This document shows, piece by piece, positions 1-64,000 of a stretch of DNA of 64,000 bases. The notes beneath the pieces are model-generated. The model saw only the letters and a program-made list of their open reading frames with translations, was not told the DNA's origin and did not search any database. The position numbers were made by a program, and so were the translations under genes. The stretch spans positions 33,356,001-33,420,000 of the forward strand of contig OX597832.1 in NCBI GenBank assembly GCA_951406725.2. The letters run 5' to 3'. Positions within the stretch are counted from its first letter, which is position 1; each line of letters starts with the position of its first letter. Origin of the DNA: Octopus vulgaris (taxonomy: Eukaryota).

Positions 1-1786
1 GCATATATAATGGCCTAACCCACTTCCTTCCAAGTGTTTGACTTCATAAACCAGGAAGAATTATTCTCTCTCTTGTGTCTCTTGGAATCTTTAGGATTCT
101 TAACTCGTTGTCTTAACTTCGTTGATAGATTCACTTTACGATTTGAATTCAACAAATAAAAACGTAATTTTTAATGACCCTAAGGTCGGTTCGGTTGAGG
201 TGCTGGGGGACATGAAATCAATTAGCACCTTATATTTAAAATTCGTGATCTTCGTCAATTACAAGAAATTGTCTTCTATCTGGTTGCGCTAGGAAATATT
301 CGTAATCATAATTCATGGTCTGATGACCGCGGACGGATCGAGTGCTTTAAAAAAACACCAGCAGATTTGAATTACTGGAACGAGAACTGGTCTTATCGCA
401 ATCATTTAAACTGATTTTCAATCGTGATACGTGAAGATGATAATGTTCTTATTCAAACTTTTCAGAACTTCTAAGAAGAATGTTGTGTCATCTGTCTTCG
501 GCTCTCTGTCAGTCGTTCTTGCCCGTGCATTTACATGTATGCATTGTCTTGAGAAAGATTTTTTATGAAGAATATCAGTTTGCTCTACATAAAAATTTCA
601 CTTCCTCTCCCCCTTCTACACATCTTATCGAAGAAATAGACCTTAGCATCGGTCAACGCAGTTTGACAGCAGTATTACAGTCAGAACACAGAACAGATAC
701 CACAAGGTATCTTCCCCGACACGTTAACATTTATACCAATCCATCCCAAGGGATTTGTTATTTATTTTACCTGACTCGTAAGAATGAAGTGCAAAGCTGA
801 CCTGGAGAGAATTTGAACTCAGTGACCAAATAGTCAGACCATGTACAGCAAGGCATTCTATGCAATGCGTTAATGACTCTGCCACGTTCCTATAATTCTC
901 ATAAAGGTTAAATGAAACGCTACAGATAACGAAATTATGTACCAACTCAATAGATCCCTGTGATTCTGGAAAGATAATAAATATTAGAAATAATTATGTT
1001 AAATCCTCCCGAATTGAGGTACTCAAATGTTTAACGCTTCATTGATAACACCAGAAATACTATTGTCCATAGATTGACTTAAACTTAACATTTATACTAA
1101 ATTATAGTTAAATATATGATGGAGCACAAATTGGTCGATCGCAATAAATCCAGCCTCTCCTTAAAACAAATCACCTTACCATATTGCTGCAACATAATCA
1201 TTCTAATCGATATGGCATTTCATTGCTATTTAACTCTTCAGATCTACCCATATTATTCAAGGAGGCATGATGGTATAGACTTAAGACTGTAGGTTCGCAC
1301 TTTCTTCAATGTATATTAGTGTGCTAAAACCGATCCTTAATAACATATAGCTTTTGTCACAGTTAAACTATAATGCTCTACTTCGACATAATTTAAAGAA
1401 TAAAGTTGGTTGCTTTTAAAGCATTAGATTCCGTTCAGTTACAATTATATAACTCAATAGTCTTCTTCATGTATCTCTTTATACTCCTCCAATTGTGATG
1501 TCGTAACGAGGATTTCAATTACCATTTTGTTTTGGTATTTTTCTGCATTTCGTAAAACTATTATTGGAAATGTAATTATCTCATTATATTGTCACAAACT
1601 TAGAAAGTATGTATTTAGTCAACATTGGTTGTATTTATAACAATTTAATAAAAACGTGAGATCGGTTTGTATTCCAACATGTGAATACCGATATGTACAT
1701 ATACGCACGCTTCGCAGTCTGTTACTCCCTCTCTCTCCCCTCTCTCGATCAATCGATACATACACATTAATAAATAAAAAGTACGG

Positions 1787-1827
<41 letters not shown>

Positions 1828-1828
<1 letters not shown>

Positions 1829-2060
1829 CGTCAGAAAGGAGAAAGGGAAAACTGTGGTTACATTTCAGAAATGTAACAACACGTGGTCGATTGGCGATTT
1901 TCTTTTTTCCTTCTTCTATGAACTTCTCCCTTTCTCCTTTTTGATGTAGAGCCATGCTTGAAACGTTTTTGGAATTATTTGTTCGTTGAATTGATTATTA
2001 ACGAACGCTCACACCGACCGTGCACGTGCTTCCGGCTGTTTTGGAGCACCTGATTCATGT
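1828..2060 (+). mobile_element. (TA)n-adjacent short repeat with decayed hammerhead-like core, probably Penelope-like-element derived (copy 1)
   Basis: Homologous to the reverse complement of 54590-54790. Contains TTGATGTAGAGCCATGCTTGAAAC (1941-1964) and an inverted duplication of its own purine tract (1829-1853 vs 1922-1946). Confidence 0.55.
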
Positions 2061-2135
2061 CTTTCTCACTCTACCATTGAATTACGTTAATTATTTAATC
2101 ATTCAGGGTACGTCATTACTACACATTGGTGTGTG

Positions 2136-3277
2136 TACAAAGGTGGGCAGAGAACTCCATAGGCTGACTATGGAGGAATGATACTAAAGCTGTGAAACCT
2201 TCAACACCTTAATTTCAACTCATCTCATTAATAACTATATTGTTTTTATTTTTCCAGGTAAACTGACATCTGACTGTTGAAATAAGGCTTCAAATATGAA
2301 TATCATCGACTTCTCTTCAAAATGGACATCGTGGTTTTATCGAGTGCCTCTGTAGAAGAAGGCTTTAGCTCTGCCAAGGACATTCATGCTGACATGGTTG
2401 AACATTGACCGTGTTCCCTTCATGGTAACGGATGACAAACGATTGGCTATAAATCAAATAGCCAAAACTATTAACATATCCTTCGAGAAAATTGAGAATA
2501 TTATGCACGATGCAGTTGACATGACGATGGTTTCTTCTCGGTGAGTGCTACGTTTACTGACATTTGATCAAAAGCGCATCTGGCTGACCACATCACGAAA
2601 ACATACGATATTGTGTGAGGCAGATCCAGTTGGTTTCCTTGAATATTTCATAACCCAGAATAACTTTTGGGTTCATCACATTGAACCAGGGACAAAGAAA
2701 TAATCCATTCAAGGGAAACACCTCTCATCACGTGATTCAAGGTAGGCTAAGGTGTGCAGGGAAAAGGATAGCCTTAGTTTTAGGGGATGCCAAAGGCAAT
2801 GTGTTTATTGTATATCTTCAAAAAGGCTATACCATCAATGGAGAGTAGTATGACATATTGCTGAGGCTGTTTCAAAAGGTTATCAAGACCAAAAACCCAG
2901 AAAAACTAACGAATGGTGTCTTGTTTCATCGAGACAATGCTCCAGTATACACGTTCTTGATGCTAATAGCTGCCCTGCATGATTGTAGCTTTGACCTGGT
3001 TCATACCTTCATTTGGTCCCATCTATCATCTGTCCCCCAACACTAAAAGGACATTTTTCTGGTAACCAGTATGGTAGGGACAATGACGTAATAACTTCTG
3101 TTGATGACTTTTTTTACCAAGAGGATTAACATTTCTTTACAAATGGGATCGAAGCACTGCAACACCGATGGAAGCAGTGTGTGACCCGCAGGAGGGACAA
3201 TGTTGAAAAATAAACCTCAGCGCACATTCCACGAGCGCATGATGGTCAACCAATGAAGTTTCCAACTAACGCTCGCA
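2136..3277 (+). mobile_element. Decayed mariner (DD34D-type) DNA transposon, near full length
   Basis: Degenerate TIRs: tacaaaggtgggcagagaactccataggctgac versus revcomp tgcgagcgttagttggaaacttcattggttgac. Transposase remnants ITQNNFWVHHIEPGTK and VLFHRDNAPVY, with many stops and frameshifts. Confidence 0.9.
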
Positions 3278-5328
3278 TGTAAGAATTAAGTATGTATGCT
3301 TACATACACACACACGTACACGCACACATATTCTTATACATGCATATGCATATACGTGTCTATGTGCATGCTTGTATATACACACACAGACAAATATGAA
3401 TGTGTATGTATGTATGTGTATATGTGTTTGTGTATATGTGTATGTACGTGTATTTATGTGTAAATATGTGAGCTAGAGTGATAGAGAATAAATCCGAGAT
3501 ATACAGATGAGTATGGCTGACAAAGGCCAAGCAGTTTCCTATATTGATATGTCCCATACTTCTGCAATGGTTAATCGCTTCCTTGTTTGTATGAATGCCA
3601 TTTGTCACATATTACATGTCTATAGACTCGAAAAAAAAAGAGAGCGCATTCATTGATATTTTGATGATACGTTTAGAAAGATAAATGATTTTATATTTAC
3701 GAATAAGCTGGCTGTTATATAAGTTTATAGATCGGTGCATTGTTTCACAAGCATGATATATGTGTCGTCTTTGTTATGAGAGTGAATTATTACCGGTTGT
3801 CTCGTTCAGACTTTTAATACAAACGCTTCCATACTTTATCCATTTGTGTTCTGTGAGATGAAACATAACTGATATAATATTATATTGGCATGCCGTGAAA
3901 GGAAACATGTCAGTTAATGGCTGATGTATCTTCTGCTAGATTTTATATACTTAGTAGAAAGCTATTTAACTTTACTTACACAAACGGTTCTCTAACATTC
4001 GAATGAGGCAGTATCTACTTTGTGCTTGATCAGCTAAAAATCGCCTCTAATCTCCCTCAAATCATATTACGCCATCTTTCAAATAGATACATATAGACAC
4101 TTACGGTACGTTGACAAAATTTAATCATGGAAGGCTTTCTGCAGCAATAGCATTCACCATAGTTTTGCTGCATGGAGACTGTTCTAACGTTAATCAATTT
4201 TTTCTGTGATGAGCTAATGATAAGTTAGAAATTGTTGGGAAATAAATCTTAGATTATATCCAACGGTTGTTAAAATAAGAAAAACACAATGGATAATGTA
4301 TTCCTAAATAGAATGTTGCAGGAATGTTCCTTAAATTACGAATGTTTCCAGGAGTTTCCTCTATTTTGTGGGTATATATCACAATTGATTTACGTCTGTT
4401 GGCATCGTCATACACAAGCACAGATAAGGATATAGAGAGAGACACACACATACATATATGTAAACATTATACACACACACAGACCTGTGCATTTTTGTAT
4501 GTACATATATTTTCATGTAGATATATTTATATATATACATGTCTGAGTTTAAGAAGAACAAACGTGTACAGTAGTTATTTGTGTTATTTATGGTGTTATT
4601 CTCTTCTCGTGCTCAGTGATTCTACTTAGGTTTCTTAAACTTTGACTCGGCTCTCTATGTTTATGACAATAAGTTACACATAAAGGAGAAACTTTTAGGC
4701 ACAATAAACTCACAATATATTGTTTTAGTGATCATGATGGACACCAGCAATGTTTTCAGCATAAACGTCAGCTTAAGAGTGAGCTACTGTAATTTACACG
4801 CCTATGCTATATTTTTATGTATGATAATTCTCACCTTATGAACGAAATATGAATTTAATAATCATAGTTAGTGGGTAAATTTCGAAGTTGTGATACACTA
4901 CGTTGCCCTAGCTCTTGGACTTGACCAGCGCTACTCTACCGGAAATAGATCAATGGCGTTTTAGCTATTATCGCCGTTTCTGAGATAAATCTTATATATG
5001 ACCGTACAATATAAATATAGTATCGAGTTACCCGATGGAGATACAGAGAGGCCTGCCGAATTGCATGAAGAAATATATAGAATATATTTTACGTCATTTC
5101 CTCTTTCTTAACTTTGCTAGCAGTTTCCTCTTTCTTTGCTGGATCTGAAGGACGTGGTAATGCCCATAGTTCCCCCTCTCTCTCTGTCTCTCTGTCTCTT
5201 TCTCTCTTTCTTTCTCTTTCTCTCTCTCCTACATGGGGGAAATTGATGCCATTAATATCCCTCCCGAAACTTTCTATAAAAACATCTGCGACAAAGGTTT
5301 GGGTATGGATGGAGGTGACAAGACTTAC

Positions 5329-5514
5329 ATTCTCTGGAGAAAGGATGAGGCGTAGTGAATATTGTGAGAGTTTGAACAATGGACATACAACATAGAAAAC
5401 GAGAAGAGAAATCGATCTGGCTGGAATAGACGAATCGAGGGGACATGAGTCGAGCCAGACACGTGGAGCAGAGACATTTATAATTTTAATAGAAAAAGCA
5501 AAGGGAGAAAGCAT
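5329..5514 (-). CDS. Weak candidate alternative first coding exon (62 codons, phase 0)
   Basis: aaaATG at 5514, open for 186 nt to AAT|GTAAGT. No recognisable homology; other frames are possible. Confidence 0.15.
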
Positions 5515-6214
5515 TTTATTTCTAATGAAATGACCCACTTTTTATAATCAAAGGTTTACATCATTGGCGCGCTGAGTTTAAATATTGCCGAAATAGAAAA
5601 CATTGTGACAGCGATGGCTTTCGTCGAATGTTCAGAGTCCGAAGACAAAACTTGCGGCAGCTACAATAAGAAATTGAACCTGAGTTCACGAGATTATCAT
5701 TCAGAATATAAGTTTCTCATCCACGAAGATGTTTATCATGTTTTGTGATTTAATATTAACAAAAGGCTTGCAAATAACAAATAAAGAATTCCTCAATGCT
5801 CTTAGCAAATAAGGCATTAAAGTGGCCATATTAGAACAGAGATGGAATCAGTGGCTTCCTCTGTTAATCGGAATGGCGACATTTAAAAGGTAAAACTCAG
5901 AGATATAAAATGTAAACTGAAAAACTGGAAAGTGATGCTGCAACTTCGGTAATGCAATGGAGCTGATTGCGTCCATTACTAAATGCACAGAAAAAATGTG
6001 GTGAGGCTATCAATAATAAAAACAAACGAAGCGAAGCAAATATCAAGTCTATCTCTAAACTTAAATATGCCAAACATTTTTGCCCATTAACATTAGAGGG
6101 CTTTCGATAATAGCAGAAAGAATGATAATTTCCCAGTGACTTTAGGCGAATTATTGTTATTACTGATATTATTGTTGTTGTTGTTGCTACCGCTGCTACT
6201 GTTCTTTTTGTTAC

Positions 6215-6262
<48 letters not shown>

Positions 6263-6315
6263 GTTTATCATTATTATGTTTATCATTATTATGTTTATTA
6301 TTATTATTATGAACG

Positions 6316-6475
6316 AAGAGTTAGCAGAATTCATAGTACGCCGAACCAAATGCTTGGCAGCCTTTCGTCCGTCCTTACGTTTAGAGTTCACATGTTGACT
6401 TTGACTTTCATTGTTTCGAGGTAACAGTTGAACACAGGTGTTAACAAAATCGACGTAGCCCTCCCCGAAAATGTG
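6316..6475 (+). mobile_element. tRNA-derived SINE family A, decayed
   Basis: Similar to the 35623-35841 copy (gagttagcagaa...gagttcaca...gactttgactttcat). Confidence 0.75.
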
Positions 6476-6689
6476 TAGTTGATGCTGTTCCTGGTTTGTT
6501 TTATACGAGGTGTTCCGATCCCTGCTGAATGTTTAGCTGGTTGTTATTTATGGGTAGCTTTGATATATATATATATATATATATCAAGGAAAGAAAACCA
6601 AATACAGAGAAATAAATTTTGATTGAAATTTTATCATATTATTTGTGAGTTTTAATTATTTACATTAACATTAATATTATATTTGATTT

Positions 6690-6969
6690 GACTCGGATTC
6701 CGATTTATTCCTGTTAGGATTTGTGTGTGTAACAAATTACTACATGTAGCCATATGTATCTACTAACTTTCAATAGTCCTTTGCATTCTTAGAAACATCC
6801 TGATAATCTTTTCTCTCCCTTTGAGTACAAGTTCTGCAGGACATCCTCATCCAAACTCCTTCAAACATTTGTCTGTATCTTTGCTTAAAGTTCCCTGTGC
6901 ACCAATTATTATAGGCGGGATCGTTACAGATATCATATTCCAGAGATTTGCAATTTCAAATTTTAAGGG

Positions 6970-6970
<1 letters not shown>
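6690..6970 (-). mobile_element. 3' fragment of an R4/Dong-type RLE non-LTR retrotransposon
   Basis: Minus-strand translation LKFEIANLWNMISVTIPPIIIGAQGTLSK resembles LEIEVTRMWNLKTETIPIIVGALG at 25 kb. Abuts a (TTA)n tract. Confidence 0.75.
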
Positions 6971-7008
<38 letters not shown>

Positions 7009-7756
7009 ATTATTATTATTTGTTAATGTTGTTGCTGTTAATGCTGTATTTGATATGTTGGTTGTTGTTTGTGTATCAATATTTGTGGAGTTGTCAGAGT
7101 CGTTACACCATCAGAACACGTGATTTTCACTTTTCCTTCTTCTTCTTCTTCTTCTTCTTCTTCTTCTGGTATTTCACATTTTGATATTGAATCCCGCTGA
7201 GGTCAACATTGCATTTCATCCTATCAAAATCGATAAACTCTGAACATTTCTGGCCTTAGAAAACCTTACAATTTATTATTAATATCCTTGTTATTCCAAT
7301 TTTTTTCGCCTTGCCTGAAAACAAAAAATAATAAATAAAATTAAGGCAAGCCGTGTTATTTTCATACTTTCCTTGTATTTGAATATTTTTTCATAAATTT
7401 GATAGGATTTTCAATTTTAATTCGTTTGCAGTTCACTCAAGGACGGCCAGCGTTAAATTTCATTTAATTTTTCTCGCTTATCAAACTAAAGATAAAAAAA
7501 AAGTCTAATAATAAAGCAACATTAAATACAAATACCTCGCTGAAACAGAGTCCAAGTGAGGAGGATGATGCCAATTGCTGAAAAATACCCAAAACTAGGA
7601 GCAAAAACCTGATGGAAGTGAAACGAATATTTCTTTAAAAAATTATCAGTTTTTATCCTTTTCAGTATTATTTAAACTTCTAATAGCCACCCAACCCCAC
7701 ACACATAATATATACACTTCCACATATACATACATACATACACACACACTCAAACA

Positions 7757-7811
<55 letters not shown>

Positions 7812-7814
7812 TGC

Positions 7815-8060
7815 AGCTTCCAATGTGACAGTGTTCCAATACACACCTCTCATGTGGTTAAGGATTGGTATGAATAGCATAGTAGTGAGGTACAACCCAT
7901 GGAGTGCCCGACCCCTCAATCTCCAGATTTTAATATTATTGAGCATCTATGGTACATCTCCACCGTCGTGTCTGGAACAGCAGGAGCAGACTTTGCAGGA
8001 AGAATGGCTCAAGCTTCCTCTTAATGAAATCAGGAAGCTGTATGAATAAATTCATACATT
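7815..8060 (+). mobile_element. Tc1-like transposase fragment (C-terminal DDE region)
   Basis: FQCDSVPIHTS..KDWYE...PQSPDFNIIEHLW and LQEEWLKLPLNEIRKLYE match Tc1 motifs FQxDNAPxH and SPDLNPIEHLW. Confidence 0.85.
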
Positions 8061-8756
8061 GTCGGGAGAACTCCGTCCTTCACCAAGCACCACTAATAAA
8101 CACTTCCACAAACTAGAACAAAGCAATGACTAGACACAAGGCCGTGGTAATATTTGTAGAAACTGCTAGCAAATTTTCAGGATCCCCAGTTTTGGCGCAG
8201 AAATGTACATGGGGATGAAAAAGGGATCTATCTTCGTTATCCTAAAAAGAGGAATCAGTGACGTTGTTCCGTTTTTAGAAACTATTGTCAAACAAGGGTG
8301 GTTTGACCAGGTTGTGTGTGCGACTGTTACACAGAGTTCAGACACGAAAATGTCGGTCGAGTCGCTAGGTGACATATCAGTTCATATACTGATATCGCTA
8401 TTACATACGGTACGAAAATACGAGGCACACAACCAAAAAAAGAAAAGGAAAGTAACAATGATGGACTTTGGTTCCAGGCTATATTTGTGCCTAAATACGG
8501 GTCGTTGGGAAGCTCGCATACTTCGCAGCAAGATACACACTCACAGACAACCATTCATTCGCGCAAGCTTAAATGCAGAGTTGTCGAGGATCTTTCAAAA
8601 TCTATCTGTAGTGAAATTATTTTCTAGTTTCATCTCAATTGTATCAGAACATCAGAAGGTTAGCATCATAACCAGATTATCAACAAGAGATGAAATTTGC
8701 AGTCATAATGTATCCATGCATAACATATTATCAGACCTATTTGCATAAATACTTAC

Positions 8757-8789
8757 CTTCTTACGACGGCGAACCAGGCGGCTTAACAT
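8757..8789 (-). CDS. Candidate first coding exon MLSRLVRRRKK of a minus-strand host gene (phase 0)
   Basis: acaATG at 8789, 11 codons, then a consensus donor AAG|GTAAGTAT, in non-repetitive sequence. A CCAAT motif lies upstream on the minus strand near 9106-9110. Confidence 0.45.
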
Positions 8790-10217
8790 TGTGCATAATG
8801 AACAGAGAGTAGAATACAGTTACAAGGAATCTAATTTGTATAACATTCTTGGCCTAATGACAACGCTTTAACGTTTGCAGTAGTAATTTACTACACGTGT
8901 ACTTCGGGTAATTTGAAATATGAGAGCTCGCAAAACCTGTTTGAGAGGCAAGTAAAGTTTGACCCGTTATGAAAAACTAACAAAGACAACAGAAAAACAA
9001 ATATTGTTATGAAATTTAGCGACCAGTTTTAGTTGAGTAATATTTCATATACAGACTTCTTCGGTCTAAGCCGCTACTCGCACAATGAACCGGTGGTTGT
9101 AATTCATTGGTTGGTGAAAGTCAAAGTAAACTAAAAGCAACACATTTTCTGAGTGTTCTTTGGACGGTTGTGTAGTTTGCATGTGAATCCACACACATCA
9201 CAATGCGAATCAATGTGAAGACACAGGCACATGCAAGCACACACTCTCTAACACTCAGGTACATACGAGCACGTACGGACACACATACATAAACGCATTC
9301 ACATACGTAGAGGCACCCTGCTTTGATTGGAAACCGTGTCAGTTAAATCACGTACAGAATAATGCGCGTCGTTGATGTAATTTTACCACAGGTTAGACCT
9401 AATTGTGTAAAAACACATGAGGAAAGTATTCCTTGCCATGGCCACCCCTTCCTTCCGACTTCATATATATATATATGAAAATAATCCATCGAAAATAAAC
9501 CTCGAGTATCAAAACGCGTTATGTACTTTGTAAAGAAAATTTAGCATTGAACTGCTTTGTCTAGCTTTTCTGCTGATTGCATATAAACACGTTTATTTTC
9601 TAAATTTTTGATCGTAAGTATTTTTTATTTTGTGTTTGGTGTGGATTCAGCTCCCGGTCTCTCCTTATTTTGTCTTCATTAACCTTATAAATATTCATTA
9701 GCATTATAAATATTCATAAAGTGCGTCATTGTTCAAACAAATGGTGATTTGAATCCAGTTTGCTGTAGACCATGTTTATGGAAGAGTCGCATTTGCATAA
9801 AGAGGACATATTTACCAGTTGGAAATCGGAAAATACTTCAGGGTATATGCATCTGTCAATTTAGGATTCTAACTGAGAGGAGAGACTATAAAATGTAATA
9901 AGTGTGTTGAGAAACATGCTTAACAACAACGATTTGTTGTCAGAACTTGTTTGCGTCGATGTTAGGTGAGTAATCCTGGCAAAAAGAAGTGGAATTAGCG
10001 TAGGAACTGTCGTGTTCCTTTTCTTGTTTGTTGAATATATATTACTGCAATTATTCCAGTTGTTTGAATCGAGGAATTGGAAGCTTCGAGGAGGACGTGA
10101 ATAGGTGTATCTTTGGAATATGGAAAGGAAACTGGCGAGAGGAAACTGAAGAACGACAGGAAGACGGAATTAGAATGCAGAATGCAGAATAAGAATTGGA
10201 TGGAAAAAGGTGGAGAG

Positions 10218-10562
10218 AAGAAGAAGAAGAAGAAGAAGAAGAAGAAGAAGAAGAAGAAGAAGAAGAAGAAGAAGAAGAAGAAGAAGAAGAAGAACCACGA
10301 CGGTGGTGGTGGTGGTGGTGGTGGCGGCGGCGGCGGTAGTGGTGGTGGGGGTGGAGGTGTGGGTGGAGGTGGGGGTGGGGGTGACGGGTTGTGGCTTGTG
10401 TTAGCGGTGAGGATGTTGATTGTTGGTGTGGTATTGCTCATGCTGACTATGATGATGATGATGCTGATAACGACAAAAGCAACGACAACGACGACGACGA
10501 TGATTATGATGATGATGACGGCGGTCGTGGTGGAGGTGGTGGTGGTGGTGGTGGTGGTGGTG
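10218..10562. repeat. Compound trinucleotide microsatellite (GAA)n-(GGT/GGC)n-(GAT/GAC)n-(GGT)n
   Basis: Directly visible; accounts for the homopolymeric ORFs across 9995-10789. Confidence 0.95.
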
Positions 10563-11661
10563 GGGAAATCTAAAGACGCAGCTAAGAAGATAAACTGAAG
10601 TGAATCGTAGATGAGATAAGTTGATTTAAAGTTGTTTTTTTCTTTCTTTCTTTGCCTTTTTCTTTCTCTCTTTCTTTCTTTGTCTGTTTCTGTCCTTCTT
10701 TCTTTATCGTTTTCTTTCCTTTTCGTTGCAGCATAGAAAAGTATAGAATTAAGGGAGACTTGTGTCTTTTTAAGCGATGCTACAGACATGATCTTTCTTA
10801 TCTATGCCACTGCATTGATGATTGCTGAATTAAACAGATATCATTATAGATACATAGAGAGAAATCAGAGAAATATAGAAATATATATAAAACGACTGAT
10901 TCTCTGAGACTCTCTTGTCGTTCTTCAGAGAAAAATCACATTCACGAATCCAACAGATGAAAGCAAGTCTCTCACAAATGTTTTTTATATCGAAGAAAGT
11001 GAATAAACGTCACAGAACTTGTAATAAACCAGGTGACTCAAGGCAGATGACGAACGATGCAGTTTGTTCTTCTTTGTATATCTTTGGTAGGCGTCTTTGA
11101 ATTTCTGAATATTATAACTTTTGCATTTAACTAATGGTGGCTGTGTTTAAAACCTCACTGTACAACCACGTGAATCCATGTTCAGTCCTACTGTGAGGCA
11201 CAAATCCAGGCCAGCCGATAAAATGACAATGAATTTGGTAGCCGGCAACGGTGAGGAATTCCGTCGTGTATAAGTGACTGCGTGTGTATGTGTGTGTGTG
11301 TGTGTGTATGTATACCTACATGTGCGTGTGTGCGTGTGTTTGCCTGCGTGAGTGCGTGTGTTGAGTGCGTGTTGGTGTGTGTGTGTGTCCTCCCATTCTT
11401 CATTATTGCTGTTCGTTTCTTTGTTTACGTTACTGTATATCGCAGTGCAGCAACAGAAACGTATAGTAGTACCCGACTCCTCCACGAGTAAGCCCTTGGG
11501 TAGATTTCATCGATTAAGCCCTTCTCCATTGCACAGTAATAATATTTTAGCCTGCACTTGTGCTCACTATCCCACATTCTCAACTCGTCTTCATCCTTCG
11601 TCGTCTTCTTCTTCTCCTTCTTCTTCTTCTTCTTCTTCTTCTTCTTCTTCTTCTTCTTCTT

Positions 11662-11692
<31 letters not shown>

Positions 11693-11854
11693 GGTATCAC
11701 TACAAAGAAATAGGTTTTTGATCAGGGGAAATCTTGGCTTATATGGCCAGTGGTGTGGCATCATTCGTAGGTGAAAACTATGTGAAAAGTATTGTGGCAA
11801 GCGATATACAACAACGTTCAATATTCTTGGTCTGGTATTTACTGTGATACGGTG

Positions 11855-11902
<48 letters not shown>

Positions 11903-13146
11903 GCGCGCATATATATATATATGTATGTATGTATGTATGTGTGTGTGTTTGTGTGTGTAAGTATGCATGTATGTATTATACACACATACACCACATAAAT
12001 ACCTATTAATCTAGTTATGATGCATAAAGATAGCGAGATTAATGAAAAACGTTATCAAAAAATATAACGATATTCTAAATCCTAAACATTTTTCTGAAGA
12101 AATCAAAATATGCCATAGAAATGGAATATTCCTAATATCAGGGAAAGAAAATAATTCAAAACTAAAGAATTTGTATGATTTCTATCTTTCTTGGAGATAA
12201 GCAGATTTTCTCATGATAGTCTCCATACTCAGAAAAAATGTTTTTCAATATTATCCCTAATATTACAATTGGTATAGTTTTTAATGGCAACGAATATCGT
12301 TACAGCGTAAAAGAAAAAATATTGTCTGAACGTGGAAATTATCCATTCGTGTTTTGTTTAAAATGTCAGAAGCATATTTGAGGAATGATGAAAGAAAGAT
12401 GCTGATTTTCATGCCATGTTTTCCAGTATAAAATACACAGAAATGAATTCATATCTGAAAATTAATCCAGGTTAACAATAACGTTTTGTGAATAAATTTA
12501 TTCAATAAAGAATTTTAACACTTTATTCTTACACGTTCTCATAAATCAACATATTCCTTCACTTAAATAAAGAAAATATTAATAGTACAACGATATTAAT
12601 ACAATATGGCGGAAATCTGTAGAATCTGTTTACTTATTCTATTTGAATATAATTTCCGTCTGTATTATGAATGTATGTGTTCAGCGACTAATCTATCGAT
12701 GAGGTGCGCTGAATATAGGCTCCGCCGACATTCAGAGCCTGAAGCCTGCTAAATCTTTATTTTGTAATGGGCTTTATTTCTTTCAATACGAATGAAGTTT
12801 CTCCTCCTTCAATTGCTATAATGCGACAAGCATGTATGTGTATATATATGTGTGTGTGTGTGTCTATATACATATATGTATATATATACATATATATATG
12901 TATATATATATATACATATATATATACATATGCATATATATATATATATACACTCACGCACATTTGTGTGTATGTAAACACACTTTAATATATATACATA
13001 TATACATATATATATAATATATGTGTATATATATATATATATATATGTACATATACATATATATATATACTCACGTACATTTGTGTGTGTGTAAATACAC
13101 ATTAATGTGTATTTCTTTTCATAAGAAATATGCATTATGTAAATAT

Positions 13147-13195
<49 letters not shown>

Positions 13196-13718
13196 TGTAC
13201 ATATACACAGTTCTCCGGTTCTCCGCCTTTCACTTATTTCTTCAGTTTTCTTAAGACACCGCGAAATGCTGAAGGTTCGCATTATTAAAACGTGGAAAAG
13301 CATCTAAAGAGATGCTTGAGGCATCTTTATTATATTCTTGCGTATGAACAGTTCGGCGTTGAACAAATCAATTGTGTAAGAATTGGAGGAAATGTGACCC
13401 GAATTAATATTTCAAAATTAAGTGTATTTTAAAGACGGCAAACGAACCCAAGTGGCATTTATCAGAATCTGTCTCGGGCATATGAAACAGCGGAATTTGT
13501 AGTGTGACTGTCTTCTGCATTTTCAGTTAATTTCTTTCTTTTTTGGTTAGGGTTCAAATTCTGGAAGTACATGTAAAATACATATTGAAATTGCAATTGT
13601 CAGATCATCATAAATACACCATAAATACATACACGTATATACATATATATGTACAACACACACACTCACGCAAGCACACGTTTATATACATACATACGTA
13701 CATACATACATAAATATA

Positions 13719-13755
<37 letters not shown>

Positions 13756-14009
13756 GGTAATAATAACATTAATCCTCGGATGGAATTTAAAAAGATTTAA
13801 TGCATCTCTACGCGCGTTTCCTCAAATCACATGTCTCTTATGATCACAGTCTGTATTCCTTGGATGATTTCAGTGTAGTCAGTAGTATCCATGAGCATCG
13901 AGTAAATCGTCTTCATGCATCCATTTCTTCAGGCGATATAACATTAATGGATGATGACCAGAGGGATGTTTACTCCGTTTGACTAGTGCGTATGGTGGCT
14001 GCTTTACGT

Positions 14010-14385
14010 GGGTATATCAGTGGGTATTTGGTAGGGAGAAGGGGAGGGTGGAAATAATTGTAGTTATGTGGGGACGGATGAGATTGTGCCGATGTCGGAC
14101 GATGTTGCTATTCAGTGTGCAGGTGTCAAAGATGGAGCGCACAGTCCTTTGTTCGATCTCAGCTGATAGCTGTAGTGGCTGTACCGGTTGACCTGTTTAC
14201 TTCAGAATTCCTAGAAGACAGCTGCGTCTTATATGAGATCGAACAAAGAAGTGTACGACCAATCCTTGGCATCTGCTGACGGAATAGCAAAATATAACCA
14301 TCATCCCCCACGCAAATCCTTCCCAATACGACTCTCCTTCTTTCCATCACCTTCGCCTTCTGCTCACCACATACTCTCAGAAATA
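14010..14385. repeat. Diverged long inverted repeat (~375-bp fold-back)
   Basis: ctttgttcgatctca (14147-14161) pairs perfectly with tgagatcgaacaaag (14234-14248). ttgctattc..gcaggtgtcaaagat (from 14105) pairs with atccttggcatctgc..gaatagcaa (to 14290). The outer purine and pyrimidine arms also pair. Confidence 0.8.
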
Positions 14386-14420
14386 CAAATATAACTCAAC
14401 CAAACTTCGGATGATTACTA

Positions 14421-14421
<1 letters not shown>

Positions 14422-14507
<86 letters not shown>

Positions 14508-14523
14508 GCTGCTGCTACTACTA

Positions 14524-14590
<67 letters not shown>
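14422..14590. repeat. (TAC)n microsatellite
   Basis: Directly visible. Confidence 0.95.
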
Positions 14591-14593
<3 letters not shown>

Positions 14594-15589
14594 ATTTATC
14601 TTACATTACATCGTTACAGTTCGATTTAAGAGTAAGAACTGGTTCACCAGTCAGCATCATTAGACTGTGGCCAGCTTTATTTGCATATTCAAAACGTTTT
14701 CCGTAAAACACATTTTAAAAATGTGTGTGTGTATATAATCTATAATTGCCAACTAAGTGTGGCGTCCTTTACGGGAGAGTACCACTGGCGTTTATGGCCC
14801 AAAGGAGACATCTCTTTTAGTTGGCTAACGACACAAATTCTGTGTCTGATTAGCATTTGCGAGGAGAGGTCATCGCATCCGTTCTTCAAACTCAGTGTCA
14901 AATAATCAATGCTCCTATTTTGATATATATGTCTGTCTGCCTGCCTGTGCGTGTGCACATATGCATATATATATATATATATACATATACATACATATAC
15001 ACATACTCACACACAAATATATATATATAAACTAATACGAAAGGAATATCCTCGTTTTAAAATCTGTATATTATCAATATCTAGAGCTGGCACGTTTCTT
15101 CTCTTCGCCTTTTTCGTTTTTATGAGTTCAAATCCTTCTGCTAGATAAAACGACTCTGATGATAAGCAGGAGATCGATAGTATTGAATATAACCCCTACC
15201 ATTGCTTAAATCTATGGCATTCGGTCAATCTTTAGAATCGATATTACAAATAGCGAACATGTTGTTTTTTTTAATTATAAGAACCGGTATATTAATATTT
15301 TATATTAATATTGATTTGTTAATCATTTTTTAAAAAACATTTAATGAATCACCAAGTTTAATTAATGCTGAAGAAATTTGCACTGAGAAGATGACGTTAC
15401 CAATAACATCACCGACATCGCAGTTCCTACAAAAGAGGTCACGTTCATTACCAGCATCATCATCGTCCTAATCAAGATCCTCTTCATAATTATTGTCAAC
15501 CTCGACGCTGTTATCATCATCATAAGCATAATCACTAGTAACACCAGGAAAGTAACTGTTACATCCATTCTTACAATCATTACTGCAAT

Positions 15590-17452
<1,863 letters not shown>

Positions 17453-17997
17453 TTGCCCTGATGAAATACCAGGCAGTGGCTCTCGTGGCTTCTGATCTTA
17501 GCTGATTGGAAATGTTACAATGTACATTGATTTGTCTTGGTATAAAAGATGGGCTACGGCAAATATTCTGTTGAATACCACAGATTTGCTTGTCAATTGT
17601 TTGACCATACCCAGTTGAGCGTGTCCCTTGGTGGCTGATGATATGTGCATCTCTGATCACGAGCAGAAATAGTGGGGGAGCATCATAAACGTGTGTTGAA
17701 CGAAATTCTTAGAGGTTTCGATAATTCCCCTCTGGAAACATGGGTGGTTCGTCATCATCCTTAAATAACCCTCATTCGAGTGGTATTTTCTTCTGGACCT
17801 GAAGAAAATTCTAACTGAACCCCACCTACAAAGTCATGTGCTGCTTATTTTGAAATGAGATTATTTTGTCACGCACAATATGGTTGTGATGAATGTGCCT
17901 GGTGTACCCTTATGAGACGGGTAGTCATGATGGGTATACTGGGCTTCGTATATTTTACCCTAGTCTCACTTTGATGGCATGCACTGCTCACTCACTC
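17453..17997 (+). mobile_element. ~550-bp non-coding interspersed repeat embedded in (AAT)n, copy 1
   Basis: Homologous end to end with 18893-19436 and with the reverse complement of 24179-24772. Strand is assigned by analogy only. Confidence 0.9.
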
Positions 17998-18892
17998 AAT
18001 AATAATAATAAACATCTTTTTTATCATTATTATCGTCAACATCATAATCATCAGCTCCAGGAGACGGGTTCGCCTCTTTCTCTCTATCTCATTCACTACT
18101 ACCACCACCACCATTATCCTCATTATACTCATCTCTACCACAATCGTCAAAAGTGTCATCGACACGAACATCATCATCATCATCATTACCGTCGACGTAG
18201 TCGTCGTAGTCGCCATCATTGTAATCCAATTACTAAACACACACCATCATCATCACAATCACAACCAACAAAATCAACATTATTTCCTTTTTTAATAAAT
18301 TTCTTTTCTTTTTATGATTTGATTCCATTTTATTTTCTGCTGTTCCTATTTGCATAATTGTCAACAGGTTTTAATTTCAAATCAGGAAAATGCATCTGGT
18401 TCAATTTAGATTAATATGAATTGTGTATTATCAATAATGTCAATGCAGGCGTACGCATGCGTGTGAAAGTTTTCTTTGGCTGTACATGTGTGTGTGTGTG
18501 TGTTTTGGATTATATGCGGTTGTATTATGCAGTGGTTTTTTTTCCCCTCCTGTCTCTCTTTTTAAACACTTCCAGTCTAATAGTTTTAAAATGTGTGGCT
18601 CTGAATTTATTCTGCAATATTTGGGGGATGTGTGAGGGTGTGTGATGTGTAAGAATTTTGTCAAATCTACCGCCATGATGGCATTGATAATGGCGGTTTC
18701 TTTATTCTCTGCCGACTTAATTGTCTGTTATTAATGTAAAATAGACATTTTTTATGGAACGAAAGAATCGGCATTTTCACTAAATTCATGCAAACCCAAA
18801 ATATGACGATAATGATGATGATGATGATGAGGAGGAGGAGGATGAAGATGATGATGAAGATGATGATGATGATGATGAGGATGATGATTTTA

Positions 18893-19436
18893 AATGCCTT
18901 AAAACAGGAACGCGCGGTGGCTCTTATGGCATCTGATCTTCACCGATTGGAAATGTTATCCTGTATCTATTTTCTTTTTGTGTAAAAGATGGCCTACAAC
19001 AAATATTCTACTCAATACCACAGATTTGCTTGTCACTTGCTTGACCTCAACCACGTGAGCATGTCCCTTAATGACTGATGATATATGTGTCTCTGATGAC
19101 GAGCAGAAGTAGTTGGCGGGGAGCATCATAGGTATGTGTTAAGAGGAATTATTTGGGAGTTGAATCAGTCATCTCTGAAAACATGGGGGTCTCGTTCAAC
19201 ATCCTTAAATAAAGCCTCTTCGGAGAACTTTTGAGCAAGATGGGCGACTCGACCTGAAGGAAATTCTAACTGAGCCCCAGCTGCGAGTCCATGCGTTGTT
19301 TATGTTGATATGAGATCACCATGTCTCATACATATGGTTGTGATACAAGTATTTGGTGTACCCTTATGAGGGTATATTGGACTTCGTATATTTGTACCAT
19401 AGTCTTACTTTGACGGCTTGTGCTGCTCTATCACTG
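18893..19436 (+). mobile_element. ~550-bp repeat, copy 2 (more diverged, small internal deletion)
   Basis: Same termini (aatgcc... to ...tcactgaataataat) and same internal blocks, e.g. ataccacagatttgcttgtca. Confidence 0.9.
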
Positions 19437-19465
19437 AATAATAATAATAATAATTATAATGATGT

Positions 19466-19522
<57 letters not shown>

Positions 19523-19580
19523 CGATGATGAAGAAGATAATAATAAGGTAGTGACGCCATCTTGGAAATCTCCAGCACGC

Positions 19581-19636
19581 ATGCGTAGAGCTGGATTCTT
19601 CCGTGAGGCCTGCCGGAAGAATCCAGCTCTGCGCAT
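19581..19636 (+). other. 56-nt hairpin (23-bp stem, 10-nt loop) in a ~100-bp GC-rich island
   Basis: atgcgtagagctggattcttccg-tgaggcctgc-cggaagaatccagctctgcgcat; the only non-Watson-Crick pair is U-G. Confidence 0.85.
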
Positions 19637-19650
19637 CCTCTCATCCTGTT

Positions 19651-19750
<100 letters not shown>

Positions 19751-19756
19751 TAATAA

Positions 19757-20594
19757 TGGTTTCGAACTTTGGCATACGGCTCGGAATTATAGGGAAGTGT
19801 CCCAGTTGATTACATCGATACCAGTGCTTGACTGGTGCTTATTTTATCGACCCCACAAGCAGGAAAGGCAAAGTCGTCCTCGGCAGAGTTCGATCTCGGA
19901 ACGTAAAGATGCTGCTATGCATTTTGTCAGGCGTGCTAATTATTCCACCAGTTCGCCGTCTTACGGATAATAATATTAATGATAAGGGATTAAAATTTGG
20001 GCACCAGGCCAGCAACAACTGGGAAGTGACTTAATCGATTACATTGACCCCGATGTCAACTGGTGCCTAAATTTTAGACGCCGAAAGGATGAGAGGCAAA
20101 TTTGACCCTTGCAGCATCTGAATCGGAACGTAAAGACGGACGAAATTACGCTACGCATTTTGTTCGGCATATAGATGATTCTGCCAGCTCGCCGCATTAT
20201 CCATAAGAGTGCCTACTTTAGGCACAAGACCTTAAGTTTTGGGAGAGGGTGGACCAGTTGGTTACACCGACCCTAATGTTACACTGGTCCTTATTTTATC
20301 GAGCTCGGCAGTCGTCCACGGCGGAATTTGAACTCAGAAAGAAATGAGGGACAAAATACCTATTTCTTTACTACCCACAAGGGGCTAAACACAGAGAGGA
20401 CAAACAAGGGAAGACAAACGGGTTAAGCCGACAATATCGACCCCAGTGCGTAACTGGTACTTATTTAATCGACCCCGAAAGGATGAAAGGCAAAGTCGAC
20501 CTCGGCGGAATTTGAACTCAGAATGTAGCGGCAGACGAAATACCACTAAGTATTCCGCCCGGCGTCCGAATGTTTCTGCTAGTTCGCCGCCTTA
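19757..20594 (-). mobile_element. Head-to-tail cluster of four family-A SINEs (about 19757-19963, 19985-20199, 20210-20360, 20361-20594)
   Basis: Repeated blocks tatcgacccc..aaaggcaaagtcgacctcggcggaatttgaactcagaa..ctcgccgcctta. The last copy carries a different, Tx1-like tail. Confidence 0.9.
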
Positions 20595-22014
20595 TATAAT
20601 AGTAATAATAATACTATCCACAAGAATGTCAACAACAACAATAGTAAATTACTTTCGATACCTCATGATTTCGGATTCGATAATTCAAAATATTCTATAG
20701 AACCTGTTTATTGGATAAATTTGATTCAGTTCCTGGAATTGATACGGTTCGGTTTCTTACGCCCACCCAGCATTGCATCTTGTCTTCTTTCACGTAAGCT
20801 TCGTGATTTTATTGATATATAGTTGTTATGGCTCATTTATTACATACGGTTTTGTCCCAAACAATGCTTGAGGCCAACGTAGATCACGGGAATAAAATGA
20901 AGGAAACGAAGAGGCTTAAACATTCAAAAGATTTTGACTGAAAGAAAGCTTATACTATGATTGTACTTCGAAATTATTAAACTTCGTTTGGTATATTTAT
21001 AATGAATAAAGCACCTCGTTTTGTCCTTACCTTGGCCTGATCGTGGTCACGCGTTGCCTCAGCTTCACCTCCGTATGGCATCAAATTGATCTTAGCTTCA
21101 CCTTAGTTTATTGACTGAGCTACTTTCTGCAAATGGTAAATGGAGATATATTTACTTATGTTTAATGAAAATTTTGGTCGGCACATACAAATGAATAAAT
21201 CAATAATTCCAGTTTTCAAATTGATATTATCTCACCACCGTTGATGTCAGTAACGTAGAGTAAATGACTGATCTAAAAAGAAAATGACGATTGCATTACT
21301 TCACCTTATGCATTGCACATTTACCATAGAGATATGCCTAATACACGGTTCCTTTGAAGGTTTCGTCATAGATTGGTTGAAGGAGTAAATCTTAGATTAC
21401 CAATGTGGCTATTAATTGCTACCATGAGATGGATTCCGAAACTATACTTTGAATCTGTAATGTCATTTAATTAGAAATATATAAATGAGATTCGTTTTGA
21501 ATTGCTACATCCCAAAGCAGAAAATATAATATTGCCTCACAGAAAAATAATAGTAAATGTTAGTTATTATCGAGAGAAGTAGACTTAATACCAAATTGTA
21601 ATAGTTATAACCAACCAGAGACGGATGCCATATGAGAAGACTGAATATTGCGTTATTAGCCGTGAGAAATCAATTGTTGTAAACACTTGTTGCATGAAAG
21701 CTTACACCTATATCGTTGCAGACGAAAGCTGTCTGTCACGTGCACCAATATTCCCACATCACGTGATTTCGGTCGACAGGATCTCCCGGCGATTCTCATT
21801 CATGAAGCGCAATAAACCAAAATCATGTGATATAGGAATTCCAGCGTCCATGACAGACAACTTTCGTTTACGACGATCTGTGTGTATACTTTAAGGCACC
21901 AAGCGTCTATAACAATGTAATTATCACGGCTAATAACGCAGTATTCGGTACCCCGATAAAGAGTCCATAAGTTGGGTACAAAGATTACCTGTTAATAATG
22001 TGTGTATGTGTATA

Positions 22015-22404
22015 TATATATATAAAGCTGAAGTTGTCTCTGTGTGTGTGGCAGGTTTGGTAGCCTTCTAACACTATCTACTGTGAGACCCTGCGGTGCA
22101 AGCTGACCAAAATTGAAAGTATGATAGAAGAAAGCTTGTTCTTCATTCCGTAGAAGAAAAAACAAACAAATCGGACTATGTTAAGACCAAAAATTATTTA
22201 CATCAAAAAGGTGCTTTTTTTCTATGAAAATCCCTATTTTTTACGATTTTTTGACTGCTGTGTCACCCTTTTTCGGTGTATTTCAACCGAAAAATTGTTC
22301 ACTTAAACAGAATAACAAGCTACATAATGCAAAATCTTTACTTTTCAAAAATTCTAATTCTAAAGGATCGAAACAAACCCGAGCAACGCCGGGCGATCCT
22401 GCTA

Positions 22405-22405
<1 letters not shown>
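22015..22405 (+). mobile_element. Non-autonomous Helitron
   Basis: 5' tatataaag followed by a tgtc/tgtg microsatellite. 3' GC hairpin cccgagcaacgccggg (22378-22393) followed by CTAG|T (22402-22406), the canonical Helitron 3' end. Confidence 0.85.
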
Positions 22406-22470
<65 letters not shown>

Positions 22471-23299
22471 CCTTGGAATCTGCCTGTTCTTTTTGTTTTT
22501 AGAGATCGTTTGCGTAGTCAATAGCAACAAAATCTCATCCTGTATATAACATATTCATAAATATATTATGGGTAGAGACGATATGAATTAATCTAAAACA
22601 GAAAATATATGAAATCATAAACCAACATTCTTAAATATTTAGATACGACCACACACACAAACACATACATGCACACACGCACACACACATATCTATATAT
22701 TTGCAAATAAATATTTCTTTTACAAAAGTAAACCCCAAGCATGGCAGACATCGAACAGACATCATTTAAATAACGTCATTTGCAAATTCAGATGTAAAAC
22801 GTGGCTCTTCTAAACGTAGCAAAAGATATACAAATACAACACATTCTCGCCTGCTGACACTGCAATATACAAGTCATTTTGATACATTATAGAGGCAATA
22901 CAAAAAGAAATGTTTGAAAAATATTTACTGATAACGCAGTTATTTTATATAGGTAGACTAATATCATTTGGTATTGTTAATGGAAGATATATTAATAGCA
23001 AAATATAACTTAAATACTCAGCAGCACCCAGGGGAGAACAATCTAACGACAGATGCAACAGCGAAACTATTTCATAATGTCTGAAAGAAAGTCGATATTA
23101 TTAGACTGGAATTCAAACGCAGTCGGTAAAGAATTAGTGACATTGATATCAAATTCTGATGGAGCCATGCAGTCAAGGAAAATGGTAACAATAAAGAAAA
23201 TGCCAGTTAAAGTGTTGAAGGACCATTCAAATGTTTTACTAGCTTTGAGACTTATCCTCTGAAATGGAAAATAATTTCCATATTTGCTTAACACTTTAA

Positions 23300-24152
23300 C
23301 GGCGGGGGGAATGGTTGTTTTAGGGGGTTAGTGGCAGGTAAGAGCGACGATTTCTTGACGAAACTCCGAGCGTCAGGAAGAATCACTTAAATGGTCTTTT
23401 CCGGAGGACTATGGAGGCGACGGGGCCTATGGATACCTTCCAGAAATCAGTGCCACCGTGGAGCTCTGCCGGTTCGAGACAAGCTCTATAAATACAGAAG
23501 TACTGTCAGACAGAGCTGTTCGAGCAGTGCGCTGGGCAACAAAATCGCCCTGCACGCACTCGTCCAGAGTCCGTGCATTACCGGCTTGTGGAGATTTGTC
23601 GAACAGCTGTCACCGCGTGTAGGACGGATCCTGTTATCAGGCGAGTCCATCGGGAAAATGGCTCCACCGCCTTCCTTTGGCTGGGAAGGAAAGAGAGTTT
23701 TCCTCTGTCTCGTGGCTATGACTAAGCAGTTTGGTGGACGAAACTGAAAGGACTGAACACAGATATTTACCTATTCGGCGAAAGCCTCATCGATTTTTTC
23801 AAGTTCCACTTGGAAAGAAAAGCGGAAGTAGAGGGGGATGTAAAATTGTTGAAAGGTGGGTGAATGCGGTGGGGATGGTCCGTGTAAAAGGACCTACTCT
23901 GATCATTCGTTTTTTGAACCGGAGGAGTTCAGAAGGAGAGAGGCACCTGCTGAGGTGCACCTGGCGATTGGCATAACCAGATTCTGTGAGGTTCTGCGGT
24001 TGTCTCTATGAGGAAATCCCCTCTTTGGGGGAATTTTATAGTTTAATTGTTTTGTTATGTCTACTTTTTTCACTTATTAACACCCCACATGTCCCTTGAA
24101 TTGTAACGTCCCTATCTGTTTTGTGTTCGACCTTAGTGGTCAATAAAATAAA
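23300..24152 (+). mobile_element. 5'-truncated Tx1-clade LINE: ORF2 C-terminus (zinc-finger region) plus 3' UTR
   Basis: HRGALPVRDKLYK..QSCSS..ALHALVQSPCITGLW resembles the L1/Tx1 C-terminal CCHC region. 3' UTR has hairpin aaatccccc-tcttt-gggggaattt, then gacc-ttagt-ggtc and AATAAAATAAA. Confidence 0.8.
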
Positions 24153-24178
24153 CTATTATCATTATTATTATCATTATT

Positions 24179-24772
24179 GAGTGAGCGAGCAGAGCATGCC
24201 ACCAAAGTGACACTGGGGTAAAATATACGAAGCCCAGTATACCCATCATGACTACCCGTCTGATAAGGGTACACCAGGCACATGCCATATCACAACCATA
24301 TGTGCGCGACATGGTGATCTCATATCAAGATAAACAGCACATGACATTGCAGGTGGAGCTCAGTTAGAATTTTCTTCAGATCGAGTAACCCATCCCGCTC
24401 AAAAGGTCCCTGAATAAGGGTTGTTTAAGGACGTTTCCAGAGGTGAATTATTCAAACCCCAGAGAATCCTTCTCAACACAAGGCTATGATGCTCCCCCAC
24501 TACTTCTGCTCGTGATCAGAGATGCACATATCGTCAGCCACTAAGGGACATGCTCAACTGGTTAAGGTCAAACAACTGACAAGCAAATCTGTGGTATTGA
24601 GCAGAATATTTGCTGTAGCCCATCATTTATACCAAGACAAAACAATGTACATGATAACACTTCCAATCAGTTAAGATCAGAAGCCATGAGAGCCACTGCC
24701 TGGTACTGCATCAGGGCATTTACTGCCTGGTACTGCATAAGGGCATCTGCCTGGTACTGCATCAGGGCATTT
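24179..24772 (-). mobile_element. ~550-bp repeat, copy 3, with its terminal 24-mer triplicated
   Basis: Reverse complement of copies 1 and 2. ctgcctggtactgcatcagggcat occurs at 24696, 24723 (1 mismatch) and 24747. Flanked by (ATT)n. Confidence 0.9.
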
Positions 24773-24773
24773 A

Positions 24774-25873
<1,100 letters not shown>

Positions 25874-25874
25874 A

Positions 25875-26806
25875 TTTCTCTTTATCACAGGTGTTTTTTG
25901 GAGGGGGGACTTCCTGGTGTCTTACATGCGTAACGGTCTTACTATCTGCAGACTACGATTCCATTCTATCCGTTCTTTTCCTGATTAATCTGGCCGTGCC
26001 AAGGAGGCAAACCTTTTGTAAGAGATCTACTGGCCACTCTATTCCAAGCTTCTTTATATTCCTCTTGGTGCCTTCTGATACTATTCTCAAAGACTCAACA
26101 ATAATTGGCACTATTTTCACATTCTTCATCTTCCATAGCCGGGCTATTTTGTACTTAAGAGGGTCCTATTTATCTACCTTTCCACTTCTTGACTATTTGT
26201 GGGTCAGAGCAGCAGGCAACATGAACTATATAGCATAAGTATCGCATCTTGTCCACCACCACTAGGTCCGGTCTGTTATACTCCAGTTCCAGATCTGTTT
26301 CGATTGGAAAATCCCAGAGGATTTTACTCGTCTCTGATTCCTTCATTCTCTGCGGTTTGTGCTCATACCACGTCTTGCCCTCTTTAGCCTCCACTTTTTA
26401 CAGTTTCCAGTGTAGCACTTTCGCTACCTGATAGTATCTCCACAACTTGTAGTGGTTTGGGGCAAGTCTAGGGCATTGATATGGGCAATGATATGGGCAA
26501 TGGTTTAATCCATTGCAGATGAGGCACAGCGGGGACACTTGTTCATTCCTAAGGTTGACCCTCCTGTTCCTGGCCAAAGCTTGCCCTTGCGCTGCCAGTG
26601 TAGTGCTATCGGTCTCTTTCTTTAGCATTCCTTTCATCAGCCAATCCCACCTATTTTTTCCAGCAATTTCTCTTGTGGATTCATGGAATTGATTGTCTCG
26701 TCTCTTCTCGCGTAAATCTTCTTCGTGTCTTTTTGTACTTCTTTTGTTTCCCCTTTTTACTTTGCTCTCAATACTCCCTCGTTACGAAATCTCACTGGCA
26801 AGGTGA
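25875..26806 (-). mobile_element. Second, older R4/Dong-clade LINE fragment (zinc finger plus RLE), frameshifted
   Basis: LKKETDSTTLAAQGQAL, SPLCLIC..CPRLA, VAKVLHWKL, WYEHKP, KILWDFPIETD..NRPDLVVVDK. Flanked by (TCA)n tracts. Confidence 0.9.
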
Positions 26807-26828
26807 GATTATCATCATCATCATCACA

Positions 26829-26874
<46 letters not shown>

Positions 26875-26884
26875 TTACTACTAT

Positions 26885-26916
<32 letters not shown>

Positions 26917-27189
26917 TTATTATTATTATTATTATTATGGCGGCCATGATTTGAACTCACGGAAATTGGTACTCCTTAAGTTGAAAAAGTATTTGGAATC
27001 TTTTCGGCCTTCTAAGACCCCCGTCTTTCCATTTCTGATGTTATGATTACATTTCGGAGATTGTCTGGACTGTGCAGATAGTACTTTTGTGTGGAAACAT
27101 CCTCGGTTTTGCAGGAGGTATGCATACATAATTTTTGAATTTTAACTGCTTTCGGCAAAAACAAATATTTCGCAAATTTCTGTAATTTT

Positions 27190-29710
27190 CTAAAGATGCC
27201 AGATAAAGTAATCATTATAATGTTCGGTAAAGGAACGCATTCCTTCAGAAATTTTGAGAACAAGGAAATAAAAGAGAATATCAACATGGAATCGCCTAAA
27301 CTTAATGACGTCACCGGGGAGAAAAATATTTCGTCTCTAAGCAACGTCAAAACTTTAGGTGTCGACAAAGAGAACAACGGCAACAGCAGCAGCGGTGACA
27401 TCATCAGCAGCAGTGACAGCAGCAGCAGTAGCAGCAGCAACAACAACAACAAAAATAACAACAGCAACAAATAAAATAGAAATAAAACATAAAAAAGCAA
27501 ATATCGCTTCTGTTTCTTTCGCATCAGCGACGAGAAATATGGAGTGCATCCACACAGATAAAGAACAATCAAAATTTGTTAGGAAAATGTTACAAGAGAT
27601 GGGATAAGGGTGGCTCTAAACCCTCCATCGGACGTGATAGAAAATATCGCAAGATACACGGTCACATACCGTTGCACCGGAGTCAAGTTTCGGCGGGTGG
27701 AAAATGCTCTGGAGAGCGAAATAAAAAAATGACTTGGGCACGTGTGGGAAGAAAAGAGCCACATCACTTGAGGAAAGAAGTTTGGAACCATTGAGGTGAG
27801 ATTTGGGACGAAAGAAGGAGCTAAATGTCATTCTGCAACCACTTTGATAAATTACAACATTTTCATAATCCCGAACTATCGTGGCGAATGTCTTTCCAGG
27901 ATTAGGATGATGAAGGTGCCGCCAGAAATATCCATTGCCTGGTTAGTGGCGGCTGTCTTGGTAGGTTTAGAAGAAGATGAATTCACAATACGGGAGGTCA
28001 AGAAATTACCTCAGCAAACTGGTTAGGTATAGGTATAGAAGTGACCTTGCAATGCAAGCAGGTCCATATAGACCAGCTGCCCCATCTAACTGACCTTCCA
28101 GATAAGACTCACCTGTCAGTGTCTGAGGAGGGTAGACAGCCATAATGCCATAACACTCAAAGGTTTCCTGCCCCGAAACAAAGTAAAATGAAGTCTCACC
28201 GCAGCCAACATTACAAATACCACAAGTGCTAAATCATAGACAAGTGCACAAGCCTCCTACACCTCCTCTCACATCCACGCTCACACCCACTCCCAAACCA
28301 AGACAAAGAAGGAGTCTGCCATCTTTTGCCACGGAAAAGCAAGATTCTCCTGAATGCCCTTCCTCCCAAACCAACATCTGCTGCTATGAGATGGAGAAGA
28401 AAGAGCTTAATGATCAATAGATCACAGTGACAAAAGGGAGTAGGCGAATGGGGAGGAGATTACATAGCCTTACTCCAGGAAATTAACGAAAACTGTTTCT
28501 GAAATCACAACTGCAACACAATTGACAACCACTCCAACAAAAACAGCAAGAACAAGATCAACATCATCAACAACAGCATGAAATTAAAGAAACATAGAAG
28601 CAACGGATTACGGAACTTCGAAAATATAATCATCAAACTGTAGACGAAATGTCTCCATCAATTTCCCAGTTGTGAATAAGTAGAACAATGAATTGAGGGA
28701 TTTTGTAAATCAAAATACAAACAGTATAGAGAAAAAGGGAAAGGAATTTGAAAAGTTCACCCCCAAACCCCCAAGGACAGACCCTTAATTAAAATGTCGT
28801 CAGACGCTGACCAAACCATTGATAAAAGGCTGTTGCAAGCCCTTTCTAAAACTTTTTCGCCAGTAAAGAAGCTCGGAACTTTCGGGCTTCACGAAAACCA
28901 AGGTGAGTAACCTCCTTATTTTCTTTCTTCGACTAGTATGGCGGTGCTGAGAATGGGGTGTGTGAGCGTACGTGGACTGGCATTGGCCTGGAAACAAGGT
29001 CACTTGCTCAATGATCTCAGGTCGCTTAATTTGGATGTGGCTGCCATTAGTGAAACAAGGAGCTCCGGAAAATAAGCTCTAGTATCCATTTTCGAAGACT
29101 ACAAGTTATTCTAATTTTGTGGTCTATCGGGATCGGGTGGTGGTGTAGCAGTGTTACTCCGGAAATCCTTAGATCTCCAAGTACGGGCTATCTTCTTGGA
29201 TCCGGATGGTAGGTTGGTGGTCCTCAACGTGAACGGAGGTGTGGGTGGCGCCTTTACACTAGCGGTGGTTTATGCTCCAACAGGGGCTGGAAGGCCAGAT
29301 TTCTTCAGGCGTCTAGAAATATTCTTGGGAACGTCTTGAACTTTAGTAATAGCGGGGGACTAGAATAGTATTTTGGAAGCACGAAAGGACTGTCTGGGTT
29401 TAGCACATAGTAGAACAGGGTGTAAAAGCCTCGAAAACCTACTCATGACTTTCCATCTTTCTTGACAAGCACCGACTGGATTTCCCGGTTATGCCAGTGC
29501 GGACATAGAATAAACACAACTGGTCATCCAGATTGTATTTAGACAGAGTATTTGTTAGGGTGATGGGTAGGCGAAGGTAGCAAACTTTACTTCGTACCTA
29601 GACAGCCTACCACGGCTTTCGGTGACGGACGCGAGATTCTGCGAAAAGCTGATTACAGCCTCTGAAATACAGGAGGCGATGAGTGATTGCACAACTCGCA
29701 AATCACACTT
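27190..29710 (+). mobile_element. Decayed Tx1-clade LINE 5' half: ORF1 remnant plus APE endonuclease of ORF2; 3'-truncated
   Basis: ORF1 remnant IPNYRGECLSRIRMMKVPPEISIAWL. ORF2 from ATG 28938: GCVSVRGL..LDVAAISETR..GGVAVLL..DPDGRLVV..VYAPT..IAGD*N..LDRVF, then ITASEIQEAM..RKS. The 5' boundary is uncertain and may extend to ~26937. Confidence 0.88.
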
Positions 29711-30278
29711 CTCTACTGCTAGTCAGTTGTTTAGTTATCTAAGCAGCTAACTACTCGATCGTCTGTTTAATGTTTTGGTAAAACAATCAGTTGGTTGTCT
29801 GTTCGTTGAAATACTTTCGTTGTAATTCGTGGCCTCGTCAATAACATGCCTCCTTTCTTCAAGGTCTGCCTTGGGTCTCGAGACCTTGACTGACAATAAA
29901 GAAATGGTAATGAACCACGTATGTGTTGTTATTATTATTGGCCTAATGACCAGACATAAATTAATTTTGATGCTATCAACAACTCCCCTCTCCTCGCAGT
30001 TGCTGTTGTTTGTTATCAATTCGAAACCGTTACGTTTATTAATATTATTAATGAATGGTGAAATTTTTAGAACGTCTAACAAAGAATGTTGCCCATATTC
30101 ATTAAGTTTCTGTTCTCGGGTGCAAACCAGCATTGATCATCTTTGGTATTTATATAACTTAGATCGATAATACGGGTATAAGCACCATCTCAACAACCGA
30201 ACCGATCCAATCGTCTGTCCCCTTTCTACAAAATTGTGTGACCTTATGAGAGAGAAAACCATTGTGCTGCCACTTCTT

Positions 30279-30349
<71 letters not shown>

Positions 30350-31675
30350 TTGTTGCTACTTCTGCACTACTATTACTACTTCAAGTGTTCTATCTTCAAT
30401 GCGATGAGTCGACTGCAGGCAGTTGGACAAAACATGCAGAGTTTTGGCTGAACACTTTAGTTCCCAAGTGTAATATTTATAGGTATTGATATTAGATTCC
30501 ATCAATTCCAGATCAATATACAGCATCGAAATGCTGGGATTAGTTCAACAAAATATCTTCTACCCTTATGAATGACACGCTTTTAATTAGTATTAATCCC
30601 AAAGTTAATGTAAGTCTAACCAAATTTATTATAAGCATATAATGTTATTGAAAAATAAGGTCAAGTACACAATATGGAATCAATCCTAATGTGTCCATCT
30701 TCTGCTGCTGCTGCTGCTGCTGTTATGGTGGGTTTGTTACTGTGGAGGTTGGTGCAGATTTCTCTTTGCGTTTTTGCTATGGTCCGCATATATCTTTAGA
30801 GTTATTCAGATCAATAGATCTAATGAATATACGCTTCTGTAGTGTGATATAAGGAAGAATTGGTTGCAATTTCCATCCGATAGAATGACACTGGTGAGGC
30901 CTTTTTCTTGACTTCCTGACTATATGAATATGTTAAACGTTGAGGACAGGCGATGAGAAGTATTTTTATTGAGATTATGCAGTTTAAAGAAGTGGCATAA
31001 TCGATAAAAAGGATATTTTCATAAAGGATGACTTGTCTACAGATACAAAGTGCTTAATCCAAAGTGCTGAGCACTTGCATATCACATTTTGGATGAAGTA
31101 CCGGTCTTGATAATTGAACCAAGGAACTGTTAAATCGCAAATTGATCAACTACCGATTGGTTGATCAACACACTATAGCTGTATTTACTATGGTACATTA
31201 AACCTCCTAATTTATTGTTATTGTTGTTGATTCAGATGGAGTTTAGTCCCAGGTGACCCGGATCAAACTGACCAATGAAGGAAGGCGCTTCACGCTTGCC
31301 TATCTTGTTTCTGTTTTATCATTTTAGAAAACAAAATATGTTCGACTACGATGTCCAATGCGACATTTTAAAATTGTGTTGAGAGATATGATTTGCAAAG
31401 GACTGAACTGTTGTGTCTAGTATTTGAAATGTCACGTATTGGCTACATTTCATTGATGAATGACTGGCCTTTAGGACCAGTAGTCCGTGTTTTTTTTACA
31501 AAACCACTGTAGCGTAAAAGATTATAAGGCCTTATAGATTATATTCTGTTTTCAGGAGAGTAAAGGGTCTACTCGAGAAAGATGGGCTCGACAACACAGG
31601 CAGAGCTGTCTACAATGAATCAGATATAACTCATATATCTTAAGGAGACTCACTGATTGATCTATAAAACAAATA

Positions 31676-31850
31676 AGGGGGCGGGTTTCCAGAATCATTA
31701 GCACGCGAGCATAATACTTTGCAGCATTTCTTCTGATTTTACGTTCCGAGATCAAATGCAGCAGAGGTCGACGTCACCACTCATCCATTCAGGGCCGAGA
31801 AAATAATCATCTGCCAATCACTGGGAGCAATCTAATCGCCTTGCCCACTC
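31676..31850 (+). mobile_element. SINE family A, decayed
   Basis: cagaatcattagcacgcg..tacgttccgagatcaaat..gaggtcgac matches family A. Confidence 0.75.
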
Positions 31851-32031
31851 TAATATCTCAAAATATATATAATCCCCCTGGAATTATACGCATACACACA
31901 CACATTCACACACAAACACACACAGACGCACATACATACAACATATGCATATCGTGATTTATGTGCGTATACAAAATTATATAAGTATATACATGTATAT
32001 CTATCTATCTATCTCTCTATACACACACACA

Positions 32032-32084
<53 letters not shown>

Positions 32085-32087
<3 letters not shown>

Positions 32088-32447
32088 TTGCCATTATGTC
32101 CAAATTTGGCCAAATCTGTATTTTTTTTTCAATATTTAATTTTGCTTGCAATAGCCGGTTCTCTTGGTCAAACTATCGTATCTCCAGCGGCTTCAGATGC
32201 CAAGATATCAAAAAGTGTGAAAGTGTAGCACAACGGTTTAGCGTTTATAAAAAGTGTAGTAAATCCCAAATAAACAGTTTTCAAAATTATTATTTCTGAC
32301 TGAAAATATGATACATGCATGGAGTTTCCACTTTATGCACCTAACAAAATATTATTGTTACGCTGAAACTGTTGCTAATGTAAAAACGAAATGGAATGGT
32401 GAAACTGTTTTTCCGTTATCTGAAAATGCAACGTTTTGGACTAGCAA

Positions 32448-32450
<3 letters not shown>
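32085..32450. mobile_element. MITE inserted in (TA)n (Tc1/mariner-type TA target)
   Basis: Imperfect TIRs tcgttgccattatgtccaaa and tttggactagcaacga, each flanked by TA. Confidence 0.7.
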
Positions 32451-32481
<31 letters not shown>

Positions 32482-33215
32482 CCATTCACACACCTGCATG
32501 TACAAGCGCCTACATTCAACCTTCTGCATATATAAATACGTCGCACTCACGCGTAGAGATATACAGAAATTACAACGTGAGAAAGTATCAACAAAATGTT
32601 GATGCTATGCAAATCACTTATTGAATATATTTATTAAGTATTTATGTTGATGTTTTTTTTTTATTCAATAAAGTGTGTCACTGCAGCCATTGCTTCAGAA
32701 AAGAATGGCGCTCTTCATTGAAGCACCACGTGATGGATGCCTCGTCGGCACAAACACGCAAATTATTATTCCTACAAATTGATTGAACATTAATAACAAA
32801 GTAATACACACGTGGCTATGTGTGTGCTTGTGAATATCTGTCTGTCTGCGTGTGGGTATGCGTGCGCGTGCGCGTGTGTATATGTTTGTATGCGTATATG
32901 CATATACACACATGTATAATATATGTATAGTGACAGAGGGGGTACAGTAGTAAAATGCAGATTTCACAGATGTCTCATAATTTTATTCCAAGTTCCTAAA
33001 CAAAAATTCGATATACATACATCCAGTATGTATGAATGTTCGTGTATGCGCGGAGGTATTCATATATATACACATATATACATATATAAATACACATATA
33101 TATATATACATATATATATATACATATATACAGACATATATATATATGTATATATATATACATGCATATATATATATATATATACACAAATATACATACA
33201 CATATACACATATAC

Positions 33216-33309
<94 letters not shown>

Positions 33310-34081
33310 CCGTACATTTATGTGTGTGTGTGGGTGTGTATGTATGTATTATTATAACACGTGGGCTCACGCACCCCCACACACATGCGTACACAAAGAC
33401 GCGCACCTTCACTCATACGCACACGCATTTATATTTATTGACCATCTTAATGAATAGAAGCGACCAATAGAATAGCTTTTGGGAAATTGATCGTTAAAAT
33501 ATCCGAAAAGACGGAAAATAATGTTTGTTTGGTTTGTTTTCTTTTTTTTGTGGTTTTTGCTTCATTTTTGTTGCTGTTGTTGTTGTTGTTAATGTCTATC
33601 TGACGTTGACGCTGACGTAGCCATTTTGATTTCCGTAGTGGAAACTTTTTTTCGCCAACCCTGTAGCAGTGTTGTAGTACAGCAGTGGTGCTATTTTGTT
33701 CTACGACTGCTACGCTTATTGTACGAGAATAAATGTTGACTTCGCAGTGAATGCTACTTGAAACACCAACCAACACTCAGCACGTTTATAAATATATTTA
33801 TTTTTTGTTAATTACAAAAATCATTATAACTGCTTTTGCTTCTGCTGTTGTCCTTGTTGGCGATGCTTTCGTGTTTCCTTATATTTTGCTTGTATTTATT
33901 ATTTGTTTTATTTTAAATTTTATTTAATGTTTGGTTGCGTGTATTTATTTATATATTCTCATTTCAATGAAACCGTTTTCAATGGTAAAAGTATGAAAAT
34001 ATGCTTTGGTGCTTCTGGTGATTTCATTCAAGCTATGTTTCTAATAAAACCGTATTGAGGACTATCAAAGACACGACTTAC

Positions 34082-34108
34082 CATCAAAAGCAGAACTGTT
34101 TTAAACAT
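34082..34108 (-). CDS. Candidate alternative first coding exon MFKTVLLLM (phase 0)
   Basis: gccATG at 34108, 9 codons, then ATG|GTAAGT. Pyrimidine-rich leader upstream. Confidence 0.3.
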
Positions 34109-34936
34109 GGCATCAAAAGAGGGGATGAAAAGAAAAGGAAGATACAACACGGGAATACAAAAACGAAAATGAGAGAGAGGGGGGGAGAAAGGGGGAGAGA
34201 GGGGGAAAGATGGGGAGAGAGGGGGAAAGAGGGGGAGAGAGAAATGTAAAAGAAGAAGCAGGAAGTCTGAATGCTTTCGCAAGGTGTTAATTATATTAAA
34301 CTAAGTAATAATATAAATAACAAATACTTTATGCAACATTAAATGAATCCACAAAGCCACAAATACTTAGAACACATGTATGGCTCTATGCAAACGCATA
34401 CGTGTCTGTGTGTATTTGTATGCCAATAATGCATATGGAGGCTTCTTTAATTGATATTTCATATGTATACATATATATATATCTATAAAAGTATATATAT
34501 GTACTTATAAATATATATATATGTATATATATATATATACAAATATACACTTACGTATATGTATATATATATATATGTGTGTGTGTGTATGTATGTATTT
34601 TTATAGGTATGTAAGTATGTATTTATTCATTTCTATGTATATGTACGCACATCTTATCTGCAAACGTTCTAAAAGCATTAAAATCATATCAATGTTTGAA
34701 TATCTGAAATTTCGCCTCTTTTTATGGCACCGATAAATGGTACTGCATTAAATTTCTATCCAATAGTTCCACCCATTTTCTTTGCCGTTTTATGCAGTTG
34801 AGAATGACTACAAGGAATTATGTACGCCTTCTATAAGCACCAATTTAATCGCTAATTCATACGTGTTCCGTTCCATCACATTTTTTCTATATTTTTGTCC
34901 TTATATTCACTTTCCTTTTCTTTAAAAATTCCTAAG

Positions 34937-34985
<49 letters not shown>

Positions 34986-35260
34986 CGTTGTATAGATTTA
35001 GTTAAAGAATTGCTGATCAATTTATTAAGTAAATTTCTGACGACTTTTATGTAGCATGTTTCTAATCCATTCCTAAATAAATATATTTTGTGTCGTTTTA
35101 CTGTTCAGTTAAAAGTGAATGGCTGGTTTATAAAAATCATTCGTTTATTGTTATAATCAAGTGCGCCGAGTAATGAGGGAGAGAGAGTTGCCATATATAT
35201 GTGGCAAATCCATTTCAAGATGTTAAATCTGAAGAAGTTAATCTACTAATAAGTGAAAGA

Positions 35261-35333
<73 letters not shown>

Positions 35334-35414
35334 TGTGTGTATATATAAATATATACATATGTAATTTTGAATGTCTGTACACTCAAATACACCTATATAC
35401 ATAAACATATATAA

Positions 35415-35590
<176 letters not shown>

Positions 35591-35622
35591 ATGTGCGTAT
35601 AAGGCAATAATAGAGAACAAAT

Positions 35623-35841
35623 TAAGGCGGCGAGCTGGCTGAAACTTTAGCAACCCGGGTGAAATATTTGGCGGTATTTCGTCTGTCTCTACCCTCTGAG
35701 TTCAAATACCGCCATGGTGGTTTTTGCATTTCATCGTTTCGGAGTCGATAAATTAAGTACCAGTTGCATACTGATGTTGATCTAAGAGACTGCCCCCTCC
35801 CCAAATATTTCGGGCCTTGTGCCTAGAGTAGAAAAGAATAT
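35623..35841 (+). mobile_element. tRNA-derived SINE family A, best-preserved full-length copy
   Basis: taaggcggcgagctggctgaaac (A-box-like), gagttcaaatacc (B-box-like), body tttcatcgtttcggagtcgataaattaagtaccag, tail gggccttgtgcctagagtagaaaagaata. Confidence 0.9.
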
Positions 35842-36254
35842 TAGATGAGAGAAATGTGGTCTATTTTGTGAATTGTCATGGATGGGAAACTCGCCCATTG
35901 CAAACCCCAATGTTTCGAAACGATTGTTAGAAAACGTACTCACTAAATGTTCTTCCTAATTCATCGTATACTTGGGTTCTTAACTTCTAACCGCTTCGTC
36001 GATTCGTAAAATGTGAATGCTTAACACCGAATGTTGTAAAGCAGGTACTTTTGTGTTTTATATGCTTTCATGGTTTGTATGCCTGTATTTGAATTGATGC
36101 TGTATATGAATATGGCTATGATGCGAAGTAACTTAATTTGATAAAGGGACTCGAAATTCTCTCCATTCTTGCCTTATATTCTTATTGCTTCTTAAGAGCG
36201 CAAATTAGTTGTGTTGTTTTTAAGGATATCATTTTTATATACTTCTCATAATTA

Positions 36255-36293
<39 letters not shown>

Positions 36294-37369
36294 GTGTGTG
36301 TGTATGTATATATATATATATATACATACATACATACACATAAACACACAAAACACACAGACACACACAAACATCTACATGAATGTCTATCGCGTAAAGA
36401 TTTGTGTACCCCATATCCATGATGGTTTAAAGTTGTTGAACAGATGATGATTTACGTATCTCGAATTTGTTTACGATGATTGTTGTTGCTGTTGCTGCTG
36501 CTTTTGCTATTTTCCCGCAATTGCCGTTGTTTTATTGTTCTTGTTAAGAACATTGATTACCGTCTTTCACTGTTATCTGAACCACGATATCTTCATCAAG
36601 GTTATTCCTCTTTAATGTGATAGCATGTAAACTTCGGGAAATTTAACTGCTGTGTTTAGCATTTACTGCGGCATCATAAAAGTTTCCTAAGTTGGTTCGA
36701 CATGGAGAATATTTTGATGGTGAAAATGTGTGTGTTTAAGTCTATGTACGTGTGTGTCTTTTTGTGTATCCATGTGTGAATGAGCAAGGCAACAACAGCA
36801 GATCTGAATAAAAAATTTCAGAACTTACTCTAACAATACTGCTTTAATTACCAGATCTAAACTCTTCCCGCCTCTAACAGAACACGATTTTGCCGAAGGC
36901 AGTTCAGAGATTGATAAAAATAGGAAATAGCTGTAAGAGACAGCAGGAACCTATGTAGTTAAACCGTACTGTGTCAAAGATGTAACGTCTTCATGTGTAA
37001 GCGATCGGAATAAGCAGACACAGCGGTCACATTAGACGGTGACATGGATGCCAGGTCGAACTGACACGCCGACCTTCCAGACATAAGCTGAGGACTTTCG
37101 AAAACAATAATTTACTCGGTCAAATTTATATATAAACATACGTGTTTATGTGTATATGTTTTTGTATGTATATACATATATATATGTGTGTGTGTGTGTA
37201 TGTGTGTGTATGTGTGTGTATGTATATGTATATATTAGAAAAATTAATTTATTCAGGGATCTGGACGTTTGTACATATACAAATATTCATTAACATGTCA
37301 TGTTTTTACAAATCACATATTTTGTTCCAAGTAGCACATACATATATACACAAACATAACAGAAGGAAA

Positions 37370-38220
37370 TCGACACCCTTATAATCATTAACATTTATTT
37401 AAATCTGAAATTATACATTCAGATTATTTATTAATTGTTGTAATGTGGATATTCAATATTTAGTAGGCATAACCTTTGCACTATTCCAATGCAAGAACAC
37501 TATTTGGCCCGTTGCTAATCACGTGACTAATATTCTCTTGAGGAGTTTCTTGTCAAGTTTCATGCTATAATCTCTTTCAAGATGCTTTCTTGTTCTTTCC
37601 ATGAAATTTTCTGTCCATTATGTCCCAGAGGTGTTCAATAGGTTTCGTATATGTAGACTGGCTTGGATATGGAAGCTTTTTAATGTAATTCTTATTCAAC
37701 AAATCTTGGGTAATTTTAGCTGTGTGAGAAGCAGCCCCATCTTCCATAAATTGTCTTCTTTAATTATTTCACCATTGGAGAAGATTGGAGAGATTCATTT
37801 CTATAATATGGTCACATATTTATCAGAGTTTATGCTTCCCTCACACTCCAACACACATTGCTCCAAAATGTTCCCCAAACCATCACAGAATAGCTGCTAT
37901 ATTCATTGTTAGCTGCAATCTTTTCACCCCAAATTCCTATCACAGAGTCTCCAGACCCACACTCGAACACTGTCAGGAAATGCAGCAAATCTGGACTCAT
38001 CAGAGAATATGACAGTGTTTGAAAATGCTAGTGGCCTTTCTGCCATTTCACTGGCCCAATCTTTTCTCTACTTGAAGTTGGCTTGTCGAATAAGTGTCTT
38101 CCTTCTTGCTGCTCTGGCATAGTAAACCAATTTTTGGAGATTCCTGACAGCTGTTGTGGGACTGACGTCAACTTGTGCTGCTATGTCAGCGGCCTTGCAA
38201 CGAAGATTATCCTCCAATAA
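37370..38220 (-). mobile_element. Decayed Tc1-like transposon (DD34E region)
   Basis: Minus-strand motifs FSDESRF, FMEDGAASHTAK and YPSQSTYTKPIEHLWD. Confidence 0.88.
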
Positions 38221-40424
38221 CGTAAGATGTTAGAACCGAAATCCAATCATGCACTCGCAAGAATTTGAATGTAGAACAAGCAAACGAATAAATAACTGAC
38301 ATTATGATGTGCGCTGTTGCTTAGACATTTCTGTCATCTTTTAAATTTATCCTTCAGCATTTCCACAATAAACTCCTCTATAAACAGACCAAAATATTTT
38401 ATTTGCAGTGACACTTGAGAACAAGAAATGTAGGCCACGCAGAGATCGCTTTGCTGTGATTGTGAAATATCTTTCTACGCATTCAACTATTTTCAGTAGT
38501 TCAAAACCAGGTTATTATGCCAAACGATTTTGACCTCGACAATCTGGAGATTCTTTTCGTGCTGGTGTCTTCCCAATAAATCCTTTCACAGACGTTTTCG
38601 GCTTTTGCATTATAGTCTGTGTTCAAACGATGCATACATTTGGATCAGCCTTCCTTGATCGCTTGTGCATTCTGTGTATCATCACACTATATAGAAACTG
38701 CAACAAACCACATAGACATAACAACTACAATTTTGTATTTTTTTCTCTGCAATTTTCCTCGACTTTTTTACCTCGACTAATGTGACTGTGATGAAGAGTA
38801 TCACATGCAATTTGGATCGGTTTAGAACACAGCCTAAACGCCTTAAATAAACAATAGATATACTTTATTATCATGAACTGCTAACATTTAAAAAAAATAG
38901 GCACTTAACCTATATTTCGGCCAAATAATTTCCTGCTCCCATCGTCAGTAGGAATAGAAGAAGTTTTCTCGAGCGATAAGATGATATTTTCCCATCTTTG
39001 TAACTGTAAAAAAAATCATGTTTTTTCTCTTCTCCCGCCTTTATGTGGCATTTTAAACATCGATTAATTGATCGAAGGTTTGTAATGCAGGCAACAAATG
39101 TATACGCTGTTTACACGTGCAAACACACACACACACATGTACATATATGAACATGTAAGTGTGTATGTAACGGTATGTTTCACTGAAATTGTTTTTTGTG
39201 TTTTCAGAAATACTTGCTTTCAGTATCTTTTCGTGGATTACAACCAATAATGTCCTGTAATTTAGCAATACTTACTATGGGACCTTTTATATAGTAAAAA
39301 AATAATGCTAGACATTATCGAAGATGTATTCTACAGTCCTGGATGATGGAAAATTCTGAAAATAAAGAAGAAAAATGTGTTGCAGGGATGATCGAAATCA
39401 GAGAAGCGTAAAGGGCACGAGTTAATGGGATCCCAGTGAACTCGACACGACATAAAAATCACTCGCACACAGACATTATAGATGTATCTATGGGAAACAT
39501 CGTGTTTCCTTCACTCTCAGCTCTCTTTCTTAGCACTTAACTCCTCAGCAGTCTTACTAACTGTTATCCTCCGCTCTCCTTATTCTATCCTCTTATCTTT
39601 TTCAAACACACGCATTAATTACCGAATTATTTCATTGAATCATTCCATCCCTGAATCTTTCTTCGTCTACACACGTCCACTACCTTATTTTTCACACACA
39701 CGCACACACACACAAGGTCATAAATACATACATACGTTCACATGTATATACGCGCACAGATCTGTCACTCATCAATTGAAAAGCTCCCTTAATAATCTTT
39801 TGTCAGCCTAAATCTCTTAGAAAAAACAAAATTGAATTAACAAAAAACGATTCCATTTTCACTCAATCACTTGTCATTCTTTAATTATTATATTTGTCTC
39901 TTTTTTATTATTTTTTTTTTTTTTTTTGCAGTTTCTGTGAATTCTGGTGTTACTATTATTGTGGTTGCTGCCTCCAAAGTTGGTGTATATTTTATTTTCT
40001 GTTTTGTTTTCCATTATTCTTTAATCTCTGTCATTTAAACTTTATAAATGAAAAATAAACAAAAATACACAAATATATGTTGAAGCGTTTTTTTTTTAAT
40101 TCCTTGACATTGGAATTCGAGAAGAAACATCGTGAAAAAAAAAACAGGAAGAAGAAAATAAAATAGATTATAGCCACAAGCAACAAGCATTCATGTTTCC
40201 ACAACAACGACAACGGCCACCACCACTAGAACAACAACAACTAAAATGTAAACAACCTCACACGTATCCGTCACATTATTAAAAAAAACAACAGCCTCTT
40301 AGATAACTATCTTTTCAATAAAAGCAACACGAGTAGTGGCAGCGTCACTCGTGACATGCATATCAACATGAAGAACAACCCAAATAACCATCATATTAAG
40401 AATAACAACAATAATGATCGCCAT

Positions 40425-41130
40425 ATCGATTTCAAATTCTGGCACATGGCCAGCAGTTTCGGAGGAGGTTTACATCGACACCTGTGCTTAACTGATACTT
40501 ATTTTATCGACCCTAAAAGGATGAAAAGCAAAGTCGATTTCGACGGACTTTGAGCTCAGAATGTAAAGACGGACGAAATGTTGGTAAGCATTTTATCCGG
40601 AATGGAAACGATTCTGCTGCCTTTAATAACGATCACCATATTAACGGCAATAAAAACAATAATGGCCACCATAAAAACAGCATATTCACCAGACTTACAG
40701 CAGTCATTTCCTGCCTAGCAGCCATATCCAGACGAAAACAGTTGTCTCACACAACAACTGCATCAACAACAAAAACAACGGCAACAGCAGAGTCTCATTT
40801 AAAGCATAAGTATTGCAAAAGATTACTTTTTAATTAAATATATGTTTGAATTACGGCTTTTTTTCGGTTTTGTCATTCTGAAGTAAACTGCGCTCATGTC
40901 TTTAGCAAAATCTTTCTTGTTAATATAGTCGCTTCCTTGTAAGACTCTTCGCGGGCAGAATCTTTAACGCGTTACGTTAAACTGCTTTGAGAATTTTCAT
41001 CTGCCTGTGTATTTTGAGTTCAAATTCTTCCGACTTTGAATTTCGTTCATTCGGGATCGATAAAAAGAAAACAACCTGAACACTGTGGTCGTTGTAATTG
41101 ACTTAATCCGTCTCCCAAAATTGCAGTTTT
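40425..41130. mobile_element. Two decayed family-A SINEs (about 40425-40625 minus; 40950-41130 plus)
   Basis: ttttatcgaccctaaaaggatgaaaagcaaagtcga and gagttcaaattcttccgactttg..tcgggatcgataaaa. Confidence 0.75.
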
Positions 41131-41689
41131 TTCTTTTTTTTTTATCCCCAAATTTAAAACCAAACTAGTTTCTGCTTAGTAATTTTTTCTTTTTCAGTAG
41201 AAACTAGATAAATGGTTTGTTGTTTTTCTACATCCTTAGTAGAATATCGCTTTTCAGTGACACAATTTTGAAAGACGAAACTTTTGACAACATAGTGTAA
41301 GTAATAAAAATGAATTTGACACTTTTGTGCGTTTCTCAGTGGCTCTGTCTTCCATGCTGCAATTGTTTTAATTCCAACAGCTCGAAACCCTTGCCATTCA
41401 AATACATCACTGCAGTTCTCCATCTTTGTCCTCCATTTCCCAATTTCTTTGTCATCATTTGACAGTAGGTCTCTCTTTAAAACATGCCCCTTTTTTCCTC
41501 TGCAAGATGCACACCATATCATAAACGTTAACCCTTTTGTGTTTTTGTTTATTTCATTCGATGCTTTTTCAGTTCAGTTAAACCTTAACTCATTATAACT
41601 GACATTGTACTTTCAACACGGACCAGTCTATTTTGGCATTTAATCCTGTTTATAGAATGATCCTGTTTATAGAATGATCCTGATTTCAG

Positions 41690-42008
41690 GGAATTTATTG
41701 CAACGTATGTGTCATCCAGGGATCTATGAGACCCCAGAAGGCCCATAGAAGAATATTTGGGTTTCACAGTAGTATTTTAAGGGTCCATGAAATATTTTGA
41801 TTTAGGTATGTTCATTGCAACGAACATCTCGGTTTCTTTCCCTAACATTTTATATAAATAAACTTACAAATGTGAGAAGCAAAATAGGAATTTTGAGAGA
41901 AGTATTTATGAAACTAGTTTTTAAATATCCCAGTGGGTACGGGGGTTTACTAGAATAAAATAGTAATCTAAGGGGTCTCTGGATAAAAAAGGCGTTTGAG
42001 AACCACAG
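41690..42008. mobile_element. Probable hAT (Charlie-like) MITE remnant
   Basis: The right end tttgagaaccacag resembles the reverse complement of the hAT-Charlie TIR cagtggttctcaa. Internal ggggtcc motifs. The left TIR is degenerate. Confidence 0.5.
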
Positions 42009-43828
42009 TTCCAGCCTACGTATACATTTCAATTTTTGTAAATGTTTCTGCTTTCGTTTCTATCTTTATTTCGCCAATTTCTTCTAAAATTTAGTGTTTC
42101 TAAAAGTTGTACAGTTTTTAATTATCTTGCGTCTAGTTCGGCATATAATTAATTGCTCCGAGATTAAAATGAAGTTGAACCGTGGTATATTGGCTTCAGC
42201 GAATCCTTTACTTTTTTCATAATCTAACTGGATTAAAAAATATACAGTGACAAAGTGAGATATAGTTCTTTGTGAATAGATTATAAAAAGGCCACTTTAT
42301 GGAAAACACGTTTTCCTTTCTGCCAAAATTTTTTAATAATGTCAAGGATAGAAAATAAATGGAATACCAAACGTGTTGGGGTTTTTTACCCAATATTTTC
42401 CCGCTAGCTATATCTACATCGAATTAAACCCTTAAAACAAATTAATTCACGTCTTCTCCAGGCTTCTAAATTCTATGACGTAAAATTTCTCTCTCTTCCT
42501 CTCTCTCACTCTTTACATACATAGGCATACATACATACATACAGACACAAACACAAACACACACACATACACACAGACACACACACACACACACACACAT
42601 ATATACACATGCCGAATTAAATTTCGAATCAAAAGCATCTGTATATATTAACAGCATCGGTCGCACATACACAGTGTATGTGTTTTGTTTATGCTCCAAT
42701 TTGCTGTGCAACAGTGATTTGGAAAATCTCCCGACACGACGCCGGGTGTTAAAGAATATTGAATGCCTCTGGCCAGTAGAGAACCACTCACCGCGTTGTG
42801 AGCAGGAATGATAGATATGGATGTTCCGCTATTATTGCACCTCAAAGAGAGTGAGTGAGTGAGAGAGAGAGGGAGAGCGAGTGCATATAGATTTGAGTAC
42901 AAATACCGACGATGACTAGTGTTCCTTCAGGGTCAATAGAAGTAGTACCAGTCATGTACTGGTGGCGCCTGGTATCGACTTACTCCCTCCCCACTACACA
43001 ATTCAGGCTCACAACTTATATTTACCCTGCAACACAATTTCTTTTCCTCAACAGGATCTGCTCTATTTAACAATATTCGAGAACAAATCAAAGAAGAAAA
43101 AGATTCCATCAACGTCAAGCAATCCATCAGCAAATTTCTTGAAGGGAGAACAGACAAGCCCTTTTTACCTGAACACATCTCAGTCACTAACAACACCTTA
43201 TTTCAATGCGTCACAAGACTTGACTTTAAAATAACAGACTCGATCAAGGACTGCTATTAGTCATGGCCTGAGTTAATCTTTGTCTGAAGCAGATTTAAGT
43301 TATCGGACAAGCACTGGATTCAATGAGATTGATTTGAACCCCAACCCACGTCATTCAAAATTGCTAACGTTAGACCGAAATTTGAAACCATTATACACAA
43401 TGTCCACTTTGCCTTTCATTCTTTCGGGATCGATAAATCAAATACCAGTTGAGCACTGGGTTCGATTTAATCGACTTTTACGCTCCCGCGAAATTACTGG
43501 CCTTGTGTCAAAAATGGAAACCGTTATTACCCGTTGTATTATTTATTCATGTATTTATTGATTTATTTTAGTTATATTGGTTTTATAGTTATGATGATCA
43601 TAACAGTGAGATACGGATTATCATAATCATCATAGGCGCGTTAATTTAGTTACGGATAAAGAAAATATAATGAGTTTTGTTTGATTCGATAATGTCCATT
43701 TACTAGGCACTAATTCAACATAAACGCGATAATATTTCCCACATTATATCCTTGCTTCCAACAATATGGATTTTTTTTTCTCTAAAATAACATTAAGGAC
43801 ATCTATAATAATAATAATAATAATAATG

Positions 43829-43883
<55 letters not shown>

Positions 43884-43900
43884 TGATGATGATGATGATG

Positions 43901-43961
<61 letters not shown>

Positions 43962-45205
43962 AATTACGTGGAGTTATGGTGACATATGAGATTTAGTAAA
44001 GAACAACAACCAAAAAAGCCTTCAGTGCAAGACAATTACATAGCAACAAGAACTCAAATGCCTAATAGAATTTTAGTACAAGAGCAATTTTTTTTCAAAC
44101 AGGCGCAAATGGCTGCCAGATTTTAAATCCATCATTGTTAATATTTAATTTTTAACAGTTTCAATACAGATTTCGTTCTGTGTATTTTTACGGGAATTTA
44201 TGGAATTTTTCTTGGTTTTCTTTCGTTGTATTTTTTTGAAAAAATATTACAAATTGAAAATCTTAACAATGTTAGGAAAACAGAATTAAGAGGGGTTTTT
44301 TTGTTATATATTTTCTCTTGGTTTGCTCTCTTCGCTTTTATATTTTTAATCTCATAATATTTTTTTAACAAATCCTTAAACGTTAATTTTACTGCGCACG
44401 TTCTCTCTTTTATCTTCATAAAAATCTGGAAGGATGTTAGATGACAAAAAGTCACTTCTGTGTAAAGAGGATAAGAGATGGACGTCGTTGCCATCTTTGT
44501 GGGTTGCTGTTGTGGCAGTGGTGGTGGTGGTGGTGGTGGTGATGGTGGTGGTGATGGTATTATTGGAACATTTGCTGATGATGACAATCGTTACTGTTGC
44601 TGTTGTTGTTGCTGTTGTTATGGTGGTGGTGGTGGTGATGGAGGTGTTGTTATTGTGGCGTTTATTGTCATTCAAGCTGTTGTAGCTCAGGTTGATCAGT
44701 TTTTTTTCTTCATTTTATTGTTGCTATTAACTCGTTTGTCAGATTAGGAGTGCGAGAGTGTGTGTGTGTGTGTGTGTGTTTGTGTTTGTGTGCGTGTATT
44801 TAAGAGGGGGGAGAGACGGAGAGAATGACAGAGAGAGGTGGAGGATGGGTAGGGGGAAATTGAAAAGTTGGGAAATAAGAATGGTGTTTGTGTTCGTGTT
44901 TAGAAAGCGAGAAAAGCGTTGGATTTAATAAAGAAATACAGAGAGAGAGAAAAAGAGAATGCTGAAGATTTGAAAAAAAGACATGGAGAGAGACGGGAAA
45001 AGAAATGAAAGTTCGACTACAAAACAGAGAGAGAGAGAGAGAAAGAGAGAGAGGTATATTGTGATTACATTTCCTATATGATACAGTATTTTATTTTAAG
45101 ACGTTTCCTTCCGCTCTCTCTTTCTCTGTATATATACGTATATGTGTAATTAAACATGTGTGTATATGTATGTATATACATACGCATATACATACATGCA
45201 CACAG

Positions 45206-45261
<56 letters not shown>

Positions 45262-45827
45262 GTATATGTATATATATATACATACACACACACACCACAT
45301 TTCTTCCTCTCTGGATCATTGTTTCTTGCACCCATTCGCCATCTAGCATCCGTAAACTACCCCCTCTCTCTCACTTTTCTTCCCACTCTTCTTTCTCTAT
45401 TATAATTCCCTCCTTCCTTCCTCTCTTTCTCTCCCGTATCACTCTTCCTCCCGAATCCTTCCACCCTCTTCCTGTGTTCCACTTTCTCCCTGGAGATTTT
45501 ATGTTCGCTTCGTTTCAAGGTTACATATTCAATGCTGCAATGGTAATGCATGGTGTTCACACCATTCATAAAAGCATTGGCTGTAAAATAAATAAAATGA
45601 AATGATAAAATAAATATAAAATTTAACAATATAGAAAATATTTCAAGAATTTGGTTCTGTCGAAGCTGATCAAGTGCTCTGCGACTAAGCACCACTAATT
45701 TTCTACAATAATTTACACTTAGATCTCACAAATGAATATTAATTTCAGTTGCTGTTGACATAATGTTAAACATGTAAATGAGAAACCAACATGGAGTTTA
45801 TATTTACGACGTACTACAATTAAGAAT

Positions 45828-46790
45828 ATTGCTTTCAAATTTTGGCACAAGGCCGGCAATCTCAAAGGAGGCTGCTACTCGATTACATTAATGCAAGAGC
45901 GCAACTGGCACCAATTTCTATGGAACCCGAAAGGGACGAAAGAAAATTCGATTTCGTCAGAATTTCAATTCTGAACACAAACACGGACGAAATGCCGCGA
46001 AGCATTTTTCCGAGGGTGCTAACGATTCGGCCATCTTGCCGCCGTACAAAATCTAAATACTGGCAAAAAAAAAAATCATTATTATTTAGGCAGCGATCTA
46101 GTGAAGTCGTTAACACACAAGACAGAATGCCTAATGGCATATCTTACGACTATACGATCTGAGTTCAGATTCTGCCGAGGTCGACTTCGCCATTCTTCCT
46201 TTCGGAATCGATGAAATAAGTACCAGCCAATCACCGGGGTTAATATAATCGATTAGCGATACCCCAAAATTTCAGACCTTGTTCATATATTATTAAGGCG
46301 GCAGTGAGCTGAGAAAATTTTGAGTGCAACGAATAATAATGCATTTCTCCTTTCAGGGTTTCGAGTTTCATAAAATCCAGTCAACAACTAGTGTCGATAT
46401 AATCAGCTAAATCGTTTCCATTAACATTGCGAGCCAGAAAAATTACTAAACAAACATTTCTTCCGGTTTTTCATTCGGATTTCTTATGCTACGGAGGTCG
46501 GATTTACTTTTCATATTCTTCGAATCGTACCAGTTCTGCATTGGGGTCGACTAGACCACTAAACTGCAAGATTTAGGGCATTGTACTTATAGTAGAAAAA
46601 AAACATTATTGTGATCCTGAAGGCAGCGAGCTGGTCAAATCGTCAGCGCCCAGTTACAATGCTTACTGGCATATCTTCCTGCTTTACTGAGGTTTTAATT
46701 CCACGGATAACGGCCGTCATTCATTCTTTCGGGATATAATGGATTTGCCCCACCTTCCCAAAATTTCAAACCCGGGTGTCTATGGACAAA
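45828..46790. mobile_element. Cluster of about five decayed family-A SINEs (first minus, rest plus)
   Basis: Blocks such as gagttcagattctgccgaggtcgacttcgcc, aaggcagcgagctgg and ttggggtcgactag. Confidence 0.8.
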
Positions 46791-47624
46791 GACATGGGAT
46801 TATTTTACACTCTAACCTTACGTAATAAATGCTTCCGCGTTGGACCGGTCTGCTTTAAGATTTAAGACTCATGCGTTCAACTCGTCAACCTGCTGTAATT
46901 GTTATTTGTTGACACTGACCTTCTGTTACGTTGAATAATGCCTCCCCGCGTGAAAACAAACGCAGCTAACAGTAAAATGGCTGAAAAATATAACGGTAAT
47001 GTATGATTATGCTAAATGTTCTAGGCTGTACATAGTGTCTGGATCGTGGGAAATGTATAATACAGCCATATTCAAGCTACCTGGATGCAGTATGTAAATA
47101 AAGTTTTCTCTAATTCTATTTATTTGTTTATTCATTTTATATTTTATCTCTCGTTTCTCTCACAGGAGAATCCTTGATGTTCCTCTTTTATTTTTAACTC
47201 ACTTCTAATTTATAGTTATTGGTAAATTTTTTTAGACTAAGATTCTAATTTTGGTCTCGTGTCTCATTCAACCAGTGTTAGATGAAGAAGCAGTCTAGTG
47301 AAAATAAAAGTCCCACTCAAGGCTAATTTTACGATAAATTTGATCGAAATTTCGAGTCTCAGGGGCAGCGATTTTTTGCTCCTAAAAATAATTTAAAATA
47401 GTAACCTTAAACATTTATTTTTTGCAAGAATATTTGTAGTTTCCTTCCACAGAAATTACAGTTGTTCATAGTAAAATATATTCGAACACTATTCAGTTAT
47501 GCTGACACTTAGATCAGTAGAGCAACACATCTTATCACACCTACACTGGTAAGAAGAAGCCCAAGGGCTCGAAGTGGTTCCCAGACTATCTGACAGGTTA
47601 TGCGCATGCACTTAGTTTACAGGC

Positions 47625-47892
47625 GATTGAGTGTATGTGTGTGTGTATGTGTGAGCGTGCTTGTGTATTTGAGTGTATGTGCGTGTATGAGCGTGCTTGT
47701 GTATTTTTGAGTGTATGTGAGTATGTGTGTGTATGAACGTGCTTGTGTATTTGAGTTTATGTGAGTGTAGGTGCGTGTATGAACGTGCATGTGTATTTCA
47801 GTGTATTTGAGTGTGTGTGCGTGTGTGTGTATGAGCGTGCTTGTGTATTTGAGTGTATTTCAGTGTAGGCGAGTGTGTGTGCGTGTGTGTGT
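47625..47892. repeat. Minisatellite, core tgarcgtgcttgtgtatttgagtgtatgtg, about five variable units
   Basis: Recurring gcgtgcttgtgtattt. Confidence 0.85.
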
Positions 47893-48033
47893 ATTAAGTT
47901 TACGCTTCCTCGGTGTCTTCCACTTTTAATATCATTTTCACTCATCAATCACGTTTTCGAGACTTATCAGATATGTATGTGTAAGTATGGCACTGCTGCC
48001 GTACAGCCATACATGCATAGTTATGCATATATA

Positions 48034-48134
<101 letters not shown>

Positions 48135-48259
48135 TACATATAGGGCTTGATAGACAAATAGACATTTCATTTATTGTTGTCCAGACATCAATTTATTATT
48201 GAATAAATTGGATTCTCCGGAACAATTCCTTCACTGAAAATTTTGTGCATTCTTCCCTT

Positions 48260-48303
<44 letters not shown>

Positions 48304-48536
48304 CCTGTTACTATCTCTCTTCGACTCTCACTATCTCCAATCTCGTTTTCTTCCCTACAAAGTATCTTTGCTATCAGATACAGACAGATATTTTTTCTCA
48401 TTTCCTTTCTTATAATAATCCATCTGTTATGTTTGTTTGTCTCTTTCTTCAGATATTTTTATTAAATTATTATTTCCTCCATTTAATACATTAATCTTTT
48501 ACACATTTAAAACTGGCTTAATGCTTATCCATATCT

Positions 48537-48615
<79 letters not shown>

Positions 48616-48641
48616 CAGAGACAGAGACACAAACACTCTCC

Positions 48642-48681
<40 letters not shown>

Positions 48682-48984
48682 TCACGTGCGGCGCGCATAT
48701 ACATAAGTAAATGCTTATATATCTATTATGCGTGCGTGTGTATATTTACATACACATTTACCTTGGTGGAGGTATGTAAATGTGACCAAAACATAGGCGT
48801 CGCAAACAAGGTGTTGCATGTTCAGTCCTGTGTACTGAAGCTTCGCCAAGTATATTCTAAAATAGGCCTATTTTGTCGATGAAATCTGCGCCAAAACTGA
48901 CCACGCAAACACACACACACACATAGATGCACCCATGCAGTGTGTGTGTATATGTGCGTGTTGTGTGTATAAATACACACACAC

Positions 48985-49274
48985 TTACACGGTAACGAGG
49001 TTGAGAATCACGATTTACGACACAATCACCTGGTTTCACATTCGGTCCCAGCGCTCGCAAACTTAGGCGAGTGTCCTCCTCTGTAACCCCAGGCTAGGGT
49101 ATTGATGTTTGTTCCCATCACACCTCTTCAATGAGATTATTGGTTTGTTCAGTCCGCACGTGACTTAAGATTTCGGCAAAGGAGAGGACAGAATATGTGA
49201 CAAACTTGGAAAGCGAGAGTGCTCCGTTGGAGTTATTTGATGGAAGCCTTCAATTAGTAGAGCAAACAAGATAA

Positions 49275-49332
<58 letters not shown>

Positions 49333-49618
49333 TGTGTATGTGTGTGTGTGTGTGTGTTTATGTGCATGTATGTATATATAATGTGTTTGTTTATAAATGC
49401 ATGGAATTATAATTAATGACAGAAGTATTAGAAGTAATGGAGGTTTGCTTCCTTTTCTTTATACAAGTCTGAACGTTTCTAAGGAAATGAAATAAAACAC
49501 TTCTTACATTTTGTGTTTGCGTCTGCTGCTGCTGCTGCGTCAATTGATATATAAATACATATATATGTGAGTGCGAATGTGTGTCTATGTGTATGCCTAT
49601 GTACACGTGCTTTTATGT

Positions 49619-49684
<66 letters not shown>

Positions 49685-51830
49685 CATATATATATACGTG
49701 TATGTACGTATTACTATATGTATATTTTTGTGCATATTCCTTTGAGAGTGAAGTATCTTCACTAAGCTAAGAAAACGGCAGTAAGTGATGAAAAGTTTGC
49801 TTTTGCACGATTTTGTAGGAAAGCAAATATATCAACACCATTGGTCAGCTGCTGTTTCCCATTCCAGTTTAATCATAAGTCAAAGAAACAGCGATAGCAT
49901 TTCAATGGCGATGCTGATGGCGACGTAAGCATATTTATTTCTTGACGATTTTCTCTCCAAACTATAGCAGAGTCTCTTATTAAAGTAAGCGTTGACACAC
50001 GTCGGAGTAGAAGAGAGCCATTTGTTATTTCACATTATCACCATCAGCAGCCTCAGCATTAGCCATGACACCGTCGACTTGCCGAAACATAAAATATTGT
50101 TGAAGATGTGTGTTCAAAGTTCTCCTTGCTGCTCTTGTATACGTTCAGTAAAGTACAAACGCATCTATAAATCTATGTGTGCGTATGGGAAGATGTTTGA
50201 TGTGGTGGTCAGATTGTGGAATTCACGATCATAAAGAAGCTGGGTCGAATCCAGGATCGTTGTACTCCTGAGGCACCTTAGGCATTACAACACCGGCTGA
50301 CCTTGATAGACAGATACCGCAGGGAAATCTGTCGGGTGTGTGGTATGTATATATATATGCTTGTGTATATACATGCGTAATTGTGTGTGTGTGTGTGTGT
50401 GTGTTTGTCGCCCAACAACGTTTGACAACCGGCTGTGGTTTATGTCACGGTACCTTGACAATTCCGTAAAAGCAACTGATAGAATCCTTACCAGAATTAA
50501 AGGTAAGTACTAAGGTGGATTAGTTCAACCAAACCAATGAAGGTGGGACCCTAACTTGGCTGCAGTCCAGTGACTGATAAAGACTAAAGGTAAAAGAGAT
50601 GCCCAGCCATAATGCATCGATCCATCCCTGCATACATAGTGATGCATACTATTATACAATAATGATATATATTGTAATTACAACAATTAGTCATTTAGCG
50701 TCTAATTAACAATTTTAGATCGTTCACTATATTGTTTTACGGTAACGGCATCGGTCCTCTGCTACCTGAGCTTACATGCCACTGATCTCACTTTTACATT
50801 GTCTTCCCTAGTGTAGGATAGAAAAATACAGTACCAACTGAGTAACTGGGTAGAGTTTTCTCCCTTTCTTTCACTCTTCATTTCTTGTTCAAATGTGGAG
50901 ACAGTACGCGCTACGCCATGTATAAAAATATGTACACAAAATACGCTGTAAGTCGTGGACGCAGTCTTCAGTACGAACTTAACGGTGCAATGCAAGGCTC
51001 GACATACATTTATATATATTTGTACCTTTGTGCTTATATATACCATAATATATCTCTTAATATCACATTGCTAACTTCCCGGCAGAAGCACGTGTGTGTG
51101 TGTGTGTATGCGTGTGTGTGTGTGTATGTGTGCCTGTGTGTCTCTGTGTGTGCGTGCATGGGCGTGCGTGTCTGTGTGTATATGGCTTTGTGTTTGGTTT
51201 TGTGCCTATGTGTAGAGGTGTCAGCTTCTATATGAACGTGCGTGTGTATGTGCTTCTGCTATTGCCTGTCTGAATATATGTGTAAGTGCTGATATGTCAG
51301 AATGATATAAAGTTACGTTTTGCCACCATTTTAACAATAATACCACTAAGTTTCCGATCTGACATTAGATAAATATTTATCGTCTGCAACGGGGACATTT
51401 ATCTTGACGACATTCTACATTTACTTATAGGTTTTCGCCCAACAAATTAATGTTTGCTTTTGTTTTCTAATGTGTTTCATACTTTTTTCTACTAATTTAA
51501 CTTATCAAAACATATAATATTGATTCGAAAGATTGATTAGAATCACGTGACAGTTAATTGCATCTCTACAGGCGCCGGCATGGTTGTGTGCTTAGCAAGT
51601 TGTCTTCGCGGCAATGTGATTCCGGTTTCGTCTCATCGCTTGGGGGTTTCACCCAGTTTCTTCTACTATAGACTTGGAGTGACCAATGCCACATGTGAGA
51701 ATCTGTTCGACTGGAACCTCACGGAAGTTCTTCACTGTAAAGATGTGTGAGTGCGTTTGAGTTTATTTCACACAACTTGACAGATTTAATTTTATGTTGC
51801 CTTAACTTAGTGATTCGACAAAAAGTAATG
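48985..51830 (+). mobile_element. Three decayed family-B SINE copies (about 48985-49270, 50195-50600, 51570-51830)
   Basis: Similar to the family-B head (ggcatggttgtg..., ttcggtccca) and tail (ttgacaaccgg..gatagaat..ggctgcagtccagtgactga). Confidence 0.6.
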
Positions 51831-53544
51831 TGTCTGAAGATACAAATGGACTCCGTTCACACATCCGGTAAAATTCTTCATAGTTCAAAACGTTGCTTAC
51901 GTTTTACTCAACCTGATAGTAGCGATAGGAGAGACAGAAAGACAGATAGACTGACATTCAGAGAGAGAGACAGAGAGACAATCAGACAAACAGGGAGGTA
52001 GGAGGTCAGCGTACATGTGGACCAGCTACTGAAGCATTTGAATTAGGGAGTTATTGCTAGTCAGGTAAGTGGTACTTCTCCAGGGGAGAATCAGAATTTC
52101 TGTGAGGCACAATATTTCTTACAGACACAAGCGCGAATGTCTAAAGAGGACTTAGTTTTTGAGATTCGAGTGGGGTTTTTTCCCCCCGAACGCAATATTT
52201 TGAATAGTGAATTTTAAAGCTACGTGGTCCTTATTTAAAACAAACTGATCTGAACTAATGAGAATTACGTGTCTTGATCACAGTTTAGAGTAATATACAA
52301 TTTGGTATTTATTTGCCGCTAAGTGGATATGGTGTAGTATATAATGTTCCCAATTTCTCCCCTCTACTGGAACCATATTTTCGTCCGAAGAAAGGGCCCA
52401 CATGTAAATGATAACCTGATATACTAGAAATAGCAGCTGAATCTCCCTGTCTATGGAGCGTAGCATTAGTACCGTCTCAAATGCGTTAAGGGAACTTTAA
52501 GGTGTATAGGCAAATTTCAGCGGAGAAACGACACTAAGGCCCCAGAAAAAAAAAGGCTGATAATGTGGTCCTTGATGCACAGTGTTTAAATAGAGGTTGA
52601 GAAAGATTTGACCGGAATCCTTTTGACTATTGTTCTACGTAATAAAGAATATGACACCAAATATCAATAACAAAAACATTACTTTATATTCACATTGATT
52701 TTAAATGAAATGTAATATTCATTCAACTTTGATTAATTTTAAATATCATCGCCATTTATATTTCTCATCTTAATTGAAATATTTATGGAAAAATTATTTC
52801 CGTCTTTATTCTTGCAGCTTCAAAGTATCCTAGGAGAAACCTTGGATTGATACTCGTCACGAAGTTACAAATAATCTCTTTTAAAAAGGAAACCACATCA
52901 GTAATTCAATTCCCCTGATGTTGCTATTTCAATTCATTCAAGCCATTAATGGCCGTTATGCAATGTAGAAAAGTAACACTTAATATATTTCCTGTCCCTA
53001 GACATATATGAACTCTGTGGCTACTAAAGTGAAAACAGAAATGAATGTGATATTTCAGCTCCGGATTTAATTAAAATTTCATCTAGTTAAGCCTCACATT
53101 GAAATGCTAATCAAATTGAATGAGCAATTGATAGAAATCTTATTTGAAAGTTTATAGGAAATGAATGTAAATCGTATGCTCTACTAACGCCGCTAATTAA
53201 AACGATCAAATTTAGATGTGTAAATTAATGGTCGTGCGAAATGTACGATAGAAAGAAAAGATAGATTGCACAGTGACTGCGATTTTCATTTTTAGAATGT
53301 GGTGATTACATACGATTCATAATTTGATTCATAATTTACACAATATCAGTTGTAGTGTTGGCTAATGTGAAAAACATTACATGTTCCTTTATAAATTTAT
53401 TTGTCTCTATCTTTCTTTGTCTGTCTATCTCTGAACACACACACACGGACACACACACACATACACACACATACATACACACACACACACACACAAATAC
53501 ACATGTACTTTTGTGCATGCGCGTGTATTTATGTTCCATCTTTC

Positions 53545-53855
53545 AGGACTGCGCCAATGCTGGAGCACAGCCTTCAAATATTTTGTCAAACAAGTCAACA
53601 GGTGTGTACGTAATATATCGTATTTTTATACACAACTTCTAAGATGAGGAGACGTAAACATATCAACACCGGTTACGAAGCGCGGAAGGCAAACGCACAC
53701 ACGTATACAATGAGCTTCCACACAGTTTTCATGAACCATATTCACCCAAAGCAGTAGTTGGCCTGGGGCTAAATTATAATACGCTTGTGCAATGTGCTGC
53801 ACAGAAGAACTGAACTTGAAACCACGTGAATGCGAAGCGAAGTGCTTAACCACAC
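53545..53855 (-). mobile_element. Family-B SINE, decayed, followed by (TATG)n at 53856-54045
   Basis: atgctggagcacagcc..gacgtaaacatatcaacaccggtt..actgaacttgaaaccacgtg..cttaaccacac. Confidence 0.7.
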
Positions 53856-54452
53856 ATGTATGCATGCATGTGTGTATGTATGTATGTATGTATGTATGTA
53901 TGTATGTATGTATGTATGCATGCATGTATGTATGTATGTATGTATGTATGTATGTATGTATGTATGTATGTATGTATGAATGTATGTATGCATGCATGTA
54001 TGTATGTATGTATGTATGTATGTATGTATGTATGTATGTATGTGTATGCCTATATATGTGTGTGTTTGTGTAATCATCCGTAATGAAACGATTTGATTAA
54101 CATTTCAGTGTAAGGCTTAACTAGACGAAATCTTAATTAAACCCGAAGCTCCTTATTAAGTTTAGATTTCATGGGTAACGGAATGAGAAATCCTTCGGAG
54201 AGACAAATGTTTTAACAAGAGACAGGAATCCTTTGCACTGACGCTTCCTAATGTTCCCAGCAAAATCCCTTCTGAGATTGCTTCCTATCTATCCATGACC
54301 TTTATATATTTTTATCTCTTTATTTTATCGATCCCTGTCGTACATTTATCAAAGGTTTGTAGCAGATATGTTTATATATTCGTTTATTTATCTGCTTATA
54401 TATATATTTTTATATACCTATTTATTAATAATTTTTTATTAATAAATAAAAC

Positions 54453-54553
<101 letters not shown>

Positions 54554-54589
54554 ATGTGTGTGTGGTAGTCATTTCAATGAACAAACAAT

Positions 54590-54790
54590 TCAAAGATCAA
54601 ATAAAAACGAAAAAAGAAAAGAAACACGAGAACGTGCACAAGAATTGTATTCGTTTAACGGTCGGTGAATGAAGAGAGTTTAAAGGTTTCGCGCATAGCT
54701 CTTCGTCGGAAAGGAGAAAAGGAAAAGTCCAAAGAAGAAGAAGGAAAATCGTCAGTGGCCCACGTTTGGTTACAATTCTGAAGTATATAT
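54590..54790 (-). mobile_element. Copy 2 of the hammerhead-like repeat
   Basis: Minus strand reads ttcagaattgtaaccaaacgtggg..cgattttcc..ttctcctttCCGACGAAGAGCTATGCGCGAAAC, homologous to 1864-1965. Confidence 0.6.
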
Positions 54791-55305
54791 ATTGTCAATA
54801 TATGCATGTTCATAGTTATAGACATATTTTGCCTCCTCATAATTTCCGGGGAAAATGTATAGTCTACCACACTCATAATTTATAAAATTCATTACACCAA
54901 CTGCATTCTATATTGCTATTTATTAGTCAGTCTTTGATAGTTACCAATATGAAATATTGCATCCATTGAGAACGAAGAACACCATGGAGCATTTCGCTGA
55001 GGACCACTTTATTCCCAATATCGAATCCTCAAATGGAAAGTATACATTCCTGAGACTGACTATTACACGCTATTCTTTCTTTGATTAGAGCTACTCGTTA
55101 ATTTGAATTTGGAGTTTTAAATTTTAAATGTGCGAAACTTAATCAATATCAAATGAAACATAGCAACTGAGCAAATTTGATCTTTGCTTGCCAGTAGTTA
55201 TGTGCATGAAAGCATATAAATATAGATACAGCAAATGATATGTATATATACATACAAACGTATATATGAATCTCCCAAGACACGATGTGTTTCTCTCTCT
55301 CTCTC

Positions 55306-55413
<108 letters not shown>

Positions 55414-56829
55414 TACATGTATATTTGTGTGTGTATTTGTGTGTATTTTCTATGAACGATATCGATTCTGTAAATTAAAATTATTCAATTTGAACATATT
55501 ACAAGAGAGAAAAATATTTATGTAAAGGCAATGGAATGGAAACTAAGAAGTTTTTGGGAACAAATTAAATTGGTTTTGCTCCACTATTCTTCCTATATCT
55601 CTTTTGAGGTCTGCAATAACTGTTCTGTTTTTCTTTTTTAATTGAAGCTACATGCTTCCTTAATTTCTTATTGAGAAAGGTGAAATCCTATTAAACTCCA
55701 CATTAAATTAACAAGTGAATTATAAACGACTGCCAATCCGTTAACGTGTGTGTCTACATGTGATGGGTGGTGGTGGTGGTGGTGGATGTTCGTCTGTGTA
55801 TGTATTTAATTTATTAGCAGAATTTTCATTCTGATGAAGTTTATTTTTCTTTCCACAAACTTATATTTAAAAAAATTATCCACCATTTTATGAAATTGAT
55901 GTTTTAACATATCGCTAGTCACTGAAATTCCAAGTTATCCGTGAAATGGATAGCGTTACTTTTTAGGGTCAGATGTTAAAGGGTTAAATGTTAGTTAAAG
56001 GGTGAAATGTCAAGTCAGATATCAAATTCTGAGCGGATTCTGCACAAAATTTGCAGTTACTTATATATTTTTCATATTTCTTGAAACAGTGATTTTGTTT
56101 GAACAAATGTAAAGATCACATCTAACAGTTCTAATATCTGCAACTATAGATAAATATTATCAGTCAAACTGCTGTAATTTTTTATAGTTAAGGGGAGACA
56201 ACTAGTACATGTGATGCATGCTAATGGAATTACTGCAAAAAATGCTGAATCCTGCATCCTAGATTGCCAGTAAAATTCCAAGTGATGGTAATAATGGACG
56301 AACACGTAAATGAGTAAATTCTACACCTTAGATACACGAAAGGACAAAAGCACAAAAGCACAAACCTTTACGGGATTAAAAATTAAAATTAAACACATGC
56401 TAATTACTACCATGGTTACAATCTGCATGTCCAACATATTTACTAAATTTTACTTCATATGTATTATCATAAAAGCTGATCCATGGTATAAAAGGAAAAT
56501 AAAAATTAAATTAAATTAAATTAACTTAAAATTTAAATTAAAAATAAATTTTTTTAGACCGGAATCTAAAAATAGGGTTAAATAACTATGTCCTCTGTGT
56601 TCTCAATTAGGTTCAAGATTGAAATATCTGGCATTTGCTAAAGGGAGTTGGTGGGTTATATTAAGGAGAAATGGCTTAATAAGTATAAGATGTGGGTAGT
56701 TGTTATGGGTGGAGAATGGGATCTAAACTCGGAATTTTGGAAAAGAGATAGGGGTATTGTTACAGGAACAATTGCTATGGCCCTCGTATATACTACTAGC
56801 AAACTAGTAGTACATATATATTTATATAT

Positions 56830-57074
56830 ATATTTAACGCATTATAAGCACTACATAGATATGTTCTACACAAATACGAAAGTCTTCATAAACATCAAGT
56901 CTGCACATAAGTGTATACAGTTGCATCGTTAAATACATACACACGCGTTTACATAAAAACGCATACATATACAGATGAATATATACTCATATATAATGCG
57001 CAGACTTGATGTTTATGAAGACTTTCGTATTTGTGTAGAATATATCTATGTATTGCTTATAATGCGTTAAATAT
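56830..57074. repeat. 75-bp inverted repeat (73/75 matches) with 95-bp spacer
   Basis: Arms at 56830-56904 and 57000-57074. Confidence 0.92.
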
Positions 57075-58278
57075 CGTTCTTTCCTAAAGTCGATATTCCG
57101 TTAACATGAAATACAAGTTCAGTATGTAAGCATAGGTGGTCGCGTACGTATATATATATATATATATATATATATGCAAACATACATACATATGTGTGTT
57201 TGTGTGTGTGTTGTGTTTGTGTGTATGCAGGTGTATCTGTTTTTCATTCACTGAAAACATTCGGCGTTATCTAATTTGCAACAAGTTTCGTTTGGTTAGC
57301 AACAAACGCAAGAATTCAACTCAAAAATGAAGCTGCAGAGTTCTTCATTCGCTGTAATCTTTTAAGATACGAATTTATAATCCCATGCTGTTAACCTCTC
57401 ACGTGATGACATTTGCAACACATCCGTTGAAATATCAAACAAAAACAAGCGACATTAGAAAAATGAAGAATTTAGAAAATTTTAACCACCATGTTTTTAA
57501 ATCTAATTACCAAAATCTCGAAATGTTTTACTTCTTTTCGTTTTAATAAAAATCATTTCCTTGATATATTTACTTGTTTGCTCGTAAGTATTCTTCACTT
57601 CTTTTTGTTCTTATTCTTCAGAGTGTATTCTTGCAACGAAAACTTTCCAACTGAAGAGCATTCTCTAATATTATAACCAAAACATCTGTACACCTCTCAG
57701 ACTTCAATAACCCGTGTTTAATTTGCTTCCTATATATATACCATATTCTCTTTTTCTTTTTTTTTTCTTTTCTATCAACTAGTAGTACTAGAAGAATCCA
57801 AAGACATCTCCGATTAACTGCAAATGCTGTTAATGAAATAAAACTTCTTTAAAAATAAAAATACAGGAATTTGTGCAGCAGAGAGAGAGAGGGAAGACTC
57901 TCATTACGCTGTCGTTATTGCTCCCAAGAACTCATACATAATTACTTCCAGACCGATCCACCTGTATGAAATATTAGAACTCGATTCATCTCACGCTGCT
58001 CGTAATTATCCTTTTTGTATGTGTCTCTGTGATATAATGGCTGACTGCATCAGATTATAGGAATACTGGACGTCATACAGTGAATGCAATATACTGTATT
58101 AAAAGTAAACATTAATGACAGCATGGTAAAGCGTCTACCTTGGAAACAACCTGGTTCAGGATTCAGTCCCTTACGCGTCGCCTTACGTGGCCTCTGTAAC
58201 GAGGAGTCGCTCTGTGAGCGAATTTGGCAGGTGGAAATTGTGTGGAATCCCGCCCTATATTTGATATATATATATAAA

Positions 58279-58751
58279 TACTCTTTTACTCTTTTACATG
58301 CTTTAGTAATTTGATTGCGGCCATGCTGGAGCACCGCCTTTGGTCGAGCAAATCGACCCCAGAACTTGTCATTTGTAAGCCTAGTACTTATTCTATCGGT
58401 ATCTTTTGCCGAACCGCTAAGTTACGGGGACGTAAACACACCACCATCGGTTGTCAAGCGATGTTGGGGGGACAAAATCAGACACAGACAGACACACACG
58501 TACATATATACATATATATATATAATAGAAATATTAAAATTACTAAGTCTCTATAAAAGAGAACAACGGCAGCGTTTCCGGAAAATAATAGTTATCGCCA
58601 TACTAATAAGTTATATATATACAACGGTCTTCTTTCGTTTTCCGTCTACCAAATCCACTCACAAGGCTTTGGTCGGCCCTAGGCTATAGTAGAAACCACT
58701 TGCCGAAGTGGGACTGAACCCGGAAACATGTGGTTGGTAAGCAAGCTACTT
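58279..58751 (-). mobile_element. Family-B tRNA-derived SINE, body and tail; its head is displaced to 61192-61231
   Basis: Sense reads ccacatgtttccgggttcagtcccact..tctactatagcctagggccgaccaaagccttgtgagtggatttggtagacggaaa, then an internal microsatellite, then a tail ending agtaaaagagta. Confidence 0.9.
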
Positions 58752-59070
58752 TATTTCAACAATTTTGCCACTAGGGCAGCACACAGAGTAGCTACGGGCT
58801 GGACAAGGACATTAATGGATGATGGTGGTGGTAGATGAAGATGGTGATGGGAGAAGTCAAAAAGCGCCCGCCGACTCTCGCTTCTCTAAAACAATGTTCA
58901 ATAATTACATTTAATACAATGATTACAAATTACAAATTTTAGAGTAGGCAATAAACCTCCTCTTCAACCTGTTACAAAAATGTTAAAATTAACATTCAAT
59001 TACAAATTTTACAAATTTTAGAGGAGGCAATGAACCTCCTCTTCCACATGTTACAAAGATGTTACACAAC

Positions 59071-60281
59071 CTATGTGACACGGCCGACCATCGCTCTTGC
59101 CTCATTGAGGCAAGACTCGCTGGTCAGGTCAGTGTCCAGAGGTATAATCTCGAAGGAGTCCGCTGGGAAGGAACCCACGATCCTGTGTAGATCAGCCCTT
59201 CTCACGACCTCCGCAGCTAACTGCCAAGGCCACTCGGGGTTCTCCGTACAGGTTCGGAGTATCTCCCAACGTCCTTTCTTTCTCACTTTTCTTACGGTGC
59301 TTTCCACCTTTTCTCCTTTAGAAAAGAGGAGCACAAAATCTTCCACGAATTGTCCCTCAGGCGGCACACCCGCCTGAGAGGACCCGGGATACTCGGGAAC
59401 CGCCGTCTGCGTGTAGCAATCCGCCGGTGGGGCTCCGTTTCTCTTTTTTTTCTTTTTCTTCTGGCCCTGGGCCACGGGAGGCTGAGGTTCCGGAGCTGTG
59501 CGCACCGGGTTCTCCCCTCCCGCAGCTTTCAGGTCCTTTGGTGGGTCGCCATTGCTCCCCATCTTTCTCTTTCTTTTGGAGGAGGATTCCCCCCCCTCAC
59601 TTTGCTTCTCTCCCTCCATTGAGGAGGCAGGGAGAGGCTCCAATATCAGCCGCTCCAGGATCCTACTCTGGTCCCTGGGGCAGCTCTTCTTGATGTGGCC
59701 GGTCTCCAAACACAGATGACACTTGGGGGGGGGGGGCGTCCCTCAAGCATCACCGGATACTTGGACCCGGCCATTCTCAAAACGTCCGGCAAAACCAGAC
59801 TCTTGGCTGACTGGGTCGATAGGGTTAAGGTAGCCTTAGACCCCTCCCAATCAGCCGCAGGCTGTATATTGACATTTAGGATTTTTGCGTCCCTGTCACC
59901 CAGACCCCGGCGGATAGAGTCTTCTATCCACTCGGGTTCAATGCCGGGTGGCAGGCCGCAGACCCATAGTCTTGTCAATTTTTCTCCCTTGTAACTAGGG
60001 AGAAACAAGATTTCTTTGCCCTCAATGGGCTTGCTTGCAAAATCGCAAGCATCTTTTGGGGAGTCAAACAGCAACCAAACCGTTGCGTATTTGGCTCCCC
60101 GTGTGATATATTTCACGGCTGGCATGTGGTTTGCCAGCTCTTCAATAATTTTCGCCTGCGGAAACACCATGATAGCGTTGAGCGACCTTGAATAAGTCCT
60201 CAGTACCACGGTCTTATCCTCGAGCTGTTTGACATATTTTTTGGGAGCTTCCAGCTCCCAAACAATCAATTCCTTTGCCAT
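59071..60281 (-). CDS. Tx1/L1-type ORF1 (gag-like) protein with CCHC zinc knuckle, ~403 aa if one frameshift is corrected
   Basis: aaaaATGG at 60281 (MAKELIVW..). LPSYKGEKLTRLWVCGLPPGIEPEWI is homologous to the Tx1 ORF1 at 27.9 kb. A frameshift in the 12-nt homopolymer at 59725-59736 joins EGRP to KCHLCLETGHIKKSC (CX2CX4HX4C). TAG at 59071. Confidence 0.8.
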
Positions 60282-60558
60282 TTTTAACAAAAAATATAAA
60301 TACAGTTCGAATAGGAAAAACACAAAAGTGATAGAAAGAGGGAAGAAAAAACAAAATGGAAACGAGAGTTACAATAAAAACAGTTCGGAGTTCAAATGAA
60401 GGATAGCTAGAGGAAGAAGTTCAAATGTGGCACAGAATTATTTTTTTTTTTGCCGAAAAGGTAGTCCAGGCCAAACGTCACGGCAATCCTTGGTAATTCT
60501 GGTGCTTGTAAAAACAGTCCACGAATATCCTTGGTGCCTCCTGGTAATCCAAATGTGC

Positions 60559-61136
60559 AATATTCCACGTGTGGTAATCCAAAGCGAAATTGGTGCTCCA
60601 ATGAATCGAATTATTTTTGATGAGGGCTACACCTCTTCAAAAAACACACTTCTCACTAAAACGTGAGATTTTAAATACAACAGGCAGAAAAATATATCCG
60701 AAGCAAAGCGAAGTTTTATTACCCGCAAAAAATTATTAACGCTAATTAACGTTGACGCCAAAAAGTATTAATGGCAGGCAATAAACCTCGCTAAGCCTCT
60801 AAAAATATTCAAAAAGTCCTACCTGCTGTTGCCAAACAGTTCAATATTCCACGTGTGGTAATCCAAAAGTGAAAATTGGTACTCCAATGAGTCAAAAATA
60901 TTTCTGAGGAGGGGCTACGCCTTCCTCAAAAAAACACAATTTCTCACTAAAAAGTGAGACTTTTAAATACGCCAACAGGTAGAAAAATATATCCGAAGCA
61001 AAGTGAAGTATATTACCCGCAAAAATTATTAACACTAAATAGCGTTGTTAATGTTAAAAAGTATTAACGGCAGGCAATAAACATCATTAGGCTTCCAACA
61101 ATATTCGAACGCCCCACCTGTTGACGTAAAATGTTC
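60559..61136 (-). repeat. Two tandem ~290-bp monomers in the element's 5' UTR
   Basis: Units 60559-60842 and 60843-61136, each starting aatattccacgtgtggtaatccaaa on the plus strand. Confidence 0.92.
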
Positions 61137-61191
61137 AATAATTCACGTTAAAACGTGACATTTGCCGGAGCGAAAAAAAAAACACGTCCGC

Positions 61192-61228
61192 TTGGTAAGC
61201 AAGCTACTTACCATACAGCCACTCCTGC

Positions 61229-61231
<3 letters not shown>
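61192..61231 (-). mobile_element. Head of the interrupted family-B SINE
   Basis: Sense gacgcaggagtggctgtatggtaagtagcttgcttaccaa continues directly into the body at 58733 once the insert and one TSD copy are removed. Confidence 0.88.
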
Positions 61232-61276
<45 letters not shown>

Positions 61277-61804
61277 TCATTATCATCATCATCATAATCA
61301 TGTAACGTCTGTTTTCCATGCGCCTGTGACTTGCACGGTTTCCGTTCTGCAAATGTATTTGGAGTCGATTTTTTCTGCAAAACTCTTCAAGGCAGTGCTC
61401 CAGTATGGTTGAAATCCAATGACTGAAACGGGTAATAAAAGATGAATGAAATTACATTGGTGACCGATTGCAAGGCAGCTAATAGGGGAGTAGCGGCCAT
61501 TAATATGGCTTGCTGAAAGGAACTACCGTATGTTTGGAACGTCAGTGTACCAATGCAACATTGACCGTGAAGTAAATAAAATGAGATATGAGGGGAAAAA
61601 ACTTGGAGATGGAATGCGTAAGTGACCAAAATACATTAGTAGTTAATTCTTTCTAATTTAGTCACAAGGCCAGCAATTTGAAGAGTGGGGCTAAGCTGAT
61701 TACATGGACCCCTACCACCACCCTTACTCAACTGGTGCTTAGTTTATGGAACCTAAATAGAAAGACTAAGGGAGAATCTTGGCTCTCACAATATAGAAAC
61801 ATTT

Positions 61805-62040
61805 CTGACGGCACCAGGTTACAAAACAGAAAAGGCGTTACCTCGCAGGATATACGATGGTGATGCATTGGAACAGCCGCTCGGCCTCATGGGGCTTGCA
61901 CTTGAGGACAGTAGCTTCCATCCCGATAGAGGTGAGCAGGGATATAATTCAGGTGTCAAGAATATCAGAGGTCTCATCTGCCACAGGCTCGACCAGAAAA
62001 CTGTCGGAGAGCGACTGATAACAGAAGAAATGCTTGAGGG
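61805..62040 (-). mobile_element. C-terminal fragment of a CRE-like RLE non-LTR retrotransposon
   Basis: YQSLSDSFLVEPVADETS..LLTSIG..EAERLFQCI, then (after a frameshift) ILRGNAFSVL. This resembles the PxAxETxG...LFQRxSxAxQRGNA end of CRE/NeSL-type proteins. Confidence 0.7.
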
Positions 62041-62703
62041 CAATAACCATCAGTTCCTTAATGAAGATACGGTAACAAAATCCATTTGAAATTGAATAGA
62101 TACAAGATAATGGTAAGGAAAAACTATAAATTTCTTTTGAATTCGTAATAAGAGCGAAGTGAGGATTTGAACTCAGAACAAAGAGCTTCTGGGGAAATTT
62201 TGCAAAGAAATCTATTTTTCTAATGACTCAGACGTTTTCACCTTTAAGGAATTTCCATACAGATATGCAGACACGTACGCACACACACACACACACACAC
62301 ATACAAACAAATATGCCAAAATGTATCTTACACACACACGTTATTATATGTGTGCGATTGCGTGTGCGTACACATATGTGTGGGTAGAATGCACACACAC
62401 ACAAACATGCCAATATGTACCGTGTTTATGCTTGTGAACGTATGTTTGCATAGAAGTTATAGCAAACTGATCGATAAATATACTGATCCATATCTCTCTT
62501 ATACCATTAATCGTTCAATAAAATATTCAACTAGGTTAAGCAACAAATAAATAGATTCTACATAAACTCTATTGTATAAAACTTACAATAAAATACACCG
62601 TACAGATTACAGCAAAGTACCGCTCCCCATTTAAGAGGCAGACACGCGTTTTAACAGCCGAAACAAGGTTTGCGCTCTTCAAAATGTTGGTTAGAATTGG
62701 AAA

Positions 62704-62986
62704 AGCGATAAAGCGTGACGGCACCATTATCCCTCGCCTAACATCAAGAGCGATGCATTAATAGCTTCGTAATATATGGGAGGCCTTTCTGTCGCATCCT
62801 GTATTTGGTGCACCATAAAATTTATAGTGAAGTGTATACTATAAAATAGCGATAAAGCGTGACGGCACCATTATCCCTCGCCTAACATCAAGAGCAATGC
62901 ATTAATAGTTTCGTAATATATGGGCAGGCCTTTCTTTACCCCGCTCGCAAAAGCCTGTGAGTAGATTGGTGCACCATAAAATTTAT
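62704..62986. repeat. Tandem duplication, period 144 bp, with one unrelated internal segment
   Basis: Units 62704-62825 and 62848-62986. Confidence 0.9.
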
Positions 62987-63393
62987 GATCACTGAAGTGC
63001 GTTTGACGTATGGCTGTCTATAAATATGTAAACGTGCGCGCGTCTGTTTTTGTCCCTAATCACCGCTTGGCAACCCATTTTGGTTTGTTTACGTCCCTGT
63101 AAGCTAGAAGTTTCATCAAAAGGGGTTGATAAAATATTAATGCTAGTGCTGATTCGTTCAACAAAAATTTTCCATGGAAGTGCCCCAGCATGGTCGAAAT
63201 CGAACACGTTGTATGTCTCTGGCCACTAGTTAATCGAAGTGAGAAAATTACTATTTTATCAATCGTGGTTTGAATTTACAATCGAAGCGAAACCAAGGTG
63301 AGGCAAAGAACGTGGTATATATATATATATATATATATATATGTTTAAATAGTGCAAGATTTTTTATGTGAAGTCGTGTGTTGAAACAGATAT

Positions 63394-63684
<291 letters not shown>

Positions 63685-63749
63685 TTGTCGGGCAATCAAT
63701 ATTGCTGATGTTATTGGTCCGTTGTATTGGTCTCTGCAGACAATCCTAA

Positions 63750-64000
63750 CACTGCGAAGAATTGGATTCTTCACAACGAGAAGGCACCCTGTCACCGAGC
63801 TCTCCTCATTCGTGAGTTTCTCGCCCAAAACAGCATGCTATTACTTCCTCGCCTGCCTTATTCGCCAAATTTGGCAGCTGCATCCTTGCATCTCTTCCCC
63901 CAAGAGGAAAATGCTGTTCAAATGTCACCGTTTTAACACCGTTGTCGAGACGAAGAGCGAATCGCAGAAGGTCCTCGACTCACTTACGGAAAACGATTGC
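63750..64000 (+). mobile_element. Mariner transposase fragment (runs off the window end)
   Basis: [39 protein letters not shown] matches the mariner motifs HDNAPxH and YSPDLAPxDFxLFP. Confidence 0.9.

Follow-up and report, generated by a model that had tools for sequence, protein, structure and literature searches.

The insertion in the window

The window analysed here is a stretch of 64,000 nucleotides of Octopus vulgaris DNA (positions 33,356,001 to 33,420,000 of contig OX597832.1) in which a tRNA-like SINE is split, as a preliminary description of the letters had claimed, by an insert of 2,440 bp on the minus strand (58752-61191). The 18-mer TTGGTAAGCAAGCTACTT brackets the insert and occurs in the window at 58734-58751 and 61192-61209 only; the same two sites are returned when up to three mismatches are allowed, and shuffled sequence gave a mean of 0.10 matches, with two matches in 0 of 100 shuffles. 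Alignment to an empty SINE by blastn places the severed 5' piece of the host head, 23 nt long, at 61232-61210 on one side of the insert and the remainder, comprising the body and a B-box-like part, at 58733-58616 on the other, both on the minus strand. We take TGGCTGTATGGT in the head to be A-box-like, and GGTTCAGTCCC in the remainder presumably represents a B-box-like part. When 11 empty SINE heads were given to ARAGORN, nine weak tRNA-like folds were returned, and only with relaxed scoring. An Rfam search gave no match at gathering level. A second very high-copy short repeat, seen from read depth, adjoins the tail of the host SINE (58236-58460), and the window also contains decayed Tx1-like LINE pieces (27590-29560 and 23350-23830, both on the plus strand) that preserve parts of ORF1, of the endonuclease and of the ORF2 C-terminus.

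Read from its 5' end, the insert starts at a TSD copy (61192-61209) that overlaps a target-like 5' end of the element, and continues with a 5' UTR of 910 nt (60282-61191) holding an internal tandem duplication of about 300 bp (61148-60839 and 60854-60555, 81%). It is followed by ORF1 (59071-60281), with two predicted RRM domains, a CCHC zinc knuckle (KCHLCLETGHIKKSC, 59680-59724; zf-CCHC E 0.051 in the window copy), a basic linker and a C-terminal domain of about 100 aa. The knuckle was described correctly, but ORF1 is not the single open frame first reported, as the frame changes at a run of 12 C (59725-59736, a G run on the forward strand), giving one frame of 211 aa (60281-59646) and a second that carries the knuckle and the C-terminus (59724-59074). 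The length of this run differs from copy to copy of the lineage to which the insert belongs, here called H, and ORF1 is uninterrupted in relatives (a single 403-aa frame in L005, about 400 aa in others); either slippage or an assembly error could account for the frameshift. The 3' UTR (58752-59070) has 319 nt, in keeping with the earlier estimate of about 320 bp, and includes a 65-nt duplication and a terminal hairpin, TGCC-CTAGT-GGCA (58766-58778), which is common to two further elements described below, LINE Z and lineage U. The last bases of the element are GAAATA, poly(A) is absent, and the AATAAA that had been read as its terminus instead straddles the junction, its final two A being bases 1-2 of the 3' TSD copy (58734-58751). 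Neither endonuclease nor RT coding was found within the 2,440 bp, again as first described.

The perfect 18-bp TSD is present and is the longest among those seen (7-17 bp in 13 short or 5'-truncated copies, with peaks at 16 and 9 bp in long copies), although part of it may be junction homology, since in the alignment the element's own 5' end is target-like. The window copy carries 17 private substitutions in 2,429 sites. In a check of reads for an empty allele, joints that skip the insert came from generic SINE copies and not from this locus specifically. H family sequence was covered in four read runs carrying four different organism labels. A look-up of recorded RNA data sets listed none containing it; of four runs guessed to be RNA, two gave a single contig of 2.4-2.5 kb across an H family member of about 95% identity, to which we give no weight as evidence because the RNA nature of the runs is a guess.

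Lineage H and its target site

We define lineage H as the ORF1-only elements that include the window insert, and searched the genome with the insert alone, scoring the best 40 of 2,293 candidates. Among these 40 at least 11 near-full-length copies, the window copy included, match at 89-100%, and many more distant copies accompany them, so that a genome search of the kind first proposed does return multiple copies of the same structure. In many copies of about 2.0-2.5 kb, with TSDs of their own, ORF1 runs directly into the same 3' UTR, which bears out the suggestion that the unit moved without ORF2. H is thus a multi-copy element whose sole coding content is ORF1, as in the non-autonomous ORF1-only LINEs of the HeT-A, HAL1 and Ag-Sponge type, and in most of its copies ORF1 is broken.

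All 30 loci listed from the insert-only search end in GAAATA or AAAATA, followed by AAGTAG, at one base of the SINE head, and of 50 places with an exactly matching tail the first 30 likewise all lie at the SINE site, several of these loci being the same. The fixed 3' junction of H is therefore GAAATA/AAGTAG, and its targeting is precise to a single base; the flanks are not random but recur at one SINE position, so that the targeting of tRNA-like SINE sequence, first raised only as a possibility, is confirmed. Genome-wide we counted 662 exact junctions, against none in the control and 75,867 empty SINE heads, whilst in an older SINE variant 124 junctions compare with 4,800 empty heads. About 3e-5 of positions match the exact site, and its occupancy is 0.9%. 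Upstream sequence was read at 60 of the first 62 junctions listed, where 41 tails are H-type, 15 are Z-type and 4 are short or other.

LINE Z as a candidate helper

Z is a LINE of 5.45 kb with ORF1 and ORF2, the copies of which are 98-99% identical, and its complete 3' ends lie at the SINE site in 24 of 24 cases (one lacks one A). ORF1 (487/488 aa) and ORF2 (1,140 aa) are both open in two copies, L235 (G000:C6:125592989-125598415) and L241 (G000:C6:33228717-33234140). The domains of Z ORF2 are an endonuclease, an RT and a zf-RVT, and its best match among solved structures is human L1 ORF2p (E 3e-48); its nearest named relative comes from Argonauta hians (62%). No named Tx1 reference appears among the 120 ORF2 homologues listed or among the PDB matches. 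As in the Tx1 clade, the ORF2 of Z is L1-like, with an APE endonuclease, RT and a C-terminal zinc domain, and Z and H share an RRM/CCHC type of ORF1 and a preference for a target sequence. We infer the label Tx1 from this ORF1 type, the L1-like ORF2 of the helper and the targeting, rather than from an RT tree.

The tails of these elements share a 13-nt hairpin with a 4-bp stem and a 5-nt loop, placed 10-17 nt from the 3' end, which is present in 65 of 89 distinct tails (mean in shuffled sequence 1.9, maximum 6) and shows compensatory double changes of its stem (TGCC/GGCA to CGCC/GGCG, TGTC/GACA and GGCC/GGCC). Hairpins of this kind characterise the 3' ends of stringent-type LINEs and SINEs, according to excerpts of PMC3747384, and the hairpin is likely to be a recognition signal for ORF2p. 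Outside a tail motif of about 35 nt there is no alignable stretch of DNA between H and Z, and their ORF1s are about 26% identical, both of which argue that H is not derived from present-day Z.

The same SINE site is used by a second ORF1-only lineage, U, of about 1.5 kb (L214-L233, for example G000:C7:13472371-13473843), with 16 of 17 complete copies at the site and a one-base variant in the remaining one. In the ORF1 tree described below U lies outside H and groups with autonomous-type ORF1s.

Two other Tx1-like LINEs, X and Y, were found in one stack of elements and were considered as helpers. LINE X (L035) was rejected, since 1 of its 20 copies lies at the SINE site. LINE Y (L036), which stands upstream of an H tail, was also rejected, since it is a nested insertion there and a further 29 copies, each with the Y tail, end at other sites. 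The Y family (L054-L083) is 92-98% identical and forms tandems of its own about 5.3 kb apart, and its 3' flanks can be grouped into a few recurrent sequence classes, which suggests that it prefers other targets. At L055 a LINE Y is nested in an H-like 3' UTR that ends off the SINE site, the sole off-target H-like tail seen. An ORF of 1,071 aa encoding endonuclease, RT and, following the RT domain, a PHD finger (L038:3072-6284) adjoins an H stack.

On these sequence comparisons Z is likely to be the helper of H. It could be argued instead that H is ORF1-only and site-specific as described, but depends on a different LINE of the L1/Tx1 group, which may be extinct and may have had an H-type ORF1. 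The low identity between the ORF1s of H and Z would fit such a history, as would the presence of X and Y as further Tx1-like families and the fact that the genome searches scored 25-40 candidates each; moreover, the tail motif is not by itself specific to Z, because the non-targeting LINE X has a similar hairpin-like GAAATA tail. However, every ORF2-bearing element read at a junction is of the Z lineage (DNA identity 78-97%), the site holds 1 of 20 copies of X and, leaving out the C7 stack, 0 of 29 copies of Y, young copies of H, U and Z stand adjacent to one another, and H and Z tails are both present in the older SINE variant. We therefore regard a helper other than Z as improbable.

Stacks and 5' ends

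Directly after 8 of 30 tails stands another element and not the SINE remainder, and by distinct loci 7 of 28 tails are stacked in this way, against an occupancy of 0.9% (binomial p 4e-9, or 1.5e-4 at five-fold occupancy). The C7 stack (G000:C7:13456213-13498283; L033-L036, L043) comprises at least 17 units, from H, U, X, Y and Z-like elements. Its 17 junctions span 42 kb beneath one SINE head, and no remainder of the SINE turned up across the 67 kb read there. Adjacent junctions in this stack have target variants in common, and these variants also start dispersed copies. The C7 stack may be a source locus or a trap. Of the five stacks that contain Z, three have it as the 3'-most unit, one has it as the last unit seen, and one has it at an internal position.

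At L028/L032 a private target variant is found at all three junctions, which shows that one site was reused sequentially. Template jumping was rejected as the sole cause of stacking for this locus on the same evidence, and for L040, where a truncated unit has its own TSD; at other stacks it is possible. Many full-length copies begin with target-like sequence that is unlike their own 3' target and is common to several copies (L002-L006, L009, L023), from which we infer that transcripts start inside an upstream copy of the target and anneal to the target at integration. Short hairpin-like additions, each an inverted copy of the first element bases, stand right after the TSD at the 5' junctions of L013, L015, L020, L028 and L039; they are common to several copies and are possibly inherited snap-back products.

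These 5' ends with inherited target-like sequence, together with the presence of SINE on both sides of every copy, would also be expected if SINE and insert had been copied as one composite unit, in which case the flanks would be alike through common descent and not through targeting. Against this, the host SINE variants differ inside one H subfamily (five GCTAACC and four GCTTACC among 9 copies) and number 10 among 25 copies of Z, TSD lengths and 5' truncation points vary, and the site is common to three unrelated element lineages and two SINE variants. In L020 and L028, private variants are present on both TSD sides. The differing hosts, the varying TSDs and these private variants indicate independent target-primed insertions of H, and copying as a composite, now largely refuted, is very improbable.

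ORF1 domains, selection and age

Residues 1-210 of ORF1 were modelled from a 13-row alignment with a pLDDT of 85 (41 for a single-sequence model), and the top fold matches of the model are tandem RRM proteins. The zf-CCHC family was matched in 13 of 13 aligned ORF1s, the L1 transposase Pfam family gave no match in ORF1 at E<=1, and a protein atlas placed ORF1 near CCHC and ZCCHC3-like clusters (ZCCHC3-RBD-like, score 0.89), which we treat as a lead only. The H ORF1 product is thus predicted to be an RNA-binding protein. The idea that H is HAL1 proper was rejected, given the missing L1 transposase match, the tandem-RRM fold matches and the lack of poly(A).

Across codons 1-180 of ORF1, dN/dS is 0.10-0.43 in 55 pairs, 54 of them at p<0.05, for 11 copies picked for an open N-terminal frame; the pairs are not independent. 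The C-terminal domain is weakly constrained (dN/dS 0.34-0.87, mostly not significant). By this method purifying selection appears to keep the N-terminal half of ORF1 as a functional protein. Synonymous divergence between H subfamilies reaches about 0.9. The earlier picture of a young half-Tx1 family therefore holds for the copy and fails for the lineage, and to judge from these divergences the window copy is a young insertion of an old lineage. Some copies appear to be mosaics: L005 and L028 differ with a dS of 0.92 in the N-terminal part and 0.12 in the C-terminal part, and L014, L039 and L160 have 5' ends in common despite different ORF1 subfamilies, a pattern that suggests module exchange.

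The closest named relative of H ORF1, and the sole find of a profile homologue search, is a protein of Octopus sinensis (59% identical). In a quick, unrooted ORF1 tree, built without a one-clade test from 56 rows out of 75 hits (duplicates dropped, Z thinned to four), H forms a separate clade of 40 rows on a long branch that includes the O. sinensis protein, with an SH-aLRT of 100. The distance of H from Z ORF1, its separate clade and the purifying selection all argue that H is an old lineage and not a recent deletion. That the insert is a one-off internal deletion of an ORF2-bearing LINE, as the frameshifted ORF1 of the window copy and one H copy with ORF2 between ORF1 and tail might suggest, is refuted by the copy survey and has almost no probability left, since the ORF2 of that copy, the sole one in the H clade, is part of a LINE Y nested there, which brings an ORF1 and a 3' end of its own, the other 39 rows are without ORF2 (one a database protein taken without its genomic context, the rest 38 genomic units), and dozens of ORF1-only copies are dispersed with TSDs.

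Proposed mechanism

We consider it highly probable, from sequence comparison, that the window insert is a copy of the multi-copy ORF1-only lineage H, ending at a fixed base of the SINE head, and was likely copied by TPRT with ORF2 protein supplied in trans by Z. In the proposed mechanism the Z endonuclease would nick the bottom strand at CTACTT/A and so set the insertion site, and Z ORF2p would recognise the hairpin on H RNA. H may retain its own ORF1p in order to coat its own RNA in cis, which would aid competition for ORF2p. Transcription starting in an upstream target copy would give daughters that inherit a target-like 5' end; annealing of this end at integration could rebuild a usable site, at which later elements may insert at the same locus and give rise to stacks.

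We also put forward, tentatively and as something we would not yet rely on, a wider hypothesis of three tiers of parasites. One L1/Tx1-group LINE lineage would use the SINE head as a harmless landing pad across the turnover of SINE subfamilies, and at least two independently derived ORF1-only lineages would out-breed it, their own ORF1p capturing ORF2p by way of the 13-nt hairpin. With the target at the RNA 5' end, sites would be reused far above chance, giving multi-family stacks of more than 40 kb that might serve as source loci and allow module swapping.

Why ORF1-only LINEs retain ORF1 has so far been more asserted than tested, and the combination of an intact young candidate helper, an apparent tail signal of about 35 nt and insertion at one base would make the need for ORF1 in cis or in trans assayable by a single junction PCR. 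A site-specific LINE moving 2-kb protein-coding passengers would be of interest as a model of targeted insertion. The SINE head is added to the known targets of L1/Tx1-group elements and, relative to the literature searched, H offers a fourth clade context for ORF1-only elements, with no change to host biology as far as shown.

Comparison with known systems

The Jockey, L1 and CR1 clades have given rise to ORF1-only LINEs, namely HeT-A, HAL1 and Ag-Sponge (excerpts of PMC5786205), and their protein has been suggested to multimerise with the proteins of the helper (excerpts of PMC5786205; PMC5753468). As far as these excerpts describe them, H resembles such elements in keeping ORF1 alone and in taking ORF2 from a separate autonomous LINE, which for H is presumed, but differs in its ORF1 with two RRMs and a CCHC knuckle, its lack of poly(A), its stringent-type 3' hairpin and its single-base SINE target. 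H and U also differ from them in forming two separate ORF1-only lineages with one apparent helper lineage. At telomeres, the ORF1-only and autonomous elements HeT-A, TART and TAHRE are arrayed head to tail, and tags taken from upstream sequence mark their 5' ends. The stacks of H and Z likewise mix ORF1-only and autonomous elements and have upstream-derived 5' tags; unlike those arrays they are interstitial, formed within a SINE by insertions that left TSDs, and are not known to serve the host.

Tx1-clade LINEs target RNA genes, microsatellites, and DNA or LTR transposons (excerpts of PMC4494074; PMC3706591), with Tx1L in Tx1D, Keno in U2 snRNA, Kibi and Koshi in microsatellites and Tx1-Mar in Mariner-N4, a target also used by the non-autonomous SINEU (PMC4494074, in part), and with Dewa in tRNA-Leu spacers (PMC3706591, in part). 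RRM/CCHC ORF1s are associated with Tx1 in the available portion of PMC5203782. Within the excerpts of this literature on Tx1 targets (PMC4494074; PMC3706591) no SINE-targeting Tx1 element was found. By the same partial accounts, Z shares with Tx1-clade LINEs an APE-type machinery and a fixed target in a multicopy repeat, other transposons being among such targets. The Z system is unlike the named Tx1 LINEs in its target, the head of a tRNA-like SINE present as about 80,000 exact sites, and in its passengers, half-LINEs that code for protein and are more numerous than the apparent helper (41 against 15 tails of 60).

The host SINE resembles the octopus tRNA-derived CORE-SINEs OR1 and OR2 (named in excerpts of PMC4824008 and PMC4758252) in being tRNA-like and octopod, a likeness of type and by description only. 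The full-text literature searched, mostly non-subscription, gave no ORF1-only family of Tx1 type and no octopus LINE specific for a SINE head, and of the 80 L1-Tx1 consensus families counted in an octopus repeat annotation of 2026, none is so described in the excerpts of that source (PMC13282606), a separation made by description only. The H/Z system works like HeT-A or HAL1 with Tx1-type targeting added and, relative to the literature searched, appears to be a new combination of known kinds.
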